The notes below the pieces were generated by a model. That model did not search any database and was not told the origin of the DNA. It worked only from the letters and a program-made list of their open reading frames with translations. A DNA stretch of 64,000 bases, from positions 51,584,001 to 51,648,000 of the forward strand of contig CM097882.1 in assembly GCA_044892505.1 (NCBI GenBank), written 5' to 3'. Of this stretch, positions 1 to 64,000 are shown one piece after another; position 1 is the stretch's first letter, and each line of letters begins with the position of its first letter. The translations under genes were made by a program, and so were the position numbers. The DNA is from Schmidtea nova (lineage: Eukaryota).

Positions 1-520
1 TCATCAATTAATGTACCAAATGTTAGAAGGATTAATTTTAGAGGGAGTGGTGGTTTACTTAGACGATATAATAATTTATGAACGAAATCGAAAAGAGCAC
101 AACAATATTTTCTGTAAAGTATTTAGTCACATAAAAGAAGCTGTATTAAAGAAAAGTGTCAATTCATTAAAGTGAAATGAATTTTATTGGACTTACTGTC
201 ATAAATAAAAATTTCCATAATAATAGGAATAAAATAAATTGAATAAAATTGGCTGTAGAGTCAAAATGTGTATCTCAACTTAGATCATTTTTGGGCTTGG
301 CAAATTATAATCTACGTTTTTAAAGGTTATTCGTGAACTGCAACGCCGTTTCACACTGCAACATTAGGTATAACAAAAGATTAATTTGGAATGATGATTG
401 CAATGCTAGTGTTAATAATGTTTAAAAAGTTCTATGAGAAGCTCCAGTGCTTGAATTTCCGATTTCAGACACAATTTTTATAATTAATACTGATTCCAGT
501 TTTGGGGCAATTGATGATGT
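1..520 (+). pseudogene. Degenerate Ty3/gypsy pol fragment (RT C-terminus to start of RNase H)
   Basis: Manual translation gives GVVVYLDD, SQLRSFLGLANY and NTDSSFGAIDDV. These match the RT/RNase H motifs of the gypsy copies at 30.6-32.8 kb and 40.2-40.9 kb. Many stops and frameshifts. Confidence 0.85.
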
Positions 521-2277
521 TGTAATGTTCTGTGGTCACACTAATCCATCAAAGAGTGTTTTGGAGTCTTTATGATTATGTCGATGTATTTGTTGTTTCA
601 TTGTATATTTTATACACCGTAATAGCTCTCGTTAGTAATGTTTGGATATTTTTTTTTAACTGTACGTGTTTATTTGTGTCCGTTTGAATTAATAATTGCT
701 AATTTTGATTAAATAAACTAATATGTTTGTTGATAATAACATGATATACTATGATTAGAGATGTTATAATCATTTAATGCCTTGTCTTATTTATATGTAA
801 TGTTGTGTAAATTATCTATGTAAAAATTTTGCAATACTTAGTATTTTGTCATTTTTATAAATAAAAAATAGTTGTTTAAAAGATGTTAGCGGATACCGCA
901 GAATAAAATTAAAAATATATCTTGATATTAAAAATTGATTATTGAAATATTATTTAAATACAATGTTGAATGATGAATATATAGAAGAATCAGAAAAGCG
1001 GTGTTTACGGTTCGCCTATATTACCGCTGATGATGATGCAAGATTTAAAAGATCAGTAAAGTACCTAGATCCGATAGAAGTAAAAAAAATCATTATGGAA
1101 GGTACGGATCTGTCGTTGCTACATTGGGTTGCTTTCAAAGGCTCAGTTGTAATTGTAAACTTTCTGATTGATAAAATGGAATTTCCTTTTGATCTTATAA
1201 TAATGCTGAGGTATGGACAACAGCCCATGTAGCTGTTATTGGTGGGAAAGATGCTTGCCTTGGATCACTTATTATGAGAAAACCAGAGGTTATCAATCAT
1301 CCTGATAGCAGGGGATGCACACTATTACATTTGGCGGTTGCTTATGGAAGATATCATTGTATGCACTATTTAACAAATTTTACAAGGGTGCTACCAAATC
1401 TAGATGCACAATGCAGAAACGTGTTTTGGACACCTTTAATTAATAATCTAATGCGTTTGATACCTGGTGATCGTAGTTTAAAAAGCCTCACAAATAATAC
1501 TAATAATCCCAACACGATATTTTTAAACTGTAATCCTGACGTATTTGTTTATTATATCTATTCTATAAACGATGTGACAGATGTATCACAATTAAAAATC
1601 GCCGTTACTGATATTAAAAAAATAACATTAAATATATGGTTTTATTCGAATTATGGAATTATGAATGGACCAGAATCAGACAATTATATCAACGCAATCC
1701 GATTTATTGGACAAGCATTTTCTAATAAGAAAGCCTTCAGTGGAACACTTCCTTATGAGATCCTTCTTGGGGGATTACCCGATGATTTCGATCGACCTTT
1801 GGTTTGGCCTGGAATTTATCTTATATTTCTATTTGGCATAACTGAGTGTATGGTAATAAATTTCCATAAATTGAATACAACTTATAAATATTCCAAAACA
1901 CCCAAATTTACCGCATTAGGATTAATAAACAATAACATTACAGTGACGAGAAACTATAATATCGATAAAATCACTTACGACGTACGTTTCTTGGAGCCAA
2001 ATAGATATAATGTTCTGTGCCTTTTAAAAATAATTATTTCAAAATATAGTCCGGTGATTCAAATTCAAAGTGAAAGTTCAATTCACAGTTTCAAGTCTCC
2101 ATACACAAATGCAGTTGCCAAGCAACACAAACTTCGTCCACCGGAACTCTACGAAGTATTATTGAATTTATTTGTAGAATTATTTAAAATTAGTTTCGGG
2201 GAAACAAAAATAAAATTGATGAATCGGCAACCACACCAAAAATCAGAATACCTTGGTGTGATTGCCGGTTCATCAAA
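521..2277 (+). mobile_element. ~1.76-kb insertion of unknown class splitting the gypsy RNase H motif
   Basis: The RNase H reading ...GAIDDV stops at 520 and resumes as V-LSQIKE at ~2283. GATGT flanks both sides (516-520, 2278-2282). The insert starts TGTAAT. No TIR or second LTR was found. Confidence 0.6.
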
Positions 2278-2287
2278 GATGTGTTAA
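963..2287 (+). CDS. Intronless ankyrin-repeat protein with an unrecognised ~250-aa C-terminal region; one frameshift near 1195-1200; 3' end cut by the junction
   Basis: Ankyrin motifs are LSLLHWVAFKGSVVIVNFLI, WTTAHVAVIGGKDACLGSLI (read in the frame of ORF 1274, upstream of its ATG) and GCTLLHLAVAYGRYHCMHYL. ORFs 942-1232 and 1274-2287 join by a single frame change. The stop (2285-2287) lies in flanking gypsy sequence. Confidence 0.75.
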
Positions 2288-2696
2288 GCCAGATAAAAGA
2301 AGCCAGAAGAGAAGTTCTGATTGCACGCATCAATGTGTTTGACAGCACATAAAACGGCATGATACGTTACAAAGAAGGAATAATTAGTTATTCATGAATT
2401 TATTGTGAATTTATTGAATTTATTATTGTTTACACAATATCTTCATGATAATAGATTCATTGCAAGATCAGATCATAACGCTTTGACTTTCATGAGCAAC
2501 ACAAAGAAACTAATTAGTCCGCAATTTCAGAGGTGGCTCGCTAACTTATCAAAAGATGATTTAGCTAAAATATCGGAAAGAAAATGATCATGAACATACA
2601 GGCGGATTTTCACGGATTCAAAATGATCTTTACTCGCAATGTGAAACAAGACATAAAAATACCAAAGAAGTAAAATCTAGAGTAAGGTATATAAAC
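2283..2696 (+). pseudogene. Continuation of gypsy RNase H remnant
   Basis: LSQIKE, RSDHNALTFMSNTKKLISPQFQRWLANLS (ORF 2405-2587) and the following C..H..K..K.R.RYIN tract, also seen in ORF 31350-31979. Confidence 0.85.
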
Positions 2697-3093
2697 TAGG
2701 TTGTTCTAAGGTGCCTAGGCGCCCCCTTAGTCAATTTTTCACTTTTGGCAGTTTCATTTTTTAGTATTAAATAATTGAAAAAAATAAATGTTTTTTTAAA
2801 GTTGTTAACTTTTAACTTAGAATTTTATTCAACTTATTATGATACACGATCGTCACCTAACAAATATTAATTATAATATTAATTAATTAAAATATTGATT
2901 ATAATATCAATTAAATATTAATTACAAAAAAATATTAATTATAATGCACTGGAACCTCGATTTGCGTCGTTAATTGGGACTGGAAAAAGATGACGCAAAT
3001 CGAGTTTTTAGTATTGACGTATGTATAACTATATTTTGTTAATAAGTACTAACAGAAAACAATTCCTTGTATCAAAAACTATTTAATTCATAT

Positions 3094-3848
3094 TGTTGGG
3101 TTATTATTCTGTAAGATCGGTTTACTGACCTGACTCCTCGTGCTCTTTAATTATCGAAATCAATGAAACCAACACAGAACAATCTTTTTATTCACGATCA
3201 ACACAAATTACAATCTTTGTTATACACACCTTTGATCAATTTACGCTTTCTTTGGATTCGGATTTGACTCTTTAGTTAACAGGATACTTTCTTACTTTGT
3301 CTGTTTAATTTCTTCAGGATCTTTCTTTATTTGTTTTCAAAGACCTTTTAATAATCTCTTTTTAACTATCCACTCGTCGGCCCGTCCTCTGTTTTGCGCT
3401 GCCTTTTATAGTTCTCGCAAATAGCAATTAGGTTTAATCGATATCTAAAAGTTAACCAATCTCGGGTTTAATTGTTTTGCTAACAAATAATTTTAATTAC
3501 CCTCGAATGGATTTTTCCTAATTGCCCCGACTTTGATCTCTCGGGTCTCTTTGCACTCGGCCTTTCCTCATCGCTCGGGTTTCCCCTTGCCTCGGGTTTC
3601 CCATTGTCTCGGACTTCCCATTGAGCAATTAATTAGTTTGTTTGTTTTTATTAAATAACTTTCTCTGGGGACCCCTTACTAAATTTCTATTATTATTTTT
3701 GGGTTCATCTTTTGATTTGGCATTCAACCATACCCATTTCCCCCAATGAATATTAATTTTAAATTTTTGATAAATTTTAATTAATTTTTGCACTTTATTT
3801 ATTTTGATATTTCTTGTTACTTTTGTGATTTTTATCCTAACCCCAACA
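3094..3848 (-). mobile_element. Solo LTR, family L (copy 1)
   Basis: TGTTGGG...CCCAACA termini and ATAT 4-bp TSD. Internal GGAAACCCGAG-like repeats and GAGGAGTCA motif are shared with 36396-37183 and 44300-45123. Confidence 0.8.
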
Positions 3849-4198
3849 ATATGTATATAATACCAACATAAGAAAACGCACATAAAGAAAATACTATAAT
3901 ACATAAATTCATTAACATAAAAGAAAATAAAAAATAACATAAAAATTCATTAAATAAAATAAAAAATCTTTTACATTGCACAAACATTATAACATAACTT
4001 ATAATTTAATATTGACTATAATTTAATATTGACGAGTGACGATTCTAAATCAATTAATATTTCTGTTGACTCATTTGGTTCTCGTACAGATTTAGTAAAA
4101 AAATTGTCCAAAGTTTGTTGAACTTTTGCCGCTTTTTTTCCAAGTAAATTTCCTTGTAGCAATTTATAGTACTTTCTATAGATCTAGTAACTTTTGAA

Positions 4199-4199
<1 letters not shown>

Positions 4200-4270
<71 letters not shown>
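4200..4270. repeat. (TA)n microsatellite; others at ~4408-4438, 7895-7938, 10955-11015, 20180-20248, 27515-27547, 63343-63372
   Basis: Directly visible. Confidence 0.95.
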
Positions 4271-4271
<1 letters not shown>

Positions 4272-4405
4272 CAATTTCCTAGAAAACGGACCGTGAATTA
4301 TAATTGGGATGTAATAATTGAATTACAGAATTAAATGGGACATCCTATTTATATAAAATTTAAGCGACGCAAACCAAAATTTTAACGACGCAAATCGAGG
4401 TTCTA

Positions 4406-4440
<35 letters not shown>

Positions 4441-4639
4441 ATATCATATTTAATTTAAAAGATATGGAATATAATAATTAGCTACTTATATTATAATAAT
4501 TAGTAAACTTTGAGCGTTCCGGAATCACAGATAATTAAATAAACAGATAATGTTGGGTAATTATTATATAATAGTTTTCAGGAGAATTTAAGAGAAAGAA
4601 AATATTCAGATAGTCAAATTTTCAGAGTCAATGCGGGGC

Positions 4640-4700
4640 TAGAAATTCGTCTGTTGAACTCGGGACAGTCAGGGTCAAATAGGGACGTCTGGCAACCCTG
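4640..4700. mobile_element. Isolated hAT-type terminus
   Basis: Ends GGGACGTCTGGCAACCCTG (rc CAGGGTTGCCAG). No partner end was found. Confidence 0.4.
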
Positions 4701-5038
4701 TGTGGAAATCCCATTACTATATTTAGGTAACTCCATTACCAAATGAAATAGCTGTAATTTATTTGACAGAGATTGTTAGCTTTTTTAATTAATCTATCTA
4801 ATTATCCATTGAATTATCTATAAAATATTCATGGTTCTAATTTTGAAAATAATAAAAGTATTATAACTGTTACATTCAATATTTTATTGTTTTATATATT
4901 CTTTTGTCTTTTATCCACAATTTTCATGGAAGAATTAAATTTTACATAAAAATGATAAAATATAATTTTTAACTCAGCAGTCAAATTGTTTAATTAAAAG
5001 TCGTATCAGTATTAATAATTAGTAAAAAGGGCGTAAAT

Positions 5039-5366
5039 CAGTTGTTTCCTAAGTGTGGGTCGCAAACCGAATAAATGGTTTTACCAGAAATTTTAATATC
5101 TAGTTGTTCGTATTAATTGTGTACATAGTAATTAGCTTCTAATTAATTTGCCGCAATACCAAAGTAAATGTCAAAGATGTTACTGCCAAAAGTAAAAAGA
5201 AAGCTTATTCATTTCGTGCATCCTCTTAATTATGCTTAAATATGTGCTTTTAAAAAAATATATAAATCAAAGTTTTTTGTTTTTACCTTGTTTTTTTACA
5301 AGTGGGTTGCGAAATATTTACGGTTTTAGTAGTGGGTCTCGTCTGGCAAAAGTCTGGGAACCACTG
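5039..5366. mobile_element. hAT (Charlie-like) MITE
   Basis: Left end CAGTTGTTTCCTAAGTGTGGGTCGC; right end rc CAGTGGTTCCCAGAC. The 8-bp flanks GCGTAAAT/ATGCAAAT differ only by transitions. Confidence 0.65.
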
Positions 5367-5699
5367 ATGCAAATTATTCAAAAATTAAAGAATTACTTGT
5401 TTCAAATTTTTCTTTTCTAATAATGCTTCTAATGCCATTTTAATTATTTGATTTATTAGATTTCATGATATTTTAAGATAATTAATAATTAATATTTTTC
5501 ATATTTCAAGAATAATTTTCATTTGTTTTAATAGATGATAAATTATTACATCATTAAGTAGGAAAAGTTCGATTTTGAATGATAAGTTTGATTTATTATA
5601 TCTCAAACAAGAAGCATAAAATTTATCAAAATATGCATCTAAATTATTAACAGAATTTTAGCATTTTAATAGTAGAATTTTTTTATGTTGATAGAACAA

Positions 5700-6900
5700 G
5701 CAGAAATAATGTTATGAAAGGCGTTTTCATGGTTTGTTGAGAATTGAATATTTTCATTATAAGAACTGATGGTGGCAGAGGGTTCATAAACCATTTCCTG
5801 TAGTTTGATCTACTTTTTGTGAGTCATAGTTGAGCTTTGTCTTGAAAAAAGGCGGGTTGATATTTCTTTTTTGACAAAGCTTTTTCTGCTTAATTTCAAG
5901 CTTCATCAAATTCGTCCAGTTAATTACAGTAAGCATCCTCCGTTATCAATTGACTAAGTTTCACGAAGTTGTACGGGATAATACCGGATAATACCGGTGC
6001 TTATTTTGAGTATACTAGGTTGCTCGCCATGTTTTGCACTTCATCGTTATTTAACCATTAAGTTAAAAATAATTCATTTTTCATCACAGTTAAAAAATAC
6101 AAATTCAATTTTTCATAAAATACCTCGAGTTTTTATTTTAAATCAAAATCTTTTACTGCAGTACACGATTACCGTTTCTTGCATTAAGGTCCGGTGTAGA
6201 ATTTGTTGAATTCTTACGAAAGAAGAACTTAAATTCGCTGAATTATCTTTAGTAATTGGAGCATGAACAAAACATAGAGCTTATTCAATATTCATTTGAT
6301 TCGTAATGTTTGAAGTTTTACCCGTAAACCTTTTGTCGGAGCAACTTATCTTTCCCTGTCTGGAGAAAATTTGAAAACTTTCTTCATTTTCGTAGCAGAA
6401 ATCTCAGTATTTTCCCACCATTATTTAATGAGCCTTGTAAAGATTGAACCATGGTGACAAGGTCAATCAGATAAACTCCATATTCTACCAGTTGGTAAAC
6501 GGTATATGCAACTTGAATCGTTTGTCTTTATGTTTCGATAGAAAATAAGGCCAATCTTTTATTACCAGTTAAATTCATGAAGAATCCATCCAGTTAGCTT
6601 ATTTACTTTGTAGATTTGTTTCAAAAGCTACATTATTGTTGTAAAAGTAATGTCAAATCTTATTGCTAATTGATGCGGAGGTTAAGAAGTATCCATTGCA
6701 CCTACAGATTTCATAATGAAAATGAAATTTCTCAAACTATTTTCTGCTTATAAGACAAACACTAGGCAAAGGAACCGGCAGTGAAAGGGCTTCAGATGTT
6801 AAAATTACAATGTCAAAGTAATTAATTTGAAAATTTGCTTGGAATTTTATAAGGTTTTGATGCCTCAGGTTTGGAACCAATAAGAATTTAATTATAGGTT
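5700..6900 (-). pseudogene. Highly degenerate retroviral-type integrase remnant
   Basis: Fragmentary minus-strand motifs IDLVTM, HAPITKDNSANLSSSF and FNSQQTMKTPF in the expected order. No long ORF. Confidence 0.3.
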
Positions 6901-7599
6901 AAAGACAGTTAAGAAAGACTTAAGAAAGTGAAATAAAAAGACTATGGAGGGTTTCGGACATAGGTGACAATAGTGACTGTTACATGCAATTAAATTAGTG
7001 TCATCTTAAATAACAATTTTTTTTAAAAACAATGATTTCAAATTTCGAAAGTTTAATCTGAATATTTAAACTGAGGCATTTGCAATTCTAATTTTAATAA
7101 AAATATTGACCATTATTTAAAATTATTTTAATATACAATATATAAAATGTTTAGTAACTCTGGAAATAATTACTGACAATAAATAAAAATTTTTTAAATA
7201 GATTTTCTTCTGCGTTGCGATTTGACTGTACTTAATTGACTTTATCTTCATATTGGTAAAACTGCTGTTTATTTGAACTTGCTTCTTCATATCGGTAAAA
7301 GTGCTGTTTATTTTTGTAAATTTAAACACGAACTAATTAATTTTTAATTTAAATTTTTAAATCAATAATGAACGTTTATTATAATAAAAATGTCGGCTCG
7401 TTGAGTTTAGAATTGCTTCCTAATATCATGGTTGAACCAGTTTCAGTAGTTTCTTTGACGATGCTTTTGAATGAATCGATGAAATGTTCGATATTGACTA
7501 AGTATTCTCCTGATTTTCAATATTCACTCTCTGATGCTGGAGAGCATCCCACTTCTGACACCAATTTTTAGTAACTCTGAAATAAATTATTATCAATAA

Positions 7600-7889
7600 T
7601 GAACGTTTATTATAATAAAAATGTCGGCTCGTTGAGTTTTGAATTGCTTCCTTCTTCATATTTAAATAAACCGCCATCCTTGAATTTGAGTTTGTTTGCT
7701 GCTTTTTATTTAATGAAACTGTCATCTTTGCATTTAAATTTGTTTGCTTGCCATTTTTTTGTCAACATTAAAACAACGATTACTCAATTTGTAGATAAAA
7801 TATATTTAATTTAATAATATATATATACTTATATAATATATAACAATTTAATTTTAAATAACAATATAATTTAAAATGTAAATAAATAA

Positions 7890-7941
<52 letters not shown>

Positions 7942-7960
7942 CGAAGACACTACAAAATGT
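7600..7960 (-). repeat. Unclassified interspersed repeat shared with 63324-63740 (opposite orientation)
   Basis: Both sites contain AAAAAAATGGCAAGCAAACAAATT.AAATGCAAAGAT.ACAGTTTCATTAAATAAAAAGCA...AACTCAAC..GCCGACATTTT and CATTTTGTAGTG.CTTCGTC(AT)n. Confidence 0.8.
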
Positions 7961-8909
7961 AAATAAATAAATAAAATTATTTTTAATTTAAAAAAAAAGA
8001 GTTTGGGAATTCCTTACAGTGATTAAATTATTTATAGTAAATGCTGGTAGCAATTATCAAAATAAGAATTGTTATTCAATATACGCTAGGTGGTTAGTTA
8101 CTTATTTGATTAAAGAGCAGGAATAATCAGTATTTGGTAATTGTTATTATTTATTAATCAAAAACCTAAAAAAGCTATAAAATAAATTAAAATAAAATAA
8201 ATACAAAAACAAGTATTACTAAAGGAAAAAACTGATCATTAAACATAATCATAAATATCATTATTATCTCTTATTTTCACCTTTGATCTTTTAGTTTATC
8301 TTTCTGAAATATTCATTTGTTTACAAAATTTTTTATTTGAAATAATAGATTGTGATATTCAAACTATTCGTATAGACGAAAATTACTGATTATTGCCATC
8401 AATCAGATTAGTGAAAAACTAATGATGAGGGATATTTTGAAGATGCAGATTATTTTGAAGTAACATTTCTCAATTTTTCTTATTCTGACTTGCCAAATCT
8501 GAAATTTAGACCCCAAAGGCTCCTCAAAAATTCTAATTGCTCACTGTTTGAAATGAATTTCAGAAAATTGGACGGTAAGATAATATCGGAGGAATTGAGA
8601 TTCTTTATTTTTGGTATGGTCTTGTTGGCATTCGAGTTGAGAGAAAGTATTTTTTATAAAAAATTAATTAAAAATTATAATATTGAAATATTTCTCAGAT
8701 AGAGAAGTGCCCTGTCCTAAAAAATAAAAAATCCCTATCTACACTATGGAAAAATTATAAATCAACTAAATTGTTTGTTTCTATGCCATCCACAAATCTT
8801 TCTTTCATCATAAATAAAAAAACACTTCTCTTTATATATCTTAGTTTAACATAAAGTATACATAGATTTTTTTACTCTGTAGGACTTCTTTACACCATAT
8901 ATATATATA

Positions 8910-9430
8910 TTATTAATATCAATAATTCCCATAATGGATGACTATAGATCAAAATTTCTTTAAATAAGTACACAATATTTCGGCACAGCTTTTATCAAGT
9001 GTGTATTGATAAAGGCTGTGCCGAAATACTGTGTACTTATTTAACCGCTTAATGCACAGTTCCGTGACATATACGGGCAACGCTTACTTGCAGAATTGGA
9101 CAGCTGCGTGAACGTCACGGTCGTTGCAATTTTATATGTATTAAAATATTAAAGCTCCGAGAGAGACAAGGTATTGGTGCGCTGATTGCAACGTTGGACT
9201 CTGCGTATTCCCTTGTTTTAAAACTTATCATACGCAATTAAAATATTAAAAAAATATATTTTTTCTTTTATATGTGAGATAAAATAGGCATAAATAATAA
9301 TTATTTGTAAAAAATTAAATGTTTTTTTTTGAACCTAAATTAATAAAATAAATGTGCATTTTGATCTATAGTCATTCAATATGGTAATTATTGATATAAT
9401 AATAAAAAAAGATCAAAGGTGAAAAAAGAT
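8910..9430. mobile_element. Palindromic hairpin element family P1 (copy interrupted by piggyBac)
   Basis: GACTATAGATCAAAA, then a ~40-bp stem (TAAATAAGTACACA..TTTCGGCACAGC..TTTATCAA) with loop GTGTGTA (8999-9005), then the mirrored arm TTGATCTATAGTC...GATCAAAGGTGAA (~9360-9425). Confidence 0.8.
9045..9360 (+). mobile_element. Internally deleted piggyBac inserted at TTAA inside the P1 hairpin arm
   Basis: TTAA|CCGCTTAATGCACA left end. Encodes the piggyBac Cys-rich tail ETRYWCADCNVGLCVFPCFKTYH. Right TIR is only partial (TGTGCATT). Confidence 0.75.
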
Positions 9431-10029
9431 ATATTTGAAGTTATGCGGTTTTTTAGTTCGTAATTTTTTTATTCGTAATTTTTTAATACTATTTGGTAGT
9501 TATGCGTTCTTTTTCCATCTTTTGTATGCTATTTTGTGTTGGAATTCTCGTCGCATATCGTTCCTAATTATTTTTTTTCGGTGGGATTCCCACTTTTGGA
9601 AAGTTTTCTTCATTTCTTGTAAAAAAACGTACCAGTCGAGCTCATCATTATTTTTTATGCTGTCAGTAAAAGTCTAAATTCGTTAAGTTTAATGTAAAAT
9701 TTTTAATAAATAGAAGATGTGTATATATATATATATAATTCCAGTAAATTTTACGAAAATCATTTTATGAAATACAAATTCTTTTCAAATATGTAGTACA
9801 TAGATGAAAAATGAAATAAAATATTCATCTAAAATATGGCTTCCTGTGTTTCATTGGTATTTCATCATGATCATTGCCACCAAAAATAATCATATCTCAG
9901 CAGCCCTTGCAGACTGAAACCATAGAAGTAATTACAAACTTATTTCCAAATCATTTCTCATATGGACAAACTTAAAGTTAATATAAAACTAGAAAATCGA
10001 TTAATCGTATCCTTGTATTTTCTAAATTC

Positions 10030-10952
10030 AGCCAATAGAATTTTCTTATTGAGTTTATCTACTGATATTGTATCTAGATATAAAATAAATATTGGTATGT
10101 GCAAATTACCTAAAATATGGCATCTATAAATCCTTAGTAACCAATTAACTGAAACGTCACAGTATACATAATGCTTACTATAAGATTACCATCAAGTTTC
10201 TTGCTAACGGCTTAATTGCATAAGCACCAATATATGTATTTTTTAAGTTAGAGTTTGAATATTGTTAATTTATTTAAATTTAATTTTTATTGGCAAAAAA
10301 AATTTTTCTCATTCATATATGTAGCAATGTGGAAAAAACTACAATAATGAAGTAAATATATATTTATGCAAATAAAATTTCTTCATGCTGCATTTTAAAA
10401 TCTCCTTTTCTTTTAATTCTAATTATTTAAACAAAATTGAAATCTTAATTTTGTTAATATTTCAAATTAAAATTGCGATCCAAATTGGAAGCACTACAAT
10501 AGTCCCTGCCGAAGTAGGCGGAGCGTATGGGGGCCTTTGGTGTTGGGATAGCTGGTGTAGTAGATGGTGGTTCGGTGAAGCCCTCCTCTCCTTGGTCTTG
10601 CGCTGGGATCGCTTGTAACGTTTGTAGATTCCATTTGGTTGTAAATGTTGGTGCTGTAGATGTTGGTTCTGTGGATGCTGGTGCTGTAGATGTTGGTACT
10701 ATAGATGCTGTAGATGTTGGTGCTGTATATACTGGTGCTGTGGATGCTGATGCTGTCACTTCTGACACCAATTGTAGCGATTTGGAAAAACTACAATAAT
10801 GAGGTAAAAATATATTTATGTAAATAAAATTTCTTCTTCATGCTGCATTTTAAAAATCTCCTTTTCTTTTAATTCTAATTATTTAAATAAAATTGAAATC
10901 TCAATTTTGTTAATATTTCAAATTAAAATTGCGATTTAAATCAGAGGCACTG

Positions 10953-11022
<70 letters not shown>

Positions 11023-11190
11023 ATTTGAAGAACAAGAAATAAAAGGTGCAGTATCCTGTGGCGTTTGAGTTAAATGATTACTAAAGATTTATATATTCCA
11101 CGTTTCAGGTAATTTGCAGATATCAATATTTATTTTATATCTAGATACAATATCGTTAGATGAACTCAATTAGAAAGTTCTGATTATGAC
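10030..11190. mobile_element. Foldback/MITE-like element with ~150-bp imperfect inverted repeats
   Basis: ~10030-10175 is the reverse complement of ~11045-11190 (e.g. TATTGTATCTAGATATAAAATAAATATTG and ACGTCACAGTATAC). Confidence 0.65.
10320..10955 (-). mobile_element. TRIM-like miniature LTR retroelement (LTRs 10320-10498 and 10773-10955)
   Basis: ~180-bp direct repeats with TGTAG...CTACA ends (decayed at 10955). On the minus strand the 5' LTR is followed by AT and then TGGTGTCAGAAGTG (10757-10770), a primer-binding site common in gypsy elements. TATA flanks both sides. Confidence 0.8.
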
Positions 11191-12086
11191 ATTCAATTCA
11201 AATTAATCTCATTTTTCATTATTTAGTGTAACATTTTGGATGTTTTTGAATACAATAAGGTTTTCAAATAAATAACTGAATAGTGTAAAATTTACATAAT
11301 CCTATTATAATATAATTTTAAGGTTCTTTTGCAATAATCTATATCGAGAAAAAACCAGTACAAATTTGATTTATTTGCGAACTCATTTTATTTTTTATTG
11401 AAAATTTCTCATTTTAATTTCAACTTTTCGTCATTTTAATATGATAAATTATTTCAGTGATTTTTTATCAGATATTTTAGGTTAAATTAATAAGGTGTTG
11501 GCTGGCCAATTATATGCCCAGCTAAGGTGTTCGGCACAATAAGTCTTTTGGACTTTTGTTGTCATCCCTGTAATTTTTCTCGGCTGTTAACGCTTTAGCT
11601 CTGATTGGTGCGACATAAATTCATAAGAGAAATGAATAAATCGATTAAAACATTCTAATTTGGAATATATTAAAATTTATTGAAAAAATAAAATCTAATG
11701 AAAATTGATTTTAAAAAATTTCCATTCCAATTAGTGATTGCAAAAACGATTAATCGACCAATTTTAGCAAACCAATTAATCGGTTTAACCGTCTTAAAAA
11801 TCGATTATTCATATTTTACATTTTTTTCGATAATATTCTTTCCAAAATATTTCTAATCAAGAATTCCATAAAAATTTTCCGCGGAATTGTGCATTTACAT
11901 GAATTTTAATTTTTTTCCTACAATATTTCCAATGAATTTTGTAGAAAAAATTTTCCGTATAATTTTCTATACAAAATTTTTGTGTACAATATTTTTTTCA
12001 AATATATTTTTTTCGGCATTGAGTACAGTAGGCATAATTATTATTGTCAAAAATGTTTATTTGTAGTGTGAATTAGTAAAAGTATT

Positions 12087-12195
12087 GTTCTTGTGTTTTT
12101 AAATATACGTTCTTGTGTTTTTAAATATACGTTCTTGTGTTTTTAAATATAAATATTAAATATTATAAAGTTAACGTTCTTGTGTTTTAAATATA
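12087..12195. repeat. ~22-bp tandem repeat GTTCTTGTGTTTTTAAATATAC (3-4 copies) in the hAT 5' region
   Basis: Directly visible. Confidence 0.85.
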
Positions 12196-12235
12196 AATTT
12201 AATATTATACAATTTGCAGCAAATGTAAGTATTAA

Positions 12236-12469
12236 CCCTTTTGCACCGATTTTCCGCTAATGACACTATGCTAAATTTATGTATTGGAACTTGTTAATAT
12301 TGACCTAAATATGAAATATTCTCATTTTTTGTAATCGTGGCGCTTCTGAATATCCTAGAACAATGAAACACTGAAAATAAACTTTAACACCGCAAATTGC
12401 TTTGAAAATATCCCAGTAGGATCATGATGAAAGTTTCTGGGACGTATTGTCCCAATAGGGGCGAAAGGG
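12236..12469. mobile_element. piggyBac MITE nested in the hAT
   Basis: TTAA|CCCTTTTGCACC ... GGGGCGAAAGGG|TTAA. Confidence 0.85.
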
Positions 12470-12581
12470 TTAAGCATAAAAATCAAACATTATATTTGTA
12501 TCAATATATGAAATTATTATTAGGGTATTAAATTAATTGTTTTTTTTAGTTTTAAGATAAAAACTCTTGGTCTTCTTAATA

Positions 12582-14552
12582 ATGGAATCAAATTTCCAAC
12601 CAACTGAAAAAAACAAAACAAGCTCTGAGTTACACAATATATGGCATTTCTTCGAGTATAACAAAATCAATCAGTCAGCAAAATGTAAAAAATGCATGAA
12701 GGTGTTAAAGTGCTATGGTAGATCAACAAGTTCTTTGCATTCGCATTTAAAAACTGCACACAGTATCAATGCCTTAAAAAGAACTACAACGGGTAAAAAT
12801 TTTTTGGAAGTTGAATCTTTTTTCTGCTCTCAAAGCTCATCATTAACAAATTTTTTCCGAAATAAAACTGATGACTCTCTAGCAGCAATTATTTCAAGAA
12901 TGACTGCGAAGGACGGGATTCCACTATCGATGTTTTGTACTTCGTCTGATTTAAGAAAACTTTTAATTGCAAAAGGGTTTCAGAATGTTCATAAATCTCC
13001 CAACACAATAAGACGATTGATTGTTAGTTACTCAAAAAAAATACGAGATGAAGTTGTAAATGAAATATCGCACTATAAAGAGAGAGGTGGAAGATTCAGC
13101 CTCTCATTCGATGAGTGGACATCAAGTCGAAATAGAAGATACTTAAATATAAATGCTCATTCAAATTGCGTAGGACAATTCTGGAATTTAGGTTTGGCCC
13201 GTGTTGTAGGAAGTTTACCCGCTGAAAAGTGTGTTGATCTTCTTTTGGAAAAGTTATGTGTTTTTAACATTTCAATGGAAAAAGATGTTGTTTGCATAAC
13301 CACAGACGGAGCCGCCGTCATGAAAAAGGTTGGAAGACTGATTCCTGTTTCGCAGCAGCTTTGTTTTGCGCATACGATACAGTTAGCAGTCTTAGGTGTG
13401 TTATACCGTAATAACTCGTTTGATGTTGCTGAAGTGGAGGATTTACCCGAAAACGAAGAAGATTCAACTGATGAAGATTCTGATGATAAAAATAGTAACA
13501 ATCTGAACTACAATTTTGATGTAGTTATTGGCAATAAAGTAATTCCGATTTCTCACCACCGACTCATGCCACTGATAGCAAAGGTACGCAAAGTAATCAG
13601 AATATTTCGGCTTTCTCCAACAAGAAATGACGATATATTGCAAAAGTACGTGAAAGCTGAATTTGGAAAAGAAATCATGTTGATTTTGGACTCAAAAACT
13701 CGATGGAACAGCCTACTGACTATGTTGGATCTTTTTTTAAAATTGAAATCAGCTATTCAGAAAGCTTTGATCGATATTAAATCAAGTTATCTGTTTTCTG
13801 TAGATGAATTCAACCTGCTGTCCGAAACTGTTGCTACGCTTACTCCAATTAAATTTGCACTCGAAACTCTCTGCCGTCGAGATGCTAATTTATTGACTGC
13901 AGAAGCAACGTTGAAATTCCTGCTAAGCACGCTGGAAAAAATGAACTACAGTCTTGCAATTGAAATGAAGGATGCATTAGAATTACGAATTAAAGAAAGG
14001 TGGACCGATTTATCAGGTTTGTTGCAGTACTTGCACAGTGGTTATGCTAATACTTCCTCTTCAACCACTGACATATTTCCTGCTTTGAAGAAAAGCATAG
14101 TCAAGAAACTCTTATTGGATATGGTGCAACGATTATTTAAATCAGATAACGAACCTGACGTACTAGAACAGCAACGCAGCGAGGAAGATGTTGGTATGGA
14201 AGTATCAATAGTAGAAGAAACCGAAAACGAAGCTGACACAATCAAGCAACAAATGCAACGAGCTATTGATTAGCATTTGGCTGTGCCTGAAAAACGAACC
14301 ACTTTTTCTTACACTTCTTCAATAATCGAAAAAACTTTAAAACGTGAGCTTGCCCAGTTTGAAGATGATGGACATCGCGGTAAATGGTTGGATCTCTGTT
14401 ATAATACATTGAAATCAATTCCTCCTACAAGCGTGGAATCAGAGAGGGCATTTTCTGTATCAGGAAACTTCTGTACCAAACTCAGATCACGATTAAGTGA
14501 TAAAACCATAGATGACTTATGCTTTCTACTTGGTCACTTCAATAAAATTTAG
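12582..14552 (+). pseudogene. hAT transposase (BED zinc finger, DDE, C-terminal dimerisation domain) with one in-frame stop at 14271-14273
   Basis: IWHFF..AKCKKC..TSSLHSHL (BED), SLSFDEWTS, TTDGAAVM, CFAHTIQLAV, KTRWNS, SIPPTSVESERAFS. ORFs 12567-14273 and 14277-14552 are in the same frame. Confidence 0.9.
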
Positions 14553-15099
14553 AAAACATGTCTTCACAATTTTTAAAATGAATTTTTTATTTATGTTTTG
14601 TTAATGAATTATATTTTTTTTCTTTTTTTTTAAATAAATATTATATATTCTAAATTTAAAAACATGGTAAAATAAAAATATTTGCTAGAGGGAAATATTT
14701 CGACACGAAATAATTTCACAAAACAATTCCTTTTAAAAAACCGATTAAAAACCGATTAATCGGTTTTTGTAAAACCAAAACCGAAAAAATCGGTTTTGAC
14801 TTTAACTATAGTTTTTGCAATCACTAATTCCAATAGTATTAACTTTTGATGAAAAATATTTCAATGTTTTTTATTTTTTACCAATTTAACAAAAACTATT
14901 TTAACATGATTTTAAACTACTTCAAACAGAGATAAGTACGTGGTGAGCTATATACGTACTTAAACTAGACAAGAAATAATTACTTTATAAAATATGTATT
15001 GCAAGGGATTATACTTAAATATGTATTGGTAATGAAAAGGTTTTGCTAAGCTATTTCTGTTTGGAGAAGATATTGCGCTATTTCATTATTGCGTCACAA

Positions 15100-16220
15100 A
15101 ATGGCAGATAATGTTAAATTTATTTGCATTATAAAGTTTCTGTTTTTGAAGAAAACTAATGGCCAAGAAACTATTGGTAAACTGTATGATGTGTTCAAAA
15201 ATGAGTGCTCATGTAATGCAACCATTTACAATTCGTGATTTTAAAAGTTGGCGCATTTGTGTTTTTGATTTGGAAAGCCTAGCAGATCTGTATAAGTTTG
15301 AAATGAGAAGAAAGAAATGCTGGAGAAAATCATCATGATAGACAGTCGCATTAAAATATGATACATGGAACAACGTCTAAACATCTTTAAAGGTATATTG
15401 CATAACTTGCTGAATGAAATCGATATCAGAAAACTGTGTTCACGATTTGTGCCACAATTTCTTACGGGTGACATGCAACAGAGACCATTTGATAATTTTC
15501 AGGAAATTTTGGATATCTTTGAAAAGCTTGGTGATGCCTTTCTGAAACACATAATCACTGAAGATAAGACACCTCTGAGCATATACATACCGTAAACTAA
15601 ACGTGAATTTACAGAATGGAAAATGTCAGAGAAGAAACCATCATTGAAAATGAAAACTGGCACGTCTTAAAAGAAATTCCTGACGTGCACAATTTTTTGG
15701 GATATGAAAGATGTTCTCAAAAATGGATATCACAACATCAGATGTAAATTTCAACAGCGATTATTGCGTATAAAGTTAAAAGAAGTAATAAGAAAGCGAC
15801 AGAAAAGAAGAAGTAATGAACTCTGGCTATTGCGCGACAATGGCCCAATCCACACATTCCACCGGCCGACAACAACAATTGACTCATGTGAATTGTCACT
15901 GGTGCATTTCTAATCATATAGTTCTGACCTTACCCTTAGTAATTTTTAACTCTTCCGACAAATAAAGAATAATTTGCGAGGAAAATTCTTTAATTGTGCC
16001 TATGTTTTGTAAAGTCATATCACACATTTGCTGACTATATACCAAAAGCCTTCTATGAAAATTTCATCTTAGACTTGGTGTCACAATGACGAAAATGTGT
16101 GTAAGTTGGTGGAACTTACATTGAAAATTAAACTTTTACATGTAAATTGTTTGTTGCAAAAAGTTTGAATAAAATAGATTGCTTATTCATTGTCGAGTCT
16201 TATTACTTATTGGGAGCACC
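15100..16220 (+). pseudogene. Degenerate mariner transposon
   Basis: RKLCSRFVPQFLT (WVPHEL-like), IITEDKT (TGDETW-like), LLRDNGPIH (HDNARPH-like) and a YSSDLTLSNF-like tract. Confidence 0.8.
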
Positions 16221-16287
16221 ATATATTATGAGTCAAGAATATTTTAGAGGCTTTGCTTTTCATTACACTATATATATATATATATAC

Positions 16288-16318
<31 letters not shown>

Positions 16319-16730
16319 TTATCTGAAATAACCTAAATTTCATTATTAGAAATTGTATAAAATTTAAGGAAACATAAAAACTTCTTGAAATAATTACATG
16401 GCTCACAAAATTTGGTTTTTTGATAAAAATGTGATTTATTGTTTTTCTAAACTAATAGTTATTAGAATTTATCGATAATATATTCAGGCAAAAAGGGAAA
16501 AACATAAAACATTAGTTGCTTTTTCATTTATGATTTTTTGATAATGTTAATTCTATCATAAAGAAATTTTAAAAAGTTGATAAGAAAGAAAAAGTGCTCA
16601 AATTTATATTTAAGTTTTAGGATAAGTATTAAAAATTTACATAAGAAAACACAATATTTAATTATCAAATTATATAATTACCATTGTGCGTACGTCTGTA
16701 ACTTTTGTATTTTTATTTTAAATTTTTAAA

Positions 16731-17739
16731 NNNNNNNNNNNNNNNNNNNNNNNNNNNNNNNNNNNNNNNNNNNNNNNNNNNNNNNNNNNNNNNNNNNNNN
16801 NNNNNNNNNNNNNNNNNNNNNNNNNNNNNNNNNNNNNNNNNNNNNNNNNNNNNNNNNNNNNNNNNNNNNNNNNNNNNNNNNNNNNNNNNNNNNNNNNNNN
16901 NNNNNNNNNNNNNNNNNNNNNNNNNNNNNNNNNNNNNNNNNNNNNNNNNNNNNNNNNNNNNNNNNNNNNNNNNNNNNNNNNNNNNNNNNNNNNNNNNNNN
17001 NNNNNNNNNNNNNNNNNNNNNNNNNNNNNNNNNNNNNNNNNNNNNNNNNNNNNNNNNNNNNNNNNNNNNNNNNNNNNNNNNNNNNNNNNNNNNNNNNNNN
17101 NNNNNNNNNNNNNNNNNNNNNNNNNNNNNNNNNNNNNNNNNNNNNNNNNNTTCACCTTTGATCTTTTTTTATTATTATTATCAATAATTCTCATAATGAC
17201 TATAGATCAAATTTTTTTTTTATAAACAATAACACAATATTTCGGCACAGCTTTTATCAATACACACTTGATAAAGGCTGTGCCGAAATATTGTGTTATT
17301 GTTTATAAAAAAAAATTTGATCTATAGTCANNNNNNNNNNNNNNNNNNNNNNNNNNNNNNNNNNNNNNNNNNNNNNNNNNNNNNNNNNNNNNNNNNNNNN
17401 NNNNNNNNNNNNNNNNNNNNNNNNNNNNNNNNNNNNNNNNNNNNNNNNNNNNNNNNNNNNNNNNNNNNNNNNNNNNNNNNNNNNNNNNNNNNNNNNNNNN
17501 NNNNNNNNNNNNNNNNNNNNNNNNNNNNNNNNNNNNNNNNNNNNNNNNNNNNNNNNNNNNNNNNNNNNNNNNNNNNNNNNNNNNNNNNNNNNNNNNNNNN
17601 NNNNNNNNNNNNNNNNNNNNNNNNNNNNNNNNNNNNNNNNNNNNNNNNNNNNNNNNNNNNNNNNNNNNNNNNNNNNNNNNNNNNNNNNNNNNNNNNNNNN
17701 NNNNNNNNNNNNNNNNNNNNNNNNNNNNNNNNNNNNNNA
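16731..17739. other. Assembly gaps 16731-17150 and 17331-17739 around a 180-bp contig (other gaps 43709-43872, 62926-63322)
   Basis: N runs. Confidence 0.99.
17151..17330. mobile_element. Palindromic hairpin element family P1, near-perfect copy
   Basis: TTCACCTTTGATC...GACTATAGATCAA...TTTCGGCACAGCTTTTATCAA-TACACAC-TTGATAAAGGCTGTGCCGAAATA...TTGATCTATAGTCA. Further, more degenerate copies at ~8276, 22940-23065, 45402-45525 (reverse), 57863-58035, 60701-60850 and 63392-63460. Confidence 0.8.
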
Positions 17740-17751
17740 GCAATAAGTATT

Positions 17752-17867
17752 TAATAAATTAATAAATAAGTAATAAAATAAGCCTTTGCTGCAAAAACAA
17801 TTTTCTCACTTAATAAAATTGTTTTTGCAGCAAAGGCTTATTTGATTACTTATTTATTAATTTATTA
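17752..17867. repeat. Hairpin family P2 (copy 1): ~50-bp stem, loop CTCACTTAAT
   Basis: AATAAGCCTTTGCTGCAAAAACAATTTT / AAAATTGTTTTTGCAGCAAAGGCTTATT. Second copy at 24830-24927. Confidence 0.85.
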
Positions 17868-18360
17868 TTATTATTATTATTTATAAAATATAAAACTTTA
17901 AAAAAATAAATTTTAAAATTTATATTAAAAGAATTTTCTTTTAATTATATTAATAATTTACATCCAATAAAAAAGATATAATTCAAGAGAAAGAAACAGC
18001 AATATTCTGAAGTTCCAAGAATCTTATATAAATAAATAAGACGACACTGGTTAAAAGATTTTATTCAATATAACAATTACAATTACCTGGATAAATATAC
18101 AGCTTTTACAATGTAAGATGTATTTCTTTATTATGTACTTTATTATTATATTCTGAATTAGAGATTGATAAGGACTATTTTATAATCGAAAATATTCACA
18201 TAATAAAATTTTGCAGTAAAGGCTTTTTGTAATATTTATTAATTATTTAATTTATTTAATTTATTTAATCTTTATTGCTATTATTATTATTTAAAATAAA
18301 TAAAAATAATTCATTTTTATTGTTTGTTGGTAGTGGGGTATTTTTAAAATATAATAATAT

Positions 18361-19100
18361 TGTCGGGGTTCTTTAAATTACTGCAAAATAAGGTTTAAGA
18401 GCACAGAAAATAGTGTGTAAATCAATAAAAAGGTATAACTTAGCAAAATTTAAAACTAACAAATAAAGTGCAAAAATTTTTTTTTAATTTTTAAAATTAA
18501 TAGTTTTGGGGGAAATCAGGTATGAACGAATGTTAAATAATGAAATGAGTAGAAATATAATAATTTCAAATCAATAGACGGTATCCAGACAAAGGTATTC
18601 AAAAATTAAAACTAATAAATTAATTCATTGCTAATAACAAATTTACTTAATTGATTAACAATAGTCCCTGAGCTTGACAAGCGATTTGTCAGCTTGTAAA
18701 ACTTACAAATAAAATTATATTTATTTTCAAATTTAATATAATCCCTGAGCCGGAAAAGAATATTAATTAAATTATTTTATTGAGTGAAATTGCCATTACT
18801 CATATAAAAATGAGCAAATGAGCAGCACTTTAATACAAATTATCATGCTGTTTGAAGACAAAAGTTAAAGTTAAAAAGAAAATAAAAGACAAAAGGAAAA
18901 GATTTTATCACGGTTGATCAAATTCGTTTTATTGCTTAAGACAGTTTCTCTTAGGGTCACCAGCCCCTATTATTAAATGTTGAGGTTTCAAGAATCTTTA
19001 TTTGATGGGTCGTATAAAAATAAAAACTGAGACTGTTTAAGAAATTTTATTTATTTATCACAATAGTTTTACAAGTCACAAAAATGAAAATAACCTCAGC
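18361..19100 (+). mobile_element. Diverged family-L-like LTR
   Basis: ATAT|TGTCGGGGTT start plus AAAGTGCAAAAATT and GGGGGAAA..GGTATG motifs as in family L. 3' end not resolved. Confidence 0.45.
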
Positions 19101-20170
19101 TAAATAAAATATAGATTTTGATCAATTTGTATATATGTGCGTTTATATATTAATGCTTCCAGTTTTCTGAGCTCGGATATATAAATTTCTATGCTAGAAT
19201 TTATATTGCAATAAAAACTACTGAATTTGCAACTATTCTGATAATTTAATTTTTAGGATGATTTGACTGAAAATCTGCTAAAAATGTTTGTTATTTTTCT
19301 AATTGAGTTGATTGAAAATGAAATTATTTTATAAACTTAGAATTGAAAATATTATTTCATTTTGCTGGCCTTTGTAGGTCATAAATATAATTTATTTAAA
19401 CAAACAGTAAAACTTTATTTTATTATTATTTATTTAAATTATTTAATATATTAATATATTTTTTCAAAATTTAAATTTAAATATAAATATAAACCATTTT
19501 CCAAATATTTTCAGAACAAAATATTCATTCAAAATCACATAAAATTTTATCAATAATGGTTTCCGTCACCTAAAAATAAAAATGTCAATAAATGTTATCA
19601 AGATCATAAATTGTCATAACTATATTGTCAAAAATTAATTGTCATTCGATCCATTGTTTGATATTGATTGCCGTCCACATGTACATTTAATCTATATTTT
19701 CTTATTACTACTATGTAGTCATCATTGATTTCAAATGAATTACCTACTCTTCCTGTATCTAACATAAGCAAAATTATTTGTAGTGGTAATAATTTGAATG
19801 AATGTAATTTTTGTATTAATAAAAAGTTATTTTGCTTAGTGATTATTCTTATTGATCAAGAATACGTGGAGTTCGATTTGGAATTCAATCCGACTGAAAT
19901 ATAAATACAACTCCACAATATAATTAAGATATAATTCCTAATTAATGAGAGATATAATTTAAATTGTGTCTGTGCATAAAGTAATTTTTCACGGGTTACT
20001 ACTAGTAATAAACTCATATATTATGGCATAATTATAGAAAGAAATGGCAATTTTACATGTCAATTTAACTAACTACTCTCAGTAAATATTAAAGGACCAT
20101 AATTAGGGCACATTTGTCTAATGTCCTAGAAAATTTAGAATTTTTAAATCAAATTAAACGCAGCCTATAA

Positions 20171-20249
<79 letters not shown>

Positions 20250-20729
20250 CTGGATATGAAAATAATTGTTTTCCTTTAAAAATATTTTTCGTCAATGCTT
20301 AATCGTCGGTTACGTTATATTTCGGTGGCAATTGCCAGCACTGAATTAATCCATGCATCAAAATTAATAATTTATTAGTGAAATCTCTTGATAAAAATAT
20401 GTACTAGAAAAAGATTTTAAAAATAAATTCTTAAAGTGTCATTTTATTAATCGACCCGCAGATTAAGTGTTGAAATATTCAAGTTAAGTTAAGCCTTTTT
20501 TTTCCTAAGGATAGGTAAAAGTAAATTTTGATTTAATAGTTAATAAAATATTATTTGATTGTAAATTAATATTCATATAAATATGGCATATTGTGGATAT
20601 ATCTAATCGACAAGTTGGCGGTTAACTTCCAAAAACGTGTGATATGTGAAACTTTTGTGTTGTTATTTTAAAATTTCTGTAGCATTGCATATAAGGAAAC
20701 TTATATCTCTACTGGTTAAGCTGTTTTTT

Positions 20730-22791
20730 CGGTAACCCGATCAAACAGAACATGAAAAAAAACAGAACACGTACAAAACAAAACTACGACAAATCAGAAC
20801 AGGTATAAAAAACTATGACGAATCAGAACAGGGCAAAAATTAAGGTAAAAAATTTTTATTAATATATACTATAGCATTATTATTCTATAAAAATATTTAC
20901 ACAATATATACAATACAAGAAAACAATTATTGTAAATTGGCCATTCGGTGTAACAACTTTAGTTTATCATCCTCTTCAGCATAGTTCTGTACAACTGCAG
21001 AAACTTTATTGGCTAATATTTGGTATTTTTTATTCTTCACCTCTGGGTGACCTGTTTGTGCATTCGCTAAAATTAGCCGCTGACACGAAATATCGCGCCT
21101 TAAGTCGTCTAATAAACTCCAAATGCTTGGGTAGCTGCAATGGAATATCGAATTAAGCGCATTATAAAATCCTTCACAAGAATTTGTTGTCTTGGGAAAT
21201 CCCTCTATAGCGGCTTTGTGGTGATTCCAAGTCTGGATTGGGAATACAGGAGATCTCCCTACAATTCCTTTCACATATGTTGAAAAAAATACGTTAGTAC
21301 TTCATTATAGGTATCTTCGTCTGGAAATGAAGCAGCTAATATATCAAAAACCATTCTTACTTGGTTTATTGACACAAATGCTAAAGCAGGTAATGACTTG
21401 ATTGTCAATTTTATTTCAATATGTGACTCATATACTGTTTTCAAGCCAACACTATTTATCTTCCTAAGGACACTCTGGCACAGGTGAAAATAGCATTCTG
21501 TTATAATTGCTTCTGGAAAAGCAACTTGAGCAGTAGACATGCATGCTTTTTCGAAATCAACAAGAATCTTTGCTGGTTTTAAATTCGGCAGCAATTGTTG
21601 CAAAATGGCAAACATTCTTGAATATGTCTCCATATTTTTTATGCAATAGAAAATAAATGCATGGAAGATAGGAATTACCAATTTTTGCATGCCTGTATAC
21701 AGTTGATAAAACATGTTGGTGTTTTATCGAATGTCAAATCCCCATAAATTACATCCTTTTGTAATTATTTAACCAGGTCTCCATTTCCTATTGCCAATAT
21801 TTTCTCTGGGTCATTAGCTCCCGTATCATGTATAATCAGGTCAGCATACTTCTCTGGGATGATAAAATCATTTGTAGGTGGATTGGGGATAGTAGTACCT
21901 TTATGTTTAAAAAAGTGTGAGGGAGGATTGTTTCGGTAAATGTTCCAAAACATCATTGCTTACATCGGTTAAAACATTTCCCATTATATTTCTGGGAATT
22001 GCGCCAACTGCCTTCATATCTTGTTTCATCTTAGCTTGCAAGGTAATTTATTGTGTTTTCTGGGGATTGGAATCATTGCAGTGTTTTGGTAACTCCCCAA
22101 TGATATTTCCTTTTTGTGTCCTCAAGAAGGCTCGGCATTTAGTAGAAAAATAAACTCTACATCTCCAGGTAATTACCTTGGCATCATTTTCTCTATACTT
22201 TATGTACTCATATCCATGGTAGAGTAAAACTGTATTTTCTTGCTGAGTCACTGAATATTTCATGACAATTGATCTTTTAAAAACAAATTTATAATTAATA
22301 TTATATTTTACCCTTGTTATGGTATATAGATTGTATGGACAGATAATAATAATACGATATAAAATTATAAATGCTTACTTTGTAAATAGACTGATAATAT
22401 AACTCTTAACATGTTTTCACAACGAAAAATTTAAATGCCACGCAAAGTATCTAACAGAAGATGCAAAAAGACACTGAATAAATTTGATATGTTGAAAACC
22501 ATTATATAATTATTGGAAATTGTATTCATAAACCCATATAGCGAAGGACTAACTTTTCTCATAATCGTATTAAGAAAAAGCATATTAAGAACAAATTAAC
22601 AAGCCAGGTAACATGGTACTTATAGAGATAACAAATAATAAATATTTTATTTTTATCATGTTCTGATCTGTCATAGTTTTGTTTAATACCTGTTCTGTTT
22701 TGTCACTGTTCTGATTTGTCGTAGTTTTGTTTTGTACGTGTTCTCTTTTTTCATCTTCTGTTCTTTCATGTTCTATTTGATCATGGAACCG
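20730..22791 (-). mobile_element. Mutator-like (MULE) element with disrupted FLYWCH + MULE transposase
   Basis: ~120-bp TIRs built of CAGAACA subrepeats. ORF 22048-22263 is FLYWCH-like (YHGYEY...ITWRC...CRAFL). ORFs 21271-21714 and 20927-21274 contain LKPAKILVDFEKA, CYFHLCQS and TTNSCEGFY. Confidence 0.88.
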
Positions 22792-23091
22792 TTTTTTCAT
22801 AGATCATTAATCTCCTCTTTAATTTTATTGTCAGTCTAAAACTGTCATTTTGCTAATTTTCAGCATTATGTGTAGGATGAAAATATTTGTCTTTTTAATA
22901 GAATGGCTTAAGCTGTTTTTAGCATTACCATCTCTAATTTTCACATTTGATCTTTTCTTTTCAATTTCAGAATTTTTCATATTTTTATAGATAAAAAAAG
23001 TGCATGAATATTCGGCACAGCCTTCTTTTCCTTTTTTGATAGGCTTTATCGAAAATTCATGTATTTCAAACAATCGTACTTGTCTTTATAT

Positions 23092-25187
23092 TGTAATTCT
23101 CTTTTAATTTATGATGTTTAACAAATCATGTTTCCCCATAAGTTTATTATTAAAACATAATTTCATTAATAACAATTGACTGGCTCTCTCAGAAAAAATA
23201 ATTTTATTTCCCGAAGTCAGTCAATTGACCAAACTGAAGGTCAACGCTGTCGTCGGAAATCCTTCCCATCAAATGATGGTTCTAAATTTTCTTATTGATC
23301 ATCATTTACTTCTTCAGTTTCAATCTCTAAAGCTCTCTGAGAATTGCTTTCATCCTGGATATCTTGTGTGCTCAGGTTCTCTTTCAACGGGTCTATATGA
23401 GTAAGTCTTCCAGCTTTATTACAGTCTATGTAAGCTGATCTTGTAGAATTCAGTATGATAAATGTACAGTATTCAGGTTTTTGGTTTGGCTTTGCAGTGT
23501 AAATAAGGTGATTTGTGTGGAAGCTGATTAACGGATGCGTGATTGGTCTTCTGAATATTTGCTCTGGCGGAGTTCCATCCCTAATTTTTGCTATCCTCGA
23601 AGTACGGTATGTGAGCAAAATATTTTGCGGAAAAGTATGAATATCTTCTTTGTTTGTGGCCATATTTTTAAAGCGCGTTTGATTATTTATACCATTCTCT
23701 CCACGAGTTGGTTAGAGAACACGTGGTATTGTGGAGTTTGAACAGCGCAAGCACCTAATTTATTTAGCCATTGTACAATATCTTCTGAAATAAACTCTTT
23801 TGTGTTATCCGTAGCTACTTCAAGTGGTACACGGAATCGAGCAAACGTTGATTGCAGTATTCTCTTCATTGAAGTAGTAGATTGATCTTTGCAAATAATC
23901 TCTTTGGGCCACCCCGTCAATATAACTTCTGATATAAAAACATTTCCAATGTTATTTCTTTTTCTAGTGAATATATGTTTACTATCCGATTATTAAAAAG
24001 CATTTCTTCAAGTTTGTCAAAAGCTTTTTGTTGTTTGTGATTCCAAGTAAAAGGTATTCTATTTTCCTAAGCTAGTTTATTGGTGCACAAATTTTGACAG
24101 GACCCTTGATTTTCATCCTTTTAAAGTTAACTAAGTCAATGAATCTTTCGATATCTTTCTTTGTTTTTAGAACTAAAACTTTTAAAATCTTGTCGACTAA
24201 TCGCTTATCCATTCGAATGCCTTTAGAAAATATTGCATATCCAAGGAAAGTTACTGAGTCTGTACTTCTTACAGACTTTGATCAATTTGTAGATAAATTG
24301 CGTTTGTTTAGGCGTTAAAGTATAGCCTCGTTATATTAAGGTCTTTGCATCATTTACAAAAACTAAAATATTATCTTGGCATACGATAACACCTTTCAAT
24401 ACACAACAAATCTTTTCCATAATTCTATGGAATTTCGACAAAGCCGTTTGAACATCAAGTGGTAGTCAATTGAACCAATATAAACCTTTTGTTGTGTTTA
24501 TTATAGTTAACTTTCGTGACTCAAGGTCAAGTTCCACCTATCATTATGCTGATTTCAGGTAAAATGTTTATATCATTAAAAACACTTAACATTGGCATTT
24601 CTTCAGGCTATAAAAATCACAATCTTTAGCACACTGTCTCAGACGAGCTATGAATTCCATAAGGCTGTCTCCACATTTTTGTCTCTGACCATAGATATGA
24701 GAGCGTTCGGCAATCATATTTCAGGATTTTTAAATTAATTTCTTCAAACCCATGTTATCAACAGTTCTTGAAGAAACAATAGCCACGATATAAAATGGTG
24801 ATTCCTTGGTAGCAGCATTATTATTAAATAAATTGATAAATAACAAAACAAGCCTTTGCTGCAAAACAATTTTCTCACTTAATAAAATAGTTTTGCAGCA
24901 AATGCTTATTTTGTTATTTATTAATTTAATAGCCACGATACTTGGCAAATCTGAAATTCCACAAGTTGCAATAAAATGATCTGTGATTTCTTTTCGTGTT
25001 GCGGGCGGTATCCTCCCACCTTTTGGCACGTGCATGGCCTCTAAAAGAAAATAGCCAAATTGCCGTATTTGAAAGATCTTATATTGGTGGTCGCGGCATC
25101 ATATTGTAATTCTATTTTAATTTATGATATTTAATAGATCACATTTCCCCATAAGTTTATTATTAAAATAAAATTTCATTAATAACA
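23092..25187 (-). mobile_element. Internally deleted Ty3/gypsy (K02A2.6/Mag-like) with 83-bp LTRs (23092-23174, 25105-25187)
   Basis: TG..CA LTR pair with flanks ATAT/ATAC. PBS-like TGATGCCGCGACC. Gag remnant MIAER..Q..GDSLMEFIARLRQCAKDCDF, RT remnant (GVIVCQDNILVF, VTFLGY) and integrase (VATDNTKEFIS, PQYHVFSNQLVER). Confidence 0.8.
24791..24927. mobile_element. P2 hairpin-bearing insertion in gag with a 13-bp direct repeat
   Basis: AATAGCCACGATA at 24778-24790 and 24928-24940 flanks the segment containing the P2 hairpin. Confidence 0.7.
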
Positions 25188-25244
25188 ATACCACACTTTA
25201 TAAAAACATTAAGCTGTTTTGGCTATTTAAAGCATGTCTTATTG

Positions 25245-27307
25245 TGTGATAATTAATTTATTTTAGATAATCAATTTAAAATAAAATAGATTTGTTTATA
25301 TCGACTGATTTTCAAAGAGAAACAGAATTTGAAAAAGAATCTTGTAATAAAGAATAAACGTTGAATCAAGCTTTATTTCAAACATTTTTTATCACAAGCT
25401 ATCTCGGCTATAATGGAGATGCAAAACTTTATCAAGCCCTACGATGGAGTAGGTGAGTTTTCAACTTGGCTTAAGAAGCTGAAGTTAGTAGCTAAGCATA
25501 AAAAATCGAAGATTTGGCCTTCGTTCTCCAATTACTGCTTGATGGACCACCTTTTCTTGTTTATGATCACCTGACGGAGAAGGACAAAGAAAACATCGAC
25601 GCAATTGAAAAATCCCTAACAGATGCCTTTTCGATGGATAGATTCCAGACATATGACACGTTTCGCAATCGTCTGTGGAATGGTGAGCCAGTTAATGTTT
25701 TTCTTGCAGATCTGCAGCGATTAGCTACGCTGGCTGGAATATATGATGATGGGTTTCTCAAGAGAACATTTATAGTCAGACTTCCATCAATGGTTTCCCA
25801 CTAACTCAGAGCTTCATAAAGGATCTTCGAAATGAACCTATCAGAAGTTGTTCGACAAGCTCGAGCACTAATATCAGAACAAAATGGCTCCACTGGTCTA
25901 ATTGCAGTGAAAGGAAGTGGTTCTGCGCCGGGTAAAGAAGTCAAACTTTGCTACGGATGTGGAAAATCCGGACATTTCAAAAATAAATGCCCCCTCAAGA
26001 GTATTGGACATGTGGAATCAAAGGGCATTCGTCGAGACAATGCTCTTCAAACGCACAGAAACTGAAGAGAAACTGAAGCGCCAGCGGTTTCTCAGTGATG
26101 TCAGGGATGGCGCGAGTACTTGTCAGTCTCAGAGTGAATGGAAAATCGTGCACTGGACTAGTCGATTCAGAATGTTCGCAAACCATTGTTTCCCGTATCT
26201 GTGCAGAAGGAAGTGGTGATGCCGGAGTTGTTGTTGCAGTAGATGGTAGAAGAGTTCACTGAGAAGGAGAGAGTCAGTGTCATTTATCTGTTCGAGGATT
26301 AAAGTTTTTGTTAAATTGCTTAATAATGTCGAATCTTATAACCGGAGTGGATGTTATTTTAGGTCTCGATGCGATTGAACCCCTTGGGGGAGTCTCAATT
26401 GACAATTATGGAGTACAGTTTGGTGAATACACTCGAGTACCCATGCCGGCTTTAGTTCAAGAACAAGTGAAAATCAACGATGAGGATTTCGCTGCAAGTT
26501 TTGACGGAGATAAGTGGACAATATCTTGGATATGGAAAGACAAACCTCCAATATTGCGGAACAACGTTGACGAATACGCAATTATGTTGTAGATGGGATG
26601 TAAAGCCGACATACAGATGTGCTTACCGTCCATCTGGGAATGGGATCGTGGGGAGAAACCACTGGACAATAAAATCCCATGCAGCCAGGAGTCCTTCAGA
26701 CCCACGGGACATTGTTTATTGGTTTAACATGGCACCCAAAGACGCGAAGAATCAGAGTACAGCTCCATCAGAGTGGCTATTTAAGTACCAATGGAAATTT
26801 CACAGAGATGTCGAGGAGGAGCGCGTAGTATCTAGTAAATTTAAAACTTGTTAGAATGTTGTTATAAAACCAGTTCCGACCAAATGCACTGATCAGTGGT
26901 CCAGTGGAAACATCACTGGCATTACTTTACCTACCAACGTAGAGGTTGACGGAGTAACGCGTCATGTTGCACACATCCGAGTGTTGCCAAATCAACCTAT
27001 CGAATCCAGCGATGTCGAATGCGAATTTGAAGACAATCAGGTTGACATCAGAAATCCAGAAGAGAGTGAGGAAGACACGCCCTTGGCTCGCAACCGAAGG
27101 AAGCCTTCCTATCTTGATCAGTACGAGTTGGATTCGTCGTACTGATCACGGGGAATGTGATAATTAATTTATTTTAGATAATCAATTTAAAAGAAAATAG
27201 ATTTGTTTATATCGAGTGATTTTCAAAGAGAAACAGAATTTGAAAAAGAATCTTGTAATAAAGAATAAACGTTGAATCGAGCTTTATTTCAAACATTTTT
27301 TATCACA
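25245..27307 (+). mobile_element. Internally deleted Ty3/gypsy with 152-bp LTRs (25245-25396, 27156-27307)
   Basis: LTRs TGTGAT..ATCACA differ at 3 positions. 5-bp flanks TATTG/CATTG. Gag knuckle CYGCGKSGHFKNKC, protease LVDSECSQTIV, then a jump at ~26585 to the integrase C-terminus (AYRPSGNGIV). Confidence 0.9.
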
Positions 27308-27329
27308 CATTGACTATACCTATTTTTAC

Positions 27330-27511
27330 CGACATCAGTCAAAATGACTGATCTTAGAAAAATGGTTAGTTGGGTTTCCAGTCTTTATATATTAAAAAAA
27401 TGATAAATTACTTAATTGTAATATAAAATATATTAATTATAGATTCATTCATTGGTTAATGAAAACATAATAATATTCAAATTCTTAAACATAAATTAAT
27501 TGTATGTGATT

Positions 27512-27549
<38 letters not shown>

Positions 27550-30330
27550 TATTCTAATTGCACTAAACCTAGAATGAAGCGAAATTCCAAGATCTACTCC
27601 ATTTTTAACCTAAAGTTTAACTTCTGCTTCCATATCTGAAAGCGGTCTATTTCTTTTTATTAAGCCTTAAACAATATTGAATATTTTATTAGTACTTGCC
27701 ATATTTTTGGCATTATTTGAATCGATGATTCTGGATAGTTCATTTTTTTCTTTTTGTTCAATCATTTTTAAAACCATTAAATGTGTTTTTGATTTAAAAT
27801 GTTCAGACATTTTTTTAATGAAGCCTGTTGAATAACTTTTGTTGTTCCCGATGGTTGAATTTCAAAATTTTACCATTGTTGTGGAATGTGAATGTTTTGT
27901 TCTTTACAAATACCCAAATTATCGAACGAGGAACAAAGAATTATTCTCTTTTTCGATATGGGCTGGTAGAATTTTAGAGCAGGATACTGTTGCTGATTCC
28001 TGGCTTACGCTTAGAGTTACAGTATTTGAAATATTTTCCGCTTCTTCTTCAAAATTTTTTTTTATTATTATTAAAATAATCACGAATATTAGTTTTGCGT
28101 TTCATTAAATTTTATTTCCTAAAAGAATGGGCTTATTTAGGATATAAAGTAGAAAATATAAATATACTCACAATATATTAATAATTGTTTATAAATAAGA
28201 TAAATGGATTCTTGTTTTTCTGTTGAAATTTATTTTATTTTTTGTAAAAAATAGTTTTTTAAGCAGCACAAAATTATCACTTCTAAACTTTAATAATAAA
28301 AAAAATAATGTTTGCTAATACACACATAATAACTTTTTTAGTGAAAGAAATCTCAACGCCAACTTTGCAATGAAAATATTTAAATTTTAAATTTATTTGT
28401 TGTTTTTAAATATAGTGTCACCTATTAATTAGGTATCAACAAAATTAATTTGTTGATTCCTAATTAACAAATGGTTCTATAAACTACAAAAAATTTGACA
28501 ACCGGTTCTATAGAACCGGTGCGAACCGGCTACAGCTCATCACTATATATATAATACTATACAGTATAATAAAGTGTACAATAAACCTGTAGCATAAATA
28601 GTAATTCGAAATTTTATTTCAATTCTGAAAAGAAGCCTTTATTAGTAGATCTTGCTTTGTGTACATTTTCCGCATACATTTCTTTGCATATATTACAAAT
28701 AGTCCTAGTCTTATTATTACTACATTGTCCTATTTGACACCATTTACGTTTATGGAGGGTGCTACTTGAACTTTGTATATCAACTTCTTGTGGATTTTCT
28801 CTTGAAATCTGGTATTCAGAAGCAAGTTTTTCATCTAGACCAAACAACAACTCTTTTCTTGATATATTTTCACCTATCCAGTTTTTATTTATTTGGCATT
28901 TATTCCAGCTAAATCTAGAATATTGAAAGAAGTGGTTATCTTCTGGAACCTGATTTGATACCAAATTTTCGTACCATTTTGTCAATCACATCGACGTCAA
29001 AATTAGTATTGTTATAAAAAACACTTGTTAGATTCATCAATTTTGACGTGTTTGTGCTTTGTACTTAGTAAACGTATTTCCTTCTTTGGTTTACTCTTGT
29101 AAATAGTACGTGTACATCCATTTTATTCATAAAACAACGTTGAAAAACGAGTCAAACTATCTTTCTTTTCTTTGAAAATTTTTGGTAGTTGTCTTTTATT
29201 ACCACGTATTGTTCGAACCAATCTAGTATTTTTGATAGTAATTTGAACGCTAGAGGAAAAACTGTAATAGTTGTCCGTTGTTAGATCTCTACCTTTTATA
29301 GTATATGGTTCTAAAAGTTTGATAACAACAAATTCAAAACGAATACTACGTAGAATATCTGTAAAACCATTTTTACTCATAGTTTTGGAAAAAGATTTCA
29401 AAGTTTTTGCTTCGTATTCCCCGCGTGCATACAATATCGCAATGAATGCTTTCAAATTTGCTTGCGTAGGTATTCACTTTTGTTCAAAACTCGAGAAGCT
29501 TCTAACTCTGTGCAATTACTTACATATTCTAAAATATAATGGTCAATTATTAAAACGAATCCGCTACTTATTTCTGTCTTCTTTCTTTTTACATATACTG
29601 TATGCCTGTGAGCATTCTTGAAAATACTGTGAACTGATAATCTTCAAGTCATACCCCTTCTTTGAATTTTTCCAAATAGTTCTTTCTGTAGAAATTCCAG
29701 TATCACTTTCATCCTCGTCGCTAGAACTGGGTGGCAATGGCAATCATCTTATTTTACGTATGTTTGAAATGTTTTCGTATTTAGTGTCGCTTGACTCATC
29801 TTCATTGCTCTTATTAGAAATATCGCTATCTCTGTCAACACGTTTATTGTTTCTGCCGTATTATTATTTTGGAATCACTTTAATTATCTAATAATTCACC
29901 TTTGCTGTCATAAAGCTAATTATTTTCAACATCCCTACATTCTATAAGGATATCGGGGATATTTTTCAAAACCTCAGAAGATTTCTTTTGTTTTGCCATA
30001 AATTAAAAACTGAAGCTAATAATAAGATAATATTTCTCTCTGTATTTAGTTTTCTTACCAAAGAATGTAGTTTTGAATATTTCAGTATCCAATGAAATGT
30101 TTCTTTCCAGTATTCTCAACAAAATTTCACATCCAATATCCCTCAAAATTCAATCAACAACTGAAAATTTATAACGTATTGTCCTGTAATCACGAATTCT
30201 GTCATTATCACTGCATGACATTTTTTTGATCGTGCTACAATTACGTAGTATTTATAACGTATTATAACTGTGCAAAACTAATTCCATTAAATAGAAAAAT
30301 GCACCAGTCAAAATGACTGGTTTGGTATTA
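27330..30330 (-). mobile_element. Degenerate piggyBac element
   Basis: CAGTCAAAATGACTG palindromic motif near both ends. Remnants FIAILYARG, GRDLTTDNYYS and C-terminal CQIGQCSNNKTRTICNICK. Confidence 0.75.
27555..28545 (-). mobile_element. 5' fragment of a hAT element nested in the piggyBac
   Basis: Minus-strand TIR TAGTGATGAGCTG with AACCGG subrepeats. Remnant MKRKTNIRDYF...TNKIFNIV..IKRNRPLSD...NGVDLGISLHSRFSA. Truncated at (TA)n. Confidence 0.65.
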
Positions 30331-30619
30331 TTATTTGATTGATTTCATAAATTAATAACATCCATAATTTCTAAAAATATATTTTATAAACAACACAAAT
30401 TTCTGCTACTATTTAAACAATTTCATTTTTATCTTTGAGGATATTTTTGCAAGCATGAGTTAATAATTGAATAGGGAATATTCATGCACAAGCATTCTAT
30501 AAATATTTTTTTTTCAATAGTTATAATCTCTTCAAAAATCATAATAGCAATAAATATATATTTTTATAAAAGTGCAGAATTTGTAATATTAAAACAAGTT
30601 TTTAATATACATTAATTAT

Positions 30620-32820
30620 TGAACATCACTCTCTTCCTCTTCATTTTCTTTGCATCTCTTCAGCCATTCAATTCTTTTTGATTCGATTGAGTTTGGAACA
30701 TGTCTTGGTGATAAGAATTTTAAGAATTTGTCATGTCCTTCATATTGGATTCCCTCCTTCTTTCGTCTAGTGGTTCCAAGCGAACTAGTACTTTCTCTCC
30801 CACTGTGAATACTCGAGTACCCCGGTGTTCTAAATCTCTATTTTGCATTGTTGTAGCTGCTTTCTCTAGATTAGACTTTGTTCTATCCACAATATCTTCT
30901 TTGCTCTTTTGTATATGTCATATTCTAGAATATAAATTAATCTTCTGACCGTATACAATTTCAAAAGGTGAGAAATTTGTTGAGATTTCTATTGTAGCAT
31001 TCAAATAAAATTCAATCTTTTCTAACGATCTGCACCAATTATTCTCTGTTCTAATCTCTGTCAATGATGTTGCCAACATATCCCGAACTGTTCTTATGAT
31101 TCGTTCTGTTAAACCATTTGATTGATGTTGATATGGTGAACTAAATTCTTGTTTTATACCAAATTTTTCCATCCAATCACGAAATATTGATCCTTCAACA
31201 ATTCTTCATCTATCTGTAAGAATGTTTTCTGGTCTACCAAAACGATATATCCAATTATTCAAAATGACATTCAAAATTGTTGATTCAACTTATGTACTTG
31301 TTGCTGATAAACTAACCAATTTACTAAAACGATATATTACCACTATCATTTATTTTTTAATTGATTTTGTCTCTATATATGCAATATCCACTACTATTTG
31401 TTCTAAAAACCGATCGCCTGTTCTTGGCAATAAGATTCCCTTTGTTTTTCCTTGATCAATCTTTCTACTAGCAAATATCTTGCATTTATTAATACATTCG
31501 GTAATACTTTGATTCATGGATGGCCAAAAGAAAACGACTTTTAAAAAAAATAAGGTTTTCTTAATACCCAGATGGCACAGTTCAATATGAAAATAATTTA
31601 CGATTGTCTTAACGCACGTGTCATGTAAAACAACTACAAGTTCTCCATCTGCATTAATCATCAAAACGCCATCTTGTATCTGTAATATTTTTAAATACTT
31701 GATTGTTTCATTAAGATCATTTTCATTAAGATGTGATATGATTTCTGAAATAACTTTGTTTTTGTTTTGCTTCTGTTTATTAATTTTCATAATATTTGAA
31801 CTTCCTTGTAGATTATTAATGTACCAAGTTCTACATCTTGCCTCTTTGACATCCTTGTGCTTCATCTGACAATGAGCGCATATGACATTATTTAAACGAG
31901 ACATACCATCCGCATTTCCATGTTCTTCTCCTTTCCTATATTGTAACTCAAAATCGTGTTCAGAAAAATTGCCATCCATGCCTGAAACTGTGGGCTTATT
32001 GGATTCTTTGTCATGTTCATAAACGTCAATGACTTGTAATCCGTTCTGGCTACAAATTTTCTTCCATATAAATATTGTCTAAATGTAAAATAAACTCATG
32101 AAGAGCCAACAACTCTTTTCTAGTAACACAATATCCCATTTCATGTGTTGTTAAATGCCTTGAACCATGTGCTATCACTCCTTCAGTACCGTCTTCCTTA
32201 ATCTGAGAAAAAACTGCACCTGTGGCTTCAAAACTAGCATCCGTATCAAGAATAAATAGTCGATCTGCCCTAGGAAATTTTAATATTGGTGCTTCACACA
32301 AGAGTTTCTCTAAATTTATAAAACTTTTTCTACATTCTTCAGTTCAAACAATAATTTTATCATTTCCTGTCGTTGTGGCATACAAAAGTGCTGCTATCAT
32401 TGAATAATTCTTGATAAACCTCCGATAATAATTCGTTAAACCTAAAAATGATCTCAATTCTGTAATACTCTTCGGTTCAGTTGCATTTTCAATTTTTGAA
32501 ATCTTTCCTTTATTTGTTTGAATTCCCTTTTTTCTAACTGTATGACAAATGAAAATTATTCGCTTTTATAAAACGCGCATTTTTCAGGATTAACTTTCAA
32601 ACCGGCATCTCTAATGAGTGTGAATACTTCAAGTAGAGGTTTATCATGAGTTTCCTGATTTTCAGCATATATTAAAATGTTATCAAGATACACAACCACT
32701 CCTTTGAAAATTAATGCTTCCAATATCTTATGCATCAGTTTCTGAAAAGTGGCAGGAGCAATTGACAAACCAAATGGTAGCCTTTTAAAACAGAATGGTC
32801 GTTCCCAACTCCGTTACACA
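30620..32820 (-). pseudogene. Degenerate Ty3/gypsy pol (RT, RNase H, integrase)
   Basis: APATFQKLM..GVVVYLDNILIY, FILDTDAS, RKELLAL, HIELCHLGIKKT, FSSPYQHQSNGLTER. Purine tract near 30625-30640. Confidence 0.9.
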
Positions 32821-33160
32821 AAATCAATTCAATAACATTTTCTTTTAAGATTCCACAGTCAAAAACCTTGTTAACAAGTTTTGTCAATCGATTTATAAAA
32901 AAGAGAAGACGAGTTAGAGAATTACCAACTTGTTAAATATTAATCCAACACAATTGTCATGTAAAGAAAATTGTAAAGATTCTTGAATAAAAATACTTAG
33001 CAAATAACGTAATTTCTTTAAACTATATCCCCATTGACATACAATCCAACAATATTACCACAAAATATATTATTTCAAAAATAACATGTATTTAAAAGTT
33101 AAATTGATATTGCTTTTAATAATGGTTTAGGAAATAATTATCCATTAAAACGATTAATAA

Positions 33161-33717
33161 GGGGCCGTTCATAAAGTATGTACGCACTTAGGGGGTAGGG
33201 GGGTGTCAGGCCAAAAGCGTATTGGTATGTATGGGGGTAAAACACGGTAAATAAATACAAAACTAGTAAATATAGCCGCAGAGTATAGTATGATTCGTTA
33301 TAGCATGGCAAATTTTCTTTATATTCCGTTTCACAACTCTCACCGTGCAATAGGTTGTTTAAAACAGTCGCATTGATAATTGTAGTTTATAGTTTTATAT
33401 TTTGCTATTCTATTTCGGTATTATTTGGAAATTCATTTGAATATAATGTTAAATGCGGCCGAATTCCTGGGATTAAGTAAGTTCGCTGGCGATAATAAGA
33501 AGATTCTTATCGTTAGGACATGGTTTTAAAAAACTGAAACAAACGACCCATGACATTCATAGAAGTCCATCTTTGTCTAAAGATTAATCATTCTTTTCCG
33601 GGGTGTAAAGTGTATGTATCGGGGGGATAGGGGGGCCGAAAAAGTACATACTGCAACATGGGGAGGGAGGGGGTAGCATTTACGATTTTTTGGCGTACGT
33701 ACTTTATGGACGATCCC
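33161..33717. mobile_element. PIF/Harbinger-type MITE
   Basis: TIRs GGGGCCGTTCATAAAGTATGTACGC and rc GGGATCGTCCATAAAGTACGTACGC, with TAA 3-bp TSD. Confidence 0.85.
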
Positions 33718-33969
33718 TAAATAATTACCAATGTCGCATTTTCTGTTTTTAAAATTGCCAAAGAAACAATAAAATAATTCAATGTATTTTCACCAAGTAA
33801 TTTAAGCGATTATTCGTTTATTTTTCAGCAAATTATTTAACTTTGGAATGAATAAAAATCTGAAAAATAAACACTTATTGAAAGAAAATATCTTTTTTAC
33901 ATACTCAATAATGCTTTTATTTGTTCAAAACTGTAAATGCGTTTATCTAGAAGTGTTTTAATAAATATA

Positions 33970-36280
33970 CAGGCTTACCTCGATTAACGCTTCCTTTTTT
34001 TAGAGCTGTTTCGCTTTAGCGCTCTTTTGATTTTTTGCAAAACAAAATTATTTTAACACTAAAATATTTTTTAAAAAGTTTTCTTTTTCTAATTTCATAT
34101 AAAAATTAATAAAACTTAATTTATAATTCTTGGAATCCGTTTTTGAAAAGAAAAAAAAATATCAAAAATAATTAAAATTCGAAGAATCCCAAAATGTGAA
34201 ATTTTGTATTAAATTATTCATTCGAAATAATGATATGGTTTGATATAGACCTCAGTAATTTTGATTAAATAAAACAAAATCATTAAATAAAACAAAAGCA
34301 ATTGCTTATAAAAATATGACAGAGAAAAGAACGGTGATCCACAGACGCGTGTTGCTAAACAATCTAGAAAGCGCCTGACGTTGGAGATGAAAATGAATGT
34401 TATTAGGTGAATTGAGAACGGTGAACGACAGTCCGAAGCTTCTTCCAGTCTAGGGTTGGCTGGATCAACCATTAGAACCATTCTTAAAAATATTGATAAC
34501 ATTAAGAAATCCATTTGTACAACAAATTCATTATCTGCCAAGAAAGTAACACACACAAGAAAGACTCAAATAGAAGAAATGGAGAAATTATTAACATTCT
34601 GGATTGATGATCAAACACGGAGAAACACACCGCTCAGCCAGGGCATCATAATGGAAAAAGCCAAGACATTATATTTAGAGCTTATAAATCGAACTGGAGA
34701 AAACTCCACGACCGAGAGTTTTGTTGCAAGCCGAGGCTGGTTTGAAAAGTTTAAACTACGTGCAAATATACACATCATTAGTCTTTCCGGAGAATCTGCC
34801 AGTGCTGATAAAGAATCTGCAGAGGTATTTAAGAAGAGTTTGAATGATATTATAAAACAGAAGAATTATCCTCGGCAGCTTATTTTCAATTTTGATGAGA
34901 CCGGTCTTTTTTTGGAAGAAAATGGCATCAAAACATTCATCTCCAAAGAAGAAAAATCCGCATCAGGTTTTAAAGCCGCGAAAGATCGTTTAACCTTATT
35001 ATTAGGTGGAAATTCAACTGAAGATTTTAGGATGAAACCGTTATTAATTTACCATTGTGAAAATCCCAGGGCAATGAAAGGGATTTCTAAACAATCAATG
35101 CCTGTGATTTGGATGGCAAACCGAAAATAATGGATGACTGCAATTTTATTTAAAAAATGGTATCAAGAGCATTTATGCTGTAAAATCGTATTGCGAAAAA
35201 AATGGATTAGAAAGAAAAGCATTGCTGATTCTCGACAATGCTCCTGGACACCCTCAAAATTTATCAGAATTTCAAACTTGTTTGTCTGTAGAAACTATTT
35301 TTACATTTCCAAATACCACATCAATTTCGCAACCGCTGGACCAAGACCAAGGAGTGATTGCAACTTTCAGGGCTTATTATATTCGAAAAACTTTTAAGCA
35401 ACTACTTGGAGCAGTTGACAGCAATCAATGTTCCATCAAAGAATTTTGGAAGAAATTTAATATCATGAATGTCATAGAAAATACCGGTTCATCATGGAAT
35501 GAAGTGCAAAAAGGTTGTCTCAGTGGATGTTGGAACTGCTTGCTTATTAAAACGGTTGAAGATGAAATAATTGATGAACTACCACAAGTTATTACTGAAA
35601 TAACGGAAATAGCAAATGATATTGGATTTGAGGAAGTTGATGAGGGAAACATCCAAGAACTAATTGAAAGTGATAACAATGGTATCTCCAATGAGGATCT
35701 GATTGCTAGTTTATCACAAATTTAGCCAAAAATTGCGGAACATACGCTAGAAACAGAAGATATAACAGAAAATATTTTAAAGAAAAAATGTTTGGAACAT
35801 AATCTAGGGATAATGCAAAATGCTTTAAAAGATTTAATTGAAATTGATCCCAATTTTGAAAGGTCCTGTGCTATAAAACGAGGATTAATGAACACTTTAT
35901 CCTCCTACATGGAAATTTTAAAAGAAAAAAGATAGCTATTTAAGCAAGCAAGCTCATATGTTTTTTAAAAAAAATAATTAAATATGAATTTACGCCTTTA
36001 TTTTATGATATGTATTAATATATTTTTTTGTTTTTATTGAAATTGTTTTGTTATATTGAATTCTAATTTATTTTCTAATTTTTAAATGAAGTATAAAAGA
36101 AATAAAAATTGTATTTCAAAATAAAAGTACCATCTTTATTATTTTTGACTTCAAAGTACCAAAAAATTTGGTTAGGAACGTAACCACATATTTTAGTGTA
36201 AATATCACCTCTTTTAACACCGTTTCTGTTTACGCTTAATTTTCAGGAAGGCATTATGAGCGCTAATCGAGGTATTTCTG
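33970..36280 (+). mobile_element. Tigger/pogo transposon with frameshifted CENP-B-like/DDE_1 transposase (~34300-35950)
   Basis: TA|CAGGCTTACCTCGATTAACGC ... CGCTAATCGAGGTATTTCTG|TA. Motifs FVASRGWFEKFK, FNFDETGLF, KDRLTLLLGGN, LILDNAPGHP, QPLDQ. Confidence 0.92.
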
Positions 36281-36395
36281 TACAGTGAATTCTTGATTAA
36301 AGCGACCTTGATAAGAGTGACCCTCGAAAATAGCGACCAAATTTAAACAAACTAAATTTTCTTTGTTTTTTAATGAAGCTCGACCTTTATGAACT

Positions 36396-37183
36396 TGTTG
36401 GGGTTGTTAAATAAACAGAAAATTAAAATTAAAAAGCACAAAAACTATGTGCAAATCGATAAAATACGAAATTTGGAAAGATAATTAATTAAAATGCAAA
36501 CGTTAATTAAAAATTTATAAAATTCAAAAAAAAAGATTTAGAGAGGAAATTTGTATGGAAGGATGCCAAATGATGAGACAAATTCAGATATTGGCATATA
36601 AAATTAATGGGGGGTCCCCAGAAGAAAAGAATTAATTGGCTATTGGGAAACCCGAGACAATAGAGAACCCGAAAAGTGTGGAAACACGGACAAGTAATAT
36701 GACAGGTAATAATTCCTGAGAAAATTAACTTTAGAGGAGACCCGGAGAGCGTAACCAACAGAGGTCAAATTAAAATGTCAAATCGGAAACTACCATTTGA
36801 CAGCTGCAGCGCAGTGGGAAACTAATCAACAAGAGCAGTATAAAAGGGAATGACAAACATTAAATTTGGTCAGAATGGTCGAAGCAAAAGTAAGTGAAGT
36901 CAGCAAGTGAGGAGTTAAGAGCGATTACTTAAAAGTTCAAAGCCAAATTTATTCTTCCAGCGTACCAGAAAGGGAGATCTTCTTTGGGGAGATTTATCTT
37001 ACGCGAAGTCGGAGAAGCAGTGATAAAAGTTATTGTAAAATTTTAAAAAGAGACTTGGTGTGTCAGAAAAGTGTGATTGTTACAAATAAATTCTTCTGTG
37101 TTGGGTTATTTTATTGAATCAAATTTAAAGAATACCGAGGAGTCACACAAACAGCACCGACTAAACATCACAAATACCCAACA
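36396..37183 (+). mobile_element. Solo LTR, family L (copy 2)
   Basis: TGTTGGG...CCCAACA with AACT 4-bp TSD. Confidence 0.85.
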
Positions 37184-37912
37184 AACTTATGTGTAAATAT
37201 GCGTATAAAATATGTTACGATGCCTATAAAACAGAATAAAGTAACAGAAATTGACCTTTGATCCGTATTTTATCAAAATGTAACACATTAGAGACAATGG
37301 TTTATAATACAACAATTTAATAACCCTGATTTTAACTGCTTAGTTTGAAGAGAGCATTATAAGATCATATATTCTTATTTGAATAACGTAAAGAGCGAAA
37401 TTAAAGAATAAGGTAGAATGCAGACGAAACAGGATTGATTTTTAAGAATTTGGAGGGGAAGACTTTGGTATCAAAAAGTAAAATAATCATAATCATAAAA
37501 TAATCTAAATAACAAAATTAATTAATTTTTATCTTTTACTTATTAAATTTGCGAATTCATTTATTTATTAGGGTGTAACAGGATACATTACATGTGATAT
37601 TGCATGGTTTTTGGTTTTCAAATGCGTTCTCTAAACAGTTTAACCGGTTTGCGATATTTTTTAAAATTTAGAATTCATTATGTGATATGCAGTACATTGA
37701 TTAAAATTTAAAATTAAAAATTTGTGAAATTTTTATAAAATTTTTATTATCATTTAAGAAATTTCGATTTTGAAAAATTAAATGAAATTTATTGAATTAT
37801 TATTTTGATCAGTGGATTAAAAAGTTTGTTTGAATAATAATTGAAAGTGAAGACAATTTTAAAAATAAATAAACAATTGATTTTAGTGAAATAAAAATTT
37901 AAATAAAAACTT

Positions 37913-39061
37913 ATGGCTTTTGATTTACCGAATGATTCGACCGACAACTTCGTTGCGGCTAACATGGCGACCACGTCTTCGGAATTTTTTCTTGGACAAT
38001 TGATACCGATAAAGTTCAGAAAAGGAGATGATGTCGACAAATTTATTGGAGAATGCGAAACGTTTTTTCAGTTTGCAAATTTTACAGGTGTCAAACAGGA
38101 AATAATAGTAATTTCCCTGTTAGATGATGACCTCAGGAAGAAATATAAAAGTATCGACCCAAAGATCAAATGCTTCAAAGAGATAATGAGAACGGCATTT
38201 AAAACGGAAACAACAGTATTACAAGATATCAAAGCAGTCCTGGAATACAAGCAAACAAACGAAGAACCCGAAAGGTACTTCGAGATAATAGACAAGATGG
38301 TAAATAAAATCTTCGAACGAGAATGGACAAAAGAAGATCTGAAGGAGAAACTCTTAATAGAATGCTCAAATGTGAGAGAATTAAAAAGAGAAGTATGTCT
38401 AAATCAGATCAAAGGAATAGACCAAATAAAAGAGAAAATCACAAGGTTACACGAGGCTCATAAGATGACGGAGGAAATTATGACCATAGAAAGAAGTAGA
38501 CCAGAATCAGGAAATGTAAGAAGTTACAGAGATGCAGCCAGAACGAAGAACAATTATACACAGAGACAATATATGCAAACAAGACAATACTATAAGCCGG
38601 AAGTAAGAAGAGATTACAAGAATCAAAAAAGTAAAAGAGAGATAGAAAGTTGGACTTGTCACCAAGTCGGTCATTTAAGCCGAGACTGCCCAAAAAAATT
38701 GATCACATGCTTCGGATGCGGAAAAGAAGGACATATCAGAAGAGAATGCCCAAATATAAAATGCAGGAGATGCAATAGAAATGGCCATAGAGAAGCTGAG
38801 TGTTACACAAATTTAAACCGAAAAGGAACAAGAAGATTAAATTCGAATGAACAGTATCAAAGAAATGGAGGATATCAAGGAAAAGGTGGATATCATAATT
38901 ATGTAGAACAAGGAAGAATGAAAAGAGAATCAAGGGGAACCAGAGATAGTTATGTAGCGAATATCGAGGAGAAGTTTTCAGAAAATGGAGAGTATGAAGA
39001 TCGAAGATACCCAAACGAGAATGCTCCGACAGAAGAGGAGATAGTCGGAGCGATATATTAG
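37913..39061 (+). CDS. gag: Gypsy Gag with CCHC zinc knuckles
   Basis: 382-aa ORF. CFGCGKEGHIRREC, CRRCNRNGHREAEC and one decayed knuckle (SWTCHQVGHLSRDC). Confidence 0.92.
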   Translation: MAFDLPNDSTDNFVAANMATTSSEFFLGQLIPIKFRKGDDVDKFIGECETFFQFANFTGVKQEIIVISLLDDDLRKKYKSIDPKIKCFKEIMRTAFKTETTVLQDIKAVLEYKQTNEEPERYFEIIDKMVNKIFEREWTKEDLKEKLLIECSNVRELKREVCLNQIKGIDQIKEKITRLHEAHKMTEEIMTIERSRPESGNVRSYRDAARTKNNYTQRQYMQTRQYYKPEVRRDYKNQKSKREIESWTCHQVGHLSRDCPKKLITCFGCGKEGHIRRECPNIKCRRCNRNGHREAECYTNLNRKGTRRLNSNEQYQRNGGYQGKGGYHNYVEQGRMKRESRGTRDSYVANIEEKFSENGEYEDRRYPNENAPTEEEIVGAIY

Positions 39062-42000
39062 ATAATTGGAAAAACTCCCAAATTATGAATTATTATAGTA
39101 TAAGTAGTATATTACCTATTATAGAGAATACATTAGAGAGCGAGCTAACAAACGAGGAAATGATATGCACAGCAAATAAAGTAAACATATTTTTGAAAAA
39201 GAATTGGAGAATCGCTAAAGGTAAAGGGAATGCGAATGATGGAAGTATAGATCTTATGGCTTTAGTTGAACAGAATCAGAACATAATAAGATATGACAGA
39301 ATGCAGGGCCGACCAAGTGTAACAATCAAGATCAATGGAGAAGTCATGGAGTGTTTATTGGATACCGGAGCAAGAATTAATGTTATGAGCTGGAAAAACT
39401 TTCAGAGATTACGATGGATTGAGTTGACACGGACAACAATAACACTTCGGTGTGCAAACGACGGAAAATTAGAAATAAAAGGTAGCGCAGAAATGAAAGT
39501 CAATTTGAATGGTATGGAGAGAAAAATACAGTTCACAATAGTTGAACAACTAACACCAGAGGTTATCGGAAGTATTGAGATGCAACGAAAATTTGGCATT
39601 GATTTACAGTTTAGTAATACTCAGGATGAAAGAGAGACGATCAACCACGTTGGGAACATAGAAGCCCAATTTGGGAGAGCTATCACAGAAGGAGAATGGT
39701 TTTAGAAGGCCAGAGACACGATGAAGATAAAAGACCCGAATATTATAGAATTAATAAGGAAGAATCAGAATGTGTTTATGGCAGATAAATGGGATATAGG
39801 ATGTACAATGTTATTGAAACATAGAATTGAGACACAAGGAGGACCGATAAATATTAGACCGTGGAGGCAACCGATCAATTTAGAAGGAAATATTGATGAG
39901 GTAATTAATAATCTGTGGGAGAATAACATTATCAAGAAGTGTAATTCTCCTTGGAACACGCCGTTAATTTGCGTGTGGAAAAAAAGAGAAACAGGATGTC
40001 AGGCTGTGTCTAGATTTTAGACAGTTAAATTTAGTAACGGTGAGACAGGCTTTCCCAATGCCAAATATATCAGAATTATTAGATAAACTGGGGGGAGCTT
40101 AGTACTTTACTTCGATTGACCTGGGTAATGCATACTATCAGGTTGAGCTGGATGAAGAATCAAAAGAAAAGACAGCTTTTTCAACGAAGGTAGGACAATT
40201 TTGTTTTAATAGAATGCCCTTTGGAATAGCGGCGGCACCAGGAATGTTTCAGGAGCTCATGCTGAAAGTGCTGGAAAATAGAGCTGGTACGGCAGTTTAC
40301 TTGGACGACATCTTAATATTCACAAATTCAATCAATGAACACTATCAAGTTCTGGATGACGTATTAAAGAGAATAGGGAAAGCTGGTTTGAGAATTAATC
40401 CGGAGAAATGCCACATTTTTAAAAAGGAGATAAAGTTTCTGGGGCACATCATAAATGAAAAGGGTATTCAGACCGACCCAGCTAAAACAGAGTCAATACG
40501 ATCGTTCCAAAGACCAAAATGTATCAAGAGTTTGAGAAGCTTCCTAGGAATATGTAATTATTACAGGAGATTTATTGAAGGATACTCAGAAAAGTCGAGA
40601 GCACTAGAAGAACTGTGTGGGAAGAATAAAGAAAAGAAACTAGTATGGATAGATAATTGCGATAGAGCGTTTACCGAGACGAAAGAGGCGTTGACGTCAA
40701 CACCAGTGTTAGGTTTTCCCGATGTCAATAAAGAGTTTATTTTAGATACAGACACCAGTTTTGGGTCAATCGGCGCTGTATTATCACAGTTAGACGACGA
40801 GGGAAATGAAAGGGTTATAGCGTATGGAAACAACCACGAAAAGGGATATTGCATAACGAGAAAGGAGTTATTAGCAGTTTACTATTTTTGACAGCACTTT
40901 AATCATTATCTGTACGGGAGAAAATTTACATTACGCACAGATCATAAAGCGATCATATTCATGTTGAAAACAAAAAAGCCGATCTCAGCACAATTCCAGA
41001 CATGGATCAACCTTCTCAGTAGTTTCGATATAAAAATAGAATACAAAGAATGGATAAAACACGCGAACGCAGATCTGTTATCAAGGAAGACATGTGGAAC
41101 GTGCACACAATGTTTATTAATACACGAAGACCCAAAAGAGGGTAAGCTAAAAACCAGAAGAATTAATGCGATAGATAACGATGAAAAGATCGAATGGCAA
41201 GAAAATAGTACAGAGATAAAACAAATAAAAGAAGAGATTATCCGAGATACGTCATGGAAGTTTATTCTGGAAAACGGTATAGTGAAAACAAAGGAAAGGA
41301 AAATATGGATCCCTGAATATAAACGCCAGGAAGCGATAAAGACATTCCACAGTTTACTTTCTCACGCAGGAGTCGAAAAAACGACATCGTATATGGGAAA
41401 CAACTACGATATGAAAAATATGAAAGAAATAGTAAAAGAAATTATTAAAAAATGTGAGCCGTGTCAAAAAGTAAAGGTAGTGACATCAACTACAAAAGAG
41501 GAAACCATAAAATTATCAGCAAGTGAGCCATTTGAGAAGATATATATAGATATATGTGGGCCTTTGCAAGAAACGTTTAGGAAAAAGAAATATATTGTTG
41601 CCATAATTGATCAATTTAGTAGATATATAGTACTAAGACCAGTAGCAAGACAAGATGAAGAGACAATAAAAGAAACTATCATGAGGGATTGGGTATTAAG
41701 ATTTGGAGCACCAATGGAAATCCATGTAGATTGTGGGAAAGTATTCGTATCGAGAGCAATATCAGAAATGACAAGGTCAATGGGAATAGAACTTTGCTTT
41801 TCAAGTCCATATCATCATAATACGAACCGTATCATAGAGAGACAATTCAGAACAATAAGGGATTACATAAATACGTCACTGAAGGAGAGGAAATAAACAG
41901 ATTGGGCAGAAATATTGCCAGAAATAGAATTTACACTGAATGCAACAATACAGAAGTCGATTGGTAAGAGTCCAGCAGAGGTAATATTTGGACGTAAAAT

Positions 42001-42301
42001 ATTTAGAGAACGATGGCACACAAGACCTGGACCACAAAAGAAAAAATCAGAGCTAAAAGTAGGAACACCTGAACAGATACCAACAAAGAGGTCTTTCAAT
42101 CAAGGAGAAAAAGTGCTAATCAAGGTAGAGTCAAGAACGAAAGAAAGAGATAGATATGAAGGGCCGTACGAGATTATTCAGAAAATACATGACAGGCGAT
42201 ATCTGCTGAGAGACAATTCGGGAAAGACAATACAGAGAAATGTTGAAAAGATGAAGAAATATTTTAAAGAAAGGGGATGTGATATGCAGTATATTGATTA
42301 A
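38998..42301 (+). pseudogene. pol: Gypsy Pol (protease, RT, RNase H, integrase) with several stops/frameshifts
   Basis: LLDTGA, YLDDILIF, FILDTDTS, HSLLSHAG..CEPCQ, YIDICGP, HVDCG, SSPYHH. Confidence 0.95.
39010..39051 (+). promoter_or_regulatory. -1 programmed ribosomal frameshift signal at the gag/pol overlap
   Basis: C CCA AAC heptamer in the gag frame (39010-39016), 6-nt spacer, perfect 8-bp stem GCTCCGAC/GTCGGAGC. The -1 frame is open from 38998 through the protease. Confidence 0.75.
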
Positions 42302-43433
42302 AATTTTAAATTAAAAATTTGTGAAATTTTTATAAAATTTTTATTATCATTTAAGAAATTTCGATTTTGAAAAATTAAATGAAATTTATTGAATTATTAT
42401 TTTGATCAGTGGATTAAAAAGTTTGTTTAAATAATAATTGAAAGTGAAGACAATTTTAAAAATAAATAAACAATTGATTTTAATTAAATAAAAATTGGAA
42501 TAAAAACTTATGTCTTTTGATTTACCGAATGATTCGACCGACAACTTCGTTGCGGCTAACACATTATATTCGCTTACTATATTTTTATCTATAAAACATT
42601 GTTTCACGTTCTATTTGCTGTATTTTCTAAAGCGCATTAGTAGTTCTTATTAGCTTTTAAGTGAATGTGTAAAGATTTCATTGAAAAAAATTCTTGTTAT
42701 AGATTAAGATGGTCTGATAAATGAACTTACTTATATCTATGTAATATGATAGATCTTCTAACATTCGAGGAGCTTATTCGCATGTTTCTGCGGTTTTTTT
42801 AAACGTAAATAATAGTGTAACTAGTTAAAACTGTCTGTTGTGTGGATTGAAAAAAAAATGCTCGTAAATACTTGATTTTTAAAATTTAAAATTTTATTTT
42901 CAAATTTTTTTTAATAGTTTTAAATTCAAATTTTTGATATTAGCGACTTTTTCTCGATAACATGGACTTTGAGACTAAAAAGCGATTTAGCCTTGGTCGC
43001 TTTTATAGAGAATTCACTTCATGTTCTATTAAAATTAAACTTTTAAATTTGTGCAAAAAATATTCGACAGTTGAAATTATATTTGCAATAGGATTTTAAA
43101 TGTGAGCACAGCACTAAATTACTTTTTTACTATACAAGAAGTTTTTGAAAGGATCAGAACAGAGTAATTTCTTATGAAAATTAGAGGATAAATTACCAAT
43201 GAAGGCTTTAGTGAGCATGATGAGCTCAGATTCTTGATTTCTTTTAGTATTTTATTCTCCGATTTGTGACATCTGCTTGAATATTTTCCCTAAAAACAAA
43301 TTACGAAAATTTGTTTAAAATTGTTTTGCATTCATATTTTCCAACGGAAAAAGTTTTAATAATTCTTCTCAAATGTAATAACCAGTTGTTTTTTTTCAAT
43401 AAATCCTATTGCAATTGATAATGCTAGACTCTA

Positions 43434-43700
43434 TACGAGGTTGAGTGAAAAGTTATTCATGTTCTTATGCGAATATTTATTTACACAAATTGTTATATCT
43501 CTGATCATATTATTCATCGAAATAAAATGTATCATTTTCAATGACTCGAAGCCATCTTCTGAACCAAAGCATCTTCCTTTTTAAAAAGTGTGAAAGGTCA
43601 GCAGACTCCTATTTTACCGCTGCAGTAAATGTATTGTTGTTCAATATTTGTTATAATGTGCTTTATTTAAATATCTCTACAAATATTAGTAATTTATGTA
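43434..43700 (+). mobile_element. Mariner-type left terminus running into a gap
   Basis: TACGAGGTTGAGTGAAAAGTT resembles mariner TIRs. No ORF support. Confidence 0.4.
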
Positions 43701-44299
43701 ATTTTATANNNNNNNNNNNNNNNNNNNNNNNNNNNNNNNNNNNNNNNNNNNNNNNNNNNNNNNNNNNNNNNNNNNNNNNNNNNNNNNNNNNNNNNNNNNN
43801 NNNNNNNNNNNNNNNNNNNNNNNNNNNNNNNNNNNNNNNNNNNNNNNNNNNNNNNNNNNNNNNNNNNNNNNNTTTATGAGCCCATGTGAAAAAATAATTA
43901 TTTTTTTTAATTTGAAGTTTTGCAATTTAACTTTAAATAAAAAAAATGTAAAGATTTTGCAATTCAACATCTTTGCCCACTTAAGTATTCTAAATGCCAG
44001 TAATTTCAGCCGAGGCACTGATCGTTTTTCCATTTTCGAAACATTTATCAGAATATCTTTCTTTTGCTATATATTTTGAACAGCCACGTTTATGTTGCCT
44101 AGTTATTTTGATAGAGTAACTCTGCTTGCAAAATGCTTATTAGTAAGTGATTGTTCTCGATTAGAATGAGTCGGTGAATGATGTTTTCTCTCCAATCATT
44201 CTCAATTTAACAAATTTAAGGGTGTAAAATATTTCTAAATGATAATGAAAATAAAAATTTATCATTAAAGTCAGAACATTGTTTGGTGTGCAATAATAT

Positions 44300-45123
44300 T
44301 GTTGAGGTTCGTTTGAAATGGTGCAAGTGAAACGAGAGTGCGCCAGGGATTGAGGGAAGGTCAATAAAAAGACTGAAAAGCGTTAAATTCACAATTAATA
44401 AATAAGTGCAAAAACATTAAAAAATATTTGAAAAAAATTAATAATTAACTAAGGGCAGGGTATGTACGGATGACAAATGGAGATACGAGTATGAATATGA
44501 TAACAGAATATCAATGGGGCGGGTCTCCAAAAAAAGATTTTCAATAAAAAAATTAGTTAAAAATTATTGAATTATTTATTTGTTATGTATAAAACCCAAG
44601 TCATTGAGAAGCCCGAGTGCACCGGAGACCTGGGCCAGTGGAAAGCTCGAACAATGGAAAAGCCCGAGGTGAAAATTAAATTACGAGAAGCGCAAATCAA
44701 GTAAATCTAATTATAACAAATTGTAATTAGTGGGAATCAGCTAAACCAAATAAAAAAGTTGATAATCAAATTGCATTCCAAGTTAGGGAACGTAATGGAA
44801 TTGTTGATAAAGTAAAAAAAAACTATAAAAGCGACAAATGAACAACATCGAATTGCCAAAGTGGTCGAAACTTGGTAAATAAATTGAAAGTGAAACAAAA
44901 TTTCAGTCAAATTAGCTCAATTTTTCGTGTACCAGAAAGGGAGATTTCCCATTGGGACAACTACTCTAAAGCTTGAAGTATGAAGATTCAAATTTGTATA
45001 ATTAAATTTGTGTGTATTAAAAATTTTGAAAATAAAGATTATTGTGTTGAGTTTTCTTCAGTATTATTAAAGAAAGGACACGAGGAGTCAAATATCAATA
45101 GACTATTTGTTAATTACACAACA
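44300..45123 (+). mobile_element. Solo LTR, family L (copy 3)
   Basis: TGTTG...CAACA with ATAT TSD. Shares TACCAGAAAGGGAGAT, GAGGAGTCA and AAGCCCGAG repeats with copies 1 and 2. Confidence 0.8.
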
Positions 45124-45949
45124 ATATTAAATTTGATTTGCAAGATGTTGAATTTGAATTGCAAAGCCTGTATTTTGTAAATTATTTATCATCAAGCGAT
45201 GTTTTGAAATTTATTTCATAGTAAAATCACATTAATTCATTGAATAAAATAATTATCATATTTTCTGTAAAAATGTAAATCATTTTCTTAGCAACAACTT
45301 TCTACCATTTTATAATTGAAAGAATTAATTATTTTCTTTTTAAACCAAATTTTAGAAAGATGAGACAAATATAGGCAACATAAATTTTCATTTTTTTATA
45401 AAAGTACCCGAATTTTCGTCTCAGCTTTTTTCGAAGGCGTATAATTTTAAAAAATATTTGATCTATAGTCTTTATAAAAAATGAAAATTTCTGAATTAGG
45501 AAAAAGGTCAAAGGGGAAAATAAGAGAGGCTTATGAAAATACGTAGCTTTTCTATTCGTTTGTTTTTTAGCTGACATTATTAATTGTAATGAGGTTCCTA
45601 TAAAAAAATTTATTTGCATGTAATAAATGATTGGACTTAAAATTATAAATTACCTTTAACTTTAATTGAATTTATATTTGAATTTTTTTTGCTAAAAATG
45701 AAATTTTTTGCATCGCGTTAAATCAAATCAAATTGCGTAAAAACAGAACGAAATAATTTTGTTGAATCGCGTTAATTCAAATTCTCGTAAAAACAGAATT
45801 AGGTGTACTTTATACATGTTAGAAAACAAATGACAAATAAATACCAAAAAGGTTTTCAAAACTAGTAGTAGTTACATATAGTAACCGGTCGACTACAAAT
45901 ATAATTCAAATGAAATGTTTTAATTATTTTATGATAAAGGAAAATTGTT

Positions 45950-48900
45950 ACCATATACAATGTTTTAACTTTGGATCCGGTAATCTTGTTCGTATTCCTT
46001 TTCTTTGGGTTTCGATTTTAAATGTATAGGTTGGATTGAGTTCTTTGGGTTCAGGTCGTTTCTCATGATCGTCGTACTTCTGGGATATTTTGTTCTATTG
46101 ATTAATATCGGTTTTTTCGACGGGGTTTAAATCTGTATTGTTTTTGTGATTTCGATTTGAACGATTGGAGATATCCATGTTAATCAGGTTCGGTCTCGAT
46201 TTATCAGGGTTATTCCTTGGATTGGTCTTTGATTTTCCGATTCACTTTCATATTTCATTGCGGGTGTCTTTGTTGATTCTAGATCTTAGCTTTGATTGAG
46301 TTTACGGTTGAGTTTAGTCTTTTCTTTTCTGGATCTTCTTTCTGGGTTGGTGTGTCCTTCTTTTGTTCTTTTGTTCTGATTTTCTTTTAGATTTGGGCTC
46401 ATTGTTTGATTTCTTTATGGGTTGATGAGCTTGATGATTTCTTAATCCGTTTTGTTTTAATATTGACATATACATTTCTTGTGTTTTTATTACAAATTTG
46501 ATACAATATTGATACGTATATATTGAATTGATTTCGCTATTTACAATTTATCCACTTTATTTCTTTTCATTGTTCACTCTAGAGGCGAAAACATTTTCAG
46601 TTTCAACATTGTTATCGATTTTGAAGTATTCTGATGCCAATTCTTGCTTCCTTTGATTTTGATTTTCTTCTAGTTGGTTTGTTGTATTGCTGAGATAAGT
46701 TTCTTTTCAAATCTGGTTATTTATTCTTTTTGTATACTGATTTCTTGTTGATGAGTGAAAGCTAATCGCACCATACTAGTCAACTGCATCCCTTGACTTT
46801 TAGTTTCCTCAATCAAGACCTTTTGTATTCCTCTCAGGTTGTTTAAATGTTTTCCCAGCTTTTTGGTTTTATCATTTTTCCCTTTGTTTACGTTATCCCA
46901 GAGCTCCGCAACCGGTGTGTCGCGGCACACTGGTGTGCCGCGAGGTGATGCTAGGTGTGCCGCGGCGCAATGCCTATCCGAGAAAAAAATATAGGGTTTA
47001 TGACGGACACGTGCGTTATGCTTATATCTATCTTGTTTACAAATAATTGCGTTGTTGACAAAATATTCGGTCAATAAACATGGGTTAAAAAATTACATTT
47101 CAGGTTGTTCACATTTAAATTTATTGTCTTATGTTGTGCTACCAAGTTTTACAGCCTAAACAATAAATACAAGAAATTTTAGAGAAATTTGTTTTCGTTG
47201 ACTTCGGACAACTGATCCATTATTTTATTGAATCAGATGATGATTTTAAATTTTCATTCGTAAGTTAGCTTTTATAGTGTACTCATCTCTCTGTGATTTT
47301 GTGAATTTAGAAGATAAAAATTAATGTAAGTATTCAAATAATTATTTTTCTAAATAACTTGACTAGCGCTCAATTCTAAATATTGAATTTGAATAATTTT
47401 TAATATATAAATATTACAATTAAAATAACATTTAAAATAATTTACGATTACTAATAATATTTGTACCTGGGCGTGTAATAATAAAATTATTTTATTCATA
47501 TTTACTTTATATAATTTTAAATATGGACAAGTTTTTGCGTAAAGAATGTTCAACTTTATCGACAAATGATGATGAACCCAGCACGAGCAATGATGTAAAA
47601 AGACCGAAGATAGTGAAAAGGCAATACAATGCAGAATATATTCAATACGGATTTTCATGGTGTGGTGAAGAAGCGGCTCCGAAACCAGAATGCGTAATTT
47701 GCAGAGAACAGCTTTCCAACGAGGCAATGGTGCCAAGTAAACTGATTCGCCATCTAAAATCAAAACATCCCAATTGCGCCAACAAAGACAAACAATATTT
47801 TCAGCGGCTTTTAAATCAAAATTTAAAGCAGAGGCAATTTATGAGATCGTCCGTTACAATTTCTGACAAAGCGTTAGAAGCTAGTTACCACGTTGCAAAA
47901 TTAATTGCACGTCAGAAAAAACCACATACAATTGGCGAAACCCTTATTAAATCAGCATGCATGGAAATCATTCGATTAATGTTTGGGCCTAATGAAATTA
48001 ATGAAGTCAGTAAAGTTTCGTTATCAGCTGATACTGTTAAAAGACGTATTGATGATATGTCAAGCGATATTTTAAAAACATTAATTACAAAATTGAAAAT
48101 GACGGAGAATTTTTCTCTTCAGATTGACGAATCAACCGATATTAAAAACCGAGCACAACTAATATGTATTGTACGTTTCGTTGACGAGGAGTCCATAAAA
48201 GATCATTATTTGTTTTGCAAAGAACTTCCAGAGCGGACTACCGATGAGGAAATTTTTCAAGTAACTGATGAGTTCTTCAAAACCTATGGTATTCAATGGA
48301 GCAATTGCATGAGTGTTTGCACGGATAACGGTTATCCGACTGTTTATGTTTTCAATGGCTTAATTAATCTTTTTTTCCGATTAACAGTCTTTTGATATTT
48401 GGTTTTTGTACATTGGAACGCTAAGTGTCCTCTTGTCCACATTTATAATATTTTTGTACGTAATGAGGGGTTTCCTTGATTTGTTCTCTCTTTGAATCGT
48501 TTTAGAGAATTCGATTTTAGTAATACCTTTCCACTTGTTGGTTATTATTATTTTTGAATTCGTATTGCTTCGTTCTTTGGTTGTCTATGGTTTGATTTCA
48601 TTAGTGATATTGTCTTTCTTATTTTGATTTTTTGTTGTTTCTTCAGATTCCGACAATTTCTGGCCATGTGTCCCTTTTTTCCACAGTTGTAAATTTCTTT
48701 CCATGCTCTTTTGTTCCACATTTGGTACATATTTTATTCTTAAAACAACTGTTTTTAAGTGTCTTTGTCTTTAGCAGCATTTACACCAATCGACCTTTTT
48801 GTATATATACTCATCTTTTGTTTTTTGTTGGTCTTGTTTTCTTTCGTTTTGTTTTGATTTCTTTCTTCTGTGTTTCCTGTTTGTTTTATTGTCTCCTTAG

Positions 48901-51900
48901 CTTTTGTCGTATCGTTTATTTCTAAATGCTTGCTGTCGCTATTTTCCGTGACAAATTGATTTGTCGTTATCTTTTCAATTTATTCGTTTATTTCACTTTC
49001 TATTTTGCTTTTCTATTCTGTTCTGTTTGGTTATTAGTTTCCATTTTTCTTAGCATATTAATCATGGGTTTATTATTTTTCTTGTTGATTCCATAACATT
49101 GCTATCTTTTGTGTACGATTACTTCCTTTCGCCAGTTTCAACATATCTGCTTTTAGTAATTCTTCTTTTATCTTTCTCCAATGTTCCTTGTTATCAGGGG
49201 CCTGCAATCCTCCAAATTTGCTCCATCTGAATTCTGCTTCACTGGCTTTCTTTAATTGTTAGCTTTCGTGGTTCCGATTGGCAACCTGTCATAATGTTGA
49301 TTCGCCCTATATTTATTTCTAGTTTCTTTTCATTTTCTCTTGCTTTTACAGTTTCTTTTATTGTGATTTGTTCTTTTACTATCATTAGTTGTTTTTTCTT
49401 TTCTCTGTACCTTTCTTCCTATATACGTGCTTTATCTCTTTTCTGTTTACTGTATCGTTCTTCTGCAATTTTGGATTCTTTTATTTGCAACTCTAACCAT
49501 TTTCGACGTTGTTTTACTTGAGGTGTTTCAACTGATGATTCTCTTTCAACGAATGTAACTTTGTTTATTTTTGGTAGCTGTTGACTTCTATTTAGTTGTA
49601 AAATCGCCTCTGTTATAGTAGCACATGTTTTTTATATCGTCTATCCCAACATGAGATCCTTCTATTCTTGGGTTTTGATGTTTCCTTCTTGTTGGCAGTT
49701 AACCTTTAAATGTTCTTCGAGTCCACAATAATAGCGTTTCTTTTGGATCTTACATACATTTTCGATGTGCCCTTACTGTTGCAGTTCCATTATTCGCGTT
49801 TTTGATAGCAATTATTACGACCATGCTCTTTTTATCGTTAATCGTCACAGTATTTGACTATATCTTCAAGGTTTTTTGGTTGGTTGTGTGTCATGCTGCA
49901 ATTATCGCTGATATCCAGACTGTCTCTATTTCCCGTGGTCTTGGGTATTGTACTTGATTGTTTTTTGATAGTTGTTGTTTTCTCTTGTATCACTGAGGTT
50001 TGTATTATTGATTCTCTAGAACTTTCACGTCTATTGATCATTTACGATTTTGCAGACTTTACTTTTTATCGTTTGTCTTACGTTATCATATTGTATTCCT
50101 TTTGTAAATCGACTATTCAGTTGTCTCTCTCTCCATCTTTCTACACAGATAGTGCTTTAGCCAGTTGTCTCAGTACACCTGCGTTATCCAATTTTATAGT
50201 TTTGTTCGCTTTTCTAGTTTCCTGGGTTTCTCTTGAGTCGAATTTTAATTTAGGCCTTTTTCTGTCTCGTTTTCCTTTTCTTGATTTGATTTGTCCTTGA
50301 TTTTCGTTTTCATTTCTATATTGCCTGTACTTTCCGCTTTTTCGGTTTCTTTTTCTCGCTCTTTTTAATCTTCTGTGGATGTTGCGTCTTTAGATTTCGT
50401 TCTTCTCATTAGTTTTTTTATTGGAACTTTACTCTCAGTTTTTGGTGTCTGTTCTATTTTAGTAATTTTCTTTTGTATCACTTCATTCTCGTATTATGGC
50501 AGTATTGTTCTTTAATTTCTCTAACCATTCTCATTATGTTTATTCTTGGCGTTTTTGTTTGTTGCTGCTTCCATCTTTCGTGTTTATTCTTTCCTCTTCT
50601 TGTCGTAGTCTTGCCCATTCTTGTGCATATCTTTGTTCGCTTTCTTGATTGACTTGGTATTTTTTGTTTTCCATTTTCTGCGTCATATTAATATTTTGTT
50701 GGTTCTGTTGCTGCGTTGTTCTTGTTATCCCTTCAATCACCTCATTTAATCTCGAGACTTCTTGCATTAATCTTATTCCTCTGTTATTTTGGCTGTTGCT
50801 CATACTGTTGCCTTTATTGAAACTGTTTATTCTGTTTCCATTTGTCTGCTGGTTTCCTTGTTGATTATTTTGGTTCCAGTATCTTCGTGATATATGTCCT
50901 AGTTCACCCAATTATAGCACCAGCGTACTCAACATATTTTCTCCGAGTGTCCAAGCACGTCGCAGTTCCCATAATATTGAGTTTTGTAGCACTTACTCTT
51001 CAAATGTCGGGTTTTCCTACATGTTCGGAATCGTTTGGTGTTGTTCATATTGTGATTGCTTCTGAATTCGTTCTTGTTGTTACTATTGTTGACCGTATTG
51101 CCACTATTATCTTTTCCCGTTTGTTGTATCCATTGGTTTGCATATGCTGAATTAGTTTGATTCCTTTCCTCTTCTGATTTGTTCGGTGTTGCTGTAGGTC
51201 GTTTGCTTTCATATGTAATTCATATCTATTTTTAGTCTCTAGCGCATCATCAATTTATTTACATCCTTTACAGCCAACTTAGGTTTGAATATCCTACCTT
51301 CTCAATCCTAGTACAAATATTTCTGTCATTAATTTTTCGCTTATTGGATTTTTCCCAGCAAATGCTAACTTAGCTAATTTCTTTAATTCATTTTCATACA
51401 TTGCATTTGACTTATTTTTTCTTAGAATGCTTGTTGAAAATTCATCAAATGGTTGGTTCAATACACTGGCTATTCCGAAAGTCCTTTCAGAAACTCTTTA
51501 ATTCCCGTCCAATTTTTTGGTGTTATTTATCCTTTTTTCTACATGTAAAGATCCAGCGCACTTTCTTGTAGATACAGCGGAATTCTTCTAACTATTGCTT
51601 CGTTGAACCAGTTGCATACTGTTATGCATACTTCAAAATTCTTTAGAAATGATTCTAGTTTATCGGCATCCCCGTTAAATGGTAGGTCTCGAAATTTTTC
51701 TCGATATCCTTCTCTCTTTTGTGTGCTTGACGTTGGTGGTGTACTTGACTCGTTTCCGTGTCCTTCGTTATTCATTTTCTGGTTTCTTATTTCCGTACTT
51801 GTATATTTGTCCGTGGGATTTTCCGGTTGTTCGATTTGTTCTTGGCTTTTCCTGGGGTTCGTTTCAATGCTTGTTCTTGTTGTTGTTTGATCGACTTGGT

Positions 51901-53158
51901 TTGTTTGCTGAGATTTATCTGTTCTCTTTGATATTCGATTCCCTGTTTGTACTTAGAATAAATAGATCGTCTATTATTCGTTATGGCCTTTTTATTTATG
52001 CTGATCGAGTTCTTCGGATTTTATCTACTTCGGATTCGTCATAGTTGGTTGAATTTGCAGCTGGATCTGAGTTTTTCTCTGTACCGATTCTCCATGATTA
52101 CTAATCTTTTCTCTGGTTTTGGTTTTTGTACTATAATTTGATTTATCGTTGTCTTCCTTTCAACTTGAGCTTGTCTTTTTGAATGATTTTGTATTGGTTT
52201 GGTATCGATCACTTCATGTTTTGTTGACCTGTTGTTTGTCGTTGACTTGAATAAGTGCTTGGTTCGTTGTTGAAATCTACAATGTAAAATATACTTTTAA
52301 CCATTTAAGTGGCTGTCACTGATCACCCAGTTTCTTCAATTAATTATTAATAAATAAATTCTGCTCTTTAGTTTCTTGAATATTTATGGGTCTTTTATTA
52401 CTCAGGTATCTTTCTCTCTCCATTTTGGTCTACTAGTGTGCCTATATTTTAATACAAATTATCTTTCTATCGTCGTAATTCGCCTAATTTGTCCTGAACT
52501 CCATTACTTTATCTTGTCGCACTTGCGACTCTTTTTATTTATTAGTTCTATTCCAATTTACATAGTTAATTCTTTAATCGTCTACTGATTTGTCCCACTT
52601 TCTCTTGGCGGGTTTCTCTCATATATTTCAACTATTCGTCATCGTTCTGGCCTTGTCTCAGGCTCATTTGCGCACTCATGTGCGCACCTTAATTCCCTAT
52701 TTTATTTCTATCATCGACTATTTAATTCTTAAGGGTTTCATCCCTTTTCTAACTTTACTTTATTATTCTCCCTTAGGCTCCCTGGATTCTTGATTTATTT
52801 CTAATTCTAATATTTATGGATTGACCATTTTAACGCGCCTCTGAAAATTTGCTTGACTGCTAGTATGGGTTTTTCTTCGCCGTCTTTGTTGGTCAATTAT
52901 AGATTTTGGACCTAGTCTGTGTAGGCTCCTCTCGTAATGATTGATAAGATTACTCTGATGAATGAGATTAATTAATTAATTTGTATTTTAGCTCTAGCGC
53001 CTCCCATGGACCCCAGTTAATTAAAAACTACTTTATTCGTTTTCAACTTTCAATTTGCCACCGATTTTTACCCTTTTTGAAATTTTAATTAACATTTAAT
53101 TAATTTTGCACATTTTCAATTTCTCTTGTATTTTATAGGTTTATGTATAGCTACGACA
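45950..53158 (-). mobile_element. Large degenerate LTR element: 845-bp LTR (52314-53158) plus ~6 kb gag-like region with three CCHC clusters, no pol seen
   Basis: Minus-strand LTR TGTCGTAG..GTGACA. Gag N-terminus DLPFNGDADKLESFLKNFEVC..W. Decayed knuckle triplets at ~51050-50860, ~49850-49690 and ~48800-48640 (e.g. YYCGLEEHLKVNC, NCGKKGHMARNC). Confidence 0.65.
46899..48326 (+). mobile_element. Left half of a Buster/Charlie-type hAT (transposase 5' part 47523-48326)
   Basis: TIR CAGAGCTCCGCAACCGGTGTGTCGCGG. YIQYGF..PKPECVIC..L..HL (BED), KPHTIGETLIK, FSLQIDESTD. Breaks at VCTD. Confidence 0.9.
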
Positions 53159-54119
53159 CATGAATCACTTTTGCCCAGTTTTCAGTAGAAAGTTTCAGAT
53201 ATTGTGAGGCTGAACTGAAAGCACCTGAAGATCAGAATGATGCTCTTGAAATATATCGTGTCGAGCATAATTCTGGACTGGCGTATATTGCAAGTCTTAA
53301 GTTGCAAATTTTATATGAGAATGTTTTCGATTTTCAATAATAATCTTTAAATAATCCTTATGGATTTATGTAGAGTTCGCAGAAAATCTTCATGAGGGGT
53401 TTCCAAAACCAAAAACAAAACTTCAGTAAACCGGTTAATATTTTGCTTAAATAATTAAACTGAAATTATGGAATAAACCTGAAATTTAAACTGAACGAAA
53501 AATAAAACAAAGCATTATTTCAAAACAATATAATTTATTTAACATCCCGTTTATTTCAATGCATTATTATTCTCTAGGCAATATTTGTGATGATAATTAT
53601 AAACGGGATAGCTTTTATGGGAAAATTTTCTGCACGCTTCATGTTAAAAGCTTTTTTTATAATTTGTGAGAGTAATTTTCAAATTCTTCTAAGAACTGAT
53701 TCAGACTTTACAGAAGCATCTCAATGAATATTTAACAATGGCAGACTATTTTATCCGCCTTCACTATCGAATTATGAAGACAAGATTTTAATCTTCATCC
53801 GTCCTCAAAATAATAAATACTGAAGTCTTTTAGGTCCAAATAGACCCATATGTGGTGAGCCCAACAGCTAAGTATAATGATTTGTTTTTTATTATTAGTG
53901 TTTTTTTATTAGTGTCGTGTATATATATAGTTTGGATTCCCCCCATCCCTGTATATTAACGGCAACTTCCTTTGTATTATTATTTTTAGTTATTATTTTT
54001 GGTTAATTTTAATTCAAAATTTGGCTTGCTATAGCAAATGCTATAGTAAGCCAAATGACAAAATAAAAAAATCGATAAATTAAATTGAAAATTTTGAAAT
54101 TAAAATTATCAGCGAATTT

Positions 54120-54345
54120 AATAACCAAGCATTAAGGAAATTTCAAAGAAAGTTCTAAAGAAACGTCAGAGAAGGCCCTAAAGAATCTAATAACGAAGAA
54201 TTTAACGAAGAATTTAATAACGAAGAATTTAATAACGAATTTGATAACGAATTTAATAACGAATTTAATATCAAGGCATTAAAGAAATTTCAAAGAAAGT
54301 TCTAAAGAAACGCAAGAGAAGGCTCGAAAGAATTTAATAACGAAA
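54120..54345. repeat. ~80-bp direct repeat enclosing a TTTAATAACGAA(GAA) minisatellite
   Basis: GCATTAA.GAAATTTCAAAGAAAGTTCTAAAGAAACG occurs twice, with tandem AATAACGAA units between. Confidence 0.75.
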
Positions 54346-54689
54346 TTTTAAAAGTAAATATTAATTTGTTGATGCTATATTATCTAAATACAACCATATA
54401 TGGATTTATATTAAAACGTTTATACACAAAAATGCTCAAATAAAAATATAAAGTTTAATGCATAGCATATATAAAACTTAAAAATTTAAATTGAGACAAA
54501 AACTAATTAAAAATTAATTTAAATATAAATCAATATTTTGTCGGGGGAAGGTAGTAACGGGTAGCAAATGAAAAGTTAAATATGAATATAACGCATAAAT
54601 ATGAATATATATAATGCATTTTTGTATTAACCAATGAATGTGACAACTCAAACAGCAGCCAAAAATAAATCTGAAGCAATTTCCATTTT

Positions 54690-55816
54690 GGGAAAAATTG
54701 AATGTTTTAAATTTATTTGCAGCCCGATTGTCTGGTATGATATCTGATAAATATTACAAGCAAAGTACTTCAGAATGAAAATTTTAATGTTTTGGAAGCT
54801 ACAACAGTGCTATCTAAAAATATTGACTATTTAGAAAAGTACAGAACAGATGATAAATTTAATAAAGTTATTGAAGAAGCCAAAAAAATTCCACTAGAAT
54901 TAGAAATTGAGCCAGAGTTTGAACAAATAAGAAATAGTCGCAGGAGAAGGCAATTCGATTATGAGCACCTAGATGAAGTAATAAATGATGAAGCACAAAA
55001 TTTTAAGAATAATTTTTTTAATAACATCCTTGATCAAGCAATTGTGTCATCAAATGACAGGTTTACGTTAATTCAGGAGCACAATAAAAATTTTAACTTC
55101 ATTTATAATTTAAATGCAGAAATGAGTGATGAAGAGCTTCGAAAAAGGTGTATGGATTTCGAAATTTTGCTCGCAGATGGTGATCAAAAAGATATATCCG
55201 GTTCCAATTTATACGATGAATTAAGGTTTTTAAGAAATAATATTAAAGAATCCTGCTACACTCCTTCAAAGATATTGGAATATTTATACTCAAATAATTT
55301 AGCATCATCTTTGGCCAATGTTTTTATAGCCCTAAGAATTTTTTTAACTTTGCCGACATCAGTAGCTAGCGCTGATAGGAGCTTTTCAAAATTAAAACTA
55401 ATTAAAACCTATATACGTTCTACGATGAGACAAGACCGGTTAGATGCACTGGCCACTTTATCAATTGAACACGATATTGCCAAAAATTTAGATGAAGAGG
55501 AATTAATTGACAGGTTTACACCTATAAAGGCTCGAAAGATTAGTTTTTAACTCAACATACTAAAAGCAGAGAGTATATCTTATGATTTGGAAATTTCTAG
55601 AAGATAAGATTACTAAATTATGATTTTCTTTTTTATAGGTTTTATTGTTACTGGATTTAATGAATTCTTAAATATTAAATAAAAGTAATGCACTCTTAAA
55701 TATTAAATAAATATATTTTTTCATACATTTTTCTCAGTATTTTTATTATTAAAAAGTTTAAGAAATAATATTGGGGCGGGAACTGTTGGGGCGCCACAAC
55801 TGTTGAGCCGGCGCTG
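54690..55816 (+). mobile_element. 3' half of a hAT (Tip100/ZMYM1-like) element
   Basis: ORF 54792-55550 carries the dimerisation domain LRIFLTLPTSVASADRSFSKLKLIKTYIRSTM..DRL..LATLSIE. Right TIR GAGCCGGCGCTG. Confidence 0.88.
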
Positions 55817-55843
55817 ACTGGGAGTCCGATAGAGATTGCAAGT

Positions 55844-56000
55844 TAGTGATGAGCTGTTAGTACAGTTAACAAATTAACAGTTAAGGTAAGTAAAATTAGT
55901 GTGCTTCTCAAAATTAAAAGTTTGCTTAAGTTAAACAGTTAAACTACCGTTTTTTAACAAGTTATAGAAGTGGTTAAGAACGTTAAAAAAGCGTCTCTTA
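55844..56000 (+). mobile_element. hAT left terminus (same TIR type as 28545)
   Basis: TAGTGATGAGCTG followed by AACAGTTAA subrepeats. Confidence 0.5.
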
Positions 56001-56029
56001 TATATTATTTTTGACGCCCAATCAACCAA

Positions 56030-56374
56030 TAAATCAATCTGAGTTTTTAATTTGCCAGATTATTCGGTTTTGATTTTTTCATTAATTTTATTTAATTCCT
56101 TGTTTTTCTCTTAAATTTTTTGATTTATTTTTATAATTAATTATTTCTTTTTCTAATTCATTTCCTTTTCCTCAATTTGGTGTTTATAAGCGGATTTTGT
56201 ACTTTTTCCATTTAATTTTCTATTATAATATCATTATTCTTTTAATTCGTTATAATTATTGTTTTTTTTTCTTTAACCGTTTTCTTTATTTTCTTTAAGT
56301 TTTTCTTAATTATTTTGATCCAGCTTCTTATTTCTTATTTATTAGATATTCGCGTTCACTGTGCTAACCCAACA
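56030..56374 (-). mobile_element. Partial family-L LTR (5' part)
   Basis: T-rich tract ending TAACCCAACA, as at the end of copy 1. Confidence 0.4.
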
Positions 56375-57648
56375 AAGGGATCGTCCTGGAAGGGAAGACG
56401 TGGAAAACATTGAGTTCATCGAGTTACTACTTGATTTATTTAAACTTGTGACTGCAAAATGTGCTAAAATAAATGTTATTCGTACCACTTGTTATTTTCT
56501 TTGCATTACTTTATTTAGGATTGGGCAAAGGCAGATTAAAGCGAAATACGGGTGTTATATATGTATTCCATCACTCCTGAAACAGGAAGATTGAGTAGTC
56601 AGATTTGATTCTTTACTAATCACGGTGAAACAAATGCACAGATGCCTTCTATTGTCATATGTAATGGATTTATAGGTATAAATACAAAGTTCGATAAGTG
56701 AGTACACTTTTGAAGTAGCCTATCAATCACAAATATACAATACCAGTCTTGTGGGCTAGCGATGGAAGGATCGATTGAATTCTATCTGATGACTATTAAC
56801 AACATTCGGTACCATGGAAATCCAAGGTCAGATACACGCTGCTAAATTTTTATGGGGCGATCATAGATAACATCCAGATGTGTACGGCATCTTTTAAGAT
56901 TAAGTAAATCCCAATAAAGTATTACAACACATACAAAGAATAAGAGATTGCAAACTAAAATATTAAAATGTATGGGTTATTTTAGTCATTTCTTTCCTTT
57001 TTTCGTAATACAAATTTTTAATAGATTTTTGTTTTAAATTGTAAAGTCATTGGCGTACATAGAAAAAATTTTAATGAACATGCAGAATTTTTGAAAATTA
57101 AATTGTGTTAAATTAATTTGTGTTTCATTTTAAGTTAATTTGTTTTTCTTCGTGATGACTTGTAAAATGATAAATATTTATCAGTAACAATTTTTAATAA
57201 ACTAAAACTAGAGAAGGAAATGAAAAACAAGTTATATAATTAAAAATATGTTTTACGTGAATTATCAGTCGTGCAAAGTATAAATGGAATTTTGTTTTAA
57301 CTGAGATAAAATAATTTTATCAGCTTTATAAATGATGCAGTAAATTCCATTTTCTTGCTGATAACCCAAAGTTTTTATTTAATTTCTAATTTTGTTTTAC
57401 TACTTTATTTCTGTTGGTCTCTAATTATTTTTACCCGTAGTGGAATAATTAAATTGAGAACCATAAGAAAAAATTTATTACGAGAGAGTATATCTCTTAA
57501 TTTTCGGAAAAAGTAGCTTGTTTATAATATTTTCTCAATATTGAATAATAGCAAGTTTAAAGCAATAATAAATTACAACAATTTACTTCTGTATGAATGC
57601 TTCACAATAAAGATAAAAAATTAATTTCATTTCCTATAGTTGTTTTTA

Positions 57649-57836
57649 GCCGGAAATGCACGCATCACTTAGGAAAGAGAGTCGAAATCGTAAGGGTGCA
57701 AGAAAAGCTTGTTTTCCTTCTATTAATTAAGTATAATATTAAAGCATTAAAATTAAATTAAAAATGTAAAGCAAGCCCGTTTCTTGCCCCTTTACGATGT
57801 TAACTGTCATCACTAAGGAATATGTATATTTCCGGT
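57649..57836. mobile_element. Small MITE with ~65-bp imperfect TIRs
   Basis: CCGGAAAT...CTTAG...ATCGTAA.GG.GCAAGAAA..GCTTG present in inverted orientation at both ends. Confidence 0.6.
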
Positions 57837-58779
57837 CAAGAACCACTTCAATAAATGAAAATTTGACCTTTGATCTTTTTGTCTCTATTTCAGAAATTTT
57901 AATTTTTTAAAAGACCATAGATCAATTTTTATTTTAAAAGTTCCACAAATATTCGGCACAGCCTTTTTTTCTTTATTTTAAATACACACTTGAAAAAGGC
58001 TGTGCCTTAAATTTGTGTACCTTTTAAAAGAAATTGATAAAAATAAAATAATATGATAATGCTTTAAGTCTAAGATATTAATAATTGTAATATTTTAATA
58101 AATATAAAAAGTTGTGCTATTTTAGAAGACTTTTTTAATTAATATCGTAATAAATTTTGTATATTTATTTTCATGTTTCTTTTGGGGGAGTTTAAAATTT
58201 TTTTCCTTCTGAATTCTGATTTAATATAAATTATTTAGACAAATTAAGACTCATTCTCGAGATAAATTAAATTTCAATTTAAAATTTTCTATGTATTACA
58301 AATTAAAATGTTTTTTCAATCTTCAAAAAATTAGAGAATTTTAAAAAATATTCAGAAAGAAGTGATAAGTCAATGGAAAAGAATTTCGTATTGAAGTGAT
58401 CAGGATCTTTTTTTGAGAACTCTTTCAATAACTATAGCACCTTGATTACATTTTTTACATAGAGCGGTAGATTTTTACAATAACTTTGATCATGTGGGAA
58501 AGATTTTTTCATCCAGATTTGACTTAAATGTTGCACTGAATATTGATTGTGAATTCGTGTGGATTTTTTTCAAACTTTTAAGGTTTTATGTAGATCTTTC
58601 AAGTGGATACTTGTTATTAGATTCTATATATTCTTTAAGGTTACTTTTTTGATGGTTTTCAAAAATAAATCCCATATAAAATATGAACATCCCATATTTT
58701 TACTTACCACTAAATATTTATTTGCCCAAAAAGGATTTAAGTTATCGGTTTAAACTAGAATTTCGCAATGATTTCATAT

Positions 58780-59210
58780 ATCATAGGCAATTATTACCAA
58801 CTAAACAAATTCACGATGGTATTACCGTATTCGGAGGCGTTTAAAGAGTATAAAATAAAGATAGGAAAGCAATTGAACGGTTTAAACTTTAGGATTGTCT
58901 CCAATTCGTGCAAATTGGGTGGTATGTTTGTTAAAAAGTAACAAAATCCGATTGGATTGTGTTCAGATCTCATTTATCAATTTACATGTAATGCGTGTAA
59001 TGTCATATACAATGGGGAGAAGGCCTGTCTTCTCTGTACTGGAGTTCTTGAACATCCGAAGGGAGTGTCCAATATTAGTGCTTACAATAAAGACTGTAAC
59101 AAAAAGATTGGTATGTTATATTTTAAAATCTTATCAAAAAGTCTTAATAATAATTATGAAGCATAATATGTGAAGCGTTGCTGATAAGATCTTTAACTTT
59201 AAAAATTAAT
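58780..59210 (+). pseudogene. Penelope-like retroelement 3' remnant (GIY-YIG endonuclease)
   Basis: SDLIYQFTCNACNVIYNGE...EH matches the VYxxxCxxCxxxYIGET..R..EH pattern, followed by FKIL and an EALLI-like tract. Confidence 0.75.
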
Positions 59211-61013
59211 TTACAGAATGCGATTAACACATGCATTTTAAATGTTTTTAAATAAATAATATTTATTTTTGTAAACAATCCTAATAAAATATATTAAATT
59301 CTATAAAATAAATAATGTGTTGTACAATATAATTTATAGAGTATTATATTAACTGATATTATTTATAGTTTCCCAATGAATGACGTAGAATGCGCATAGA
59401 TTTATAAATATTTTATCTATACTACAATACAAACCGTAAATTTGTGAAGGTAGTTATTATCTGGAAAACTAGAGCCAATTCGAAAAAACTGAAGTAATTT
59501 TCAAAATCTGCGGCATGAAAATACCCCAATTTCATTTAGTACTTTTTAGCAATGAAAAAAAAATTGTACAGACAAATTTAGGATCTTGTATTTTATTTTC
59601 CCATAGTCTTAAAAAGGTGTGAAATTTTCCCATATATTGAAATGATGATAAGGGACATAGAAAATTAGGTAACAGTATATTTATTATTAGAAATATGTTC
59701 AAGTAATGAGCTTTTGCACATAAAAACCATCACAGAATAGGTTCTGCTACTAGGGTTCTGCTCACAATGTTCTGCTAGCAATGTTCTGTCACTGCAATGT
59801 TCTGTCATCTGCAATCCTCTTCCTTGGATCTCGTATTTTTTACATGAAAAGTTATTATACTATTTAGATAATCACACACGAGAATAAATATACATACATA
59901 TTAAAATTTTTGCTTTAATTATTTGCATTAATTTTAATATGGTATTTAATTTTCCTATATATGGGAAAATTAAATACCAGTACCCAAATTTAATTTTAAT
60001 AATAATATTAATATTTTACTAAATAAAATGAAACGTTCTAATTTTCATGTAAAACTTTTCGTTTTGTACGACAAAGATTTTAATAATATTTGAGATTCTT
60101 TAACTGAAGATTAAAATTATGTTTTGTAATTTAAGATTAATAATATTATTGTTGTTGATTGGTCCGACCGCATGCGGCTGGATTTTGATATTTTAATTTG
60201 TCTTGTATATTAGAAATGATATAAATATAAAATTTATAAAACCAAGATTAAAAAAATACGTTAATCTCAAAAACAATAATTAATAATTTAGTTAATAATC
60301 TTTGAAAATTATTAACTACGAAAATTAATGATAGTAAATATTATATTAAAAAAATATCAATGTAAGTTTCAAAATTTCATTGATAAGGATTGTTTGATAA
60401 TCGAAAATGTTCATATAATAGGATAAAATATGATATATATTTAATCAAACTTTGCGATAATTACAGTACCATACGAGTAATTTATCTTTAAAATCTTTAA
60501 TCTTCTTCATTTTTGATTAATTAACAATTTCGTTCGTTTTCATTTTTTTCAGATAAAAAAAATTCCTCAAAACCTTTTTAAGTGTTTCTAAATGTATTTT
60601 AGTATTTAAGTGTATTTAAATTTTTCGCCATGTCTGAAAAAATGAAAATAAACAAAATTATTTTTAATAAATAATCTTTCATGAAAATATTTTTAGTTTG
60701 TTCACCTTTGATCTTTTTATTTCAAAAATTTTCTTTTTTAGGACTAGATCAATTTTTTTATTAGCACACGAATTTTCAACACTACCTTTTTTGTAATTAA
60801 ACATTTGAATAAGTCAGTGCCGAAAATTCATGTCCCAATAAAAAATTAATCTTCTCTCTTAATTTTTAAAAATCTTTTATTCTAAAACTTTATTAGTCAT
60901 ACTCGATAATTTAGCGTAAGAAAATTTTTAAGTGTTTTTTTTAATACGCGTTTAAAATTGTTTTTCAAAATGAATAAATATAAATACATATTATAAATAA
61001 ATAATTTCCTTAC

Positions 61014-61481
61014 TTGAAATCGGTCTAAAGCAATTGCAGTAATGCTAATTGTACTGACGAAGATATTTGTACCCTGTAATAAAGCACTCAATTTACACAT
61101 TGGATCACCCAAAATCCATTCTTGCTGGCCAGATAGCAATCTTATCAAATTGAATGGTTCTGTAAGAATACACAAAATTAAATCAGAGATGGCTAAATTG
61201 ACAATAAAAATATTTCTGGGACTTCTCATACTACGTCCATGAACGACAGCATAAATCACAAGCGTACTACCACAGGCTCCAAAAAGCATTAGAGTCACAT
61301 ATATTGCCATTAAAATCCCTAATACCCCATTACTCAAACGGAGTTGATATTGTACTCGCATTTCTTCGAAAACAGCATCAAAACGGTCACGATTAGTAAT
61401 ATAAAGAGGATTACATCGATAAAAATATGATTGAATATCGTTATAATTTTCCCTTGGAAATATGTTACAATCGTTTCTCAT
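61014..61481 (-). CDS. First coding exon of a class A neuropeptide GPCR (NPY/NPF receptor-like): N-terminus, TM1-TM3
   Basis: GACGSTLVIYAVV..RSMRSPRNIFIVNLAISDLILC..EPF, WILGDPMCK, FVSTISITAIALDRFQ, then splice donor GTAAGG at 61013. The ORF tail beyond this point is intronic. Confidence 0.92.
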
Positions 61482-62422
61482 GAGTTCATGAAAGTATCAA
61501 GAAATTGAATTTTGATATATGAAAATATGAAATTTGTCCTAGCCTCCACGATTGGTCAACCAATCAAATTCCTTTAATATTATCAATAAAAAAATGTTTC
61601 TGATTACATTTATATTATATTATTCTTTAATTAAAAAACACATTATTCTCTCTAAATAAACATAGAAAATCTTCTGATTGTTATACACTAAAGGCGCATT
61701 AAAAACGTTAACCCTCTAGTAGGTAAGCCTGTCTAACATTATTATTACAGTTACACAATATTTCTAAAAATTAAAGGTACTTGTCTTTTAATTCACCCCA
61801 ATTATTCTATTTTTATTTTTTAAAGAAATGAATGCAAAATCATTTATTCTAATATAAAATAACATTAAGTGTATTTTATTTAATTGTCTGCACACTAATT
61901 CTCACAGGTTAAACAGGTGGCCACAAAGCACAACATCAGCAAGAATCGCACCAAATGCATCCTATTGACGAACTACTTTTTTTATCATTACATAAAGCGG
62001 ATAATTGTAACAAATTCATATTAATATTTTATTATTTATTTTGCTATTTATTTATTTATGCAACTTCAGCTAAACAGTATAAAGGTTATTGAATAATTGA
62101 ATAATTTAACTGAATTTATTAAAATGATTAAAAATAATTGGGGTGAATTAACCGACAAGTACCAAAATCAATTTTTATTTTCTGAAAACAAAATGTAACA
62201 AAATATTTTTTTATATTTTAATCACAATGATAATGGTTTCACAAAAAAGAAACTGGCCGCACTTTGGGCATCTCTGAATTAGATTAATAATCTTAAACTA
62301 ACATATTATAAAAGTGAGTGTCATGAGTAGAATCGTTATAAAATATACCGTTTTTCGTTTATTGAAATTTTTTAATAGGTGTTCGATGTGTTCGCCCAAG
62401 TAAAAAGATGTACAATTTCACA

Positions 62423-62832
62423 TAGGGCAGGCTCAGATGTCGGGACTTCGGGGATCTTTCCCGAGGCCCGGCGCTTTCATATTCTAACAATTATTATTAA
62501 CTAAGCAAATTTTTGACACCGAACGCAACGTTTGTTACAAGTCGGATGTTAACTCAGGTCTTTCCCTGCATTTTTAATATCGATGAATTGTAATATCTTG
62601 ACTATAATACGCACTTTTTTCACATTTTAGTCAGCAAAAATAAGAGTGTATTAAATTCGTATACACGTATACTCGTAAAAAAAATATTATGTTTATGTAT
62701 ATATATTATTGTATATTTTGAAGAAATAAATATTTCATTAAATGAATTGATAGAATTATGTTCATCTGAAATTTATTCTTTTTTGGCATTTAATATTTTC
62801 TCGAGGCCCCGCAAAATCCACAGTCGGTCCTG
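62423..62832. mobile_element. hAT MITE
   Basis: Ends TAGGGCAGGCTC and rc CAGGACCGACTG; 8-bp TSD ATTTCACA/ACTTCACA. Confidence 0.75.
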
Positions 62833-63340
62833 ACTTCACATACTAATTCCCTTCTCCTCTAACAAATTCAAGAAAATAATTACATAATTATTGACATAAT
62901 GACATATTATATTTTGATTTTATATNNNNNNNNNNNNNNNNNNNNNNNNNNNNNNNNNNNNNNNNNNNNNNNNNNNNNNNNNNNNNNNNNNNNNNNNNNN
63001 NNNNNNNNNNNNNNNNNNNNNNNNNNNNNNNNNNNNNNNNNNNNNNNNNNNNNNNNNNNNNNNNNNNNNNNNNNNNNNNNNNNNNNNNNNNNNNNNNNNN
63101 NNNNNNNNNNNNNNNNNNNNNNNNNNNNNNNNNNNNNNNNNNNNNNNNNNNNNNNNNNNNNNNNNNNNNNNNNNNNNNNNNNNNNNNNNNNNNNNNNNNN
63201 NNNNNNNNNNNNNNNNNNNNNNNNNNNNNNNNNNNNNNNNNNNNNNNNNNNNNNNNNNNNNNNNNNNNNNNNNNNNNNNNNNNNNNNNNNNNNNNNNNNN
63301 NNNNNNNNNNNNNNNNNNNNNNCATTTTGTAGTGCCTTCG

Positions 63341-63377
<37 letters not shown>

Positions 63378-64000
63378 CATAATTATCTTTTTTCACCTTT
63401 GATCTTTTTTTATTATTATTATCAATAATTCTCATAATGATGACTATAGATCAAAATTTTTTTTTATTTTTTAAACAATACCAATATATATTATTTACAT
63501 TTTAAATTATTGTTATATATTATATAAGAATATATATTATTAAATTAAATATAGTTTATTTGCAAATTGGATTTATCGTTGTTTTAATGTTGAAAAAAAT
63601 GGCAAGCAAACAAATTCAAATGCAAAGATCACAGTTTCATTAAATAAAAAGCACCAAGCAAGCTCAAACGCAAATATGACAGATTTATTAAATATGAAGA
63701 AGGAAACAAATTAAAACTCAACTCGCCGACATTTTCAATGATGAAGTTTCAGGCATTTGAATAACCGATCTTTCTGAAATAAGCGAATTGTATGAAATTT
63801 GACTCATAGTAACCGCACTGAAAGAGCTATAATGAGAAGGTAGATGATCTCTAAGAATATTAGTGGTTTGACTATTTGATGAAACTGGATTAGTTACTTT
63901 AGGGGCTAAAGAAATTTTTGTTTGAAATCCCAATGGAGCTGAATTAGTTATTTTTTCCGTTCCAACTGGTAAAGGAGGATTTGGTTGAAGGACTAATTGC

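Follow-up and report, generated by a model that had tools for sequence, protein, structure and literature searches.

Within a 64,000-nucleotide stretch of the Schmidtea nova genome (contig CM097882.1 of assembly GCA_044892505.1, positions 51,584,001 to 51,648,000; hereafter the window), the RNase H domain of a decayed gypsy element is interrupted by an insert that carries an intronless ankyrin-repeat open reading frame lacking a stop codon of its own. This raises the questions of what kind of DNA the insert is, how it came by ankyrin coding sequence, and why its frame has no end. The original prediction, made from the letters alone, saw in it a truncated piece of a cargo-bearing mobile element, an endogenous viral element or a horizontally acquired gene.

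A complete solo LTR inside an older gypsy element

The insert, which reads TGTAATG...TTCATCAAA, has the length (1757 bp) and the GATGT flanks that had been predicted, and Pfam recognises RNase H on either side of it (Table 1). The flanking pol belongs to an unrelated, older gypsy, in which Pfam places RVT_1 at 2-175, RT_RNaseH_2 just 5′ of the insert and RT_RNaseH just 3′; tblastn of the inserting family's pol against this interrupted element gave no match. Contigs from two runs, X1 (100-568) and X4 (100-562), span the left junction with zero differences, and at the right junction an X4 contig reaches 30 nt into the insert, one nucleotide below our bridging rule; runs X1 to X4 (DNA or RNA) come from one study and may be the source sample itself. 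Elsewhere in the window, two gypsy pol-like remnants (39983-42265, plus strand; 30933-32795, minus strand) are 26-39% identical to the inserting family's pol. Upstream of the window, L021:3633-4514 (minus strand) holds a 294-codon frame resembling what we take to be a receptor transmembrane segment.

Table 1 Features of the insert and of its insertion target, in window coordinates.
Feature	Position	Strand	Remarks
Decayed RT and RNase H start of unrelated older gypsy (insertion target, 5′ side)	2..520	+	
Target-site duplication, left copy	516..520	+	GATGT
Solo LTR, Ty3/gypsy family	521..2277	+	1757 bp, TG...CATCAAA, architecture C2
Non-coding 5′ part common to LTR architectures	521..907	+	putative U3/promoter
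Conserved GCGG..CCGC block	889-899	+	closes non-coding 5′ part, then AATAAA 902-907
Captured host ankyrin exon 1	927..1311	+	about 36 nt of 5′ UTR, ATG at 963; 94.8-97.4% identity to L157/L175
Captured start of host ankyrin exon 2	1312..1437	+	41-nt GT..AG intron absent at join
Capture junction, host ankyrin gene/PSME4-type recipient LTR	1426..1437	+	12-nt microhomology
Remnant of earlier captured PSME4/PA200-like module	1426..1470	+	end approximate
Older open-frame layers	1471..2153	+	nested breakpoints ~1590, 1676, 1884, 2089 common to other architectures
Conserved 3′ block of all LTR architectures	2154..2277	+	open in gag frame
Target-site duplication, right copy	2278..2282	+	
Remainder of interrupted RNase H (3′ side)	2278..2587	+	RT_RNaseH E 6.1e-6, 9.3e-7

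Comparison of the insert with the genome (G000) returned at least 63 matches, with the best 40 of 1536 candidates scored. In 16 of the 20 loci examined, a copy with the same ends is flanked by its own perfect 5-bp duplication; one of the remaining four retains 4 of 5 duplication nucleotides, two are cut, and one (L017) lies behind a purine tract. The insert is therefore not the truncated piece that had been proposed, since both of its ends are common to many copies. With one complete LTR between the two GATGT copies and the internal region absent, it represents a whole solo LTR from a Ty3/gypsy family that was active recently, and the proposal of a cargo-bearing mobile element that inserted with target duplication holds in this form.

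Several properties of the family identify it as an LTR retrotransposon. Genome-wide, we counted 819 LTR 3′ ends and 121 places at which the purine tract GGATGGGGGGTAA is joined to an LTR start, and neither occurs in reversed controls. The primer-binding site TGGTGTCAGAAGT begins one base past the 5′ LTR; a DNA transposon was ruled out, given the presence of both these signals and the absence of terminal inverted repeats. The primer-binding site presumably resembles tRNA-Leu, and ARAGORN found no tRNA gene for comparison in the loci analysed. Full elements, in which a direct LTR pair surrounds gag-pol between target duplications (e.g., L035, L037, L038 and L039), measure 8-9 kb, with an internal region of about 4.98 kb. 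Their LTRs end in TG...CATCAAA, while the canonical TG...CA termini are usual for Ty3/gypsy LTRs without being obligatory. Pairs of LTRs within 13 elements are 99.1-100% identical, and the family is therefore young. Solo LTRs account for 40 of the 54 LTRs having both ends in a sample of 60 ends, drawn from the top of the list for contig C1, loci already analysed being left out.

Pol spans 1165 codons, overlaps gag in the -1 frame, and is open in L029, L036, L044, L045 and L046; on L044 its order is protease-RT-RNase H-integrase (Pfam order, with the DSG motif for protease). By its two CX2HX9CX3C motifs in Gag (L044), its DSG, YIDD, DAS and GPY motifs, and its gag-pol overlap, the family may be described as CsRn1-like, a likeness to the published description of the clade that includes PwRn1 and AgCR (PMC2582038) and not a placement by phylogeny. 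It differs from PwRn1 as described there in the length of its LTRs (1.4-2.3 kb versus 381 bp) and of its duplication (5 bp versus 4 bp), and from the clade in that its LTRs are coding and end in TG...AA; a further feature of the clade is a tRNA-Trp primer-binding site. Like the planarian giant gypsy elements Burro/GYPSM1, as characterised in PMC6431247, the family is a gypsy with host-like domains, ankyrin among them. In that account the domains are part of ORF1 and stand behind an N-terminal Gag in elements above 30 kb (internal region >25 kb, multi-domain ORF1), whereas here the element is far smaller and the extra part lies ahead of Gag, in the LTR, where it is exchanged between subfamilies.

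Other arrangements of the family were also seen. Tandem elements with a common LTR occur at L043, L044, L045, L059 and L065/L066 with a period of about 6.6-7.0 kb, and at L064:4225-6103 and L069:8997-9398 LTRs of the family are inserted in reverse inside other family members. From L031:8892 onward, and at three similar junctions, the LTR end gives way to a longer stretch resembling the primer site (TGGTGTCAGAAGTGGGA...), and the DNA beyond that stretch differs; the stretches are possibly integrated copies of the 3′ end of the primer.

Spliced host 5′ ends stacked within the LTR

The reading frame had been described with fair accuracy. An AT-rich leader of 442 nt (GC 0.20-0.33 per 200-nt bin; about 440 bp had been estimated) precedes the ATG, from which the frame runs through the insert end without a stop and with a single break near 1196. 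Unbroken sister copies have 438 codons (L002, L003, L004, L006 and L010) or 439 (L013), close to the 440 or so expected, and the ankyrin repeats are recognised by Pfam both in L003 (Ank_2, E 1.5e-8, two stretches) and in the window's second frame (Ank_4, E 8.9e-5).

The origin of the ankyrin part was settled by a search that the original prediction had itself advised, for an intron-containing host paralogue; it had named a spliced host gene matching the ORF as evidence against its own reading. Such a gene lies at L157/L175 (G000, contig C1, 345.63 Mb), bears an intron, and has an ORF that continues past the captured part. Positions 927-1440 of the window are the spliced 5′ end of this gene: they correspond to its 5′ UTR, exon 1 and exon 2 start, and its intron is missing from the LTR copy. 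We detected the gene only with protein P0006 as bait; P0006, the closest full-length protein match (53%), departs at the same intron position as the host gene. Homologue searches with the ankyrin part, P0006 and the gag region gave no result, which is weak evidence as to extended Gags in other species. A host retrocopy had been thought less likely for want of a poly(A) tail. The tail is missing because capture was confined to the 5′ end of the mRNA, and the intron loss against a host gene at 95-97% identity overturns that judgement, although the insert is still no ordinary retrocopy.

The C-terminal region, which the original prediction could not assign, is a stack consisting of a PSME4 remnant and then older layers. 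The remnant was identified on the basis that the same stretch in another LTR (L095) aligns to PSME4 up to chain residue 284 (E 5.3e-15 for the L095 module); the window copy has one mismatch inside the microhomology at its junction with the ankyrin sequence. For the older layers the earlier verdict stands, as no Pfam family exceeded the cut-off there in six frames and none of the best 150 protein matches covers that part. The conserved 3′ block contains an AATAAA near 2209 and a long hairpin (2216-2276; -34.6 kcal/mol, z -7.55) that adjoins the LTR 3′ end and the primer site. The hairpin is nearly invariant across LTRs, and covariation gives no proof of it because there are almost no two-sided changes.

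It is extremely improbable that the insert derives from an integrated virus, from horizontal acquisition of an ankyrin gene or from truncation of a giant element. An origin of this kind would have room in the 3′ 700 nt of the frame, for which no source was identified, but the LTR ends are complete and carry duplications, the full element is known, and the intron-bearing host gene refutes the idea for the ankyrin part.

The ankyrin module is one of many. After removal of four mis-bounded LTRs, identical duplicates and short ones, 124 distinct LTRs longer than 1 kb fall into 21 architectures, which have the first 300-430 nt (in whole or in part) and the last 124 nt in common and differ in the middle; their gag-pol regions are about 91-97% identical where compared. 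The Met-led N-termini of open architectures include ankyrin, FMN reductase (Pfam E 9.2e-18), Med23 (E 4.1e-31), PSME4, a B-Raf-like stretch (E 9e-4), DUF5586 (E 2.5e-5, below cut-off) and several that are unassigned. Recognisable captured domains are each present in tens of copies; the modules are cut off within domains, and later captures overwrite them. Other modules, putatively adenylate-cyclase-like, ARM-like, ubiquitin-like and signal-peptide-like, had no match in Pfam or PDB, and a DUF3514 match (E 0.006-0.015, below cut-off) was taken as chance.

All three modules for which an intron-bearing source was traced (ankyrin, Med23 and FMN reductase) have lost their introns. The Med23 capture begins in the 5′ UTR of its source (L156) and joins seven exon pieces in the LTR, with six of six GT..AG introns gone, one of them 4262 nt long. 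The FMN reductase source (L085) consists of exon 1, a 48-nt intron and a partial exon 2, is near-identical to the LTR copy except for the intron, and has a paralogue (L079) with an intron at the same place. Microhomology was present, in frame, at both testable 3′ junctions (10 nt for Med23 and 12 nt for ankyrin). Sources of the PSME4, Raf-like, ARM-like and other modules were not located in the genome; the DNA searches for PSME4-type, ARM-like and ankyrin sources were filled by LTR copies (best 40 of 540, 162 and 206 candidates scored, respectively).

The order of the modules is regular. Captures begin just past the conserved GCGG..CCGC block, AATAAA and a TTAGTTA-like motif, a region that we infer to be U3/R, and the newest capture is always 5′-most, right behind this fixed promoter-like block. 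The 3′ parts that the window has in common with other architectures are nested, starting at 983, 1177, 1426, 1433, 1590, 1676, 1884, 2089 and 2154, as would be expected if every new capture displaced the 5′ part of the stack before it.

Further rearrangements were noted among the modules and their surroundings. At L085:4321-4683 the intron-bearing copy of FMN reductase ends within exon 2, beyond which lies unrelated coding-like DNA; the remainder of this source gene is absent within 30 kb around L085, and dispersed decayed fragments at L078, L080, L081, L086, L087, L092 and L093 match FMN reductase exon 2 only (79-88%). In L077, L090 and L091 an in-frame deletion removes most of the ankyrin module and keeps the FMN reductase start, and two of the three keep an open frame. 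The 5′ LTR region of a C1-type element (L073:1389-1868) contains a putatively ubiquitin-like peptide stretch, with no Pfam ubiquitin match, and an 815-codon frame with BRCA2 repeats (L025:3462-5906; E 5.3e-16) lies about 30 kb upstream of the L022 element.

An open frame that runs into gag

The ORF in the window has no stop because in 5′ LTRs this frame reads through into gag, crossing the LTR end, the primer-binding site and 142 further codons on the way. Among 29 elements with an LTR-gag junction, 10 have at least 300 codons in the LTR that read on to the gag stop, seven of these as single frames of 920-1025 codons; in the other 19 the frame is broken somewhere. None of the full elements found carries exactly the window's LTR (of the 15 C2 members, 14 have perfect duplications and one has 4 of 5 nucleotides), so its link to gag is drawn from sisters with a common 3′ end. 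These include full elements L060, L065, L067 and L070, whose LTRs share the window's 3′ part, and full element L017/L022 has the FMN-plus-ankyrin form as its 3′ LTR.

The frame is far longer than on the other strand or in shuffles: across 53 LTRs the longest plus-strand frame has a median of 388 codons versus 71 on the minus strand, and in 530 shuffles the longest frame averages 66 codons and never exceeds 122. A fully open member exists in 14 of the 16 multi-copy architectures, and the open architectures all end in the gag frame. Against this, none of the 16 copies of architecture C1 is open; they share 1-nt differences in two homopolymer runs. That these differences vary even within the LTR pair of a single element points to recurrent slippage, although the copies may have been moved by trans-mobilisation. 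In architecture C10 none of the three sampled copies is open, although frames of 470-505 codons contain many Med23 copies. In 3 of 13 open representatives, by a partly circular test, the first ATG past the conserved block does not lie in frame. In L044, 1801 nt and 40 ATGs, 25 of them out of frame, lie ahead of the gag Met. A second AATAAA stands near the LTR 3′ end in 74 of 124 LTRs and allows more than one placement of the U3, R and U5 limits. It seems likely that the frame is kept open by a reliance on borrowed start codons for gag translation.

We then evaluated selection by counting variants in eight clusters of LTRs, with those present in two or more insertions treated as shared. Shared variants in the LTR ORF comprise 229 nonsynonymous (N) and 92 synonymous (S) changes, compared to a neutral expectation of about 240 to 81, and there are no stops among these 321 changes where 14.8 would be expected (Poisson 4e-7); some variants are counted twice because clusters C0, C3 and C4 share modules. 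Private variants comprise 548 N, 192 S and 17 stops versus 33.8 expected, a shortfall which indicates that the stop expectation is inflated; the direct comparison of stops between shared and private variants gave a Fisher P of 0.005. Shared indels of 57 and 285 nt in the ORF and of 15 nt in the leader are multiples of three; against this, a few 1-nt indels are common to two or three copies in the C5 ORF, the leader and pol. For substitutions, the corresponding ratios across 21 elements are 0.09 for gag from its conserved Met and 0.16 for pol, with 0.69 for the leader. The LTR ORF is thus near-neutral in its amino acids yet free of shared stops, and gag and pol are purified.

This pattern bears on three other readings of the open frame. 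First, the captured domains could act as proteins, for example as ankyrin, Raf, Med23 or PSME4 decoys that manipulate the host cell. That the domains are recognisable and abundant would suit such a role, as would the regulatory domains reported for ORF1 of Burro elements (PMC6431247, as summarised there). We nonetheless judge it improbable, given that shared variants have a pN/pS of 0.76-1.28 in five clusters with a computable ratio and over 10 shared changes, and of 0.68 in a further one, C7, that ankyrin exon 1 differs from the host by 3-8 N and 2-6 S changes per copy, and that modules are truncated within domains and overwritten. Second, openness might be a neutral leftover of coding exons in a family too young to lose its frames, as the near-identity of LTR pairs and the native openness of each piece would allow; this we regard as more improbable still. 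Independent junctions and deletions would be in frame only a third of the time, yet an open member exists in nearly all multi-copy architectures; the frame extends, moreover, across the primer-binding site and the codons behind it, and shared changes include no stops.

Third, an open frame could shield the RNA from nonsense-mediated decay or from piRNA processing of an untranslated leader, with Gag starting internally or from a spliced RNA. Strong constraint does start only at the gag Met, and in a Drosophila reporter, as described in 10.64898/2026.02.07.704324, translation cut piRNA output by up to 8-fold. Shielding alone does not obviously need the gag frame, yet every open architecture ends in it, and we consider this reading unlikely, if the least so of the three.

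A probable borrowing of start codons from host mRNAs

The explanation that best accounts for these results, and which we regard as probable, is that spliced host 5′ ends are captured serially in the LTR, stacked in one frame that continues into gag, and filtered by that frame. Reverse transcriptase would switch onto co-packaged host mRNAs. The cargo would be part of R/U5, past the transcription start, and stand at the 5′ end of the genomic RNA; from the primer site the enzyme would have to copy more than 1 kb of R/U5. During this minus-strand strong-stop synthesis it could switch onto an mRNA at a microhomology, copy it to its 5′ end and then return to the element. Both LTRs would inherit the capture, and the new 5′ UTR, AUG and N-terminus would come first on the genomic RNA. 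A leader of 1.8 kb with 40 ATGs would block scanning to the gag Met, so that ribosomes would reach Gag only from captures in the gag frame; Gag and Gag-Pol would then be made as a fusion from the captured AUG, and captures would propagate only where translation can proceed from the borrowed AUG into Gag. The window copy would have arisen by LTR-LTR recombination after insertion and would now be decaying.

Elements of this scheme are known from other systems. MMTV sag and HIV nef are located in U3. Like these two genes, and like the extra ORFs Retrosat2 ORF0 (PMC3485330) and bdelloid ORF3 (PMC5408684), the present frame is additional coding capacity in or near long LTRs; as those ORFs are described, they are separate and stable, whereas here host 5′ ends form a stack in the gag frame that keeps turning over. 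LTR-mediated retroposition is documented in animals and for maize Bs1 (Tan et al. 2016, PMC5131818), and the retrocopies described there are likewise partial spliced mRNAs, with microsimilarity at switch points, multi-gene chimeras and further rounds of copying. In that description capture replaces internal ORFs and yields non-autonomous elements, whereas here the cargo sits inside the LTR, is serial, occurs in both LTRs, is dispersed by solo LTRs, and leaves gag-pol intact; in all three traced cases it is the mRNA 5′ end with its AUG.

A further parallel is the start-snatching of cap-snatching RNA viruses (Ho et al. 2020, PMC7323901), in which host 5′ ends and start codons also come to stand ahead of the element's ORFs and give N-terminally extended hybrids. 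As presented there, the viral form is transient, short and made at each transcription, while the extensions here are hundreds of bases long, were probably made by reverse transcription, and are inherited in the LTR. On balance we lean towards a heritable start-snatching, in which an autonomous retrotransposon would translate Gag and Pol from host-derived start codons and 5′ UTRs that are repeatedly replaced at one LTR slot, and in which hundreds of solo LTRs would scatter promoters joined to stopless host N-termini. A search of openly available full-text literature, judged by titles and abstract openings, found no serial 5′-end capture inside an LTR in frame with gag; PMC11410931 mentions LTR/gypsy expansion in general terms. 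Capture of spliced mRNA by LTR elements is already known (PMC5131818), and serial capture within the LTR in the gag frame appears to be new, to the extent of that search.

Such a family would represent a way of capturing genes in which the element stays autonomous and the filter is the reading frame, not protein function. Its LTRs would form a dated record of co-packaged mRNAs and template switching in an animal germ line or stem cell, and would offer a test in natural sequences of Gag translation behind long leaders and of the frequency of template switching onto host mRNAs. Solo LTRs are also expected to give rise to false gene models, as illustrated by more than 30 Med23-like matches. Lastly, each solo LTR, as a putative promoter followed by an open, stop-less host N-terminus, may be a source of chimeric genes.
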